This document shows, piece after piece, positions 1-6,478 of a DNA stretch of 6,478 bases; positions within the stretch are counted from its first letter, which is position 1, and the number at the start of each line of letters is the position of its first letter. The notes below the pieces were generated by a model. That model did not search any database and had not been told where the DNA came from. It was given only the letters and a program-made list of their open reading frames with translations. Both the position numbers and the translations under genes were made by a program. This DNA is from a virus (Duplodnaviria > Heunggongvirae > Uroviricota > Caudoviricetes), in IMG/VR virus record IMGVR_UViG_2534681912_000008; one strand, written 5' to 3'.

Positions 1-258
1 CGGGCTGTGGCGCTTATTGTTCGCCAGCAGCGGCTGAAATTAAGCCTGTCCGGAAGGCTGGCGATAAAGGTGATTGCAGAGCCACCGGATAAGCGCCGCC
101 GCGATCTGGACAATATCCTGAAGGCACCACTGGATGCGCTGACGCATGCCGGACTACTTATAGACGACGAGCAGTTTGATGAAATCAATATTGTGCGCGG
201 TCAGCTCGTTCCTGGTGGGCGGCTGGGGATAAAAATCACAGAACTGGAGTGCGCATGA
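1..258 (+). CDS. rusA: Holliday junction resolvase RusA, C-terminal ~85 codons (5' end lies upstream of the window)
   Basis: Frame 1 is open from base 1 to the TGA at 256-258. The translation (...PDKRRRDLDNILKAPLDALTHAGLLIDDEQF...GGRLGIKITELE) aligns with the C-terminal half of E. coli RusA, including the RRRDLDN acidic catalytic motif. The Met at position 7 is internal, not the start. Confidence 0.85.
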   Translation, partial: RAVALIVRQQRLKLSLSGRLAIKVIAEPPDKRRRDLDNILKAPLDALTHAGLLIDDEQFDEINIVRGQLVPGGRLGIKITELECA

Positions 259-944
259 ATAACCAGTATTTACAGTTTGTGCGTGAGCAGCTCATTATCG
301 CCACCGCTGATTTGAGTGGGGCAACAAAAGGTCAGCTTGAAGCCTGGCAGGAGAATGCCATGTTCGATACAGGGCGTTACAGGCGTAAAAAAATCCGGTA
401 CCGCGATGAAGTGACCGGAAAAATGATAACGCGGGATAATCCACCAATCCCGGGAAAACAATCGCTGGCGAAGGGGACGTCAATTCCTCTGGTCAGTCAG
501 GTTGCTTTTTCTACATCATCATGGCGGCGGGCTGTTTTGTCTCTTGAAGAACATCATAAAGCCTGGTTGTTGTGGTGTTACAGCGGAAATACTTGCTGGG
601 AGTATCAGATCGCGATAACGCAGTGGGCATGGACAGAATTTAAGACTCACTCTGGTACCAGGAAAATTGCAGGGAAGACACAGGAACGCCTGAAAAAATT
701 AATCTGGCTGGCTGCACAGGATGTCAGGAGATGGGTTATAGGACATGATATCTACCAGCAACAGGAGCTTGCCCGTCTGTGTGGGATTAAGCCTGACAAC
801 TGGAGCCACAATTATGTGAGCTACTGGCGTGAAATACTCGACATTTTTATGAACCTCGATACCGAATCTCTGATTTGCACTGTGAAAAGGAGATCTCAAC
901 AAAAAGCGGCATTTTTGCAGCGAGATATTGCAAAAGTCAATTAG
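255..944 (+). CDS. Putative late-gene antitermination protein Q (assignment mainly positional)
   Basis: A ~230-codon ORF lies immediately after rusA, and its stop at 942-944 overlaps the -35 of a strong promoter followed by an intrinsic terminator, the canonical Q-PR'-tR' arrangement. Likely start is the ATG at 255 (GGAG at 246-249, ATGA overlap with the rusA stop); the ORF track begins at the GTG at 249. No Q family motif was recognised unambiguously. Confidence 0.5.
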   Translation: MNNQYLQFVREQLIIATADLSGATKGQLEAWQENAMFDTGRYRRKKIRYRDEVTGKMITRDNPPIPGKQSLAKGTSIPLVSQVAFSTSSWRRAVLSLEEHHKAWLLWCYSGNTCWEYQIAITQWAWTEFKTHSGTRKIAGKTQERLKKLIWLAAQDVRRWVIGHDIYQQQELARLCGIKPDNWSHNYVSYWREILDIFMNLDTESLICTVKRRSQQKAAFLQRDIAKVN

Positions 945-976
945 ATAGCATATATTTTATGTAAATGTGATATATT
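928..976 (+). promoter_or_regulatory. PR'-like sigma70 late promoter with a second -10-like element just downstream (putative promoter-proximal pause/qut region)
   Basis: -35 TTGCAA at 928-933, a 17-bp spacer, and -10 TATATT at 951-956. A second TGaTATATT (extended -10-like) at 968-976 falls just downstream of the predicted start site, as expected for a sigma-dependent pause element used for Q loading. Confidence 0.5.
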
Positions 977-993
977 GCTGTAAAGTGTATAAA

Positions 994-1017
994 CCCGCTC
1001 AAATGTGCGGGTTTTTT
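994..1017 (+). terminator. tR'-like rho-independent terminator
   Basis: CCCGC at 994-998 pairs with GCGGG at 1007-1011 around an 8-nt loop, followed by TTTTTT at 1012-1017. It lies about 50 nt downstream of the predicted PR' start. Confidence 0.7.
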
Positions 1018-1090
1018 GCTTAACTCTGTGGACCTTTTTATCTGTAGTTGTAATATATGGATATTGTTACAATTTAGGTCGGTGAGCTTA

Positions 1091-1855
1091 ATGGAAGAAC
1101 AGCACGGTAATTACTTTATAAAACGAATTCAGTTGATTGGAAGAGGGGCATTTGGCTTTGTTGAACACGTTAAGGTTTACAACCTCAATAAAGGTGAATG
1201 CGGGGATTATGCTAGAAAGGTTTTAGCACCCGAAAAACCAGAGCTTTTGGCGCAAATAGAGCAGTTTAGAAGGCGTTTTAAAAGGGAGGTTGTGTATCAA
1301 TCACATTGCGTACATAGCAATATTGTTCCTATTTATTTGTGCGATTTGTTTGTTGAGAATCCATGGTTCATTATGGATAAAGCAGAATGTGATCTTGAGC
1401 ACGAAATAACGAACAACCTTCTTACAACAGATCAAAAAATTTCAATAGTGAAAATGGTATTAGATGGTGTAGCTTACATCCATGCCAAAGGCTATTTACA
1501 CAGAGATATAAAACCCTTTAATGTTTTGCGATTTAGCGACGGAACATACAAGGTGTCTGATTTTGGTCTGGTAAAAGATACGAATCCCGAAGGGGATACC
1601 ACTAAATTGACCGAGATCGGTACCCGTATGGGAAGTACAAGATATATGGCTCCCGAGATTTTATATAATGCAGAGTATTCAGTTAAGACTGATGTTTATG
1701 CTGTGGGACGGTTAATTGAAGACTTAAATTTAGATGATAAAAAAATAAAGCCTATCATAGCTAAGTGCACAAGGATGGATAAAGATGATAGATATCAGAC
1801 AATAGATGATGTGGCGTTTGATTTTGCGCATTCTTTTTTAAGGAGTGAGTCATGA
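1091..1855 (+). CDS. Hanks-type (eukaryotic-like) Ser/Thr protein kinase, catalytic domain only
   Basis: ATG at 1091 is preceded by GGTGAG at 1081-1086. The ~254-aa product carries the kinase subdomain motifs in order: Gly-rich loop IGRGAFGFV, the conserved Lys in YARKV, a Glu in FKREV, catalytic loop HRDIKPFN (Ser/Thr type), DFG in VSDFGL and APE in YMAPE. No transmembrane or sensor domain is evident. The TTG at 1016 used by the ORF track lies inside the terminator and is rejected as a start. Confidence 0.85.
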   Translation: MEEQHGNYFIKRIQLIGRGAFGFVEHVKVYNLNKGECGDYARKVLAPEKPELLAQIEQFRRRFKREVVYQSHCVHSNIVPIYLCDLFVENPWFIMDKAECDLEHEITNNLLTTDQKISIVKMVLDGVAYIHAKGYLHRDIKPFNVLRFSDGTYKVSDFGLVKDTNPEGDTTKLTEIGTRMGSTRYMAPEILYNAEYSVKTDVYAVGRLIEDLNLDDKKIKPIIAKCTRMDKDDRYQTIDDVAFDFAHSFLRSES

Positions 1856-2595
1856 TTCAGCTGATAGCGACTTCATCATTCTCGTATCCAAAAGAACCAG
1901 GTAGGGTCAACGAAGATTCATTGCTTCCTCCAAAAATTGTAGGAGACGGCATCTTATTTGCCGTAGCTGATGGTGTAGGTTCATACTCTGGTGCCAGTTA
2001 TGCTTCATCCATGGCAATCGCTGAACTTTCAGCATTGACAAGTTTATCTTTTGATGCAGTTCCGAATGTATTTGCTGAAGTTAAGCGAAAAGTTATGTCG
2101 TTAGCTGAAGTTAATGATGAGTTCGATAAAGCTGCTACTACACTTACCTTTTGTTATGTTTGTGATAGCGGAATTATTATTGGTCATATTGGTGATTGTC
2201 GCTTGTATTGCATTGGAGAAAAGAAAGCATATCAATTGACGAAGGACGATACCAGACATCAGATGTTAATTGATCAGAATATTTTTAAACCCAGAGATTT
2301 GAAGAATAAACCGGGAAAAAATATCTTAACGACTGCCATAGCCTCAAATGTTGATATGGAATACGACTGTGATTTTATCCCGTGGAAAGATTTGCCTGGT
2401 ATTAACGGGTTGTATCATCTGTGTATCATGTCTGATGGAGTTCATAACGTTTGGGAAAAACGCCCCAGATTTACATCAAATACTATGAGTAATAGTCAGA
2501 AGTTTTCTAATGGTATTTTGCGTCGTATAGAGAGAGCCGGACCTGATGATGACTTTTCTTTAGTAAGTATAATGGTGCGTGTGACGTCAGATTAG
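1852..2595 (+). CDS. PP2C (PPM-family) Ser/Thr protein phosphatase
   Basis: The start ATG overlaps the kinase stop (ATGA at 1852-1855), with AGGAG at 1838-1842. Metal-binding PPM motifs are present: FAVADGVGS, HIGDCRLY, MSDGV and C-terminal DDDFSLV. Confidence 0.8.
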   Translation: MIQLIATSSFSYPKEPGRVNEDSLLPPKIVGDGILFAVADGVGSYSGASYASSMAIAELSALTSLSFDAVPNVFAEVKRKVMSLAEVNDEFDKAATTLTFCYVCDSGIIIGHIGDCRLYCIGEKKAYQLTKDDTRHQMLIDQNIFKPRDLKNKPGKNILTTAIASNVDMEYDCDFIPWKDLPGINGLYHLCIMSDGVHNVWEKRPRFTSNTMSNSQKFSNGILRRIERAGPDDDFSLVSIMVRVTSD

Positions 2596-2666
2596 TTGTA
2601 TAAACCCAGTAGGGAATGCTAATTTCCCATACTACAGAGTAAAGAAAAACTTAATTTTAATGTGAA

Positions 2667-2692
2667 AAGGCTGCTATCAGGCGGCCTTTTTA
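2667..2692 (+). terminator. Rho-independent terminator closing the kinase-phosphatase cassette
   Basis: GGCTGC at 2669-2674 pairs with GCGGCC at 2681-2686 (one G-U pair) around a 6-nt loop, followed by TTTTT at 2687-2691. Confidence 0.6.
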
Positions 2693-2705
2693 TGTCTGAA
2701 AAGCT

Positions 2706-3032
2706 GTGCAGTACGTTAAACACGCTTGTGGTTGTGAATGCCGACTGCGGCGGTATTTTGGCGTGACAGCGCAGGTGCCGTATACCGATGTCTGGACGCA
2801 TAAACCGGTGCAGTTCTATCCCGGGAAACATCCGTGCGAAAAACCGGCAGAAATGCTGCAGCAGATAATCAGCGCAAGCAGTCGTCCGGGAGACCTGGTT
2901 GCAGATTTTTTTATGGGCTCAGGTTCAACGGTAAAAGCGGCACTGGCGCTCGGGCGTCGTGCGATTGGCGTTGAACTGGAGACCGGACGTTTTGAGCAGA
3001 CAGTCAGGGAAGTTCAGGATTTAATCGTTTGA
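2706..3032 (+). pseudogene. 5'-truncated DNA methyltransferase remnant (N6-adenine/N4-cytosine MTase family, C-terminal AdoMet-binding part only)
   Basis: The translation HPCEKPAEMLQQIISASSRPGDLVADFFMGSGSTVKAALALGRRAIGVE matches the C-terminal HP..KP and D.F.GSG.T motif region of beta-class DNA MTases. Only ~44 codons lie upstream of it, with no DPPY-type catalytic motif. The ORF starts at a GTG directly after an in-frame stop, so the N-terminal domain is missing. Confidence 0.6.
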
Positions 3033-3043
3033 AACGGATGAGA

Positions 3044-3072
3044 TTGCAGAATTAATTACGCACCATTATTAT
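3044..3072 (+). promoter_or_regulatory. Candidate sigma70 promoter for the tRNA cluster
   Basis: -35 TTGCAG at 3044-3049, a 17-bp spacer, and -10 TATTAT at 3067-3072, about 10 nt upstream of the first tRNA 5' end. Confidence 0.4.
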
Positions 3073-3081
3073 TCTGCTTCC

Positions 3082-3157
3082 GGCCCTTTAGCTCAGTGGT
3101 GAGAGCGAGCGACTCATAATCGCCAGGTCGCTGGTTCAAATCCAGCAAGGGCCACCA
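3082..3157 (+). tRNA. ileZ: tRNA with CAT anticodon, most likely tRNA-Ile2 (lysidine type) rather than tRNA-Met
   Basis: Manual cloverleaf: acceptor GGCCCTT pairs with AAGGGCC; D arm GCTC/GAGC; anticodon loop CTCATAA with CAT at 3115-3117; T loop TTCAAAT; encoded CCA at 3155-3157. It is closely similar to E. coli ileX. The symbol is assigned by synteny with the Stx-phage ileZ-argN-argO cluster. Confidence 0.85.
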
Positions 3158-3164
3158 TCACATA

Positions 3165-3241
3165 CCGCCATTAGCTCATCAGGAAAGAGCGCCAGCCTTC
3201 GAAGCTGGTTGCGCGGAGTTCGGGTCCCCGAAGGCGGTCCA
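3165..3241 (+). tRNA. argN: tRNA-Arg (anticodon TCG), somewhat degenerate
   Basis: Perfect anticodon arm CCAGC-CTTCGAA-GCTGG with TCG at 3199-3201, D arm GCTC/GAGC and an encoded CCA at 3239-3241. The acceptor stem has an A-A mismatch, the T stem an A-C mismatch, and the T loop TTCGGGT has G where the invariant A58 is expected. Confidence 0.6.
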
Positions 3242-3254
3242 TTATCTGTATCCT

Positions 3255-3331
3255 GCGTTGTTAGCTCAGCCGGACAGAGCAATTGCCTTCTAAGCAATCG
3301 GTCACTGGTTCGAATCCAGTACAACGCGCCA
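3255..3331 (+). tRNA. argO: tRNA-Arg (anticodon TCT, decodes AGA/AGG)
   Basis: Canonical cloverleaf: acceptor GCGTTGT pairs with ACAACGC; anticodon arm ATTGC-CTTCTAA-GCAAT; T arm ACTGG-TTCGAAT-CCAGT; discriminator G and encoded CCA at 3329-3331. Confidence 0.9.
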
Positions 3332-3346
3332 CACTTATTTTCCCTG

Positions 3347-3370
3347 GCTCGCTTTTGCGGGCTTTTTTTT
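3347..3370 (+). terminator. Rho-independent terminator after the tRNA cluster
   Basis: GCTCGC at 3347-3352 pairs with GCGGGC at 3357-3362 (one G-U pair) around a TTTT loop, followed by T8 at 3363-3370. Confidence 0.6.
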
Positions 3371-3590
3371 AAATGTCTCACAATTCAGGCGGTTGACTGT
3401 TGTCTGGTTTGCGGGGAGTTTGTTAAAAGAAACTGGCATGGTGAATCCCCCTGTGCGGAGGGGCAATCAGCGAGTAGGTATATGGGATAATCGCGGATTC
3501 AGGTGCTGGTACTGAATTCACCGGGAGGCACCCGGCACCATGCAATGGCACATAGCGCCACTCTCCAGCCCCTCTCCGGAGGGGCTTTTC
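3371..3590 (+). repeat. Direct-repeat unit A (diverged paralogue of unit B), non-coding, ends in an intrinsic terminator
   Basis: Shares collinear blocks with 3832-4078: CTCACAATTCAG, GTTGAC, TTTGTTAAAA, GCATGGTGAATCCCCCTG.GCGGAGGGGC, TCACCGGGAGGCACCCGGCACCATG and AGCCCCTCTCCGGAGGGGCTTT. The segments between the blocks are divergent or differ by indels. Confidence 0.7.
3568..3590 (+). terminator. Rho-independent terminator at the end of repeat unit A
   Basis: GCCCCTC at 3568-3574 pairs perfectly with GAGGGGC at 3579-3585 around a TCCG loop, followed by TTTT. Confidence 0.65.
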
Positions 3591-3779
3591 TGTGCCGGAT
3601 ACATCACAGTTTCTGGAACCTTAGGTACTACAGTATCAGTCAGGGTGCTATATTTTCAGATGTGATGAAAGCCTGTCAGCAGGCAGGGCGTATCGGAAAT
3701 GACCCAGTAGAGAAAACGTTGACTCAGATACCGGTGCTGAGTTACCGGGAAACCGGCATCACATGACCGCTATCCTTCC

Positions 3780-3808
3780 AGGCCCATCCGCTCCGGTGGG
3801 CCTTTTTA
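3780..3808 (+). terminator. Strong rho-independent terminator in the unique segment between the repeat units
   Basis: AGGCCCA at 3780-3786 pairs with TGGGCCT at 3797-3803, with further inner CCG/CGG pairing, followed by TTTTT. Confidence 0.65.
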
Positions 3809-3831
3809 CTGCAGAAAACAGGTTCCCCGTT

Positions 3832-4078
3832 AAATGCTATGTTGCTCACAATTCAGTAAGTTGACAGTTGCCTGTCAGACTGGGCATTTGTTAAAAAAAT
3901 TTCGCATGGTGAATCCCCCTGAGCGGAGGGGCGACTGGTGACGGTATAATCTCTGATTATCAAAACGAGAATGACGCGGGTTTAGTGGCACCGGGCTGAA
4001 CTCACCGGGAGGCACCCGGCACCATGTGCATGATGATACAGATACGCGGCTTTAGCCCCTCTCCGGAGGGGCTTTCTT
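3832..4078 (+). repeat. Direct-repeat unit B (diverged paralogue of unit A), non-coding, ends in an intrinsic terminator
   Basis: Same ordered conserved blocks as unit A, with a perfect TTGACA at 3860-3865 and a perfect TATAAT at 3945-3950. It carries about 25 extra nt in the central divergent segment. Confidence 0.7.
4055..4078 (+). terminator. Rho-independent terminator at the end of repeat unit B
   Basis: GCCCCTC at 4055-4061 pairs with GAGGGGC at 4066-4072 around a TCCG loop, followed by a T-rich run (TTTCTTAT). Confidence 0.6.
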
Positions 4079-4084
4079 ATGGAC

Positions 4085-4113
4085 AAAAAAAGCCCGCGCT
4101 GGGAGACGCGGGC
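4085..4113 (-). terminator. Candidate minus-strand rho-independent terminator, convergent with the unit B terminator
   Basis: GCCCGCG at 4092-4098 pairs with CGCGGGC at 4107-4113 around an 8-nt loop. The A7 run at 4085-4091 on the + strand becomes a U-tract after the hairpin on the minus strand. Confidence 0.45.
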
Positions 4114-4182
4114 GGCAAGGAATAAACAATAAAACGTGAAGTAATATTTCAGCTGGCGAATAATACCCCATAGTAATCACTC

Positions 4183-4204
4183 TGCGCAACTGCGCGGTCT
4201 TTTT
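4183..4204 (+). terminator. Candidate weak intrinsic terminator upstream of nanS-p
   Basis: TGCGC at 4183-4187 pairs with GCGCG at 4192-4196 around a 4-nt loop, followed by a T-rich run at 4198-4204. Confidence 0.35.
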
Positions 4205-4306
4205 CGAATTGCGGGCTGTAGTCTCCCTTCTGCCATTGTCCTGTAACTTCCGGACTTCAGCCTGCTCCTTATCTGACTCACAACATTATCCCGCCCGGGA
4301 GGATTC

Positions 4307-6160
4307 ATGGCATTTAAACACTATGACGTGGTCAGGGCGGCATCGCCGTCAGACCTTGCGAAACGACTGACACAAAAACTGAAGGAGGGCTGGCAGCCGT
4401 TTGGTAGTCCGGTGGCCATAACCCCTTATACCCTGATGCAGGCGATTGCAGCAGAAGGTGATGTGGTCGTCAGTGGTGCAACTGAGCCGGAGTGGTACTA
4501 CGTCATCGTACTGGCCGGGCAATCCAATGCCATGGCTTACGGTGAAGGGCTTCCGCTTCCGGATTCATACGATGCGCCCCATCCGCGCATTAAGCAACTG
4601 GCCCGTCGTAACACAGTGACTCCCGGTGGTGAAGTATGCGTATTTAACGACATCATTCCTGCTGACCATTGTCTGCATGATGTTCAGGATATGAGTACGA
4701 TTAACCATCCCCGGGCTGACCTGAGCAAAGGGCAGTACGGCTGTGTCGGACAGGGCTTACATATTGCCAAAAAACTGCTTCCGTATATCCCTAATAATGC
4801 GGGGATCCTGCTGGTACCATGCTGTCGTGGTGGTTCGGCATTCACCCAGGGCACGGAGGGGACATTCAGCGAGTCCACGGGAGCCAGTCAGGATTCGGCT
4901 CGCTGGGGAGTGGGTAAGCCGTTATATCAGGATCTGCTTTTCCGCACGAAGGCAGCATTGCAGAAAAACCCGAAAAACGTTTTGCTGGCGATATGCTGGA
5001 TGCAGGGGGAATTCGATATGACGAATGCCAGTTACGCCCAGCAGCCAGCAGCATTTCTTGCAATGGTACAGCAGTTCCGTGCTGACCTTGCCGGGCTGGC
5101 AGCGCAGTGTCACGGTGGAAGTCCGGCATCAGTCCCCTGGATTTGTGGCGACACGACATACGCGTGGAAACAAGAACACGGTACGCAATATGAAGTGGTA
5201 TATGGTGCATATAAAGGTAAAGAATCCCAGCAGATTTATTTTGTTCCCTTTATGACCGATGGTAGCGGAGTTAATACACCGACAAACAACCCGTCAGAAG
5301 ATCCTGATATTGTCGGGTCTGGTTATTACGGTTCGGCATCCCGAACGAACAAAAACTGGGTATCATCAAATCGCCCGACGCATTTCAGCTCATGGGCGCG
5401 TCGTGGCATTATTCCCGATCGTATGGCAACTGCTATTCTGAACGTAGCCGGTCGCACCTTAGCCTTCATTAGTGGTAAGGCACCGGAAATCAAACTCTCG
5501 CCCGGCGGCGACACGCCATCGGGGCCGTCTGAAGATGCATCCATACGCACAATCTCCCTGTTGCCGACAGCCGGAGACGCTGCTGCGCAGGGCTGGAGCA
5601 TTAAGAATGGCGGAATTCAGTTGTCAGATGGTGTATTTAAGATCACCAAGCAGAGCAATAAAGCCTGGTCCCTGACGCGCCCGGTGGATGACGCAGTCTC
5701 CCTGCTGACACGGGGTGGCAGACTGAGCTGTAAGTTTCGACTGTCAGGCGCACTGACCAACAATCAGTTCGGTCTGGGAATTTATCTGTATACCGATGTA
5801 GCGTTACCTGACGTCGTGGCGATGACCGGGACTGGTAACCCGTTCCTGATGTCGTTCTTCACCCAGACCACAGACGGCAAACTGAATCTGATGCATCACA
5901 AGAAAGCAGGAAACACAAAGTTGGGCGAGTTCGGGAATTACAGTAACGACTGGCAGACGCTGGAGCTGGTGTTCACCGCCGGCAGTGCCACGGTTACTCC
6001 GAAACTGAATGGAGTGGCTGGCCCGGCATTCCAGGTCATAAAAGACAGTCTGACACTGGGGCTGAATGCGCTGACGCTGACGGATATTACCAAAAATGCA
6101 GCGTATGGCGTTGAGATAGAAAGTCTGGTGCTGGAGATAAATGCACCGGCATCATCATAA
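4307..6160 (+). CDS. nanS: Prophage-type sialate O-acetylesterase (NanS-p-like): N-terminal DUF1737-like region, SGNH/SASA esterase domain, C-terminal beta-rich domain
   Basis: A 617-codon ORF with GGAGG at 4298-4302 before the ATG. The N-terminus MAFKHYDVV... and the GQSN catalytic-serine motif in VLAGQSNAMAYGEG match the NanS-p esterases encoded downstream of stx in Stx phages, recalled from memory. It is the dominant long ORF; all overlapping ORFs are rejected. Confidence 0.85.
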   Translation: MAFKHYDVVRAASPSDLAKRLTQKLKEGWQPFGSPVAITPYTLMQAIAAEGDVVVSGATEPEWYYVIVLAGQSNAMAYGEGLPLPDSYDAPHPRIKQLARRNTVTPGGEVCVFNDIIPADHCLHDVQDMSTINHPRADLSKGQYGCVGQGLHIAKKLLPYIPNNAGILLVPCCRGGSAFTQGTEGTFSESTGASQDSARWGVGKPLYQDLLFRTKAALQKNPKNVLLAICWMQGEFDMTNASYAQQPAAFLAMVQQFRADLAGLAAQCHGGSPASVPWICGDTTYAWKQEHGTQYEVVYGAYKGKESQQIYFVPFMTDGSGVNTPTNNPSEDPDIVGSGYYGSASRTNKNWVSSNRPTHFSSWARRGIIPDRMATAILNVAGRTLAFISGKAPEIKLSPGGDTPSGPSEDASIRTISLLPTAGDAAAQGWSIKNGGIQLSDGVFKITKQSNKAWSLTRPVDDAVSLLTRGGRLSCKFRLSGALTNNQFGLGIYLYTDVALPDVVAMTGTGNPFLMSFFTQTTDGKLNLMHHKKAGNTKLGEFGNYSNDWQTLELVFTAGSATVTPKLNGVAGPAFQVIKDSLTLGLNALTLTDITKNAAYGVEIESLVLEINAPASS

Positions 6161-6244
6161 AAAGTGAGCCAGCCAAATGGAAGGTATCGTTAAACTCACC
6201 GGTAGTGTCAGTGGGTCGTCTGAGATGCCTGCATGAGTTATCAG

Positions 6245-6276
6245 AGCCATCAGTACTTAACTGGTGGCTTTTTTTA
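6245..6276 (+). terminator. Rho-independent terminator after nanS-p
   Basis: AGCCATCAG at 6245-6253 pairs with CTGGTGGCT at 6261-6269 (9 bp, one G-U pair) around a 7-nt loop, followed by T6. Confidence 0.7.
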
Positions 6277-6310
6277 TTGTTGTCAGCTTCCGGATAACGG
6301 GAGACGGGGT

Positions 6311-6385
6311 ATGTACCAGATGGAAAAAATCACAACAGGTGTGTCATACACCACGTCAGCGGTGGGAACGGGCTACTGGTTCCTG
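6311..6385 (+). pseudogene. Holin gene (S21/EssD-like pinholin) 5' fragment, interrupted after about codon 25 by an IS element
   Basis: GGAGA at 6300-6304 precedes the ATG at 6311. The first 25 codons (MYQMEKITTGVSYTTSAVGTGYWFL) match the N-terminus of lambdoid-prophage holins as I recall them. From 6384 onward the sequence is an IS terminal repeat and the reading frame encodes no hydrophobic transmembrane segment. Confidence 0.6.
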
Positions 6386-6478
6386 AACCGCCCCGGGTTT
6401 CCTGGAGAGTGTTTTATCTGTGAACTCAGGCTGCCAGATCATCGTTTCCGATGGAAGCATAATAAGCTTTTTCTGCTT
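6384..6478 (-). mobile_element. Terminal end of an IS3-family insertion sequence, most likely IS629/IS1203-like; the element continues beyond the window
   Basis: The sequence begins with 5'-TG and reads TGAACCGCCCCGGGTTTCCTGGAGAGTG..., which I recognise as the IS629-type terminal inverted repeat. The minus strand at 6426-6478 encodes a transposase C-terminus. Orientation is with the transposase on the minus strand. Confidence 0.7.
6426..6478 (-). CDS. IS3-family transposase (OrfB) C-terminal fragment; the rest lies beyond the window end
   Basis: Minus-strand translation ...AEKAYYASIGNDDLAA ends at a stop whose complement is at 6426-6428. The frame is open to the window edge. Confidence 0.6.
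   Translation of the reverse strand, partial: AEKAYYASIGNDDLAA

Follow-up and report, generated by a model that had tools for sequence, protein, structure and literature searches.

The window, by which we mean the whole 6,478-nucleotide stretch of DNA analysed here, belongs to an Escherichia coli prophage. Near its beginning lies an antiterminator gene, Q. The open reading frame spans positions 249-944 and the RefSeq-annotated ATG start is equivalent to position 255. The encoded protein matches Pfam family PF06323 (Phage_antiter_Q) over its whole length with E = 5.6e-84, the sole Pfam family found for it at E ≤ 0.01, and is 67% identical to the Q protein of phage 82 (X92588) in a gap-free alignment of 229 amino acids. 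A search for solved structures related by sequence to the window Q found none. The features of Q and of the region between it and the next gene are as follows.

255-944, plus strand: Q antiterminator gene, phage 82 family, 229 amino acids plus stop codon (Pfam PF06323)
928-933, plus strand: PR' -35 hexamer TTGCAA, within the last Q codons (consensus scan)
934-950, plus strand: 17-bp promoter spacer, holding the Q stop codon TAG (942-944); the QBE would be expected here
951-956, plus strand: PR' -10 hexamer TATATT (consensus scan)
963-965, plus strand: predicted transcription start, A963, in an AAA run (collinearity with phage 82 pR')
968-976, plus strand: extended -10-like TGaTATATT, putative sigma70-dependent pause-inducing element, +6 to +14 (sequence; phage 82 homology)
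977-979, plus strand: discriminator-like triplet GCT, +15 to +17 (GCC in phage 82)
986-988, plus strand: predicted promoter-proximal pause site, +24 to +26 (from the phage 82 pause at +25/+26)
991-1017, plus strand: intrinsic terminator tR', with the stem at 991-1014 and then the U tract at 1012-1017
963-1018, plus strand: predicted Q-independent leader RNA of about 55 nt (start by homology, end at tR')
1091-1855, plus strand: Ser/Thr protein kinase gene, the first past tR' and presumed to be the first Q-dependent gene (Pfam Pkinase, E = 1.5e-33; RefSeq)

In strain VR50 the same genes run in the order RusA, Q, Ser/Thr kinase, PP2C phosphatase, truncated methyltransferase, three tRNAs, SASA esterase (nanS-p), holin, lysozyme, an Rz-like gene and terminase. 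The downstream lysis and terminase genes of the prophage look intact. The junction at positions 800-1200 was found in 50 of 5,426 complete E. coli genomes; 30 of the 50 match it at 99% identity or better, VR50 and BEN2908 among them, and another 19, including E24377A, at 90-95%. The region is 100% identical across many genomes. A megablast search of positions 800-1200 against a phage collection gave zero matches, and phage relatives of the region were reached by blastn in distant mode and by protein search.

Further terminator-like sites lie downstream on the plus strand, at 3346-3363, 3567-3586, 3780-3803, 4054-4073, 4182-4197 and 6243-6271; they flank the tRNAs, fall within two STnc100 copies and follow nanS-p. 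Given these sites, a termination-resistant polymerase is plausibly needed to reach the lysis genes. From the gene order and the many plus-strand terminator-like sites it is reasonable to infer that the kinase/phosphatase, tRNA, nanS-p and lysis genes are Q-dependent.

Sequence elements between Q and the kinase gene

The sequence of positions 926-1019 is gatATTGCAAaagtcaatTAGatagcaTATATTttatgtAAAtgTGaTATATTgctgtaaagtgtatAAACCCGCtcaaatgtGCGGGTTTtttgc. A consensus scan found one plus-strand promoter-like site in this segment, which matches the sigma70 consensus at 9 of 12 positions. A preliminary description of this DNA had placed a near-consensus promoter over the Q stop codon; the position holds, with TAG inside the spacer, and 'near-consensus' is generous for a 9/12 match. 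The whole window contains 12 promoter-like sites of this quality against an expected 9.2 ± 3.2, so there is no enrichment and the PR' promoter match by itself is no better than chance. Zero further sigma70 promoter-like sites were found by the consensus scan on the plus strand from 957 to 1729, a stretch that includes the region upstream of the kinase gene.

A second, extended -10-like element had also been described just past the predicted start, and it is present as TGaTATATT on the non-template strand, 12-20 nt past the PR' -10. It comprises T968, G969, a970 and the hexamer TATATT at 971-976, which matches consensus at five of six positions. Beyond it lies the terminator, whose stem has eight pairs, five of them G-C, an 8-nt loop and the T-rich tail TTTTTT (terminator scan). 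Its GC core pairs CCCGC at 994-998 with GCGGG at 1007-1011. The calculated folding energy is -13.5 kcal/mol (z = -3.85), with none of 200 shuffled sequences as stable. A strong terminator had been proposed about 50 nt downstream, and one lies there; 'strong' is a fair term for it, although it is not exceptional among the terminators of its relatives, which range from -7 to -19 kcal/mol.

The combination of these parts is more informative than any match taken singly. A promoter, an extended -10-like element (at least 5/6) at the right offset and a terminator within 60 nt occur together once in the window, and the same three-part arrangement arose in 1 of 3,000 first-order Markov random windows. 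Promoter and extended -10 alone occurred in about 1% of such windows. The three-part combination thus exceeds chance, whereas the promoter match alone does not.

Inspection by eye also revealed TGtTACAAT at 1065-1073, an extended -10-like sequence inside an inverted repeat (1048-1072) in the kinase 5' UTR. Its TG is changed in the E24377A-type relative. Paired substitutions are present in the inverted repeat; its folding was no better than that of shuffled sequences (z = -0.8 and -1.8).

Predicted start and pause sites

To place the start we used phage 82 pR', the late promoter that the Roberts and Hochschild laboratories have dissected experimentally. The deposited phage 82 record stops at the Q stop codon, and the downstream sequence was taken from an E. 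coli prophage that matches phage 82 at 100% identity over the final 623 bases of Q. This 82-type prophage continues downstream as ATTGCAAAACTGGATTAAAAAGCATATATTTCATATAAATCTGATATTTTGCCAATGTTGTACGCACTGGCAG... and its elements read TTGCAA-17-TATATT-TCATAT-AAATCTGATATTTTGCC, while those of the window read TTGCAA-17-TATATT-TTATGT-AAATGTGATATATTGCT. As GCC occupies +15-17 in 82 pR', +1 is the first A of AAATCTGATATTTTGCC there. Numbering the 82-type sequence from this first A of AAATC puts TG at +6/7, TATTTT at +9-14, GCC at +15-17 and U at +25, and the reconstructed 82 pR' agrees with the published 82 features (PMC5001585). By collinearity the start in the window is predicted at A963, which falls inside the range of 960-965 suggested previously. 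The window and the 82-type sequence are identical at 14 of the first 17 transcribed bases.

The pause element of 82 pR' is -10-like, closer to consensus than that of lambda, and carries an extended -10; the polymerase pauses at +25/26, where the RNA 3' end is U (PMC5001585). In the same system, mutating GCC at +15-17 shortened the pause half-life 2- to 5-fold, and +25G gave the shortest pause lifetime and the least favourable 3' end (PMC5001585). Given that the pause element of the window occupies +9 to +14, we would expect a pause near +25 and not +16. The window hexamer TATATT is nearer to consensus than the TATTTT of phage 82. The bases at +24, +25 and +26 are U, G and U in the window as against G, U and A in phage 82, so that the exact pause position may move by one base. 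These departures from phage 82 (TATATT, GCT and G at +25) could shift the pause by one base or weaken it.

Conservation of the module among relatives

Protein searches with Q yielded 80 viral contigs and 14 genome loci, which with phage 434, the 82-type prophage and Salmonella Gifsy-1 made 97 loci. Together with the window these collapse to 36 unique sequences over -40 to +35, drawn from E. coli, Shigella, Citrobacter, Klebsiella, Raoultella, Buttiauxella, Siccibacter, Salmonella Gifsy-1 and phage 434, with Q proteins 52-100% identical to that of the window. The geometry is identical in 35 of the 36, and the counts below refer to these 35. The lone exception (L083/L084) combines a 1-nt deletion with a damaged terminator stem.

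TTGCA at -35 to -31 is present in 35/35 unique relatives, a conservation confounded by coding, since -35 to -19 also encodes the Q C-terminus. Within the -10, T is found at -12 in 33/35, A at -11 in 35/35 and T at -7 in 34/35, and AAAT at +1 to +4 is found in 33-35 of the 35. The pause element equals or exceeds the PR' -10 in conservation: T at +6 (34/35), G at +7 (35/35), A at +8 (34/35), T at +9 (35/35), A at +10 (35/35), T at +11 (34/35) and T at +14 (35/35). The triplet that follows is G at +15 in 30, C at +16 in 28 and C at +17 in 32 of the 35 sequences; the window has T at +17. Positions -27 to -24, -16, -13, -5, -4, +5, +12, +13 and +18 to +22 vary freely. The distance from the pause element to the -10 is the same in 35/35, an invariance that is partly due to common descent among these phylogenetically related loci. 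Conservation of the pause element and its fixed distance to the -10 argue for one coupled device and not two independent promoters.

Nearly all relatives have a terminator past the pause element, with differing stem sequences such as CCCGC/GCGGG, CTGCCG/CGGCAG, CCACCG/CGGTGG and GCCCGAGG/CCTTGGGC. A sequence at L064:3005 that looked like an additional copy of the module proved to be a spurious match, and a literature search on the pause-element sequences of phage 82, phage 434 and the window returned unrelated papers only.

A compact predicted leader

The relatives fall into two layouts. Most of them, the 82-type prophage included, carry an extra hairpin at about +14 to +37, between the pause element and the terminator, and their U tract lies at +64 to +81. 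The arms of this hairpin vary by lineage and the pairing is kept (GCCGAU/GAUGGC, GCCAUUG/CAGUGGC, GUCG/CGAC). It is absent from the window, the E24377A-type relatives (L048 group), a gut Enterobacteriaceae genome (L085) and phage 434. In these hairpin-less leaders the pause element runs straight into ...TGTATAAACCCGC... and then the terminator, with the U tract at +47 to +55, and the alignment shows a gap in the window where relatives carry the internal hairpin. Folding of +12 to +42 gave -1.7 kcal/mol for the window against -2.4 to -13 kcal/mol for hairpin-bearing leaders, with Gifsy-1 IsrJ at -2.4; the two classes are separated by the distance from +1 to the U tract (47-55 versus 64-81) and not by folding energy alone. 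Given that phage 434, a classical lambdoid phage, is viable, the compact layout is compatible with a working phage.

The predicted terminated RNA of the window is about 55 nt long, in keeping with the short leader of about 50 nt anticipated in the preliminary description. The putative leader, folded as 963-1019, forms a weak 5' A/U hairpin and the terminator hairpin, at -15.9 kcal/mol (z = -3.15). The 5' arm of tR' begins about 4 nt past the predicted pause, and to our knowledge there is no experiment on the action of Q across so short an interval between pause and terminator.

A model for Q-dependent late transcription

The elements and geometry observed here, their conservation across the family and their homology to 82 pR' allow us to propose a model that predicts the start, the pause, Q binding and read-through. 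Host sigma70 RNA polymerase would start at about A963 from TTGCAA-17-TATATT. Sigma70 retained in the early elongation complex would then rebind TGaTATATT on the non-template strand (+6 to +14), and the polymerase would scrunch a few bases and pause at about +24 to +26 (986-988). Without Q, the complex would escape, terminate at 991-1017 and release a leader of about 55 nt. In phage 82 the QBE lies between the -35 and the -10, and Q acts, with help from NusA, on the complex that is paused at +25 and contains sigma70 (PMC4914094). By analogy, Q made from the gene just upstream would bind the spacer (934-950) and load onto the paused complex, making it resistant to termination. The modified polymerase would pass tR' and the later terminator-like sites and continue into the kinase/phosphatase pair, the tRNAs, nanS-p and the lysis genes.

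We consider it very probable that the module is the PR'/qut/tR' late-gene control of a lambdoid E. coli prophage with a phage-82-family Q. The preliminary description had read the locus as a lambdoid PR' with a sigma70-dependent pause and tR', used by Q, and homology supports that reading, through a Q of the phage 82 family and elements collinear with 82 pR'. In vivo support comes from the homologous leader of Salmonella Gifsy-1, with which the 74-nt RNA IsrJ, expressed in lysogens and described below, coincides.

Two other explanations of the same sequence deserve consideration. An extended -10 can work without a -35, and TGaTATATT at 968-976, being of the form TGnTATATT, is a good one; it could be a second, -35-independent promoter with a start near A983, in tandem with PR', rather than, or as well as, a pause signal. 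The consensus scan would have missed such a promoter, as no -35 is present. Independent promoters, however, need no fixed spacing, and the distance to the upstream -10 is fixed throughout the family. A start at about 983 would moreover yield an RNA of about 35 nt, comprising little beyond the terminator, and the homologous element of phage 82 has been shown experimentally to be a sigma70-dependent pause signal (PMC5001585). A tandem promoter is on these grounds highly improbable.

It also seems highly improbable to us that the prophage is domesticated and the module a non-working remnant. On this view Q would fail to load, or pausing would be too weak; the terminator would be a mere end to the Q transcript, with the kinase cassette expressed by other means. 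Defective lambdoid prophages are common in E. coli, T at +17 and G at +25 depart from the phage 82 residues that support pausing, and TGtTACAAT in the kinase 5' UTR could give the kinase gene a start of its own. Against this, Q is full length and aligns without gaps to 82 Q, the region is kept at 99% identity or better in 30 of the 50 matching genomes and at 100% in many, and holin, lysozyme, Rz-like and terminase genes follow. The pause hexamer, as noted above, is nearer to consensus than that of phage 82. Decay in this family looks like L083/L084, with broken spacing and a degraded terminator, and the window shows none of this.

For the Q-dependent late promoter, which we prefer to both alternatives, the main value of the analysis lies in annotation: the late promoter, its start, the pause element and the first terminator can now be placed. 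The prophage occurs in E. coli strains of the uropathogenic, avian-pathogenic and enterotoxigenic types (VR50, BEN2908 and E24377A), and the model predicts that Q would turn on the kinase/phosphatase cassette, tRNAs, nanS-p and lysis genes jointly. The compact form, 55 nt long, could also serve as a minimal natural template for the loading of 82-type Q.

The terminated leader as a possible small RNA

Short RNAs regulated by antitermination arise from the late promoters of lambda (6S RNA), 21, phi80, 82 and P22 (PMC7547250). In Stx phages the PR' leader is constitutive in lysogens, terminates at tR' after 258 nt and is processed to the 74-nt Hfq-binding StxS (Sy et al. 2020, PMC7547250). The preliminary description had pointed to Stx phages as precedent for a small RNA made from the leader. 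The closest precedent for that idea is IsrJ of Salmonella, not StxS.

IsrJ is a 74-nt RNA, mapped by primer extension, that is reported to affect invasion and effector translocation (Padalon-Brauch 2008, PMC2330248), and it is highly transcribed in lysogens under all tested conditions. The Q protein of Salmonella Gifsy-1 is about 60% identical to that of the window, and the Rfam isrJ model (RF01393) matches Gifsy-1 at 100.3 bits. Just upstream of and inside isrJ, Gifsy-1 reads GATTGCAAAACTGGATTAAAACGGCTATATTTTATGTAAATCTGATATCGTCGCC..., which comprises the last codons of an 82-type Q, the promoter and an equally spaced pause element; the arrangement TTGCAAAACTGGATTAA-N-TATATT-N6-AAATCTGATAT lies immediately upstream of and within the RNA. 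The mapped 5' end of IsrJ is within about 2-3 nt of the 82-type start predicted in Gifsy-1, and RF01393 also matches leaders directly after Q in Citrobacter, Raoultella, Klebsiella and Siccibacter at 38-70 bits. Judged from these sequences, IsrJ is the terminated leader of an 82-type late promoter. A literature search of incomplete coverage found no paper stating this. Such an origin would explain the expression of IsrJ in lysogens, and the link supports terminated PR' leaders as a source of prophage small RNAs.

The window itself gave no match to isrJ (RF01393) at the gathering threshold of 37 bits, nor any at E ≤ 10 over positions 850-1150, and the leader reached the gathering score of no Rfam family. 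Sub-threshold matches, including Leu_leader (27 bits) and isrK (13 bits), look terminator-driven. A small-RNA role for the window leader is plausible, given its terminator hairpin, its six U residues and an A/U-rich stretch just upstream, and draws no support from family membership. More specifically, the compact leader (963-1018) might act in trans in lysogens as a stable small RNA that binds Hfq, with host or prophage targets of its own, given that the internal hairpin is lost and the single-stranded A/U-rich part differs from that of IsrJ-type leaders. We regard this specific proposal as unlikely. If it were true, a 'waste product' of the late promoter would be a lysogenic-conversion factor. 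On a related point, the interval of about 4 nt from pause to hairpin would be the shortest natural one across which Q has to confer termination resistance.

Comparison with known systems

The same logic governs PR', 6S RNA and tR' of lambda, where transcription starts constitutively, the polymerase makes a sigma70-dependent pause near the promoter, the QBE occupies the spacer and lysogens produce a terminated leader. Lambda differs in having a Q of an unrelated family, a pause element at +1 to +6 with no extended -10, a pause at +16/17 and a leader of 194 nt. The window does not belong to the lambda type, as its element lies at +9 to +14 and PF06323 is the one Pfam family that its Q matches at E ≤ 0.01. 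Phage 82 or 434, rather than lambda, is the appropriate model for it.

With StxS of Stx1 and Stx2a phages the window leader would have in common that a PR' leader is terminated at tR'. The Stx phages have another type of Q, and their 258-nt leader is cut by RNase E to 74 nt. IsrJ is closer, with 10 of the first 11 transcribed bases the same; the internal hairpin of IsrJ is missing from the window leader, the terminators differ, and the reported role of IsrJ in invasion and translocation is not transferable to the window leader.

Phage 82 and the window have the same Q family, the same -35 (TTGCAA), a 17-bp spacer holding the Q stop codon, the same -10 (TATATT), the same 6-nt distance to an AAA start and an extended -10-like element at +6 to +14, after which come a G/C-rich triplet that differs at its last base and, further on, an intrinsic terminator. 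The spacer of the window is identical to that of the 82-type sequence at 12 of 17 positions and differs at five; it overlaps the Q coding sequence, and a QBE within it is putative. The pause hexamer is TATATT in the window and TATTTT in phage 82, and the triplet GCT and GCC, respectively. Leaders of the 82 type have a hairpin at about +14 to +37 and a U tract ending at about +78, whereas the window has no such hairpin and its U tract ends at about +55. The cargo downstream is a kinase/phosphatase pair in the window and a holin in phage 82.

Phage 434 (OL657226) shares the compact layout; its leader is about 54 nt long, and its record has a terminator annotated at the corresponding position. 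Its pause element is TGgTATGTT, its -10 TATACT and its triplet at +15-17 GTA, compared with GCT in the window, and its Q is 89% identical to 82 Q, closer than that of the window. At this location the 434 record also annotates two minus-strand features, a paQ -35 and a CII box; the CII box is degenerate in the window. Together these comparisons support the view that the window carries phage-82-type PR'/qut/tR' late control, real and of a known kind rather than new, and that it would best be described as a compact, 434-like variant of the phage 82 module.

IsrJ and the leader of 82-type late promoters

As judged from sequence, an 82-type late promoter, that is, one resembling pR' of phage 82, gives rise to the Salmonella small RNA IsrJ (Rfam RF01393) as its terminated leader. 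Directly upstream of or within IsrJ, and at the standard spacing, lie the end codons of an 82-type Q gene (ATTGCAAAACTGGATTAA), the -10 element TATATT and the pause element TGATAT. In Gifsy-1, a cassette comprising isrK, c4-a1b1, the C4 antisense RNA and the antirepressor gene separates the present Q stop codon (3178) from the IsrJ promoter. No connection between IsrJ and the 82 pR' was found in the literature searched, which was an incomplete collection.

The loci concerned are at 4015-4121 in Gifsy-1 (L099; NC_010392, reverse complement) and at approximately 2206-2284 in L088, L089, L092 and L094, which belong to the set of related and reference loci.

The majority of 82-type leaders carry an additional hairpin, with the pause element on one side and the terminator on the other:

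approximately +14 to +37 of the leader: hairpin, in relatives L008-L047, L053-L095, L098 and L099

The arms of this hairpin vary by lineage while base pairing is maintained, and its 5' arm overlaps the pause-supporting GCC at +15-17. It is missing in the window (976-990), the E24377A-type relatives (L048 group), L085 and phage 434.

Genes and RNAs downstream of tR'

The region beyond the leader terminator, tR', contains the following features.

1048-1072: inverted repeat TTGTAATA / TGTTACAA, within the 5' UTR of the kinase gene and 18 nt upstream of its start codon
1091-2595: gene pair for a Ser/Thr protein kinase (match to Pkinase at E = 1.5e-33) and a PP2C phosphatase
2706-3032: N6/N4 DNA methyltransferase, a C-terminal fragment that covers only positions 134-219 of the Pfam PF01555 profile
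3082-3331: three tRNAs (CAT anticodon, Arg-TCG, Arg-TCT)
3407-3597 and 3875-4084: sRNA STnc100 (Rfam), present twice, with scores of 136 and 165 bits

The kinase/phosphatase pair, in which the kinase stop and phosphatase start overlap (1852-1855), is the first cargo past tR'. Other relatives carry unrelated cargo at the same position, which is therefore a variable 'moron' slot.

Ahead of the kinase, the inverted repeat may serve as an operator or form an RNA hairpin, or it may have arisen by chance. Across 1019-1095 the window and an E24377A-type relative differ only at 1054 (T to G) and 1066 (G to C), and these two positions pair with each other in the repeat. Its folding was no better than that of shuffled sequences (z = -0.8 and -1.8), and an extended -10-like element, TGtTACAAT (1065-1073), overlaps it.

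The methyltransferase fragment lacks its N-terminus and is a pseudogene in RefSeq. The CAT-anticodon tRNA is assigned to Met by ARAGORN but to Ile by RefSeq; the cluster is the ileZ-argN-argO-like set that lambdoid late regions typically carry. Both STnc100 copies, situated after the tRNAs and before nanS-p, terminate in an identical terminator hairpin (AGCCCCTCTCCGGAGGGGCT).

A promoter-like site opposite PR'

The spacer of the late promoter PR' is overlapped by a promoter-like site on the other strand:

911-940, minus strand: promoter-like site, TTGACT (940-935), 18 bp spacer, AAAAAT (916-911) preceded by TG

At the equivalent spot, phage 434 has an annotated CII-dependent antisense promoter, paQ, with a perfect CII box (TTGC-N6-TTGC), whereas the counterpart of this box in the window is degenerate (TTGCAATATCTCGC).

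Follow-up and report, generated by a model that had tools for sequence, protein, structure and literature searches.

Results

Genes and signals at the locus

The window (the whole stretch of 6,478 nucleotides that was analysed) belongs to a lambda-like prophage of E. coli, in which a two-gene cargo cassette lies directly behind the late-gene switch. All features described below are on the + strand. The antiterminator gene Q (255..944), part of the phage backbone, is of the 82/21 type (PF06323, Pfam E=5.6e-84) and is a RefSeq CDS in strain ML35. Its end is overlapped by a candidate late promoter pR', TTGCAA-17-TATATT (928..956), which was picked up in a consensus scan (9/12 matches), and whose location fits the pR' architecture of lambdoid phages. 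Just past the presumed start site there is a -10-like repeat, TGATATATT (968..976), with a conserved core, TTTGATAT, common to the window, E24377A, phiES15 and L104, a 93%-identical relative; by analogy with pR' of lambda and phage 82 we presume that the repeat may be the sigma-dependent pause element for Q loading. At 991..1024 follow the tR'-type intrinsic terminator and the final stretch of shared backbone, which ends in GCTTAAC; both are common to the window, E24377A and the cassette-free sibling prophage VTB97432v. The terminator consists of a hairpin with an 8-bp G+C stem (991-1014) and a T-run, and its predicted stability (-14.7 kcal/mol, z=-4.5) was matched by none of 200 shuffled sequences.

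Three-way alignments of the window with E24377A and VTB97432v place the cassette at 1025..2708 (1684 bp), 5 bases past tR' and co-oriented with the late genes, which agrees within about 15 bases with the span of 1020-2692 proposed in an earlier note on this DNA. The GC content of the cassette is 37.6% (0.376, compared with 0.477 to its left and 0.523 to its right), thus the AT-richness that had been judged by eye in the note is confirmed by calculation. The kinase gene occupies 1091..1855 and the phosphatase gene 1852..2595, the two sharing the ATGA overlap described earlier (1852-1855). The kinase starts with the ATG at 1091, where RefSeq protein WP_000392435 begins; for this reason the TTG at 1016 offered by the open reading frame list was rejected. 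It is preceded by a Shine-Dalgarno sequence, GGTGAG (1081..1086), which is kept as TCGGTGAG/TCGGTGGA in alleles A and B of the cassette and in L104 and L116. The cassette has an intrinsic terminator of its own at 2660..2695 (-20.4 kcal/mol, z=-5.6, matched by none of 200 shuffles).

The backbone resumes at 2709..2745 (CAGTACGTTAAAC...), and a deletion junction follows at about 2746; homology to 1741 genomes starts at about 2713-2745. The next feature is a pseudogene (2745..3032), the 3' remnant of an N6/N4 DNA methyltransferase gene, which covers Pfam profile positions 134-219 of 221. Farther downstream the backbone carries a phage tRNA cluster (3082..3331) with a CAT-anticodon tRNA, Arg-TCG and Arg-TCT. 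The truncated methylase noticed previously next to the cassette is indeed there, but it was not the cassette that truncated it: in E24377A the cassette is followed by a full-length methylase gene, and HS13-1 has the same remnant without the cassette. Likewise, we rejected the idea that the Q allele is part of the cargo, because VTB97432v, which is devoid of the cassette, has the same Q 3' end, pR' and tR'. The idea had arisen because the 3' half of Q is rare.

Kinase

The first gene encodes a minimal, soluble Hanks-type Ser/Thr kinase of the RD type (254 aa), as judged from Pfam, PHROG, AlphaFold2 and Foldseek. It matches PF00069 (Pkinase) with E=2e-33 (cut-off 31.7 bits) and PHROG 2361 with 8.5e-98; Pfam detected no further domain in the 254 residues. 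The kinase motifs listed in the earlier note are all present, and they are invariant among the homologues. In alignments of 26-39 sequences the invariant residues are G17/G19/G22, K43, E66, H137-R138-D139, K141, N144, D157-F158-G159 and E189. For R234, the subdomain XI arginine, conservation is complete among the 26 aligned sequences and at least 90% among the 39, and Thr174, between DFG and APE, is near-invariant. The AlphaFold2 model is confident (pLDDT 89, pTM 0.86), and its best Foldseek matches were S. aureus PknB/Stk1 and M. tuberculosis PknB (TM-score about 0.72). No transmembrane segment was found, the highest Kyte-Doolittle mean over 19 residues being 1.06.

The best PADLOC matches of the kinase were all defence kinases (mad6, 6e-40; PD-T4-6, 1e-34; Stk2, 1e-27), and the matches were confined to the generic kinase domain.

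Phosphatase

The second gene encodes a PPM/PP2C Ser/Thr phosphatase (247 aa, WP_000615423), which was identified by PP2C_2 of Pfam (E=3.9e-14; 53 bits vs. a cut-off of 24), by NCBIfam Stp1 (2.2e-27) and by its predicted structure. The metal-coordinating aspartates of motifs 1, 2, 8 and 11 were inspected together with DGxxG: D22, D40-G41-x-G43, D195-G196 and D233-D234 are invariant in 27-42 homologues, as is G114-D115, and all phosphatase motifs named earlier were found in place and invariant. The predicted PP2C beta-sandwich (pLDDT 93, pTM 0.91) has TM-scores of 0.74-0.78 to Stp1, PstP, S. agalactiae STP and tPphA, with 0.77 for Stp1/PstP. The profile and structure searches suggested in the note have thus assigned both proteins to the kinase and PP2C families with confident folds. 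The phosphatase has neither a transmembrane segment (maximal 19-residue Kyte-Doolittle mean 1.27) nor an extra domain, and neither of the two proteins has a sensor domain. PADLOC gave no meaningful match for the phosphatase, the library used being one without a model for it. A match to PHROG 5650 at profile positions 273-520 of 565 raised the idea of a fused kinase-phosphatase; this was dropped after an exhaustive profile search, in which the top members of the family were about 235-256 aa long and had no N-terminal kinase.

The pair is under strong purifying selection, with dN/dS values of 0.03-0.04 for the kinase and 0.09-0.12 for the phosphatase. The order kinase then PP2C was found in 45 of 52 IMG/VR loci, and in a set of 14 loci the ATGA overlap is kept in 11.

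Expression signals

The leader of the cassette contains a 10-bp inverted repeat (1047..1075), which is conserved in allele B and degraded in L104. A structured RNA was considered here and rejected, as the stability of the hairpin was not above that of shuffled sequences (z -0.6 and -1.1). The right arm of the repeat overlaps a candidate extended -10, TGTTACAAT (1065-1073), located 17 nt before the kinase ATG. This element could be the promoter of its own that a moron should have: it is present in alleles A and B and is not conserved in L104, and a standard scan of the leader found no strong -35/-10 promoter. From the apparent lack of a promoter it had been concluded that expression probably depends on Q. 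This is not established: there is the candidate extended -10, and other copies of the pair lie next to cI repressors, in early regions or in non-phage islands, where they cannot be driven by Q. At the present locus, given the placement behind pR'-tR', the dosage of the two enzymes would rise sharply once Q acts, and in the lysogen a basal level would be provided by leak-through at the terminator, by the candidate extended -10 promoter, or by both.

Distribution and genomic contexts

A search of 5426 complete E. coli genomes found the cassette in 50, as compared with 1741 genomes that have the methylase/tRNA backbone. Known carriers of the cassette include ML35, EAEC 55989, ETEC E24377A, APEC BEN2908 and the bacteriuria strain VR50. 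In VTB97432v the same slot is occupied by a PemK/MazF toxin gene. This clean swap between the pair and a MazF-family gene shows that lambdoid phages exchange conflict genes at the few bases following tR'. The survey of related prophages thus revealed a variable slot and not a core gene of constant GC: in all 14 loci examined the kinase/PP2C pair was AT-rich, with a GC content 3-20 points under that of the flanks. The view that the cassette is acquired cargo between tR' and the backbone has therefore held up. Its anatomy is that of a moron in the sense of Hendrix and Juhala, with variable presence among siblings, sharp edges at 1025 and 2708, a GC content about 14 points under the flanks and its own terminator.

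Megablast with the cassette gave no match among phage genomes; relatives were found at the protein level only (Flotzy and phiES15). The pair is present in two phages (three records) of the 50,697 phage records, both temperate and lambdoid, and a tblastn search with the kinase returned 34 records at E<=1e-5. All phage carriers examined were temperate, and the pair was absent from the virulent phages of the 50,697-record collection. Temperate phages of Gammaproteobacteria commonly have homologous pairs with the kinase gene first, and the range of the family includes marine Vibrio and Ferrimonas as well as plant-associated Xanthomonas and Pseudomonas. On sequence grounds the pair is a member of a widespread family in temperate phages; searches of open-access papers and preprints found no paper on the two-gene family, nothing specific to its RefSeq accessions and no experiment.

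A census of 39 non-redundant IMG/VR loci showed that the slot after Q, to which attention had been drawn in the note, is real, but it is one of several and not the commonest (five loci). The pair was found behind three unrelated Q families (PF06323, PF03589 and PF06530). At least five of the 39 loci have cI/S24 repressor neighbours; cI-adjacent sites are typical of exclusion genes expressed in the lysogen. About 13-15 loci have the pair between Rz and terS, where Tai immunity genes have been reported (PMC11364771). Taken together, the after-Q and Rz-terS placements put the pair in the late transcription unit in about 20 of the 39 loci, always in late orientation. Other copies lie in early or integrase-proximal regions or in non-phage islands. 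Such varied slots (three Q families, Rz-terS, cI, non-phage islands) argue for an autonomous moron and not for a Q-specific function.

In an Aeromonas prophage the pair lies in the Q-to-lysis region and adjoins AbiEi/AbiEii and a type IV restriction enzyme, and PADLOC confirmed both the AbiE system and the restriction enzyme. In Xanthomonas it adjoins a NACHT ATPase and a SymE toxin; PADLOC had no match for the Xanthomonas NACHT protein or for the MazF-like protein. Among about 55 contexts, only a few had neighbours that were confirmed as defence genes. The pair can outlast its phage: in STEC388 Q was lost to an IS1 deletion and both cassette genes were kept, and in the ML35 prophage the capsid gene is broken and the pair is intact. 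As to decay of the pair itself, two loci have a dead kinase with an intact PP2C, one has a dead PP2C with an intact kinase, and in one both genes are disrupted; these counts are too small and too mixed for a toxin-first asymmetry to serve as a test of a toxin/antitoxin relationship.

Discussion

It is instructive to compare the pair with known systems. The closest characterised one is KKP, a prophage-borne kinase/PP2C toxin-antitoxin and defence system of the phosphatase PfpC and the kinases PfkB and PfkA, present in Pf, P2, P4 and Mu-like prophages (Guo et al., Nat Commun 2024, PMC11341870). In KKP the phosphatase is the target of an inhibitory phage protein, and the module governs Pf prophage production via phosphorylation of MvaU (PMC11341870). 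Both systems are mobile, carried by prophages, combine Hanks-type kinase and PP2C genes in one operon, and are patchy in their distribution (KKP in Gammaproteobacteria including E. coli). The defining features of KKP are, however, absent here. The three genes of KKP run phosphatase-kinase-kinase, whereas our cassette has one kinase followed by the PP2C, flanked by Q and the methylase remnant. The KKP kinases are about 300-430 aa long and need a cold-shock domain (PfkA) and an FHA domain (PfkB) for toxicity (PMC11341870), whereas the kinase described here is a bare 254-aa domain, in which Pfam detected neither of these nor any other accessory domain. In anti-phage defence by KKP the kinases are the toxic part and the phosphatase is their enzymatic antitoxin; for the present pair such roles are proposed from sequence. 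No P2- or Pf-like phage was found by tblastn with either protein among the 50,697 phage records.

The staphylococcal Stk2 and the E. coli PD-T4-6, in which a Hanks-type kinase is the effector of abortive infection, match at the level of kinase-domain profiles. The Stk2 match covers only positions 160-348 of 500, and the best PD-T4-6 profile (PDLC04047, 1.4e-34) only positions 11-201 of 327, for which the generic kinase domain is sufficient explanation. Each consists of one gene, whose product has additional N- or C-terminal regions, and neither has, as our cassette does, a dedicated, translationally coupled phosphatase. The Stp/Stk pairs of Gram-positives (PstP/PknB, Stp1/Stk1) have the same two folds and were the best structural matches. 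Stp-type phosphatases are known to reset the activation loop of the kinase. As had been pointed out, the housekeeping operons differ in having the phosphatase first and a membrane kinase with PASTA sensors; they also consist of chromosomal core genes. Here the kinase comes first and has neither a transmembrane segment nor PASTA domains, and the NCBIfam scores were far below the equivalog cut-offs (103 vs. 450 and 96 vs. 230). With regard to TerY-P, no TerY/vWA open reading frame of the triad was found in the window or in the ML35 prophage. With their defining features missing, we rejected membership in KKP, TerY-P, Stk2 and the PASTA kinases.

The phage-encoded protein kinases 933W Stk and T7 gp0.7 also affect competing phages or host defences, but they have no partner phosphatase. 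The former lies in the immunity region and the latter in the early region of its phage. The likeness to 933W Stk drawn in the note is one of analogy and not of homology: the 34 records matched by the kinase at E<=1e-5 included no Stx phage, so that 933W Stk was rejected as a relative, and no T7-like phage either. In its location the cassette resembles the post-Q morons of lambdoid phages (stx etc.), with which it shares the slot after pR'-tR', deviant composition, variable presence and an own terminator. It differs from the stx cargo in encoding an enzyme pair for intracellular phosphorylation, not a secreted toxin, and in using other slots too.

We propose that this two-gene moron of temperate phages, autonomous and horizontally mobile as it is, acts as a phosphorylation-based, toxin/antitoxin-like switch against competitors; we would put the probability of this interpretation at about 45%. 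A kinase of the RD type needs phosphorylation of its activation loop, for which Thr174 would be in place. The coupled PP2C would be made in a fixed ratio to the kinase and would keep the kinase and its targets dephosphorylated. An incoming phage that inhibits or titrates the phosphatase, or cuts off its renewed supply, might upset the balance, whereupon the kinase would phosphorylate essential host or phage proteins and phage production would stop. The lysogen, or its prophage, would benefit through abortive infection or superinfection exclusion. The steps that we infer are the toxicity of the kinase, its antagonism with the phosphatase, the triggering event and the action against phages.

Between such a defensive role and the alternatives mentioned in the note, the evidence tilts toward defence or exclusion. 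The moron anatomy, the MazF gene in the same slot, the AbiE, NACHT and SymE neighbours and the independence of position speak for it, and so do the restriction to temperate carriers, the intact genes in degraded prophages, the low dN/dS values and the conserved gene order and overlap; by analogy, the precedent of KKP and the PADLOC matches to defence kinases may be added. Against it count the absence of a sensor domain, the small number of defence neighbours, the generic nature of the PADLOC matches, the candidate promoter that is not conserved in L104 and the absence of a toxin-first asymmetry in decay. Roughly half of the classified phage loci are, moreover, inside the late operon and in late-gene orientation, with which a lytic-cycle role would be equally compatible. 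In such a role, which we consider doubtful, the pair would be driven by Q after induction, and the kinase would reprogram or disarm host proteins for the carrier phage, for example defence systems, nucleoid proteins or the translation and RNA machinery; the phosphatase would limit collateral damage or erase host kinase signalling. The position and orientation of the cassette just past tR', the leader without a strong -35/-10 promoter and the late placement in about 20 of the 39 loci would suit this, and there is a precedent in the T7 kinase, which broadly phosphorylates host proteins and disarms defences (PMC13645617). Late expression would, however, come too late against early-acting defences, the pair is also found beside cI, in early regions, close to integrase genes and in non-phage islands, it is absent from the virulent phages among the 50,697 records, both genes are intact in the Q-less prophage of STEC388, and the own terminator is a feature of morons.

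The pair might also regulate lysogeny or induction of its own or a co-resident prophage by phosphorylating a host silencer or regulator, such as proteins of the H-NS family or of the RecA/LexA pathway. KKP controls Pf through MvaU in this manner (PMC11341870), and phosphorylation of H-NS is reported to control excision of prophage CP4So (PMC8034616). The cassette is AT-rich, the type of DNA that is bound by H-NS, and the many lambdoid matches per genome suggest that the carriers are polylysogens. Yet neither protein has a DNA- or RNA-binding domain or an FHA domain such as KKP needs, no specific target is suggested by the sequence, the pair is sited like accessory cargo and not like a regulatory core, and non-phage occurrences exist, which makes regulation of this kind unlikely. 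Still less probable is a lysogenic-conversion factor serving bacterial physiology or acting in the animal host (stress tolerance, biofilm, virulence). It would have the stx genes as model, since the post-Q slot is homologous in position to the stx site of Stx phages, and 55989, E24377A, BEN2908 and VR50 are among the carriers; the PrpZ/PrkY/PrkX cluster of Salmonella Typhi, reportedly first described as a macrophage-survival factor, could be cited as a parallel. But both proteins are devoid of secretion signals and transmembrane segments, the lab strain ML35 and environmental isolates carry the pair as well, and the family extends to marine Vibrio and Ferrimonas and to plant-associated Xanthomonas and Pseudomonas.

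To return to the toxin/antitoxin-like block of competitors, a more specific form of it, which we regard as improbable, would make the cassette the prototype of a hitherto unrecognised, minimal two-gene anti-phage system, with a bare RD kinase as toxin, a coupled PP2C as antitoxin and a dose gated by antitermination. In the lysogen the pair would hardly be expressed behind pR'-tR', and it would be switched on in trans by the Q of a superinfecting lambdoid phage of the same specificity, or at induction of the resident prophage, so that the cell would be poisoned for competitors just as the late-gene programme begins.

Phosphorylation-based immunity and toxin-antitoxin control in bacteria is a young field (Stk2, KKP, T7 kinase), in which this two-gene family would be the simplest case, a bare kinase domain plus a PP2C, both devoid of sensor and adaptor domains. 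If defensive, it would be a compact system missed by current defence catalogues, and would raise the question how a kinase without additional domains senses infection; if a late effector, it would be the temperate-phage counterpart of the T7 kinase, equipped with a built-in brake. The pair is directly testable, since it is present in the well-known E. coli strains ML35, 55989, E24377A, BEN2908 and VR50.

A precisely bounded cargo module behind tR'

The cassette of a kinase gene and a PP2C phosphatase gene is a real and precisely bounded feature of the window, and it had been read correctly in the earlier note. The cargo was bounded by aligning the window with two sibling prophages: that of E24377A, whose cassette (allele B) is 95% identical to that of the window (allele A), and VTB97432v, which carries a related Q (83.7% nucleotide identity) and no cassette. 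From the end of Q through the candidate pR' and a -10-like repeat to the tR' terminator the three have common sequence, the last of it being GCTTAAC (1018-1024); there they diverge, and they reconverge at CAGTACGTTAAAC (window 2709), therefore the cargo is 1025-2708, close to the 1020-2692 proposed previously. The impression of an AT-rich cassette held on computation (GC 0.376 vs. 0.477 in the left and 0.523 in the right flank), as did the proposed terminators: for the hairpins of tR' (991-1014) and of the cassette's own terminator (2660-2695), folding is much more favourable than in shuffles, with z=-4.5 for the former and -5.6 for the latter.

A survey of related prophages, suggested in the earlier note, bore out that the junction between Q and the tRNA genes holds variable cargo. 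In VTB97432v a toxin gene of the PemK/MazF family (5534-5935 of that record), which has a terminator to itself, fills exactly the slot of the window's cassette; the 190 bases before this gene carry no annotated antitoxin, and PADLOC found no match for the toxin. Among 5426 complete E. coli genomes the methylase/tRNA backbone was present in 1741 and the cassette in 50 (allele A in 30, allele B in 19), the carriers including 55989, E24377A, BEN2908, VR50 and ML35. In E. coli STEC388 (4289-6516 of the record) an IS1 element lies 25 bases ahead of the start of the kinase gene in place of the whole early region including Q, and both cassette genes are intact and protein-identical to those of E24377A.

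Downstream of the slot, a 198-nt ORF and a complete methylase gene are present in both siblings, E24377A and VTB97432v; in the window, a deletion instead extends from about 2746 into the 3' part of the methylase gene. The cassette can be ruled out as the cause of this truncation: E24377A has a full-length methylase, and HS13-1 has the same 3' methyltransferase remnant (4033-4329 of its record) behind a different, short Q gene without a cassette. The truncation was thus a separate event, and the deletion circulates independently among lambdoid prophages.

The kinase and the phosphatase

The kinase (1091-1855, 254 aa) and phosphatase (1852-2595, 247 aa) genes overlap by ATGA as described before, and the overlap is kept in 11 of 14 loci examined. 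A kinase start at TTG 1016 was rejected in favour of ATG 1091, which is preceded by a GGTGAG Shine-Dalgarno sequence. Profile searches and structure prediction, recommended in the earlier note, supported both folds (kinase: Pfam Pkinase 2e-33, PHROGs 8.5e-98; phosphatase: Pfam PP2C_2 3.9e-14, PHROGs 1.4e-64). AlphaFold2 modelled both with confidence (pLDDT 89 and 93, respectively), the sole disordered part being the activation loop of the kinase (residues 163-178), and the closest structural matches are PknB/Stk1 for the kinase and Stp1/PstP for the phosphatase. The catalytic motifs were recognised correctly: essentially all catalytic residues of both enzymes are invariant in alignments of 26-42 homologues (40-83% identity), with the conservation of the subdomain XI arginine of the kinase (R234) down to at least 90% in the larger alignment. 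In agreement with the reported lack of membrane and sensor domains, a domain search and a transmembrane check found no transmembrane segment or additional domain in either protein. The kinase gave dN/dS values of 0.03-0.04 and the phosphatase of 0.09-0.12 in comparisons of the E. coli alleles with each other and with a 93%-identical relative.

The phosphatase aligns to positions 273-520 of the 565-column PHROG 5650 profile, as if some members were far longer or fused. No kinase-phosphatase fusion was found among the top matches of an exhaustive profile search; one PP2C family member has 371 aa, with a C-terminal extension.

Distribution and genomic contexts

Homologues of both proteins, of the same small size and often on the same contigs, are numerous in Enterobacterales, Vibrio, Aeromonas, Pseudomonas, Pasteurellaceae, Xanthomonas and others. 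In the exhaustive profile search the PP2C clade was discrete, with about 20 clusters (50% identity) above 195 bits and 75 at E<=1e-30. The kinase gene is directly followed by the PP2C gene in 45 of 52 IMG/VR family loci, and across 14 loci the GC content of the pair stayed at 35-43% whatever the host and fell 3-20 points short of the flanks, including those of Xanthomonas (62%) and Aeromonas (54%).

Directly after Q the pair is found with three unrelated Q families: in E. coli prophages and Cronobacter phage phiES15, behind a PF03589-family Q in two different Yersinia prophages, and behind a PF06530-family Q in a Raoultella-type prophage. In the temperate Escherichia phage Flotzy and two Enterobacter prophages it stands between Rz and the gene for the small terminase; Haemophilus and Ferrimonas prophages have it in their early or integrase-proximal part, and in P. 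putida, Xanthomonas and Vibrio it lies outside any phage, the Xanthomonas pair adjoining a NACHT ATPase and SymE. An Aeromonas caviae prophage carries it in the Q-to-lysis interval (5454-13919 of its record), in a small island that contains umuDC-like genes, the pair, a Com-like zinc-ribbon gene with a methylase gene, an SRA-HNH type IV restriction enzyme and AbiEi/AbiEii. In a census of 39 non-redundant IMG/VR loci, 14 of which were not classifiable, the pair was directly after Q in five, following the lysis cassette or preceding terS in about 13-15 and beside a cI/S24 repressor in five. Tai immunity genes of phages are reported to lie mostly upstream of the packaging module, with other recognised immunity hotspots (PMC11364771). 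The occurrence of the pair on the Q, lysis and repressor sides and outside phages thus shows that temperate phages carry it as a cargo module, autonomous and promiscuous, for which the post-Q slot is one landing site among several and not the commonest.

Known systems and possible role

The nearest characterised system is KKP, in which a prophage-borne PP2C joins with two kinases in a tripartite system that is both toxin/antitoxin and defence (PMC11341870). However, KKP is defined by three genes in the order P-K-K and by kinases that carry CSD and FHA domains, and the window pair has none of these features; Stk2 and PD-T4-6 match the window kinase via the generic kinase domain only. PASTA-kinase operons, TerY-P and 933W Stk were excluded on the tested features. 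RefSeq and PHROGs already have generic annotations for the pair; what is new is the two-gene form of prophage kinase/phosphatase modules, and our search of open-access papers and preprints found no publication on this family or its accessions.

Gene content and context are demonstrated. Tentatively, with a probability of roughly 0.45, we regard the pair as a conflict module that benefits the lysogen, most simply a toxin/antitoxin-like defence acting by phosphorylation, in which the PP2C would hold the RD kinase in check. This reading is favoured because the pair has the anatomy of a moron, swaps with a MazF toxin gene in the same slot, is found in slots linked to immunity and next to repressors, Abi genes and restriction genes, is restricted to temperate elements, is under strong purifying selection, and is retained in degraded prophages such as that of STEC388, where IS1 removed Q. 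The frequent placement in late operons and the precedent of the T7 kinase (PMC13645617) would also suit an effector of the late lytic cycle, which we consider rather unlikely. A part in prophage regulation resembling that of KKP, which also controls Pf prophage production (PMC11341870), seems more doubtful still, and lysogenic conversion by the pair is improbable. What makes the pair interesting is that it is simple and widespread and can be tested directly in standard strains of E. coli.

Expression signals

The best candidate for pR' is TTGCAA-17-TATATT (928-956). A few bases downstream of its presumed start is a -10-like element, TGATATATT (968-976), followed by tR'; E24377A, phiES15 and an IMG/VR relative all keep the core of this element, TTTGATAT. 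A sigma-dependent pause site serves Q loading in lambda and phage 82, and by resemblance TGATATATT may be a sigma-70-dependent pause site with this function. The 66-nt cassette leader has a 10-bp inverted repeat (1047-1075), whose right arm overlaps a candidate extended -10, TGTTACAAT, 17 nt before the kinase ATG. This element is kept in allele B and degraded in the 93%-identical relative; a standard promoter scan of the leader found nothing. The alleles differ at two paired positions of the repeat (G-C in E24377A vs. U.G in the window), and these changes, seen in two alleles only, would preserve an RNA stem; the hairpin was no more stable than shuffles. Family members must be expressible on their own, because they are found where no Q exists. 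The pair of this prophage may be transcribed from a promoter of its own, under Q control, or by both routes.

The carrier prophage

The window (6478 bases) begins with the 3' end of rusA and the antiterminator gene Q (PF06323, E=5.6e-84); after the phosphatase gene come the methyltransferase remnant (2745-3032), three tRNA genes, two plus-strand copies of the STnc100 sRNA family (3407-3597 and 3875-4084) and a nanS-p-like sialate esterase gene. The queried cassette region (900-2760) is 100% identical to a lambdoid prophage of E. coli ML35 and many other strains, the integration site of which adjoins ompW. The ML35 prophage is probably defective, because its head protease and major capsid genes (33122-34599 of the record) are annotated as truncated pseudogenes; its cassette is intact. 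The interval from the tRNA cluster to the nanS-p-like gene, which is the stx position in Stx phages, contains no stx genes in the window; both STnc100 copies sit there and are full-length Rfam matches (136 and 165 bits, gathering score 47). The tRNA at 3082-3157, with a CAT anticodon, was called Met by ARAGORN and is annotated in RefSeq as tRNA-Ile in most genomes and tRNA-Met in some; presumably it is of the ileX/ileZ type, read after lysidine modification.

Follow-up and report, generated by a model that had tools for sequence, protein, structure and literature searches.

In a lambdoid prophage of Escherichia coli, a gene pair encoding a protein kinase and a phosphatase is rich in rare codons that are read by tRNAs encoded just downstream. 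We conclude that this match is very probably ordinary, and that it reflects an AT-rich, horizontally acquired 'moron' in the cargo slot downstream of the antiterminator gene Q, lying beside a generic phage tRNA module with no sign of joint evolution. The codon excess of the kinase is far above the host average, yet not above what its own base composition or GC-matched E. coli ORFs give. The tRNAs and the gene pair are distributed independently of each other, and relatives of the pair in tRNA-less prophages carry the same bias. If tRNAs and cargo were co-adapted, the phage would itself be equipping the cell to translate the genes of one particular accessory function, and this would open a way to control it. 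The observed situation is instead textbook: any AT-rich gene that enters E. coli from outside brings many AGA, AGG and ATA codons with it, and tRNAs for those codons are common in lambdoid phages. Since both features are the default, a codon/tRNA match is expected and is not evidence of a functional link.

The stretch of DNA analysed (6,478 nucleotides, hereafter the window) is 100% identical to sequence of E. coli ML35, and is the late-regulatory region of a Stx-phage-like lambdoid prophage that lacks stx. Its gene order is RusA, Q, the kinase/PP2C cassette, a methylase remnant, the ileZ-argN-argO tRNAs, two STnc100 sRNAs and a nanS-p-like esterase. The stx genes are absent, and the two STnc100 copies occupy the place where stxAB would be. 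The features on which the argument draws are listed below in window coordinates.

249-944, + strand: late antiterminator Q (Phage_antiter_Q PF06323, Pfam E=5.6e-84; also PGAP)
928-956, + strand: promoter-like site TTGCAA-17-TATATT at the position of the late promoter pR' (consensus scan 9/12; a pattern match only)
991-1014, + strand: intrinsic terminator hairpin with T-run at the position of the late terminator tR' (terminator scan; fold -14.7 kcal/mol, z=-4.5)
1091-1855, + strand: Ser/Thr protein kinase, 254 aa, GC 37%, GC3 33% (Pkinase E=1.5e-33; PGAP start identical)
1852-2595, + strand: PP2C-family Ser/Thr phosphatase, 247 aa, GC 38% (PP2C_2 E=3.9e-14)
2660-2695, + strand: strong terminator hairpin with flanking A-run and U-run (fold of 2650-2700: -20.4 kcal/mol, z=-4.9)
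2745-3032, + strand: N6/N4 DNA methyltransferase, C-terminal remnant (Pfam N6_N4_Mtase, limited to profile positions 134-219 of 221)
3082-3157, + strand: tRNA with anticodon CAU, ileZ-type tRNA-Ile2 (ARAGORN; Rfam tRNA 72.5 bits; PGAP tRNA-Ile)
3165-3241, + strand: tRNA-Arg with anticodon UCG, argN-type, reads CGA/CGG (ARAGORN; Rfam 43.4 bits; PGAP tRNA-Arg)
3255-3331, + strand: tRNA-Arg with anticodon UCU, argO-type, reads AGA/AGG (ARAGORN; Rfam 70.1 bits; PGAP tRNA-Arg)
3346-3363, + strand: terminator-like hairpin with T-run after the tRNA cluster (scan; fold -11.4 kcal/mol, z=-3.4)

The cassette is sharply delimited by composition and by terminators. GC content is 0.35-0.41 across positions 900-2700 and 0.45-0.57 elsewhere in the window, and the cassette itself has 37-38% GC, compared to ∼52% in the flanking ORFs and the prophage. 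Its left edge is the terminator at 991-1014, and similarity to related cassette-less Q regions stops at around position 978. The right edge is the hairpin at 2660-2695, where GC climbs from 0.37 to 0.55; none of 200 shuffles folded as well as the region 2650-2700. Q directly precedes the cassette in every E. coli cassette locus read, and the promoter-like site overlaps the end of the Q gene. The kinase translation displays a VAIK-type Lys and the HRDIKPFN, DFG and APE motifs, and the phosphatase ORF overlaps the kinase stop by 4 nt. Downstream of the cassette, PGAP annotates the methylase as a pseudogene 'missing N-terminus'. This gene is intact (1050 nt) in E24377A, Cn5 and 042, and the N-terminus of the window copy was lost through deletion.

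The CAU tRNA is labelled Met by ARAGORN, which uses the anticodon alone, but is annotated as tRNA-Ile by PGAP in every locus, and is 100% identical across four loci. As an ileZ-type tRNA it should read ATA after a predicted lysidine modification. A preliminary description of the window had stated that AGA/AGG, CGA and ATA are rare in E. coli and are read by the three tRNAs, and that the trio is equivalent to the cluster of Stx phages. Both statements hold, and ileZ, argN and argO are named as such in Stx-phage records. No clear sigma-70 promoter for the tRNAs emerged from a consensus scan. A candidate noticed by eye, TTGCAG-17-TATTAT at ∼3046-3074, scores only 8/12, was not reported by the scan and was discarded.

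A formal count of the 254 kinase codons exactly reproduces the earlier hand count of 10 AGA/AGG (AGR) and 2 CGA among 15 Arg codons and 8 ATA among 19 Ile codons (AGA 6, AGG 4, CGA 2, CGG 1, CGT 2, CGC 0; ATA 8, ATT 8, ATC 3), and includes a tandem AGA-AGG-CGT at 1268-1276. In the phosphatase (1852-2595), AGR accounts for 5/11 Arg codons, CGA for one, and ATA for 4/20 Ile codons. The preliminary description had proposed setting these values against host and flanking phage genes. Among 39 ML35 chromosomal CDS, AGR makes up 5.7% of Arg, CGA 5.8% of Arg and ATA 6.5% of Ile; the corresponding shares are 20%, 11% and 15.5% in the 27 other CDS of the same prophage, and 67%, 13% and 42% in the kinase. 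AGR and ATA in the kinase exceed both the host (p=2e-9 and p=2e-5) and the rest of the prophage (p=2e-4 and p=0.007), but CGA exceeds neither (p=0.22 and p=0.68, respectively). For AGA/AGG and ATA in the kinase, the outcome that the description had named as its refutation therefore did not arise. The bias had been said to match the three tRNAs exactly, which is borne out for AGA/AGG and ATA but not for CGA. The phosphatase does contain the AGA/AGG and ATA codons ascribed to it, but its ATA share is no higher than that of the other prophage genes (p=0.53), and its AGR share does not differ significantly from theirs (p=0.055).

The 27 other prophage CDS themselves over-use AGR, CGA and ATA 2-3.5 fold relative to the host, and hold 182 of these cognate codons compared to 30 in the cassette. 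One explanation of the match is that the tRNAs are kept because the kinase/PP2C cargo needs them, or that cassette codons have been shaped to the tRNA supply. Several observations agree with such co-adaptation: the three cassette codons most enriched relative to the host are AGA, AGG and ATA, all of them cognate; the density of cognate codons in the cassette is twice that in the rest of the prophage; and cassette and tRNAs share one Q-dependent late region. We nevertheless regard co-adaptation as highly improbable, in view of base composition, module distribution and the relatives of the cassette.

Base composition alone reproduces the match. The shares expected from the base frequencies of the cassette are 49-53% for AGR (observed 58%), 15% for CGA (observed 12%) and 35-41% for ATA (observed 31%), with p>0.25 throughout. 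The same cassette proteins were also recoded 5000 times from composition only, and codons were ranked by their enrichment relative to E. coli. AGA, AGG and ATA were the top three in 83% of recodings with the base composition of the cassette, in 64% with a symmetric 37% GC, and in 41% with uniform base frequencies. The codon shift of the cassette averages +0.69 log2 for A/T-ending and -0.80 for G/C-ending codons, and TTG, GGA, TCA, GCT and TTA are raised as well. Among ORFs of the E. coli loci analysed, to which those of the ML35 serC-rlmL core region were added, the AGR share climbs through 7%, 16%, 32% and 47% as GC drops from >50% to <40%, and the ATA share through 8-10%, 13%, 20% and 46%. 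Cassette ORFs do not differ from non-cassette ORFs of <40% GC from the analysed loci (AGR p=0.45, ATA p=0.12), a small control of n=4 ORFs. An excess of cognate codons beyond composition, expected under cargo-specific co-adaptation, was thus not observed, and CGA, the third cognate class, is not enriched.

A further point that could favor co-adaptation concerns CTA, which is rare in E. coli and is read by no phage tRNA. CTA is missing from the E. coli cassette (0/39 Leu, compared to ∼15% expected; p=0.003-0.01), while it makes up 15% of Leu codons in the homologous cassettes of other genera. Purging of unserved rare codons is unproven, however, since the deficit fails correction for 59 codons. 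The pattern for CCC, likewise rare and without a phage tRNA, is the opposite, with higher usage in the E. coli cassette than in its homologues.

The distribution data already largely refute co-adaptation. The cassette is present in 50/5426 E. coli genomes and has no nucleotide match among 50,697 phage records, distant mode included, whereas the tRNA cluster occurs in 3061/5426 E. coli genomes and in 289 phage records, mostly of Stx2 phages. Across E. coli genomes the tRNA module is ∼60 times more widespread than the cassette. The same backbone exists without the cassette: E. coli 042 carries a 98.7%-identical methylase-tRNA-esterase segment, but its Q is different and the cassette is absent, and in STN0717-20 an 89%-identical Q is followed by a different gene. 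Conversely, the cassette is found in E24377A-type (10 genomes) and GTEN_24-type (4 genomes) loci beside Ile(CAU)-Lys(UUU)-Thr(UGU)-Gly(UCC) tRNAs, with Arg tRNAs absent; we read a single locus per type and assigned the others of the ∼14 from their coverage pattern. The kinase of these loci is 99% identical and its AGR count is still 10/15. In several of the genomes nothing outside this locus matches the query, not even its tRNA cluster. One point on the other side is that 6/6 of the E. coli cassette loci whose tRNAs were read (the window and L002-L006) have a tRNA-Ile(CAU) gene downstream. Co-occurrence of cassette and tRNA trio across genomes, as co-adaptation would predict, was not found. 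The idea of the cassette as a cargo in need of the tRNAs is contradicted by this distribution, in which the tRNAs are far commoner than the cassette and the cassette persists with other tRNAs or with none.

Prophages of Raoultella, Yersinia, Hafnia and Providencia carry homologues of the cassette with 53-74% amino-acid identity. The 8 kb to either side of these cassettes hold no phage-borne tRNA; the sole tRNA nearby is a tRNA-Gly(CCC) located ∼7 kb upstream in L015, on the far side of the prophage repressor gene. The pooled homologues nonetheless show the same bias, with AGR at 47/90 (52%) and ATA at 54/169 (32%) (p=0.66 and 1.0 compared to E. coli), and many AGR positions are common to the E. 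coli kinase and its homologues. Moreover, in the tRNA-less prophage L020 the same slot holds a DUF5677 gene with 37% GC, AGR at 9/16 and ATA at 9/20.

Of more interest is a by-product of the survey, namely that the kinase/PP2C pair keeps its place: in five genera, and with three unrelated Q families, it lies directly downstream of Q and upstream of the lysis genes.

We therefore favor the reading of an AT-rich moron beside a generic tRNA module. The cassette would have inserted into a pre-existing Q-methylase-tRNA backbone. Its AGA/AGG/ATA richness is an automatic outcome of low GC acting on protein-coding sequence. The A-rich synonymous Arg and Ile codons are the rarest in E. coli, and lambdoid phages therefore carry tRNAs for these codons. 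The tRNA trio assorts independently and is probably an older module of the backbone; it fits the codon usage of the whole prophage and not that of the cassette in particular, and any help it gives to cassette translation would be incidental. For similar scans this is a caution, as codon/tRNA matches need both a composition null and a test of module co-occurrence.

How much incidental help there may be is a separate matter. Without any co-evolution, resident tRNAs could raise translation of the AGR/ATA-rich cassette as a side effect of serving the phage as a whole, and the backbone would then be a permissive landing site for AT-rich cargo; we consider this possible but doubtful. Cognate codons make up 6.0% of cassette codons but 3.1% of those of the other prophage genes and 1.05% of host codons, so that a translational benefit is plausible. 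The kinase also contains the tandem AGA-AGG at 1268-1273, and such tandems are the kind of site most sensitive to the supply of tRNA-Arg(UCU). tRNA-bearing backbones may relax selection on AGR and ATA, and thereby tolerate AT-rich cargo that is un-ameliorated. The 2-3.5 fold enrichment across the prophage fits a whole-phage role of this kind. On the other hand, at the low expression levels that are natural, rare codons are seldom what limits yield. The slot also holds AT-rich cargo in tRNA-less prophages, for example the DUF5677 gene of L020 and the cassettes of the four other genera, and the scan that gave no clear sigma-70 promoter for the tRNAs counts against a benefit as well. Finally, codon adaptation is neither better nor worse in lambdoid phages with these three tRNAs than in those without (P=0.93; PMC4631060).

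Known systems place both modules in context. Morons, a term associated with Juhala and Hendrix, are reportedly extra transcription units between conserved lambdoid genes. The cassette resembles them in a composition that differs from its neighbours (37% vs 52% GC), in being present or absent among otherwise related prophages (042, STN0717-20), and in having its own terminator at 2660-2695 followed by a U-run, with terminator hairpins on both sides. Its slot takes other cargo too, such as the DUF5677 gene, and in Stx phages the same slot holds stx. It differs from morons with a dedicated promoter in that none is convincing here; the consensus scan gave no site in 1015-1090, and promoter-like matches in the region were at shuffle expectation. 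The kinase/PP2C pair may instead be read from pR' by Q-modified polymerase.

The cassette shares its prophage-borne Pkinase and PP2C_2 pair with the kinase-kinase-phosphatase (KKP) module of Pf and other prophages, in which such a pair works as a toxin/antitoxin based on phosphorylation and governs lysogeny and defence (PMC11341870). It was not assigned to KKP, as its architecture is different: a single bare kinase of 254 aa, with the Pkinase domain only, followed by the phosphatase. The kinase domain also matches the PADLOC models of the anti-phage kinases PD-T4-6, Stk2 and mad6 (E=1e-28 to 6e-40). These profiles are longer, and only their catalytic part is matched (e.g. positions 11-201 of 327 and 51-243 of 659); for PD-T4-6, considered as a possible family of the cassette, the match is limited to the kinase domain. 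Unlike the cassette, these systems have no PP2C partner gene, and the cassette PP2C gave no convincing match to PADLOC models (E=0.0035). We tentatively suggest that the bare kinase and PP2C form a distinct, uncharacterised two-gene module tied to lambdoid late transcription, which might act as a phosphorylation-based, toxin/antitoxin-like switch in superinfection defence or in the timing of lysis and lysogeny.

The tRNA trio closely resembles the ileZ-argN-argO cluster of Stx phages (933W, Min27, Sakai), with the same anticodons in the same order (CAU, UCG, UCU). At least 80% of the tRNA-cluster query is covered by 279 phage records, most at 90-95% identity and some annotating ileZ, argN and argO; 249 phage records, mostly of Stx2 phages, share 90-95% nucleotide identity with the window cluster. 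The placement is also the same, with Q and a DNA methylase gene on the upstream side and a nanS-p-type esterase on the downstream side. Unlike in Stx phages, stx genes are missing from the window and the upstream methylase is truncated. A full-text literature search on ileZ/argN/argO returned no papers. Phage tRNAs have been proposed to compensate codon usage generally (Bailly-Bechet 2007, as cited in PMC7946995). The prophage conforms to that model, as it is represented there, in using the cognate codons 2-3.5 times more than its host, but differs in that the effect is spread across the whole prophage and belongs to no single cargo.

All 6478 bases of the window match, at 100% identity, part of a lambdoid prophage carried by E. 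coli ML35 and by several further strains. The window has the same layout as Stx-converting phages, minus the stx genes.

Features of the window, by position.
7-258: RusA
249-944: late antiterminator Q (PF06323)
928-956: promoter-like site at the pR' (late promoter) position
991-1014: terminator hairpin, 3' of the pR'-like site
1091-1855: Ser/Thr kinase (Pkinase, E=1.5e-33)
1852-2595: PP2C phosphatase, its start overlapping the kinase stop
~2660-2695: strong terminator hairpin (-20.4 kcal/mol, z=-4.9)
2745-3032: C-terminal remnant of a DNA methyltransferase
3082-3331: three tRNAs (ARAGORN)
3346-3363: terminator after the tRNAs
3407-3597 and 3875-4084: full copies of the sRNA STnc100 (Rfam RF02076; 136 and 165 bits)
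4307-6160: nanS-p-like SASA esterase

The STnc100 copies fill the stretch from the tRNAs to the esterase gene, which is the place of stxAB in Stx phages. A third, weak match (3636-3809, 30 bits) falls under the gathering score. Each full copy has its 5' end, with the sequence before it, inside one arm of a direct repeat of 88 nt (3377-3464 and 3845-3932, 80% identity). PGAP places a small, probably spurious minus-strand pseudo-CDS in this region (3377-4084). Just 5' of the kinase start, a short inverted repeat seen by eye (TTGTAA...TTACAA, 1049-1076) surrounds the extended -10-like TGTTACAAT; an operator or a weak promoter is conceivable here, and the promoter scan reported nothing at this site.

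The preliminary description held that the rare codons of the kinase match exactly the three downstream tRNAs, and that the kinase and phosphatase genes (the cassette) appear to be the cargo that needs them. Its anticodons (CAU, UCG and UCU) agree with ARAGORN, and its hand count for the kinase was reproduced exactly by formal counting: AGA 6, AGG 4, CGA 2, CGG 1 and CGT 2 for Arg, and ATA 8, ATT 8 and ATC 3 for Ile. The phosphatase has AGA or AGG (AGR) at 5 of 11 Arg codons, one CGA, and ATA at 4 of 20 Ile codons.

Codon shares in the cassette genes, the host and the rest of the prophage (AGR and CGA as share of Arg codons; ATA as share of Ile codons).
39 ML35 chromosomal CDS (13,826 codons): AGR 5.7%; CGA 5.8%; ATA 6.5%
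27 other CDS of the same prophage: AGR 20%; CGA 11%; ATA 15.5%
Kinase: AGR 67%; CGA 13%; ATA 42%
Phosphatase: AGR 45%; CGA 9%; ATA 20%

In AGR and ATA the kinase exceeds both the host (p=2e-9 for AGR, p=2e-5 for ATA) and the other prophage genes (AGR, p=2e-4; ATA, p=0.007), but its CGA codons are not in excess over either (p=0.22 and p=0.68). The phosphatase, described as likewise rich in ATA and AGA/AGG, equals other prophage genes in ATA (p=0.53) and is borderline in AGR (p=0.055). These tests therefore confirm the observation except for its CGA part and much of its phosphatase part; the codon counts stand, and so does the correspondence of codons and anticodons.

The match is no greater than composition would give. 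GC content in the cassette is 37-38% (GC3 0.31-0.33) and about 52% in the other genes of the region. From cassette base frequencies, 49-53% AGR, 15% CGA and 35-41% ATA are expected, and 58%, 12% and 31% are observed, none of these differences being significant. The shift is global, with A/T-ending codons raised by a mean of 0.69 log2 and G/C-ending codons lowered by 0.80; TTG, GGA, TCA, GCT, TTA, ACA and GTT are raised likewise, and AGA, AGG and ATA head the enrichment list only because they are the rarest in E. coli and hence have the largest ratio to the host. When the same two proteins were recoded 5000 times from base composition alone, these three codons were the top three in 83% of recodings (64% with a generic symmetric 37% GC, 41% with uniform base frequencies). 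An empirical control on ORFs from the E. coli loci analysed agrees: as GC falls from >50% to <40%, the AGR share rises through 7%, 16%, 32% and 47%, and the ATA share through 8-10%, 13%, 20% and 46%. The cassette did not differ from four non-cassette ORFs below 40% GC (AGR, p=0.45; ATA, p=0.12), which include the chromosomal yibG and a DUF5677 gene from the same slot of a tRNA-less prophage.

The kinase family is common across Gammaproteobacteria, and the kinase-PP2C pair was found in prophages of Raoultella (74% amino acid identity), Yersinia (63%), Hafnia (57%) and Providencia (53%). In these four genera and in E. coli it sits after the late antiterminator and ahead of the lysis genes, and the antiterminators in front of it belong to three families that are unrelated (PF06323, PF06530 and PF03589). 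Escherichia phage Flotzy differs in having a kinase of 45% identity, with a PP2C-size gene next to it on the 3' side, after the lysis genes. The loci outside the window on which these placements rest are L009-L018 (gene at 8001 in each) and L019:3998-5502. ARAGORN found no phage-borne tRNA within 8 kb either side of the non-E. coli cassettes at any locus; the only tRNA nearby, a tRNA-Gly(CCC) in L015, is ~7 kb upstream, beyond the prophage repressor gene. These homologues have 33-40% GC and, pooled, the same bias as the E. coli cassette (AGR 47/90, 52%, p=0.66; ATA 54/169, 32%, p=1.0), with many AGR positions in common (e.g. 1214, 1268, 1271, 1502, 1790, 2467 and 2533). The cassette family has thus inherited its bias as a property of composition, and the bias is not an adjustment to the tRNAs of the E. 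coli phage.

The cassette and the tRNA module do not travel together. Of 5426 complete E. coli genomes, 50 have the cassette, and a search of 50,697 phage records found none with it, even at distant-blastn sensitivity; the tRNA cluster occurs in 3061 of the 5426 genomes, with as many as 13 places in one genome, and in 289 phage records, mostly of Stx2 phages. Phage records name the trio ileZ, argN and argO. PGAP calls the CAU gene tRNA-Ile at every locus examined. E. coli 042 has the methylase-tRNA-esterase backbone at 98.7% identity, with another Q and without the cassette. Among E. coli cassette loci the tRNA sets differ and the cassette is constant: about 25 loci carry Ile-Arg-Arg, one carries Ile and Arg(UCU) only, and ten E24377A-type and four GTEN_24-type loci carry Ile(CAU)-Lys(UUU)-Thr(UGU)-Gly(UCC), without an Arg tRNA (one locus read per type, the others inferred from coverage pattern). 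The E24377A kinase, 99% identical in protein, still has AGR at 10 of 15 Arg codons, and in several genomes of these two types no part of the query, the tRNA cluster among them, matched at a second place. Aligning L003:7054-7380, the E24377A-type locus, with window 3075-3345 (alignment A1) places Lys(UUU) and Thr(UGU) as positional homologues of argN (UCG) and argO (UCU), with the extra Gly(UCC) after them; this looks like anticodon remoulding inside the phage tRNA cluster. The four loci compared have identical (100%) Ile(CAU) genes, the Lys(UUU) gene lacks PGAP annotation, and the argN position is degenerate in EPSSH018.

Between cassette and tRNAs, E24377A, Cn5 and E275a have an intact 1050-nt methylase and a 198-nt ORF, which shows that the window arrangement arose through deletion; E. 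coli 042, without the cassette, also has the intact 1050-nt methylase preceded by the 198-nt ORF. Judged from these sequences, some 1.2 kb between the cassette terminator and the methylase C-terminus was lost, leaving a remnant without its N-terminus. Homology to relatives with the same Q allele stops at about 978, and one of these has the DUF5677 gene in the slot with holins directly after, which makes the position 3' of Q a general slot for cargo.

One codon speaks for the preliminary reading. CTA, a Leu codon rare in E. coli and without a phage tRNA, is absent from the E. coli cassette (0/39 Leu codons), where composition predicts about 15% (p=0.003), GC-matched ORFs have 14% (p=0.01) and homologous cassettes 26/176 (p=0.006). 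This might point to removal of the rare codons that no phage tRNA serves and retention of those that are served. However, the deficit is lost after correction for 59 codons, the homologues use CCC, equally rare and unserved, less than the E. coli cassette does (p=0.011), and GGA shows no depletion. TTG and CCC are correspondingly higher. The deficit is unexplained, and we do not count it as support.

Codons read by the three tRNAs are over-used 2-3.5 fold across the whole prophage, with 182 in the 27 other CDS (25.7 kb examined) and 30 in the cassette; they make up 6.0% of cassette codons, 3.1% of the other prophage codons and 1.05% of host codons. About 3 kb 5' of the window, another AT-rich gene, for a helix-turn-helix domain protein (L001:8123-9226, in the ML35 prophage; GC 42%) has AGR at 15/28 and ATA at 7/27, and the kinase is therefore not the sole heavy user of these codons. 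Because of the higher density in the cassette and a tandem AGA-AGG in the kinase (1268-1273), it is plausible, if rather doubtful, that the resident tRNAs incidentally aid cassette translation. Compensation of codon-usage differences by phage tRNAs is an established idea (Bailly-Bechet 2007, as cited in PMC7946995), and in a published comparison, lambdoid phages with these three tRNAs were neither better nor worse codon-adapted than those without (P=0.93; PMC4631060). A cargo tied specifically to the tRNAs is not supported, since composition suffices, the modules distribute independently and tRNA-less homologues are equally biased.

The arrangement is an AT-rich inserted cassette ('moron') beside the well-known ileZ-argN-argO module, and the codon/tRNA 'match' is the default expectation. 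The translations contain the kinase catalytic motifs (VAIK-type Lys, HRDIKPFN, DFG and APE) and the PP2C Asp-Gly metal motifs. The PADLOC kinase-defence models PD-T4-6, mad6 and Stk2 score strongly on the kinase, over their catalytic-domain portion only, and no PADLOC model convincingly matches the PP2C. KKP membership was rejected, the pair departing from the KKP architecture. The function of the pair is one that we infer; among characterised systems its closest analogue is the KKP module of prophages, a toxin/antitoxin that works by phosphorylation and governs lysogeny and defence (PMC11341870).

Follow-up and report, generated by a model that had tools for sequence, protein, structure and literature searches.

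Small RNA genes predicted at the toxin position of a late-regulatory segment from an stx-negative Escherichia coli lambdoid prophage

The stretch of DNA analysed here (6,478 nt; "the window") is very probably the late-regulatory "moron" segment of an stx-negative E. coli lambdoid prophage, with two cargo slots and a native block of small RNA (sRNA) genes. The gene order of the original prediction, comprising Q, a PR'-like promoter, a methylase (present as a remnant), an ileZ-argN-argO tRNA cluster, nanS-p and the start of a holin gene, was recovered, and its coordinates were right. The features of the window are as follows.

1-258, plus strand: 3' part of rusA, Holliday-junction resolvase (RefSeq annotation of the identical VR50 locus; ORF list)
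255-944, plus strand: antiterminator Q (Pfam PF06323, 281.7 bits)
928-956, plus strand: predicted PR'-like sigma-70 promoter, TTGCAA-17-TATATT, overlapping the end of Q (consensus scan)
991-1020, plus strand: intrinsic terminator, the first tR'-like stop, directly 3' of PR' and 5' of the kinase cassette (terminator scan)
1091-1855, plus strand: Ser/Thr protein kinase, moron cargo, PD-T4-6/mad6-like (Pfam Pkinase, 1.5e-33)
1852-2595, plus strand: PP2C-family phosphatase, overlapping the kinase stop codon (Pfam PP2C_2, 3.9e-14; RefSeq)
2668-2692, plus strand: ancestral tR' hairpin and T-run, now 3' of the cassette (fold -20.4 kcal/mol)
2745-3032, plus strand: remnant of a DNA methyltransferase gene, encoding only the C-terminal 95 aa (Pfam N6_N4_Mtase, 135-219 of the 221 profile positions)
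3082-3157, plus strand: tRNA with CAT anticodon, ileZ type (tRNA-Ile in PGAP; ARAGORN; Rfam 72.5 bits; 76/76 against Sakai Sp5 ileZ2)
3165-3241, plus strand: tRNA-Arg (TCG), argN type (ARAGORN; 70/77 against Sakai Sp5 argN2)
3255-3331, plus strand: tRNA-Arg (TCT), argO type (ARAGORN; 76/77 against Sakai Sp5 argO2)
3346-3371, plus strand: terminator ending the tRNA cluster (terminator scan)
3370-3377, no strand: equivalent of the stxAB insertion site, between 3373 and 3374 (alignment to Stx2_95 and Sakai Sp5)
3407-3597, plus strand: STnc100 sRNA gene, copy 1 (Rfam RF02076, 136.3 bits)
3636-3809, plus strand: diverged STnc100-like paralog with its own terminator at 3780-3803 (RF02076, 30.1 bits)
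3875-4084, plus strand: STnc100 sRNA gene, copy 2 (RF02076, 165.4 bits)
4085-4152, minus strand: convergent short RNA candidate with terminator 4113-4092 and T-run, in the AsxR slot of Sp5 (minus-strand terminator scan)
4307-6160, plus strand: predicted nanS-p type sialate O-acetylesterase (Pfam DUF1737, SASA and DUF6645)
6244-6276, plus strand: terminator 3' of nanS-p (fold -17.0 kcal/mol, T-run)
6311-6383, plus strand: class II holin, first 24 codons (MYQMEK...), truncated (same start base as the RefSeq VR50 holin; translation)
6384-6478, no strand: end of an IS3-family element (IS629/IS1203 group) in the holin gene, beginning with TGAACCGCCCCGGG at 6384

Positions 1-6385 are 100% identical to DNA of non-STEC E. 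coli, e.g. VR50, ML35 and BEN2908. The surroundings of the locus in those identical strains are those of a lambdoid prophage (dicB, replication genes, terminase and capsid), and further downstream of the identical locus in VR50 the RefSeq annotation lists holin, lysozyme and Rz. Judged by its sequence, the segment appears to have the makeup of a lambdoid late-regulatory region, with Q followed by a predicted promoter and an intrinsic terminator, and with lysis genes as found in VR50. Published work on lambdoid prophages, stx-positive and stx-negative alike, already describes this succession of Q, PR', moron cargo, tRNAs, convergent sRNAs, esterase and lysis genes. Because the layout is published and the exact sequence is present in many sequenced non-STEC strains, the segment carries little weight as a discovery.

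The antiterminator gene is 88% identical in nucleotide sequence to Q of an stx-negative prophage in strain CE10 (O7:K1, NC_017646, 1466-1475 kb). Within the phage collection the best match reaches 77%, identity to Q of phage 434 is 63%, and this type of Q is seen there only in stx-negative phages, or in stx-negative partners inside composite records. This PF06323-type protein is not an Stx-phage Q; the Q of Stx2 phages is from a different family. Q would act on the PR'-like promoter that overlaps the 3' end of the Q gene, and the element at 928-956 would have the role of late promoter. The PR'-like region is shared with CE10 as far as window position 978. The terminator at 991-1020 has a fold of -14.7 kcal/mol, and the short RNA from PR' (58 nt) has a z-score of -3.4. 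The hairpin at 2668-2692 is homologous to the post-Q terminators of CE10 (L006 2503-2531) and Stx2_95 (L003 3492-3516). Transcripts escaping the tR' terminators would extend across the accessory cargo into nanS-p and the lysis genes.

The first cargo slot would lie between PR' and the ancestral tR', with the low-GC kinase and PP2C phosphatase cassette as its occupant. The kinase gene has a GC content of about 37%, compared with about 52% in the flanks. The boundaries of the cassette are set by comparison with CE10, and the ancestral tR' lies 3' of it. The CE10 prophage is 99.6% identical to the window over 2745-6385, shares the type of Q and has an identical 975-bp sRNA interval, whereas it carries a 66-aa ORF and an intact 1050-nt methylase gene in place of the kinase/PP2C pair, and its holin is intact. 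In a CE10-type ancestor, the cassette would have taken the place of the 66-aa ORF together with the 5'-proximal two-thirds of the methylase gene. The "methylase" of the predicted order is correct in position but is only a 95-aa C-terminal remnant by Pfam, annotated in RefSeq as a pseudogene without its N-terminus. Against PADLOC models the kinase reaches 6e-40 for mad6 and 1e-34 for PD-T4-6, with the match covering the kinase domain only. It resembles these anti-phage defence kinases in that domain and in its location in a prophage accessory slot, but it is a shorter protein of 254 aa that comprises the kinase domain alone and has a PP2C phosphatase as its partner. Only 50 of 5,426 complete genomes carry the cassette, and among 50,697 phage records no DNA match to it was found except for the tR' remnant. 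The cassette was originally placed in the cargo position behind PR'; it does adjoin the PR'-like promoter, but this slot differs from that of stx, which follows the tRNA terminator.

The second slot would run from the terminator of the tRNA cluster to the first sRNA module, at the site that holds stxAB in Stx2 phages and is unoccupied here. The three tRNAs have the anticodons CAT, TCG and TCT in the order of ileZ-argN-argO, and the terminator at 3346-3371 is kept in Stx2_95 and Sp5, immediately 5' of stx2A. Window positions 2745-3369 align to Stx2_95 (L003 4749-5374), and the alignment resumes at window 3374 with L003 6710 onward; the intervening L003 5375-6709, with stx2A and stx2B, has no counterpart in the window. 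The 1.33-kb stxAB cassette of Stx2 phages is thus a clean indel here, and comparison with Sakai Sp5 agrees. Stx2 phages (Sp5/933W type; Stx2_95, LC567838; phage 86, AB255436) have the same order after Q up to the class II holin, i.e. (methylase), ileZ-argN-argO, terminator, stxAB, STnc100, a convergent short RNA, nanS-p and class II holin. The homology to Stx-phage relatives that had been expected holds for the 3' end of the methylase, the tRNAs, STnc100, nanS-p and the start of the holin, but not for Q. Compared with Stx2 phages, the window has no stxAB, a Q of another family, a truncated methylase and a kinase/PP2C cassette between PR' and tR'. It also has three STnc100-type elements, whereas Stx2 phages have one, directly 3' of stxB, and the RNA in its AsxR slot is not AsxR.

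As originally predicted, the 975-bp interval between the tRNAs and nanS-p (3332-4306) holds no ORF resembling stxA or stxB by tblastn, blastn or six-frame Pfam search, and no degraded stx remnant was found in it. An Stx-converting phage has stxA and stxB in the stretch from the late promoter region to the lysis genes, and the segment lacks both genes there. Searches of the window by tblastn with the A and B subunits of Stx1 and Stx2 returned nothing except one weak minus-strand match to Stx2A, with StxB and Stx1B giving no match at all. The stx1 and stx2 cassettes gave only chance matches of 10-12 nt by blastn (word size 7), and no RIP or SLT_beta domain was found by Pfam in six frames of 3332-4306, even at E<=10. 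The weak match pairs Stx2A residues 55-103 with minus-strand positions 4060-3911 of the window, at 26.9 bits and 19/53 identities, and includes 7 gap positions and an in-frame stop. It outscored 200 of 200 dinucleotide-shuffled windows, while 2 of 300 shuffled StxA sequences reached its score. It lies antisense within STnc100 copy 2, has a comparable counterpart in STnc100 of the stx-negative phage phi296, and was rejected as an stx remnant.

Previously, the segment was described as an stx-negative relative, or a derivative that lost or never gained the toxin. The first description holds, but the empty slot says little on loss. Among 5,426 complete genomes, 1,024 have the stx-less argO-to-STnc100 junction, the E. 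coli type strain included, 599 have an argO-to-stx2A junction and 352 have an identical 975-bp interval. The unoccupied toxin slot is the commoner state at this junction, and since stx-less junctions outnumber those with stx2, absence of stx is what is expected by default and is no sign that the toxin was lost. It is unlikely that the prophage descends from an Stx-converting phage from which stxAB was lost by a precise short-repeat deletion or by recombination with an stx-less relative. Both flanks are homologous to Stx phages, and stx is known to be lost in some cases (PMC8534868). Stx2_95 and Sp5 also have ATCTG at both cassette edges (TATATCTG followed by CGCC, and TAATCTGTG followed by TCACAA), where the window has a single TAAATGTC followed by TCACAA; a deletion through microhomology would leave a similar sequence. 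However, the 5-nt repeat could be chance, none of the tests recovered a remnant, and both the 1,024 genomes with the same junction and the stx-negative distribution of this type of Q argue against loss. Identity to Stx2 phages is only 90-91% on the left flank (the 3' end of the methylase plus the tRNAs, compared with Stx2_95 and Sp5) and 70-78% just right of the junction, which argues against a recent stx-bearing ancestor. A clean indel cannot by itself decide between gain and loss, as recombination with an stx-less phage would wipe all traces; that the prophage lineage never carried stx is favoured, though not proven.

The interval itself had been considered to contain only repeats and terminators. 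Instead, two STnc100 genes lie in it together with a third, diverged paralog and a candidate for a convergent short RNA. It would be the sRNA block native to this family of phages, in which STnc100, the paralog and STnc100 on the plus strand are followed by the convergent RNA. Membership in STnc100 was defined as a score equal to or above the RF02076 gathering score (47 bits) across the full model. Copies 1 and 2 both pass, each across model positions 1-206, with helices and terminators intact. The module of copy 1 begins at the TCACAATTCAG box at 3377, and copy 2 is homologous to the STnc100 found directly 3' of stxB in Stx2_95, phage 86 and Sp5. A sigma-70 scan of the copies found a conserved TTGAC(A/T) box only, without a good -10 element, and their MFE z-scores are modest (-1.5 and -2.2). 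The STnc100 homolog EcOnc27/sRNA103 is bound by Hfq. By analogy with these and with PasD, which are Hfq-bound sRNAs expressed in lysogens, the most likely role of the predicted STnc100 copies is to regulate host genes by base pairing.

The middle element (3636-3809) fails the RF02076 gathering score and is found at E=1.7e-4 in a local search. All five helices can form, four of the eight pairs in the closing helix (3660-3667/3757-3764) are changed on both sides, and the STnc100-like fold is at -58.7 kcal/mol against an MFE of -58.8 kcal/mol. The element thus seems to behave like a member of STnc100, yet it lies outside the family by the curated threshold. It is present in 673 of the 5,426 genomes, and one GTDB scan for distant relatives found only E. 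albertii, with the already known second allele. It is very unlikely that the interval is inert recombination debris, i.e. functionless duplicated junk from mosaic exchange between prophages. In favour of debris, the STnc100 copies share only about 70-80% of their sequence, relatives differ from one another in a mosaic pattern across the region, and IS elements insert into this prophage in other strains. However, both copies fit the full-length model with intact helices and terminators, their homologs are abundant RNAs bound by Hfq, the three-element array is maintained as two allelic forms in the 673 genomes and E. albertii, and a 45-nt stretch of the middle element, at 3686-3730, is invariant between alleles that are elsewhere 85% identical.

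A coding role for the interval is very improbable. The candidates are YmjE-like ORFs antisense to STnc100 (3875-4015 and 3423-3551, minus strand) and a 33-aa ORF at 3664-3765. In VR50, CE10 and N25, the PGAP annotation shows part of a "hypothetical protein" opposite copy 1, on the minus strand, and the ORF antisense to copy 2 has a YmjE-like Pfam score of 14 bits (E=0.052). That score is far under the 27-bit cut-off, the ORF antisense to copy 1 has no match and PGAP labels the antisense ORFs incomplete pseudogenes, whereas the STnc100 covariance-model scores of 136-165 bits contain base-pair terms. The 33-aa ORF has no Shine-Dalgarno sequence, and its alleles differ by 5 amino-acid versus 2 synonymous codon changes. 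The small-protein reading was rejected on these sub-threshold scores and the lack of a coding signature.

The convergent RNA candidate has a fold z-score of -3.6 and is identical at 49 of 52 positions to an EPEC RIL-seq candidate (E2348C_1409.E2348C_1408.IGR); its 5' end is a presumed one. AsxR (RF02703) and AgvB (RF02702) were rejected as its identity, with no Rfam match at E<=10 in 3332-4330; AsxR of Sakai Sp5, the positive control in the same slot and orientation, scored 88 bits. Tree et al. (2014; PMC4104026) described moron coding sequences 3' of PR', followed by convergent sRNAs, for Sp5 as well as seven further prophages of Sakai. As in the window, a sense sRNA (EcOnc27, which is STnc100) and a convergent short RNA lie there 5' of a conserved esterase ORF, whereas the sense side of the window is a three-member tandem array and its convergent RNA is of another sequence family. 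PasD is related to STnc100 and is also located 5' of an esterase (Pearl Mizrahi 2021; Zhu, Shabalina and Storz 2026 preprint). PasD1 and PasD2 of EPEC E2348/69 lie directly 5' of a prophage sialate esterase and have the 5' GCAUGGUGAAUCC and a closing-helix arm in common with STnc100, but the window copies are canonical STnc100 without the PasD seed region and terminator. Identity of the repeats with PasD was rejected, as only the first 26-39 nt align by blastn to the 172-nt PasD2 of E2348/69.

Downstream of the sRNA block, the esterase has the domain order expected of a predicted nanS-p product, with SASA between an N-terminal DUF1737 and a C-terminal domain (DUF6645). Window 4483-6385 is 96% identical in nucleotide sequence to the orf3 region of Stx2 phage 86, and PasA and PasC had no match between esterase and holin. 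The holin gene that was predicted to close the order does start at 6311, but the end of an IS3-family element breaks into it at 6384. This element end is 100% identical to an IS3-family end in CE10 and 99% identical to the Sakai IS1203 end. The exact holin::IS junction is absent from the complete-genome set, in which the best single-piece match is 94%. Since the element interrupts the holin gene, the prophage is probably lysis-defective in its source strain.

The arrangement is ordinary, because the "empty" toxin slot carries small regulatory RNA genes common to toxin phages. Tentatively, and with some doubt, the sRNA array at the toxin slot may be diversifying, with its middle member an unrecognised third lineage of the STnc100/PasD superfamily whose own seed would be the invariant 45-nt stretch, and the kinase/PP2C pair, which two terminators bracket between PR' and tR', may be a prophage defence or host-control moron. 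The late region has two separate cargo slots. The tRNA-to-nanS-p interval should not be called empty, as it contains predicted sRNA genes of the Hfq type, which annotation pipelines skip or mislabel as pseudogenes.

The original prediction of an Stx-phage-like gene order with an empty toxin position holds as an observation, and its interpretation is mostly correct though incomplete: stx is absent but its slot is not empty, the methylase and holin genes are broken, and Q is not of the Stx-phage type. ORF listing, ARAGORN and base composition support the layout. Pfam searches identify Q (PF06323, 282 bits), the kinase (Pkinase) and phosphatase (PP2C_2) as predicted, and an esterase with DUF1737, SASA and DUF6645 domains, the architecture of nanS-p, which is known from non-Stx prophages too (PMC10462455). 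The methylase matches N6_N4_Mtase, but only profile positions 135-219 of 221 are present; it is a C-terminal 95-aa remnant and a pseudogene according to RefSeq. A candidate promoter of the tRNA cluster's own lies at 3044-3072 (TTGCAG-17-TATTAT), 9 nt ahead of the first tRNA and under the scan's -35 threshold. The sequence is already known: among 5,426 complete E. coli genomes searched by megablast, about 20 non-STEC strains, including VR50, ML35, BEN2908, DLI.6n and FDAARGOS_1249, carry window 1-6385 at ~100% identity. RefSeq annotation places the VR50 copy within a lambdoid prophage, with dicB/ydfABC, cI/cro-like genes, replication genes and rusA upstream and holin, lysozyme, Rz, terminase, portal and capsid genes downstream.

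Stx-converting phages are the nearest annotated phages to the window, and the methylase 3' end, tRNAs, STnc100, nanS-p and holin start are homologous to their counterparts. In local mapping against the Stx2a phage Stx2_95 (LC567838), window 2745-3369, spanning the methylase 3' end, three tRNAs and a terminator, aligns at 91% with locus positions 4749-5374, and window 3374 onward aligns with 6710 onward; the 1,335 bp of Stx2_95 holding stx2A and stx2B have no counterpart in the window. The break points against Sakai Sp5 are the same, and in Stx2 phage 86 and one Stx1a phage homology to window 3846 onward begins 45-54 nt past the stxB stop codon. These break points define the toxin cassette as a clean indel, bounded by the tRNA-cluster terminator (3346-3371) and by a conserved TCACAATTCAG box opening the next module.

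The predicted absence of the toxin extends to degraded remnants in 3332-4306. Blastn (word size 7) with both stx cassettes gave only chance matches of 10-12 nt, six-frame translation of the interval contains no RIP or SLT_beta domain in Pfam at E<=10, and tblastn (word size 2) with Stx2A, Stx2B, Stx1A and Stx1B found no remnant and one weak minus-strand match. The latter pairs Stx2A residues 55-103 with window 4060-3911 (26.9 bits, 19/53 identities) and includes gaps and an in-frame stop. It outscored 200/200 dinucleotide-shuffled windows; 2 of 300 shuffled StxA sequences attained the same score against the real window. The StxA-like translation (3911-4060, minus strand) runs antisense inside a conserved sRNA gene, and a comparable match exists in the same sRNA of the stx-negative phage phi296. 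A toxin remnant was ruled out on the shuffled-StxA controls, the antisense position and the phi296 match, and the similarity is probably due to chance.

The favoured reading is that this backbone never gained stx, because no remnant is found, the flanks are diverged, the nearest relative lacks stx and Q is of a type found in stx-negative phages. Identity to Stx2 phages is 90-91% in the left flank and 70-78% just right of the junction. The nearest relative, the prophage of E. coli O7:K1 strain CE10, is 99.6% identical over 2745-6385 and likewise stx-less. In the phage collection, this Q type occurs only in stx-negative phages, or in stx-negative partners within composite records; the best match is the Q of Escherichia phage vB_EcoS-689R5 (77%), with 76% for the PPompW type and 63% for phage 434. 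Nevertheless, loss of stx by microhomology deletion or recombinational replacement would be expected to yield the same product, and absence from the start is therefore not proven. In Stx2_95 and Sakai Sp5 the stx2 cassette has the pentamer ATCTG at each end (TATATCTG and TAATCTGTG), whereas the window has a single TAAATGTC; it is possibly microhomology from insertion or deletion of the cassette. The edges are as follows.

Stx2_95 locus, 5368-5376 and 6703-6713: ATCTG cassette edges
Sakai Sp5 locus, 4555-4562 and 5884-5893: ATCTG cassette edges

The toxin-free junction is widespread. Of 5,426 complete genomes, 1,024, among them the type strain of E. coli, cover at least 80% of a 216-nt probe comprising argO, the terminator and the STnc100 start; 352 cover the entire interval in the form seen in the window. 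For the corresponding probe from argO to stx2A the number is 599, and O157:H7 strains carry stx-less, single-STnc100 versions in their other prophages. An unoccupied slot is thus the more common condition.

The toxin position was described as empty, which is correct for the toxin and not for the interval, where Rfam and related searches locate sRNA genes.

3407-3597: STnc100 (RF02076) copy 1, full-length, 136 bits in Rfam
3636-3809: middle element, STnc100-like, full-model match at a sub-threshold 30 bits
3875-4084: STnc100 (RF02076) copy 2, full-length, 165 bits in Rfam
4152-4085, minus strand: convergent short RNA candidate, about these limits, with terminator 4113-4092 and fold z=-3.6

The gathering score of RF02076 is 47, and the middle element has E=0.0011 in a search of the whole window and 1.7e-4 in a search of the interval. 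A terminator scan found that each of the three STnc100-type elements ends in its own terminator. The closing helix of the middle element is AUGUGAUG/CAUCACAU (3660-3667/3757-3764) versus GCAUGGUG/CACCAUGC in STnc100, with both sides changed in 4 of 8 pairs. Its three inner hairpins and terminator can all form, and imposing an STnc100-like fold carries no cost (-58.7 versus an MFE of -58.8 kcal/mol). The family architecture is retained. The element is present, as two alleles (>=99% and 85.5% identity), in 673 of 5,426 genomes; the second allele is found in strain 51008369SK1 and E. albertii, also between two STnc100 copies. A 45-nt stretch (about 3686-3730) in its predicted unpaired centre is invariant between alleles while the stems vary, a pattern expected of a seed region, and may be a seed. 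Antisense to the STnc100 copies, on the minus strand at 3423-3551 and 3875-4015, PGAP calls partial "hypothetical protein" pseudogenes in several genomes; the second of these ORFs, over copy 2, gives a YmjE-like Pfam hit of 14 bits, under the cut-off of 27.

STnc100 has been linked to PasD, located directly upstream of the prophage esterase (Zhu, Shabalina and Storz, 2026 preprint). Similarity of the window copies to PasD2 of E2348/69 is confined to the 5' GCAUGGUGAAUCC and the closing arm; identification as PasD was therefore ruled out and the copies are STnc100-type. A conserved box, CTCACAATTCAG, lies at 3377-3387 and 3845-3855, ahead of a TTGAC(A/T) hexamer in both STnc100 modules, and in Stx phages it marks the exact right-hand limit of the toxin cassette. 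The motif published as the target of the PasD seed is likewise CUCACA, possibly by coincidence.

The convergent candidate is closed by a strong minus-strand terminator (4113-4092) directly after STnc100 copy 2. In Sakai Sp5, AsxR (88 bits in Rfam) has the same slot and orientation, abutting STnc100 (208 bits). The candidate itself matched no Rfam family, and identification as AsxR or AgvB was rejected; it is identical at 49 of 52 positions to the EPEC Hfq RIL-seq sRNA candidate E2348C_1409.E2348C_1408.IGR.

The kinase/PP2C cassette occupies window 979-2744, limits set by comparison with CE10, where the tR' region, an ORF of 66 aa and the methylase gene's first 762 nt stand in its place. Homology to CE10 past Q extends to 978 and spans the PR'-like promoter, and two intrinsic terminators bracket the genes.

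928-956: predicted PR'-like promoter, TTGCAA-17-TATATT
991-1020: intrinsic terminator opening the cassette
2668-2692: hairpin after the kinase/PP2C genes, a homologue of the terminator that follows Q in CE10 and Stx2_95

These limits, the homology through PR' and the terminator positions place the cargo directly behind PR', as predicted, but in a slot separate from that of stx. The cassette has a low GC content (~37% versus ~52% in the flanks), is present in just 50 of 5,426 genomes and is lacking from 50,697 phage records.

The predicted holin gene is present only at its start. An IS3-family (IS629/IS1203-group) element, whose first bases at 6384 are TGAACCGCCCCGGG, interrupts a class II holin gene after codon 24, and the last 95 nt (6384-6478) are the end of this element rather than holin, being 100% identical to an IS3-family element end in CE10 and 99% to the Sakai IS1203 end. 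The exact junction occurs in none of the 5,426 complete E. coli genomes. Since the element cuts the holin gene, the source strain's prophage is probably lysis-defective. The same element lies in the sRNA interval of strain 118UI (locus 6545-7758) and in rusA of N25 (locus 2543-3756), and these differing sites indicate repeated IS insertions into the prophage.

According to Tree et al. (2014, PMC4104026), the stretch that follows the Q-antiterminated PR' accommodates morons and bears convergent sRNA genes; they describe this for Sp5, in which Stx2 is followed by EcOnc02/AsxR and EcOnc27, and for seven further Sakai prophages. EcOnc27, which is sRNA103 in EDL933, is Hfq-bound and coincides in part with the STnc100 prediction after stx2B; STnc100 lies 75 nt past stx2B in other STEC strains. 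All features of the window match this published account of moron sites in lambdoid late regions, and the arrangement is ordinary and already known. Modestly new are the STnc100-type array of three members, whose diverged middle paralog is missed at Rfam's threshold, and the rare kinase/PP2C cassette, whose kinase matches mad6 (6e-40) and PD-T4-6 (1e-34) in PADLOC and for which a role in defence or host control is plausible.

Follow-up and report, generated by a model that had tools for sequence, protein, structure and literature searches.

Genomic Context of the Locus

The stretch of DNA analyzed here, hereafter the window, comprises 6,478 nucleotides of a virus of the class Caudoviricetes (IMG/VR record IMGVR_UViG_2534681912_000008). 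According to Pfam and PGAP, it carries the genes for RusA (7-258), the antiterminator Q (249-944), a Ser/Thr kinase (1091-1855), a PP2C phosphatase (1852-2595), a truncated N6/N4 methylase (2706-3032), and a NanS-p-like esterase with the domains DUF1737-SASA-DUF6645 (4307-6160), next to which a holin is found. A PR'/tR'-like promoter-terminator is located at about 928-1017. Three tRNA genes (3082-3157, 3165-3241, and 3255-3331) were recognized by ARAGORN and by Rfam tRNA matches. They are followed by a plus-strand terminator detected by a terminator scan (3346-3370), which is the upstream limit of an array of small RNA (sRNA) genes. The window is the late, or "moron", region of an stx-less lambdoid prophage, and the sRNA array is located between Q/PR' and the lysis genes.

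In the Sakai strain, Hfq-crosslinked "convergent sRNA pairs 3' of PR' in the moron insertion site" were described in eight prophages (PMC4104026), and the context of the window fits this published convergent sRNA dyad downstream of PR'. The 971-bp stretch 3340-4310 occurs at 100% identity in many Escherichia coli chromosomes. At least 80% of its length is present in 353 of 5426 complete genomes and some part of it in 2870. No PasA homologue was seen by eye in the window 3' of the esterase gene.

Three Tandem Units

Repeat finding on 3300-4320 gave an 88-nt repeat (3377-3464 and 3845-3932, 80% identity) and a 31-nt block (3512-3542 and 3996-4026, 97% identity), the final 25 nt of which (TCACCGGGAGGCACCCGGCACCATG) are identical and carry a CCGGG-AGGCA-CCCGG hairpin. 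Another hairpin, CCCCT...AGGGG, differs between the two copies in its loop only (GTGCGG in unit A, GAGCGG in unit B), and the terminator AGCCCCTCTCCGGAGGGGCTTT is identical at 22 of 22 positions (3567-3588 in unit A and 4054-4075 in unit B). The homology begins a little further 5', at TTAAATG. The two repeat units with shared blocks, two hairpins, and a common intrinsic terminator that the original prediction had described are thus present in every feature and at every position given. Over their full lengths, unit A (3371-3592) and unit B (3832-4079) share 70% identity. In an Rfam scan of the whole window, both are full-length STnc100 (RF02076) matches above the gathering score (E = 7e-31 for A and 2.5e-38 for B), so their likeness goes far beyond chance. 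Moreover, the apparent spacer between A and B is a third, diverged copy. Hence, the locus is a three-unit tandem array and not two repeats around unrelated DNA.

Unit A (3371-3592, plus strand) is an STnc100-family sRNA gene of the EcOnc05 type, on the basis of Rfam, the core model R1 described below, its fold, and its identity with the Sakai prophage Sp4. It scores 136.3 bits against RF02076 (3407-3597, model positions 1-206, gathering score 47) and 120.7 bits with R1. Its plus-strand features are, from 5' to 3', the motif CTCACAATTCAG (3377-3388), a -35-like TTGTCT (3400-3405), an extended -10-like TGtTAAAAG (3421-3429), a core domain (3436-3543), a variable linker (3544-3566), and a terminator made of a stem-loop (3567-3586) and a U-tail. 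Within the core, helix P1 (3436-3443/3536-3543) encloses H1 (3448-3452/3459-3463), a variable center (3464-3494), H3 (3495-3502/3512-3519), and H4 (3521-3525/3531-3535).

From the tRNA terminator through the sRNA terminator, positions 3371-3588 of unit A are 100% identical to the Sakai Sp4 locus. The EcOnc05 Northern probe matches the unit at 35 of 35 positions and the EcOnc06 probe at 34 of 35. A published STnc_100 qPCR amplicon, which served to detect "STnc_100" in STEC outer-membrane vesicles (PMC12370729), matches exactly at 3437-3529. EcOnc05 itself is an Hfq-CRAC cluster with a Northern band of about 222 nt (Tree 2014, PMC4104026), and through the 100% identity with Sakai EcOnc05 the literature supports the view that unit A is also made as a discrete Hfq-associated RNA. 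Comparison with EHEC prophages and the Rfam assignment of A and B therefore bear out the proposal that the repeats are paralogous, non-coding, structured sRNA genes of the EHEC-prophage kind.

Unit B (3832-4079, plus strand) is, by Rfam, R1, and fold, also an sRNA gene of the STnc100 family; the copy located downstream of stx2B in Stx2 phages is its paralogue. It scores 165.4 bits against RF02076 (3875-4084, model positions 1-206, gathering score 47) and 110.9 bits with R1. The motif CTCACAATTCAG (3845-3856), a -35-like TTGCCT (3868-3873), and an extended -10-like TGtTAAAAA (3889-3897) precede, on the plus strand, the core (3904-4027), which is made of P1 (3904-3911/4020-4027), H1 (3916-3920/3927-3931), H3 (3978-3986/3995-4003), and H4 (4005-4009/4015-4019). 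A linker (4028-4053) and a terminator with its tail (stem-loop 4054-4073) complete the unit. Unit B is 86% identical to the post-stx2B unit of phage Stx2_95 and 77% identical to the EcOnc27-type unit, and the EcOnc27 probe sequence is absent from it.

The middle unit (3601-3808, plus strand) is a diverged, unannotated member of the STnc100 family, recognized from a sub-threshold Rfam match, the core model, and its fold. It has the 5' motif ATCACAGTTTCTG (3602-3614), an extended -10 element TGcTATATT (3646-3654), a core (3660-3764) closed by the P1 strands AUGUGAUG and CAUCACAU, a linker (3765-3779), and a terminator (3780-3803) followed by five T residues, all on the plus strand. Its Rfam STnc100 score (30.1 bits, E = 0.0011, 3636-3809) is below the gathering score of 47. 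With R1, from the training of which it had been left out, it reaches 38.4 bits (E = 6e-8). Its independently computed minimum free energy fold has the same architecture as those of A and B (z = -2.65). The middle unit is found in 673 of the 5426 complete E. coli genomes and coincides with no annotated feature among the matches listed. The middle copy, like unit B, would be expressed.

A Convergent Element on the Minus Strand

A putative partner sRNA of the EcOnc08/21/42 type (4085-4278, minus strand) converges on unit B and forms the far end of the array. It was delineated by a terminator and promoter scan, a probe match, and its likeness to Sakai Sp4, and its 5' end is uncertain. Its intrinsic terminator is at 4092-4113, with the T-run at 4085-4091, and a promoter-like site is found at 4285-4313, both on the minus strand. 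At 4171-4189, the element agrees with the probe core of EcOnc08/21/42 but for one mismatch, and positions 4085-4157 are near-identical to positions 3439-3511 of contig L124 (Sakai Sp4, EcOnc08 Hfq-CRAC cluster). AsxR was suspected at first, since the same element follows an STnc100 unit in an Stx2a phage. The conserved 3' part of AsxR/AgvB, about 42 nt (GUAUCUCAUGCWAUUGCCCGAACCCA...), has no match in the window with up to three mismatches, and neither Rfam AsxR nor Rfam AgvB matches the window at E <= 1; the definition of that family also includes a length of 51-60 nt. By its sequence, then, the minus-strand element is of the EcOnc08/21/42 type and not AsxR/AgvB. It also resembles the EPEC RIL-seq candidate E2348C_1409.E2348C_1408.IGR (PMC8550237).

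Common Architecture and Covariation

When folded separately, A, B, and the middle unit adopt one common architecture. An 8-bp helix P1 (GCAUGGUG/CACCAUGC) is followed by H1, a variable center, H3 of 8-9 bp, H4, a single-stranded linker, and the terminator. The structured domain measures about 105-125 nt per unit. In the window alone, a compensatory pair is already visible in H3, where A-U in unit A becomes G-C in unit B. Compared with A and B, the middle unit has compensatory changes in four of its eight P1 pairs and keeps H3 through two double changes.

The core model R1 was built on 22 distinct phage sequences, with the middle unit and PasD excluded. A full-length MAFFT alignment misplaced the PasD-type sequences, one further contig (L117), and the middle unit, and was therefore replaced by one made with a covariance model and restricted to the core. 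All covariation figures come from model-fitted alignments, and each sequence set was retrieved via one conserved hairpin. With this proviso, 98.1% of the cells pair in 54 distinct phage sequences from IMG/VR contigs, as opposed to about 45% in slid controls, and double changes occur in 19 of 26 pairs, values that no shuffle reached. In the 107 distinct sequences taken from species-representative genomes, the pairing fraction is 93.1% and the covariation score 0.434 (0.147 in shuffled alignments; reached by 0 of 500 shuffles), with compensatory changes in all eight H3 pairs and in seven of the eight P1 pairs. The genera represented include Escherichia, Salmonella, Enterobacter, Klebsiella, Citrobacter, Kosakonia, Pantoea, Erwinia, and Rahnella.

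Covariation is strong for P1 and H3 and partial for H1, and H4 is almost invariant. Indeed, H1 (GAAUCCCCCUnnGCGGnGGGGC) and H4 (UCACCGGGAGGCACCCGGC) are near-invariant from Escherichia to Pantoea, Erwinia, and Rahnella. This invariance is partly inflated, because the sets were retrieved through one of the two hairpins; nevertheless, the hairpin that was not used for retrieval is also near-invariant in each set. Folding and covariation thus agree with what the original prediction had proposed, namely conservation of structural modules by selection rather than by recent duplication: the helices covary, and A and B are distinct module combinations, each of which is found alone in other prophages.

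Some roles for the hairpins were considered and abandoned. The H1 loop varies between GGA, GGC, and GGU, which speaks against a CsrA sponge, and the resemblance of GGUGAAUCC to a tRNA-like T-loop is superficial.

Promoters and 5' Ends

The sequence TTGTTAAAA, containing an extended -10-like TGnTAAAA, is conserved upstream in nearly all family members. The TGnTAAAA element stands 6-7 nt 5' of GCATGG, just upstream of GCATGGTG, and a -35-like TTGTCT or TTGCCT lies 18 nt upstream of it. Its position agrees with the 5' end of PasD2, which RNA-seq placed at the G of GCAUGGUG (PMC8550237). By analogy with PasD2, unit A would be transcribed from 3436 to about 3592 (about 157 nt) and unit B from 3904 to about 4079 (about 176 nt). 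The -10-like site of the middle unit is better than those of A and B, and its predicted start, at about 3660, would fall exactly at P1.

Northern sizes of about 222 nt for EcOnc05 and about 235/247 nt for EcOnc27 (PMC4104026) better fit starts near CTCACAATTCAG (about 3377-3380 and 3841-3845) than a start at P1, even after allowing for an excess of about 15 nt of the sizes of the Northern study over the PasD RNA-seq length. The 12-mer CTCACAATTCAG is strongly conserved across upstream module types and lies downstream of a TTAAAT or TGTAAT element. Since the PasD2 start and the Northern sizes disagree, the 5' ends are ambiguous.

The -10 elements of the original prediction are a different matter. 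The hexamers exist (TATAAT at 3945-3950, GATAAT at 3486-3491, and TATATG at 3479-3484), but those at 3945-3950 and 3479-3491 lie inside the variable central loop closed by P1. Other members of the family do not share them, and they were not scored as plus-strand promoters. The transcripts of 90-120 nt expected from them are at odds with the sizes of close relatives: the Hfq-CRAC clusters EcOnc05, 06, 27, 13, and 04 give bands of about 177-247 nt on Northern blots (Tree 2014, PMC4104026). Similarly, the parts that differ between copies are the central loop and the 3' linker instead of 5' single-stranded regions.

Module Shuffling and Arrays

Each of 109 standard units was assigned a class for its upstream module (U), its central segment (C), its linker (S), and its downstream neighbor (D). 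C1 is paired with S1, S2, S5, and S11, and S1 with C1, C4, and C5; all four combinations of C4 or C5 with S1 or S3 occur. In the window, A has the composition U1-C1-S1 and B the composition U0-C5-S3, and a unit of another contig (L084) joins a B-type body to an A-type linker. As the modules combine freely, the invariant blocks are both functionally constrained and used as crossover points. Free recombination of linkers and central segments is what would be expected if these carry target specificity.

The comparison with Sakai Sp4 shows such an exchange. The window has 487 extra bp (3589-4075), located exactly between the two identical 22-nt terminators, and in Sp4 unit A is directly followed by EcOnc08. 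Tandem pairs with the 468-bp spacing of A and B are found in many viral contigs, and four-unit arrays occur in one of them (L007). In Pantoea, cores stand back to back, separated by spacers of 12-21 nt and with one common terminator. Such back-to-back arrays ending in one terminator are seen in L200 (3237-3600), L164, and L191. Units often adjoin phage tRNA genes.

Relationships With Known sRNAs

The STnc100 sRNAs EcOnc05 and EcOnc06 of Sakai Sp4 and Sp17 resemble the window in their site, after ileZ-argN-argO and before the esterase gene. The EcOnc05 locus of Sp4 also has the same convergent partner, EcOnc08. However, Sp4 has one unit, whereas the window has three in tandem, the middle one being sub-threshold in Rfam, and the window prophage carries the kinase/phosphatase moron where Sp4 has its own genes. 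In EDL933, the eleven annotated STnc100 copies give rise to transcripts, and a Northern blot verified one of them (PMC5331693).

EcOnc27/sRNA103, the post-stx2B copy, shares with unit B the upstream module, P1, H1, H3, H4, the terminator type, and the place just before the esterase gene. In contrast to its locus, the window has no stx, the central loop and the 3' linker of unit B are different, and the partner is of the EcOnc08 type and not AsxR. Overexpression of EcOnc27/sRNA103 raises the fimZ and espA transcripts, and its 5' region overlaps HUS-predictive k-mers (PMC7873438, PMC12711010).

PasD1 and PasD2 (EcOnc13, EPEC E2348/69), which are distantly related, have the same architecture, a site upstream of a sialate esterase gene, and a 5' start GCAUGGUGAAUCC. 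Northern blots show that both depend on Hfq; in RIL-seq they are joined to many mRNAs as chimeras, and their seed lies just 5' of the terminator (PMC8550237; bioRxiv 10.64898/2026.05.13.724894). A common ancestry of STnc100 and PasD1/2 was already proposed in the 2026 preprint (10.64898/2026.05.13.724894). PasD and the window units are 53-57% identical globally, H4 is reduced in PasD, and PasD scores 41.4 bits with Rfam STnc100, below the gathering score. The PasD seed UGUGAG and the GGCUGCGCA terminator are absent from the window, where CCTTGTGAGTTCTGGCTGCGCA has no match with up to three mismatches. This identity level and the missing seed and terminator rule out that any of the units is PasD. 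The heptamer CTCACAA occurs three times in the window, twice in homologous units; 12 of 200 shuffles reach three, so the count is not significant and its reading as a PasD/GcvB-binding site is speculation.

Finally, the AsxR/AgvB dyads are organized like the window, with a plus-strand STnc100-type sRNA facing a minus-strand sRNA across a shared bidirectional terminator region. They differ in the partner, which in the window is the longer EcOnc08/21/42 type and lacks the 3' 42 nt of AsxR/AgvB.

Possible Functions of the Array

Taken together, the region is a tandem array of three paralogous STnc100-family sRNA genes (an EcOnc05-type unit A, a diverged middle unit, and a unit B of the stx2-downstream type) that probably act in trans by Hfq-dependent base-pairing, which is the most likely function. 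In lysogens, each unit would be transcribed from its own sigma-70 promoter-like site and stop at its own terminator. Its RNA would bind Hfq and pair with host or prophage mRNAs via the variable linker, in which the seed may be located by analogy with PasD; the variable central loop could also contact targets. The paralogues would thus use a common scaffold for different targets. During lytic growth, Q-modified RNA polymerase would pass through the terminators of the array. In this scheme, the promoters and 5' ends are predictions and every target is putative. The U-tails, UUUUC and UUUC, are shorter than is typical of strong Hfq binders, which counts against base-pairing through Hfq.

Since both A and B belong to a catalogued family, and A is sequence-identical to a published sRNA, these two units were already known. 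What is added is the diverged third copy, which current annotation misses among the matches listed, explicit covariation of the core, module shuffling, and the breadth of the family and its arrays across Enterobacterales. Few bacterial sRNAs are annotated as abundantly as those of the STnc100 type, one copy of which lies directly behind the Shiga toxin 2 genes. The window is a clean stx-free example of an invariant scaffold with exchangeable central and linker modules and of units being gained or lost where identical blocks recombine. It contains no element of a new kind, overturns nothing, and does not by itself make the function of the family newly testable, but it helps the design of target searches and the improvement of the family model.

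A first alternative, which we judge unlikely but worth serious weight, is that the units are mainly cis-acting terminator or insulator modules of the late operon and the RNAs their by-products. In lysogens, stacked terminators would keep transcripts from the tRNA or moron promoters out of the esterase and lysis genes, without effect on Q-modified polymerase. Indeed, five terminator-like hairpins lie between the tRNAs and the esterase gene, as compared with 1.2 expected from shuffles over the scanned region, the site keeps its place between PR'/tR' and the lysis cassette, and no block agrees more exactly between A and B than the terminator. However, a terminator needs no upstream domain of 105-125 nt with covarying helices and invariant hairpins, and members of the family are stable, Hfq-bound RNAs. 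Insulation is also compatible with trans-acting sRNAs as a second function.

The high conservation of H1 and H4, neither of which is a seed, and the back-to-back cores of Pantoea suggest that the domain has a partner beyond base-pairing. Accordingly, the P1-H1-H3-H4 core might be a protein- or ligand-binding module (decoy, sponge, or aptamer), with binding rather than seed pairing as the ancestral function. H1 and H4 are near-invariant across genera while P1 and H3 covary freely, arrays of cores can end in one common terminator, and the frequent vicinity of phage tRNA genes also fits. Yet we find this reading doubtful. No Rfam riboswitch or protein-binding family matches, nor does any Rfam cis-regulatory family in 3371-4079; relatives of the PasD type act as ordinary Hfq base-pairing sRNAs; and retrieval through one hairpin inflates the apparent invariance. 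An attenuator version is itself unlikely, as the P1 3' strand has no obvious alternative pairing with the terminator in the folds of A, B, and the middle unit. Control of a downstream gene by attenuation is further disfavored by the hypervariable linkers and the varying downstream neighbors of the 109 units.

A broader conjecture combines several of these elements, and we put it forward tentatively, as more probably wrong than right. It takes the middle unit to be functional, to be transcribed separately, and to belong to a diverged STnc100 subfamily found in about 12% of complete E. coli genomes. For the STnc100 core, it supposes a structured module of invariant sequence in Enterobacterales temperate phages, often arrayed back to back without individual terminators and primarily binding a conserved protein or other partner, to which shuffled linkers and central loops would have been added later as exchangeable parts for targeting.

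The original prediction had named recombination scars flanking a cargo insertion point as its alternative. The view that the repeats are non-functional scars, or duplication remnants at such a site, has several points in its favor. The site is a known moron insertion site, crossover at conserved blocks is real, as the 487 bp between identical terminators relative to Sp4 illustrate, stx2AB lies directly upstream of a B-like unit in Stx2 phages, and an IS3-family element is inserted between units in one contig (L034). As a description of the units it is very improbable, however: compensatory changes preserve the helices, the diverged middle copy included, a promoter-like site and a terminator are kept in every unit, and identical sequences are expressed and Hfq-bound in EHEC.

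Finally, it is hardly credible that the units code for small proteins or are pieces of some gene or insertion sequence, despite ribosome footprints on some EDL933 STnc100 copies (PMC5331693), because no open reading frame in 3209-4308 matches Pfam or NCBIfam, frames and stops differ among A, the middle unit, and B, as had been noted at the outset for the small reading frames, and substitutions track base pairs, not codons. The one annotation in its favor, a partial "hypothetical protein" pseudogene that PGAP puts on the minus strand across unit A, is probably an artefact.

A Third STnc100-Like Gene and Related Arrays

The interval between the two STnc100 sRNA genes, units A and B, apparently a spacer, contains a third, diverged STnc100-like gene on the plus strand (3601-3808). 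This middle unit has an extended -10 element (TGcTATATT, 3646-3654) and a terminator of its own, and its P1 helix is preserved via four compensatory changes. Its Rfam score is below the gathering score of the STnc100 model. The middle unit is carried by 673 of 5426 complete E. coli genomes; none of the matches listed bears an annotated feature. In contig L034, the array is similar to that of the window, except that an inserted IS3-family element (orfA/orfB transposase, 3130-4286) separates the middle-type unit from the STnc100 unit after it.

Larger arrays, made up of four to six STnc100 cores, are found in Pantoea (including one megaplasmid), Superficieibacter, Enterobacter, and an IMG/VR contig (L200 2035-3651, L164 894-2010, L191, L153, and L007 2265-3380). 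tRNA genes are frequently interspersed in these arrays. In L200 (3237-3600), three cores lie back-to-back with spacers of 12-21 nt and a single terminator common to all. The 21-nt block of hairpin H4 also matched contigs labelled Prolixibacteraceae, Mucilaginibacter, and Vagococcus (L139, L183, and L202). Full STnc100 cores (75-84 bits) are present in these contigs, which likely reflect contamination with enterobacterial sequence. Two Streptomyces contigs having the H4 block (L148 and L174) gave no match with the core model, and their H4-block matches are probably due to chance.

Conserved 5' Motif and Possible Pairing Partners

Units A and B open with CTCACAATTCAG (3377-3388 in unit A, 3845-3856 in unit B), a motif that is kept in most upstream module types of the STnc100 family. 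A further CTCACAA sequence is located at 4277-4283, 24 nt upstream of the start codon of the NanS-p-like esterase gene. CTCACAA is complementary to the UGUGAG seed of the PasD sRNAs of EPEC and is similar to the motif targeted by GcvB. The number of copies in the window does not depart significantly from chance, with 12 of 200 shuffles reaching it.

Minus-Strand Features of the sRNA Locus

Downstream of unit B, a convergent sRNA of the EcOnc08/21/42 type is encoded on the minus strand (4085-~4278). Its terminator (4092-4113 plus T7) is strong, and its promoter-like site lies at 4285-4313. This sRNA is similar to the EPEC RIL-seq candidate E2348C_1409.E2348C_1408.IGR, and it would run antisense to the esterase 5' UTR. 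On the same strand, antisense to unit A, RefSeq/PGAP places a partial pseudogene labelled "hypothetical protein" (3426-3551, corresponding to 6087-6212 of contig L001). A comparable partial pseudogene overlaps PasD2 in E2348/69, and the pseudogene over unit A is probably an annotation artefact, derived from translated sRNA genes.

Upstream tRNA, Late Promoter, and Moron Region

The middle tRNA (3165-3241), an argN-like Arg-TCG, scores only 43 bits, against 70-72 bits for its neighbors. Its acceptor and T stems contain several non-canonical pairs, and it may represent a degenerate phage tRNA.

Directly 3' of the antiterminator gene Q, the plus strand carries a PR'-like promoter (TTGCAA-17-TATATT, plus a second TGaTATATT) and, after it, a tR'-like terminator (CCCGC...GCGGG plus T6), all within 928-1017. 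In Stx phages, short RNAs of the StxS type originate at the equivalent position; Rfam gave only weak Leu/Trp-leader matches at 928-1017. From Q to the tRNAs, the moron cargo (1091-3032, plus strand) encodes a Ser/Thr kinase of eukaryotic type and a PP2C phosphatase overlapping the kinase, together with the C-terminal part of an N6/N4 DNA methylase. At the equivalent position, the Stx2 phage Stx2_95 carries an intact methylase.
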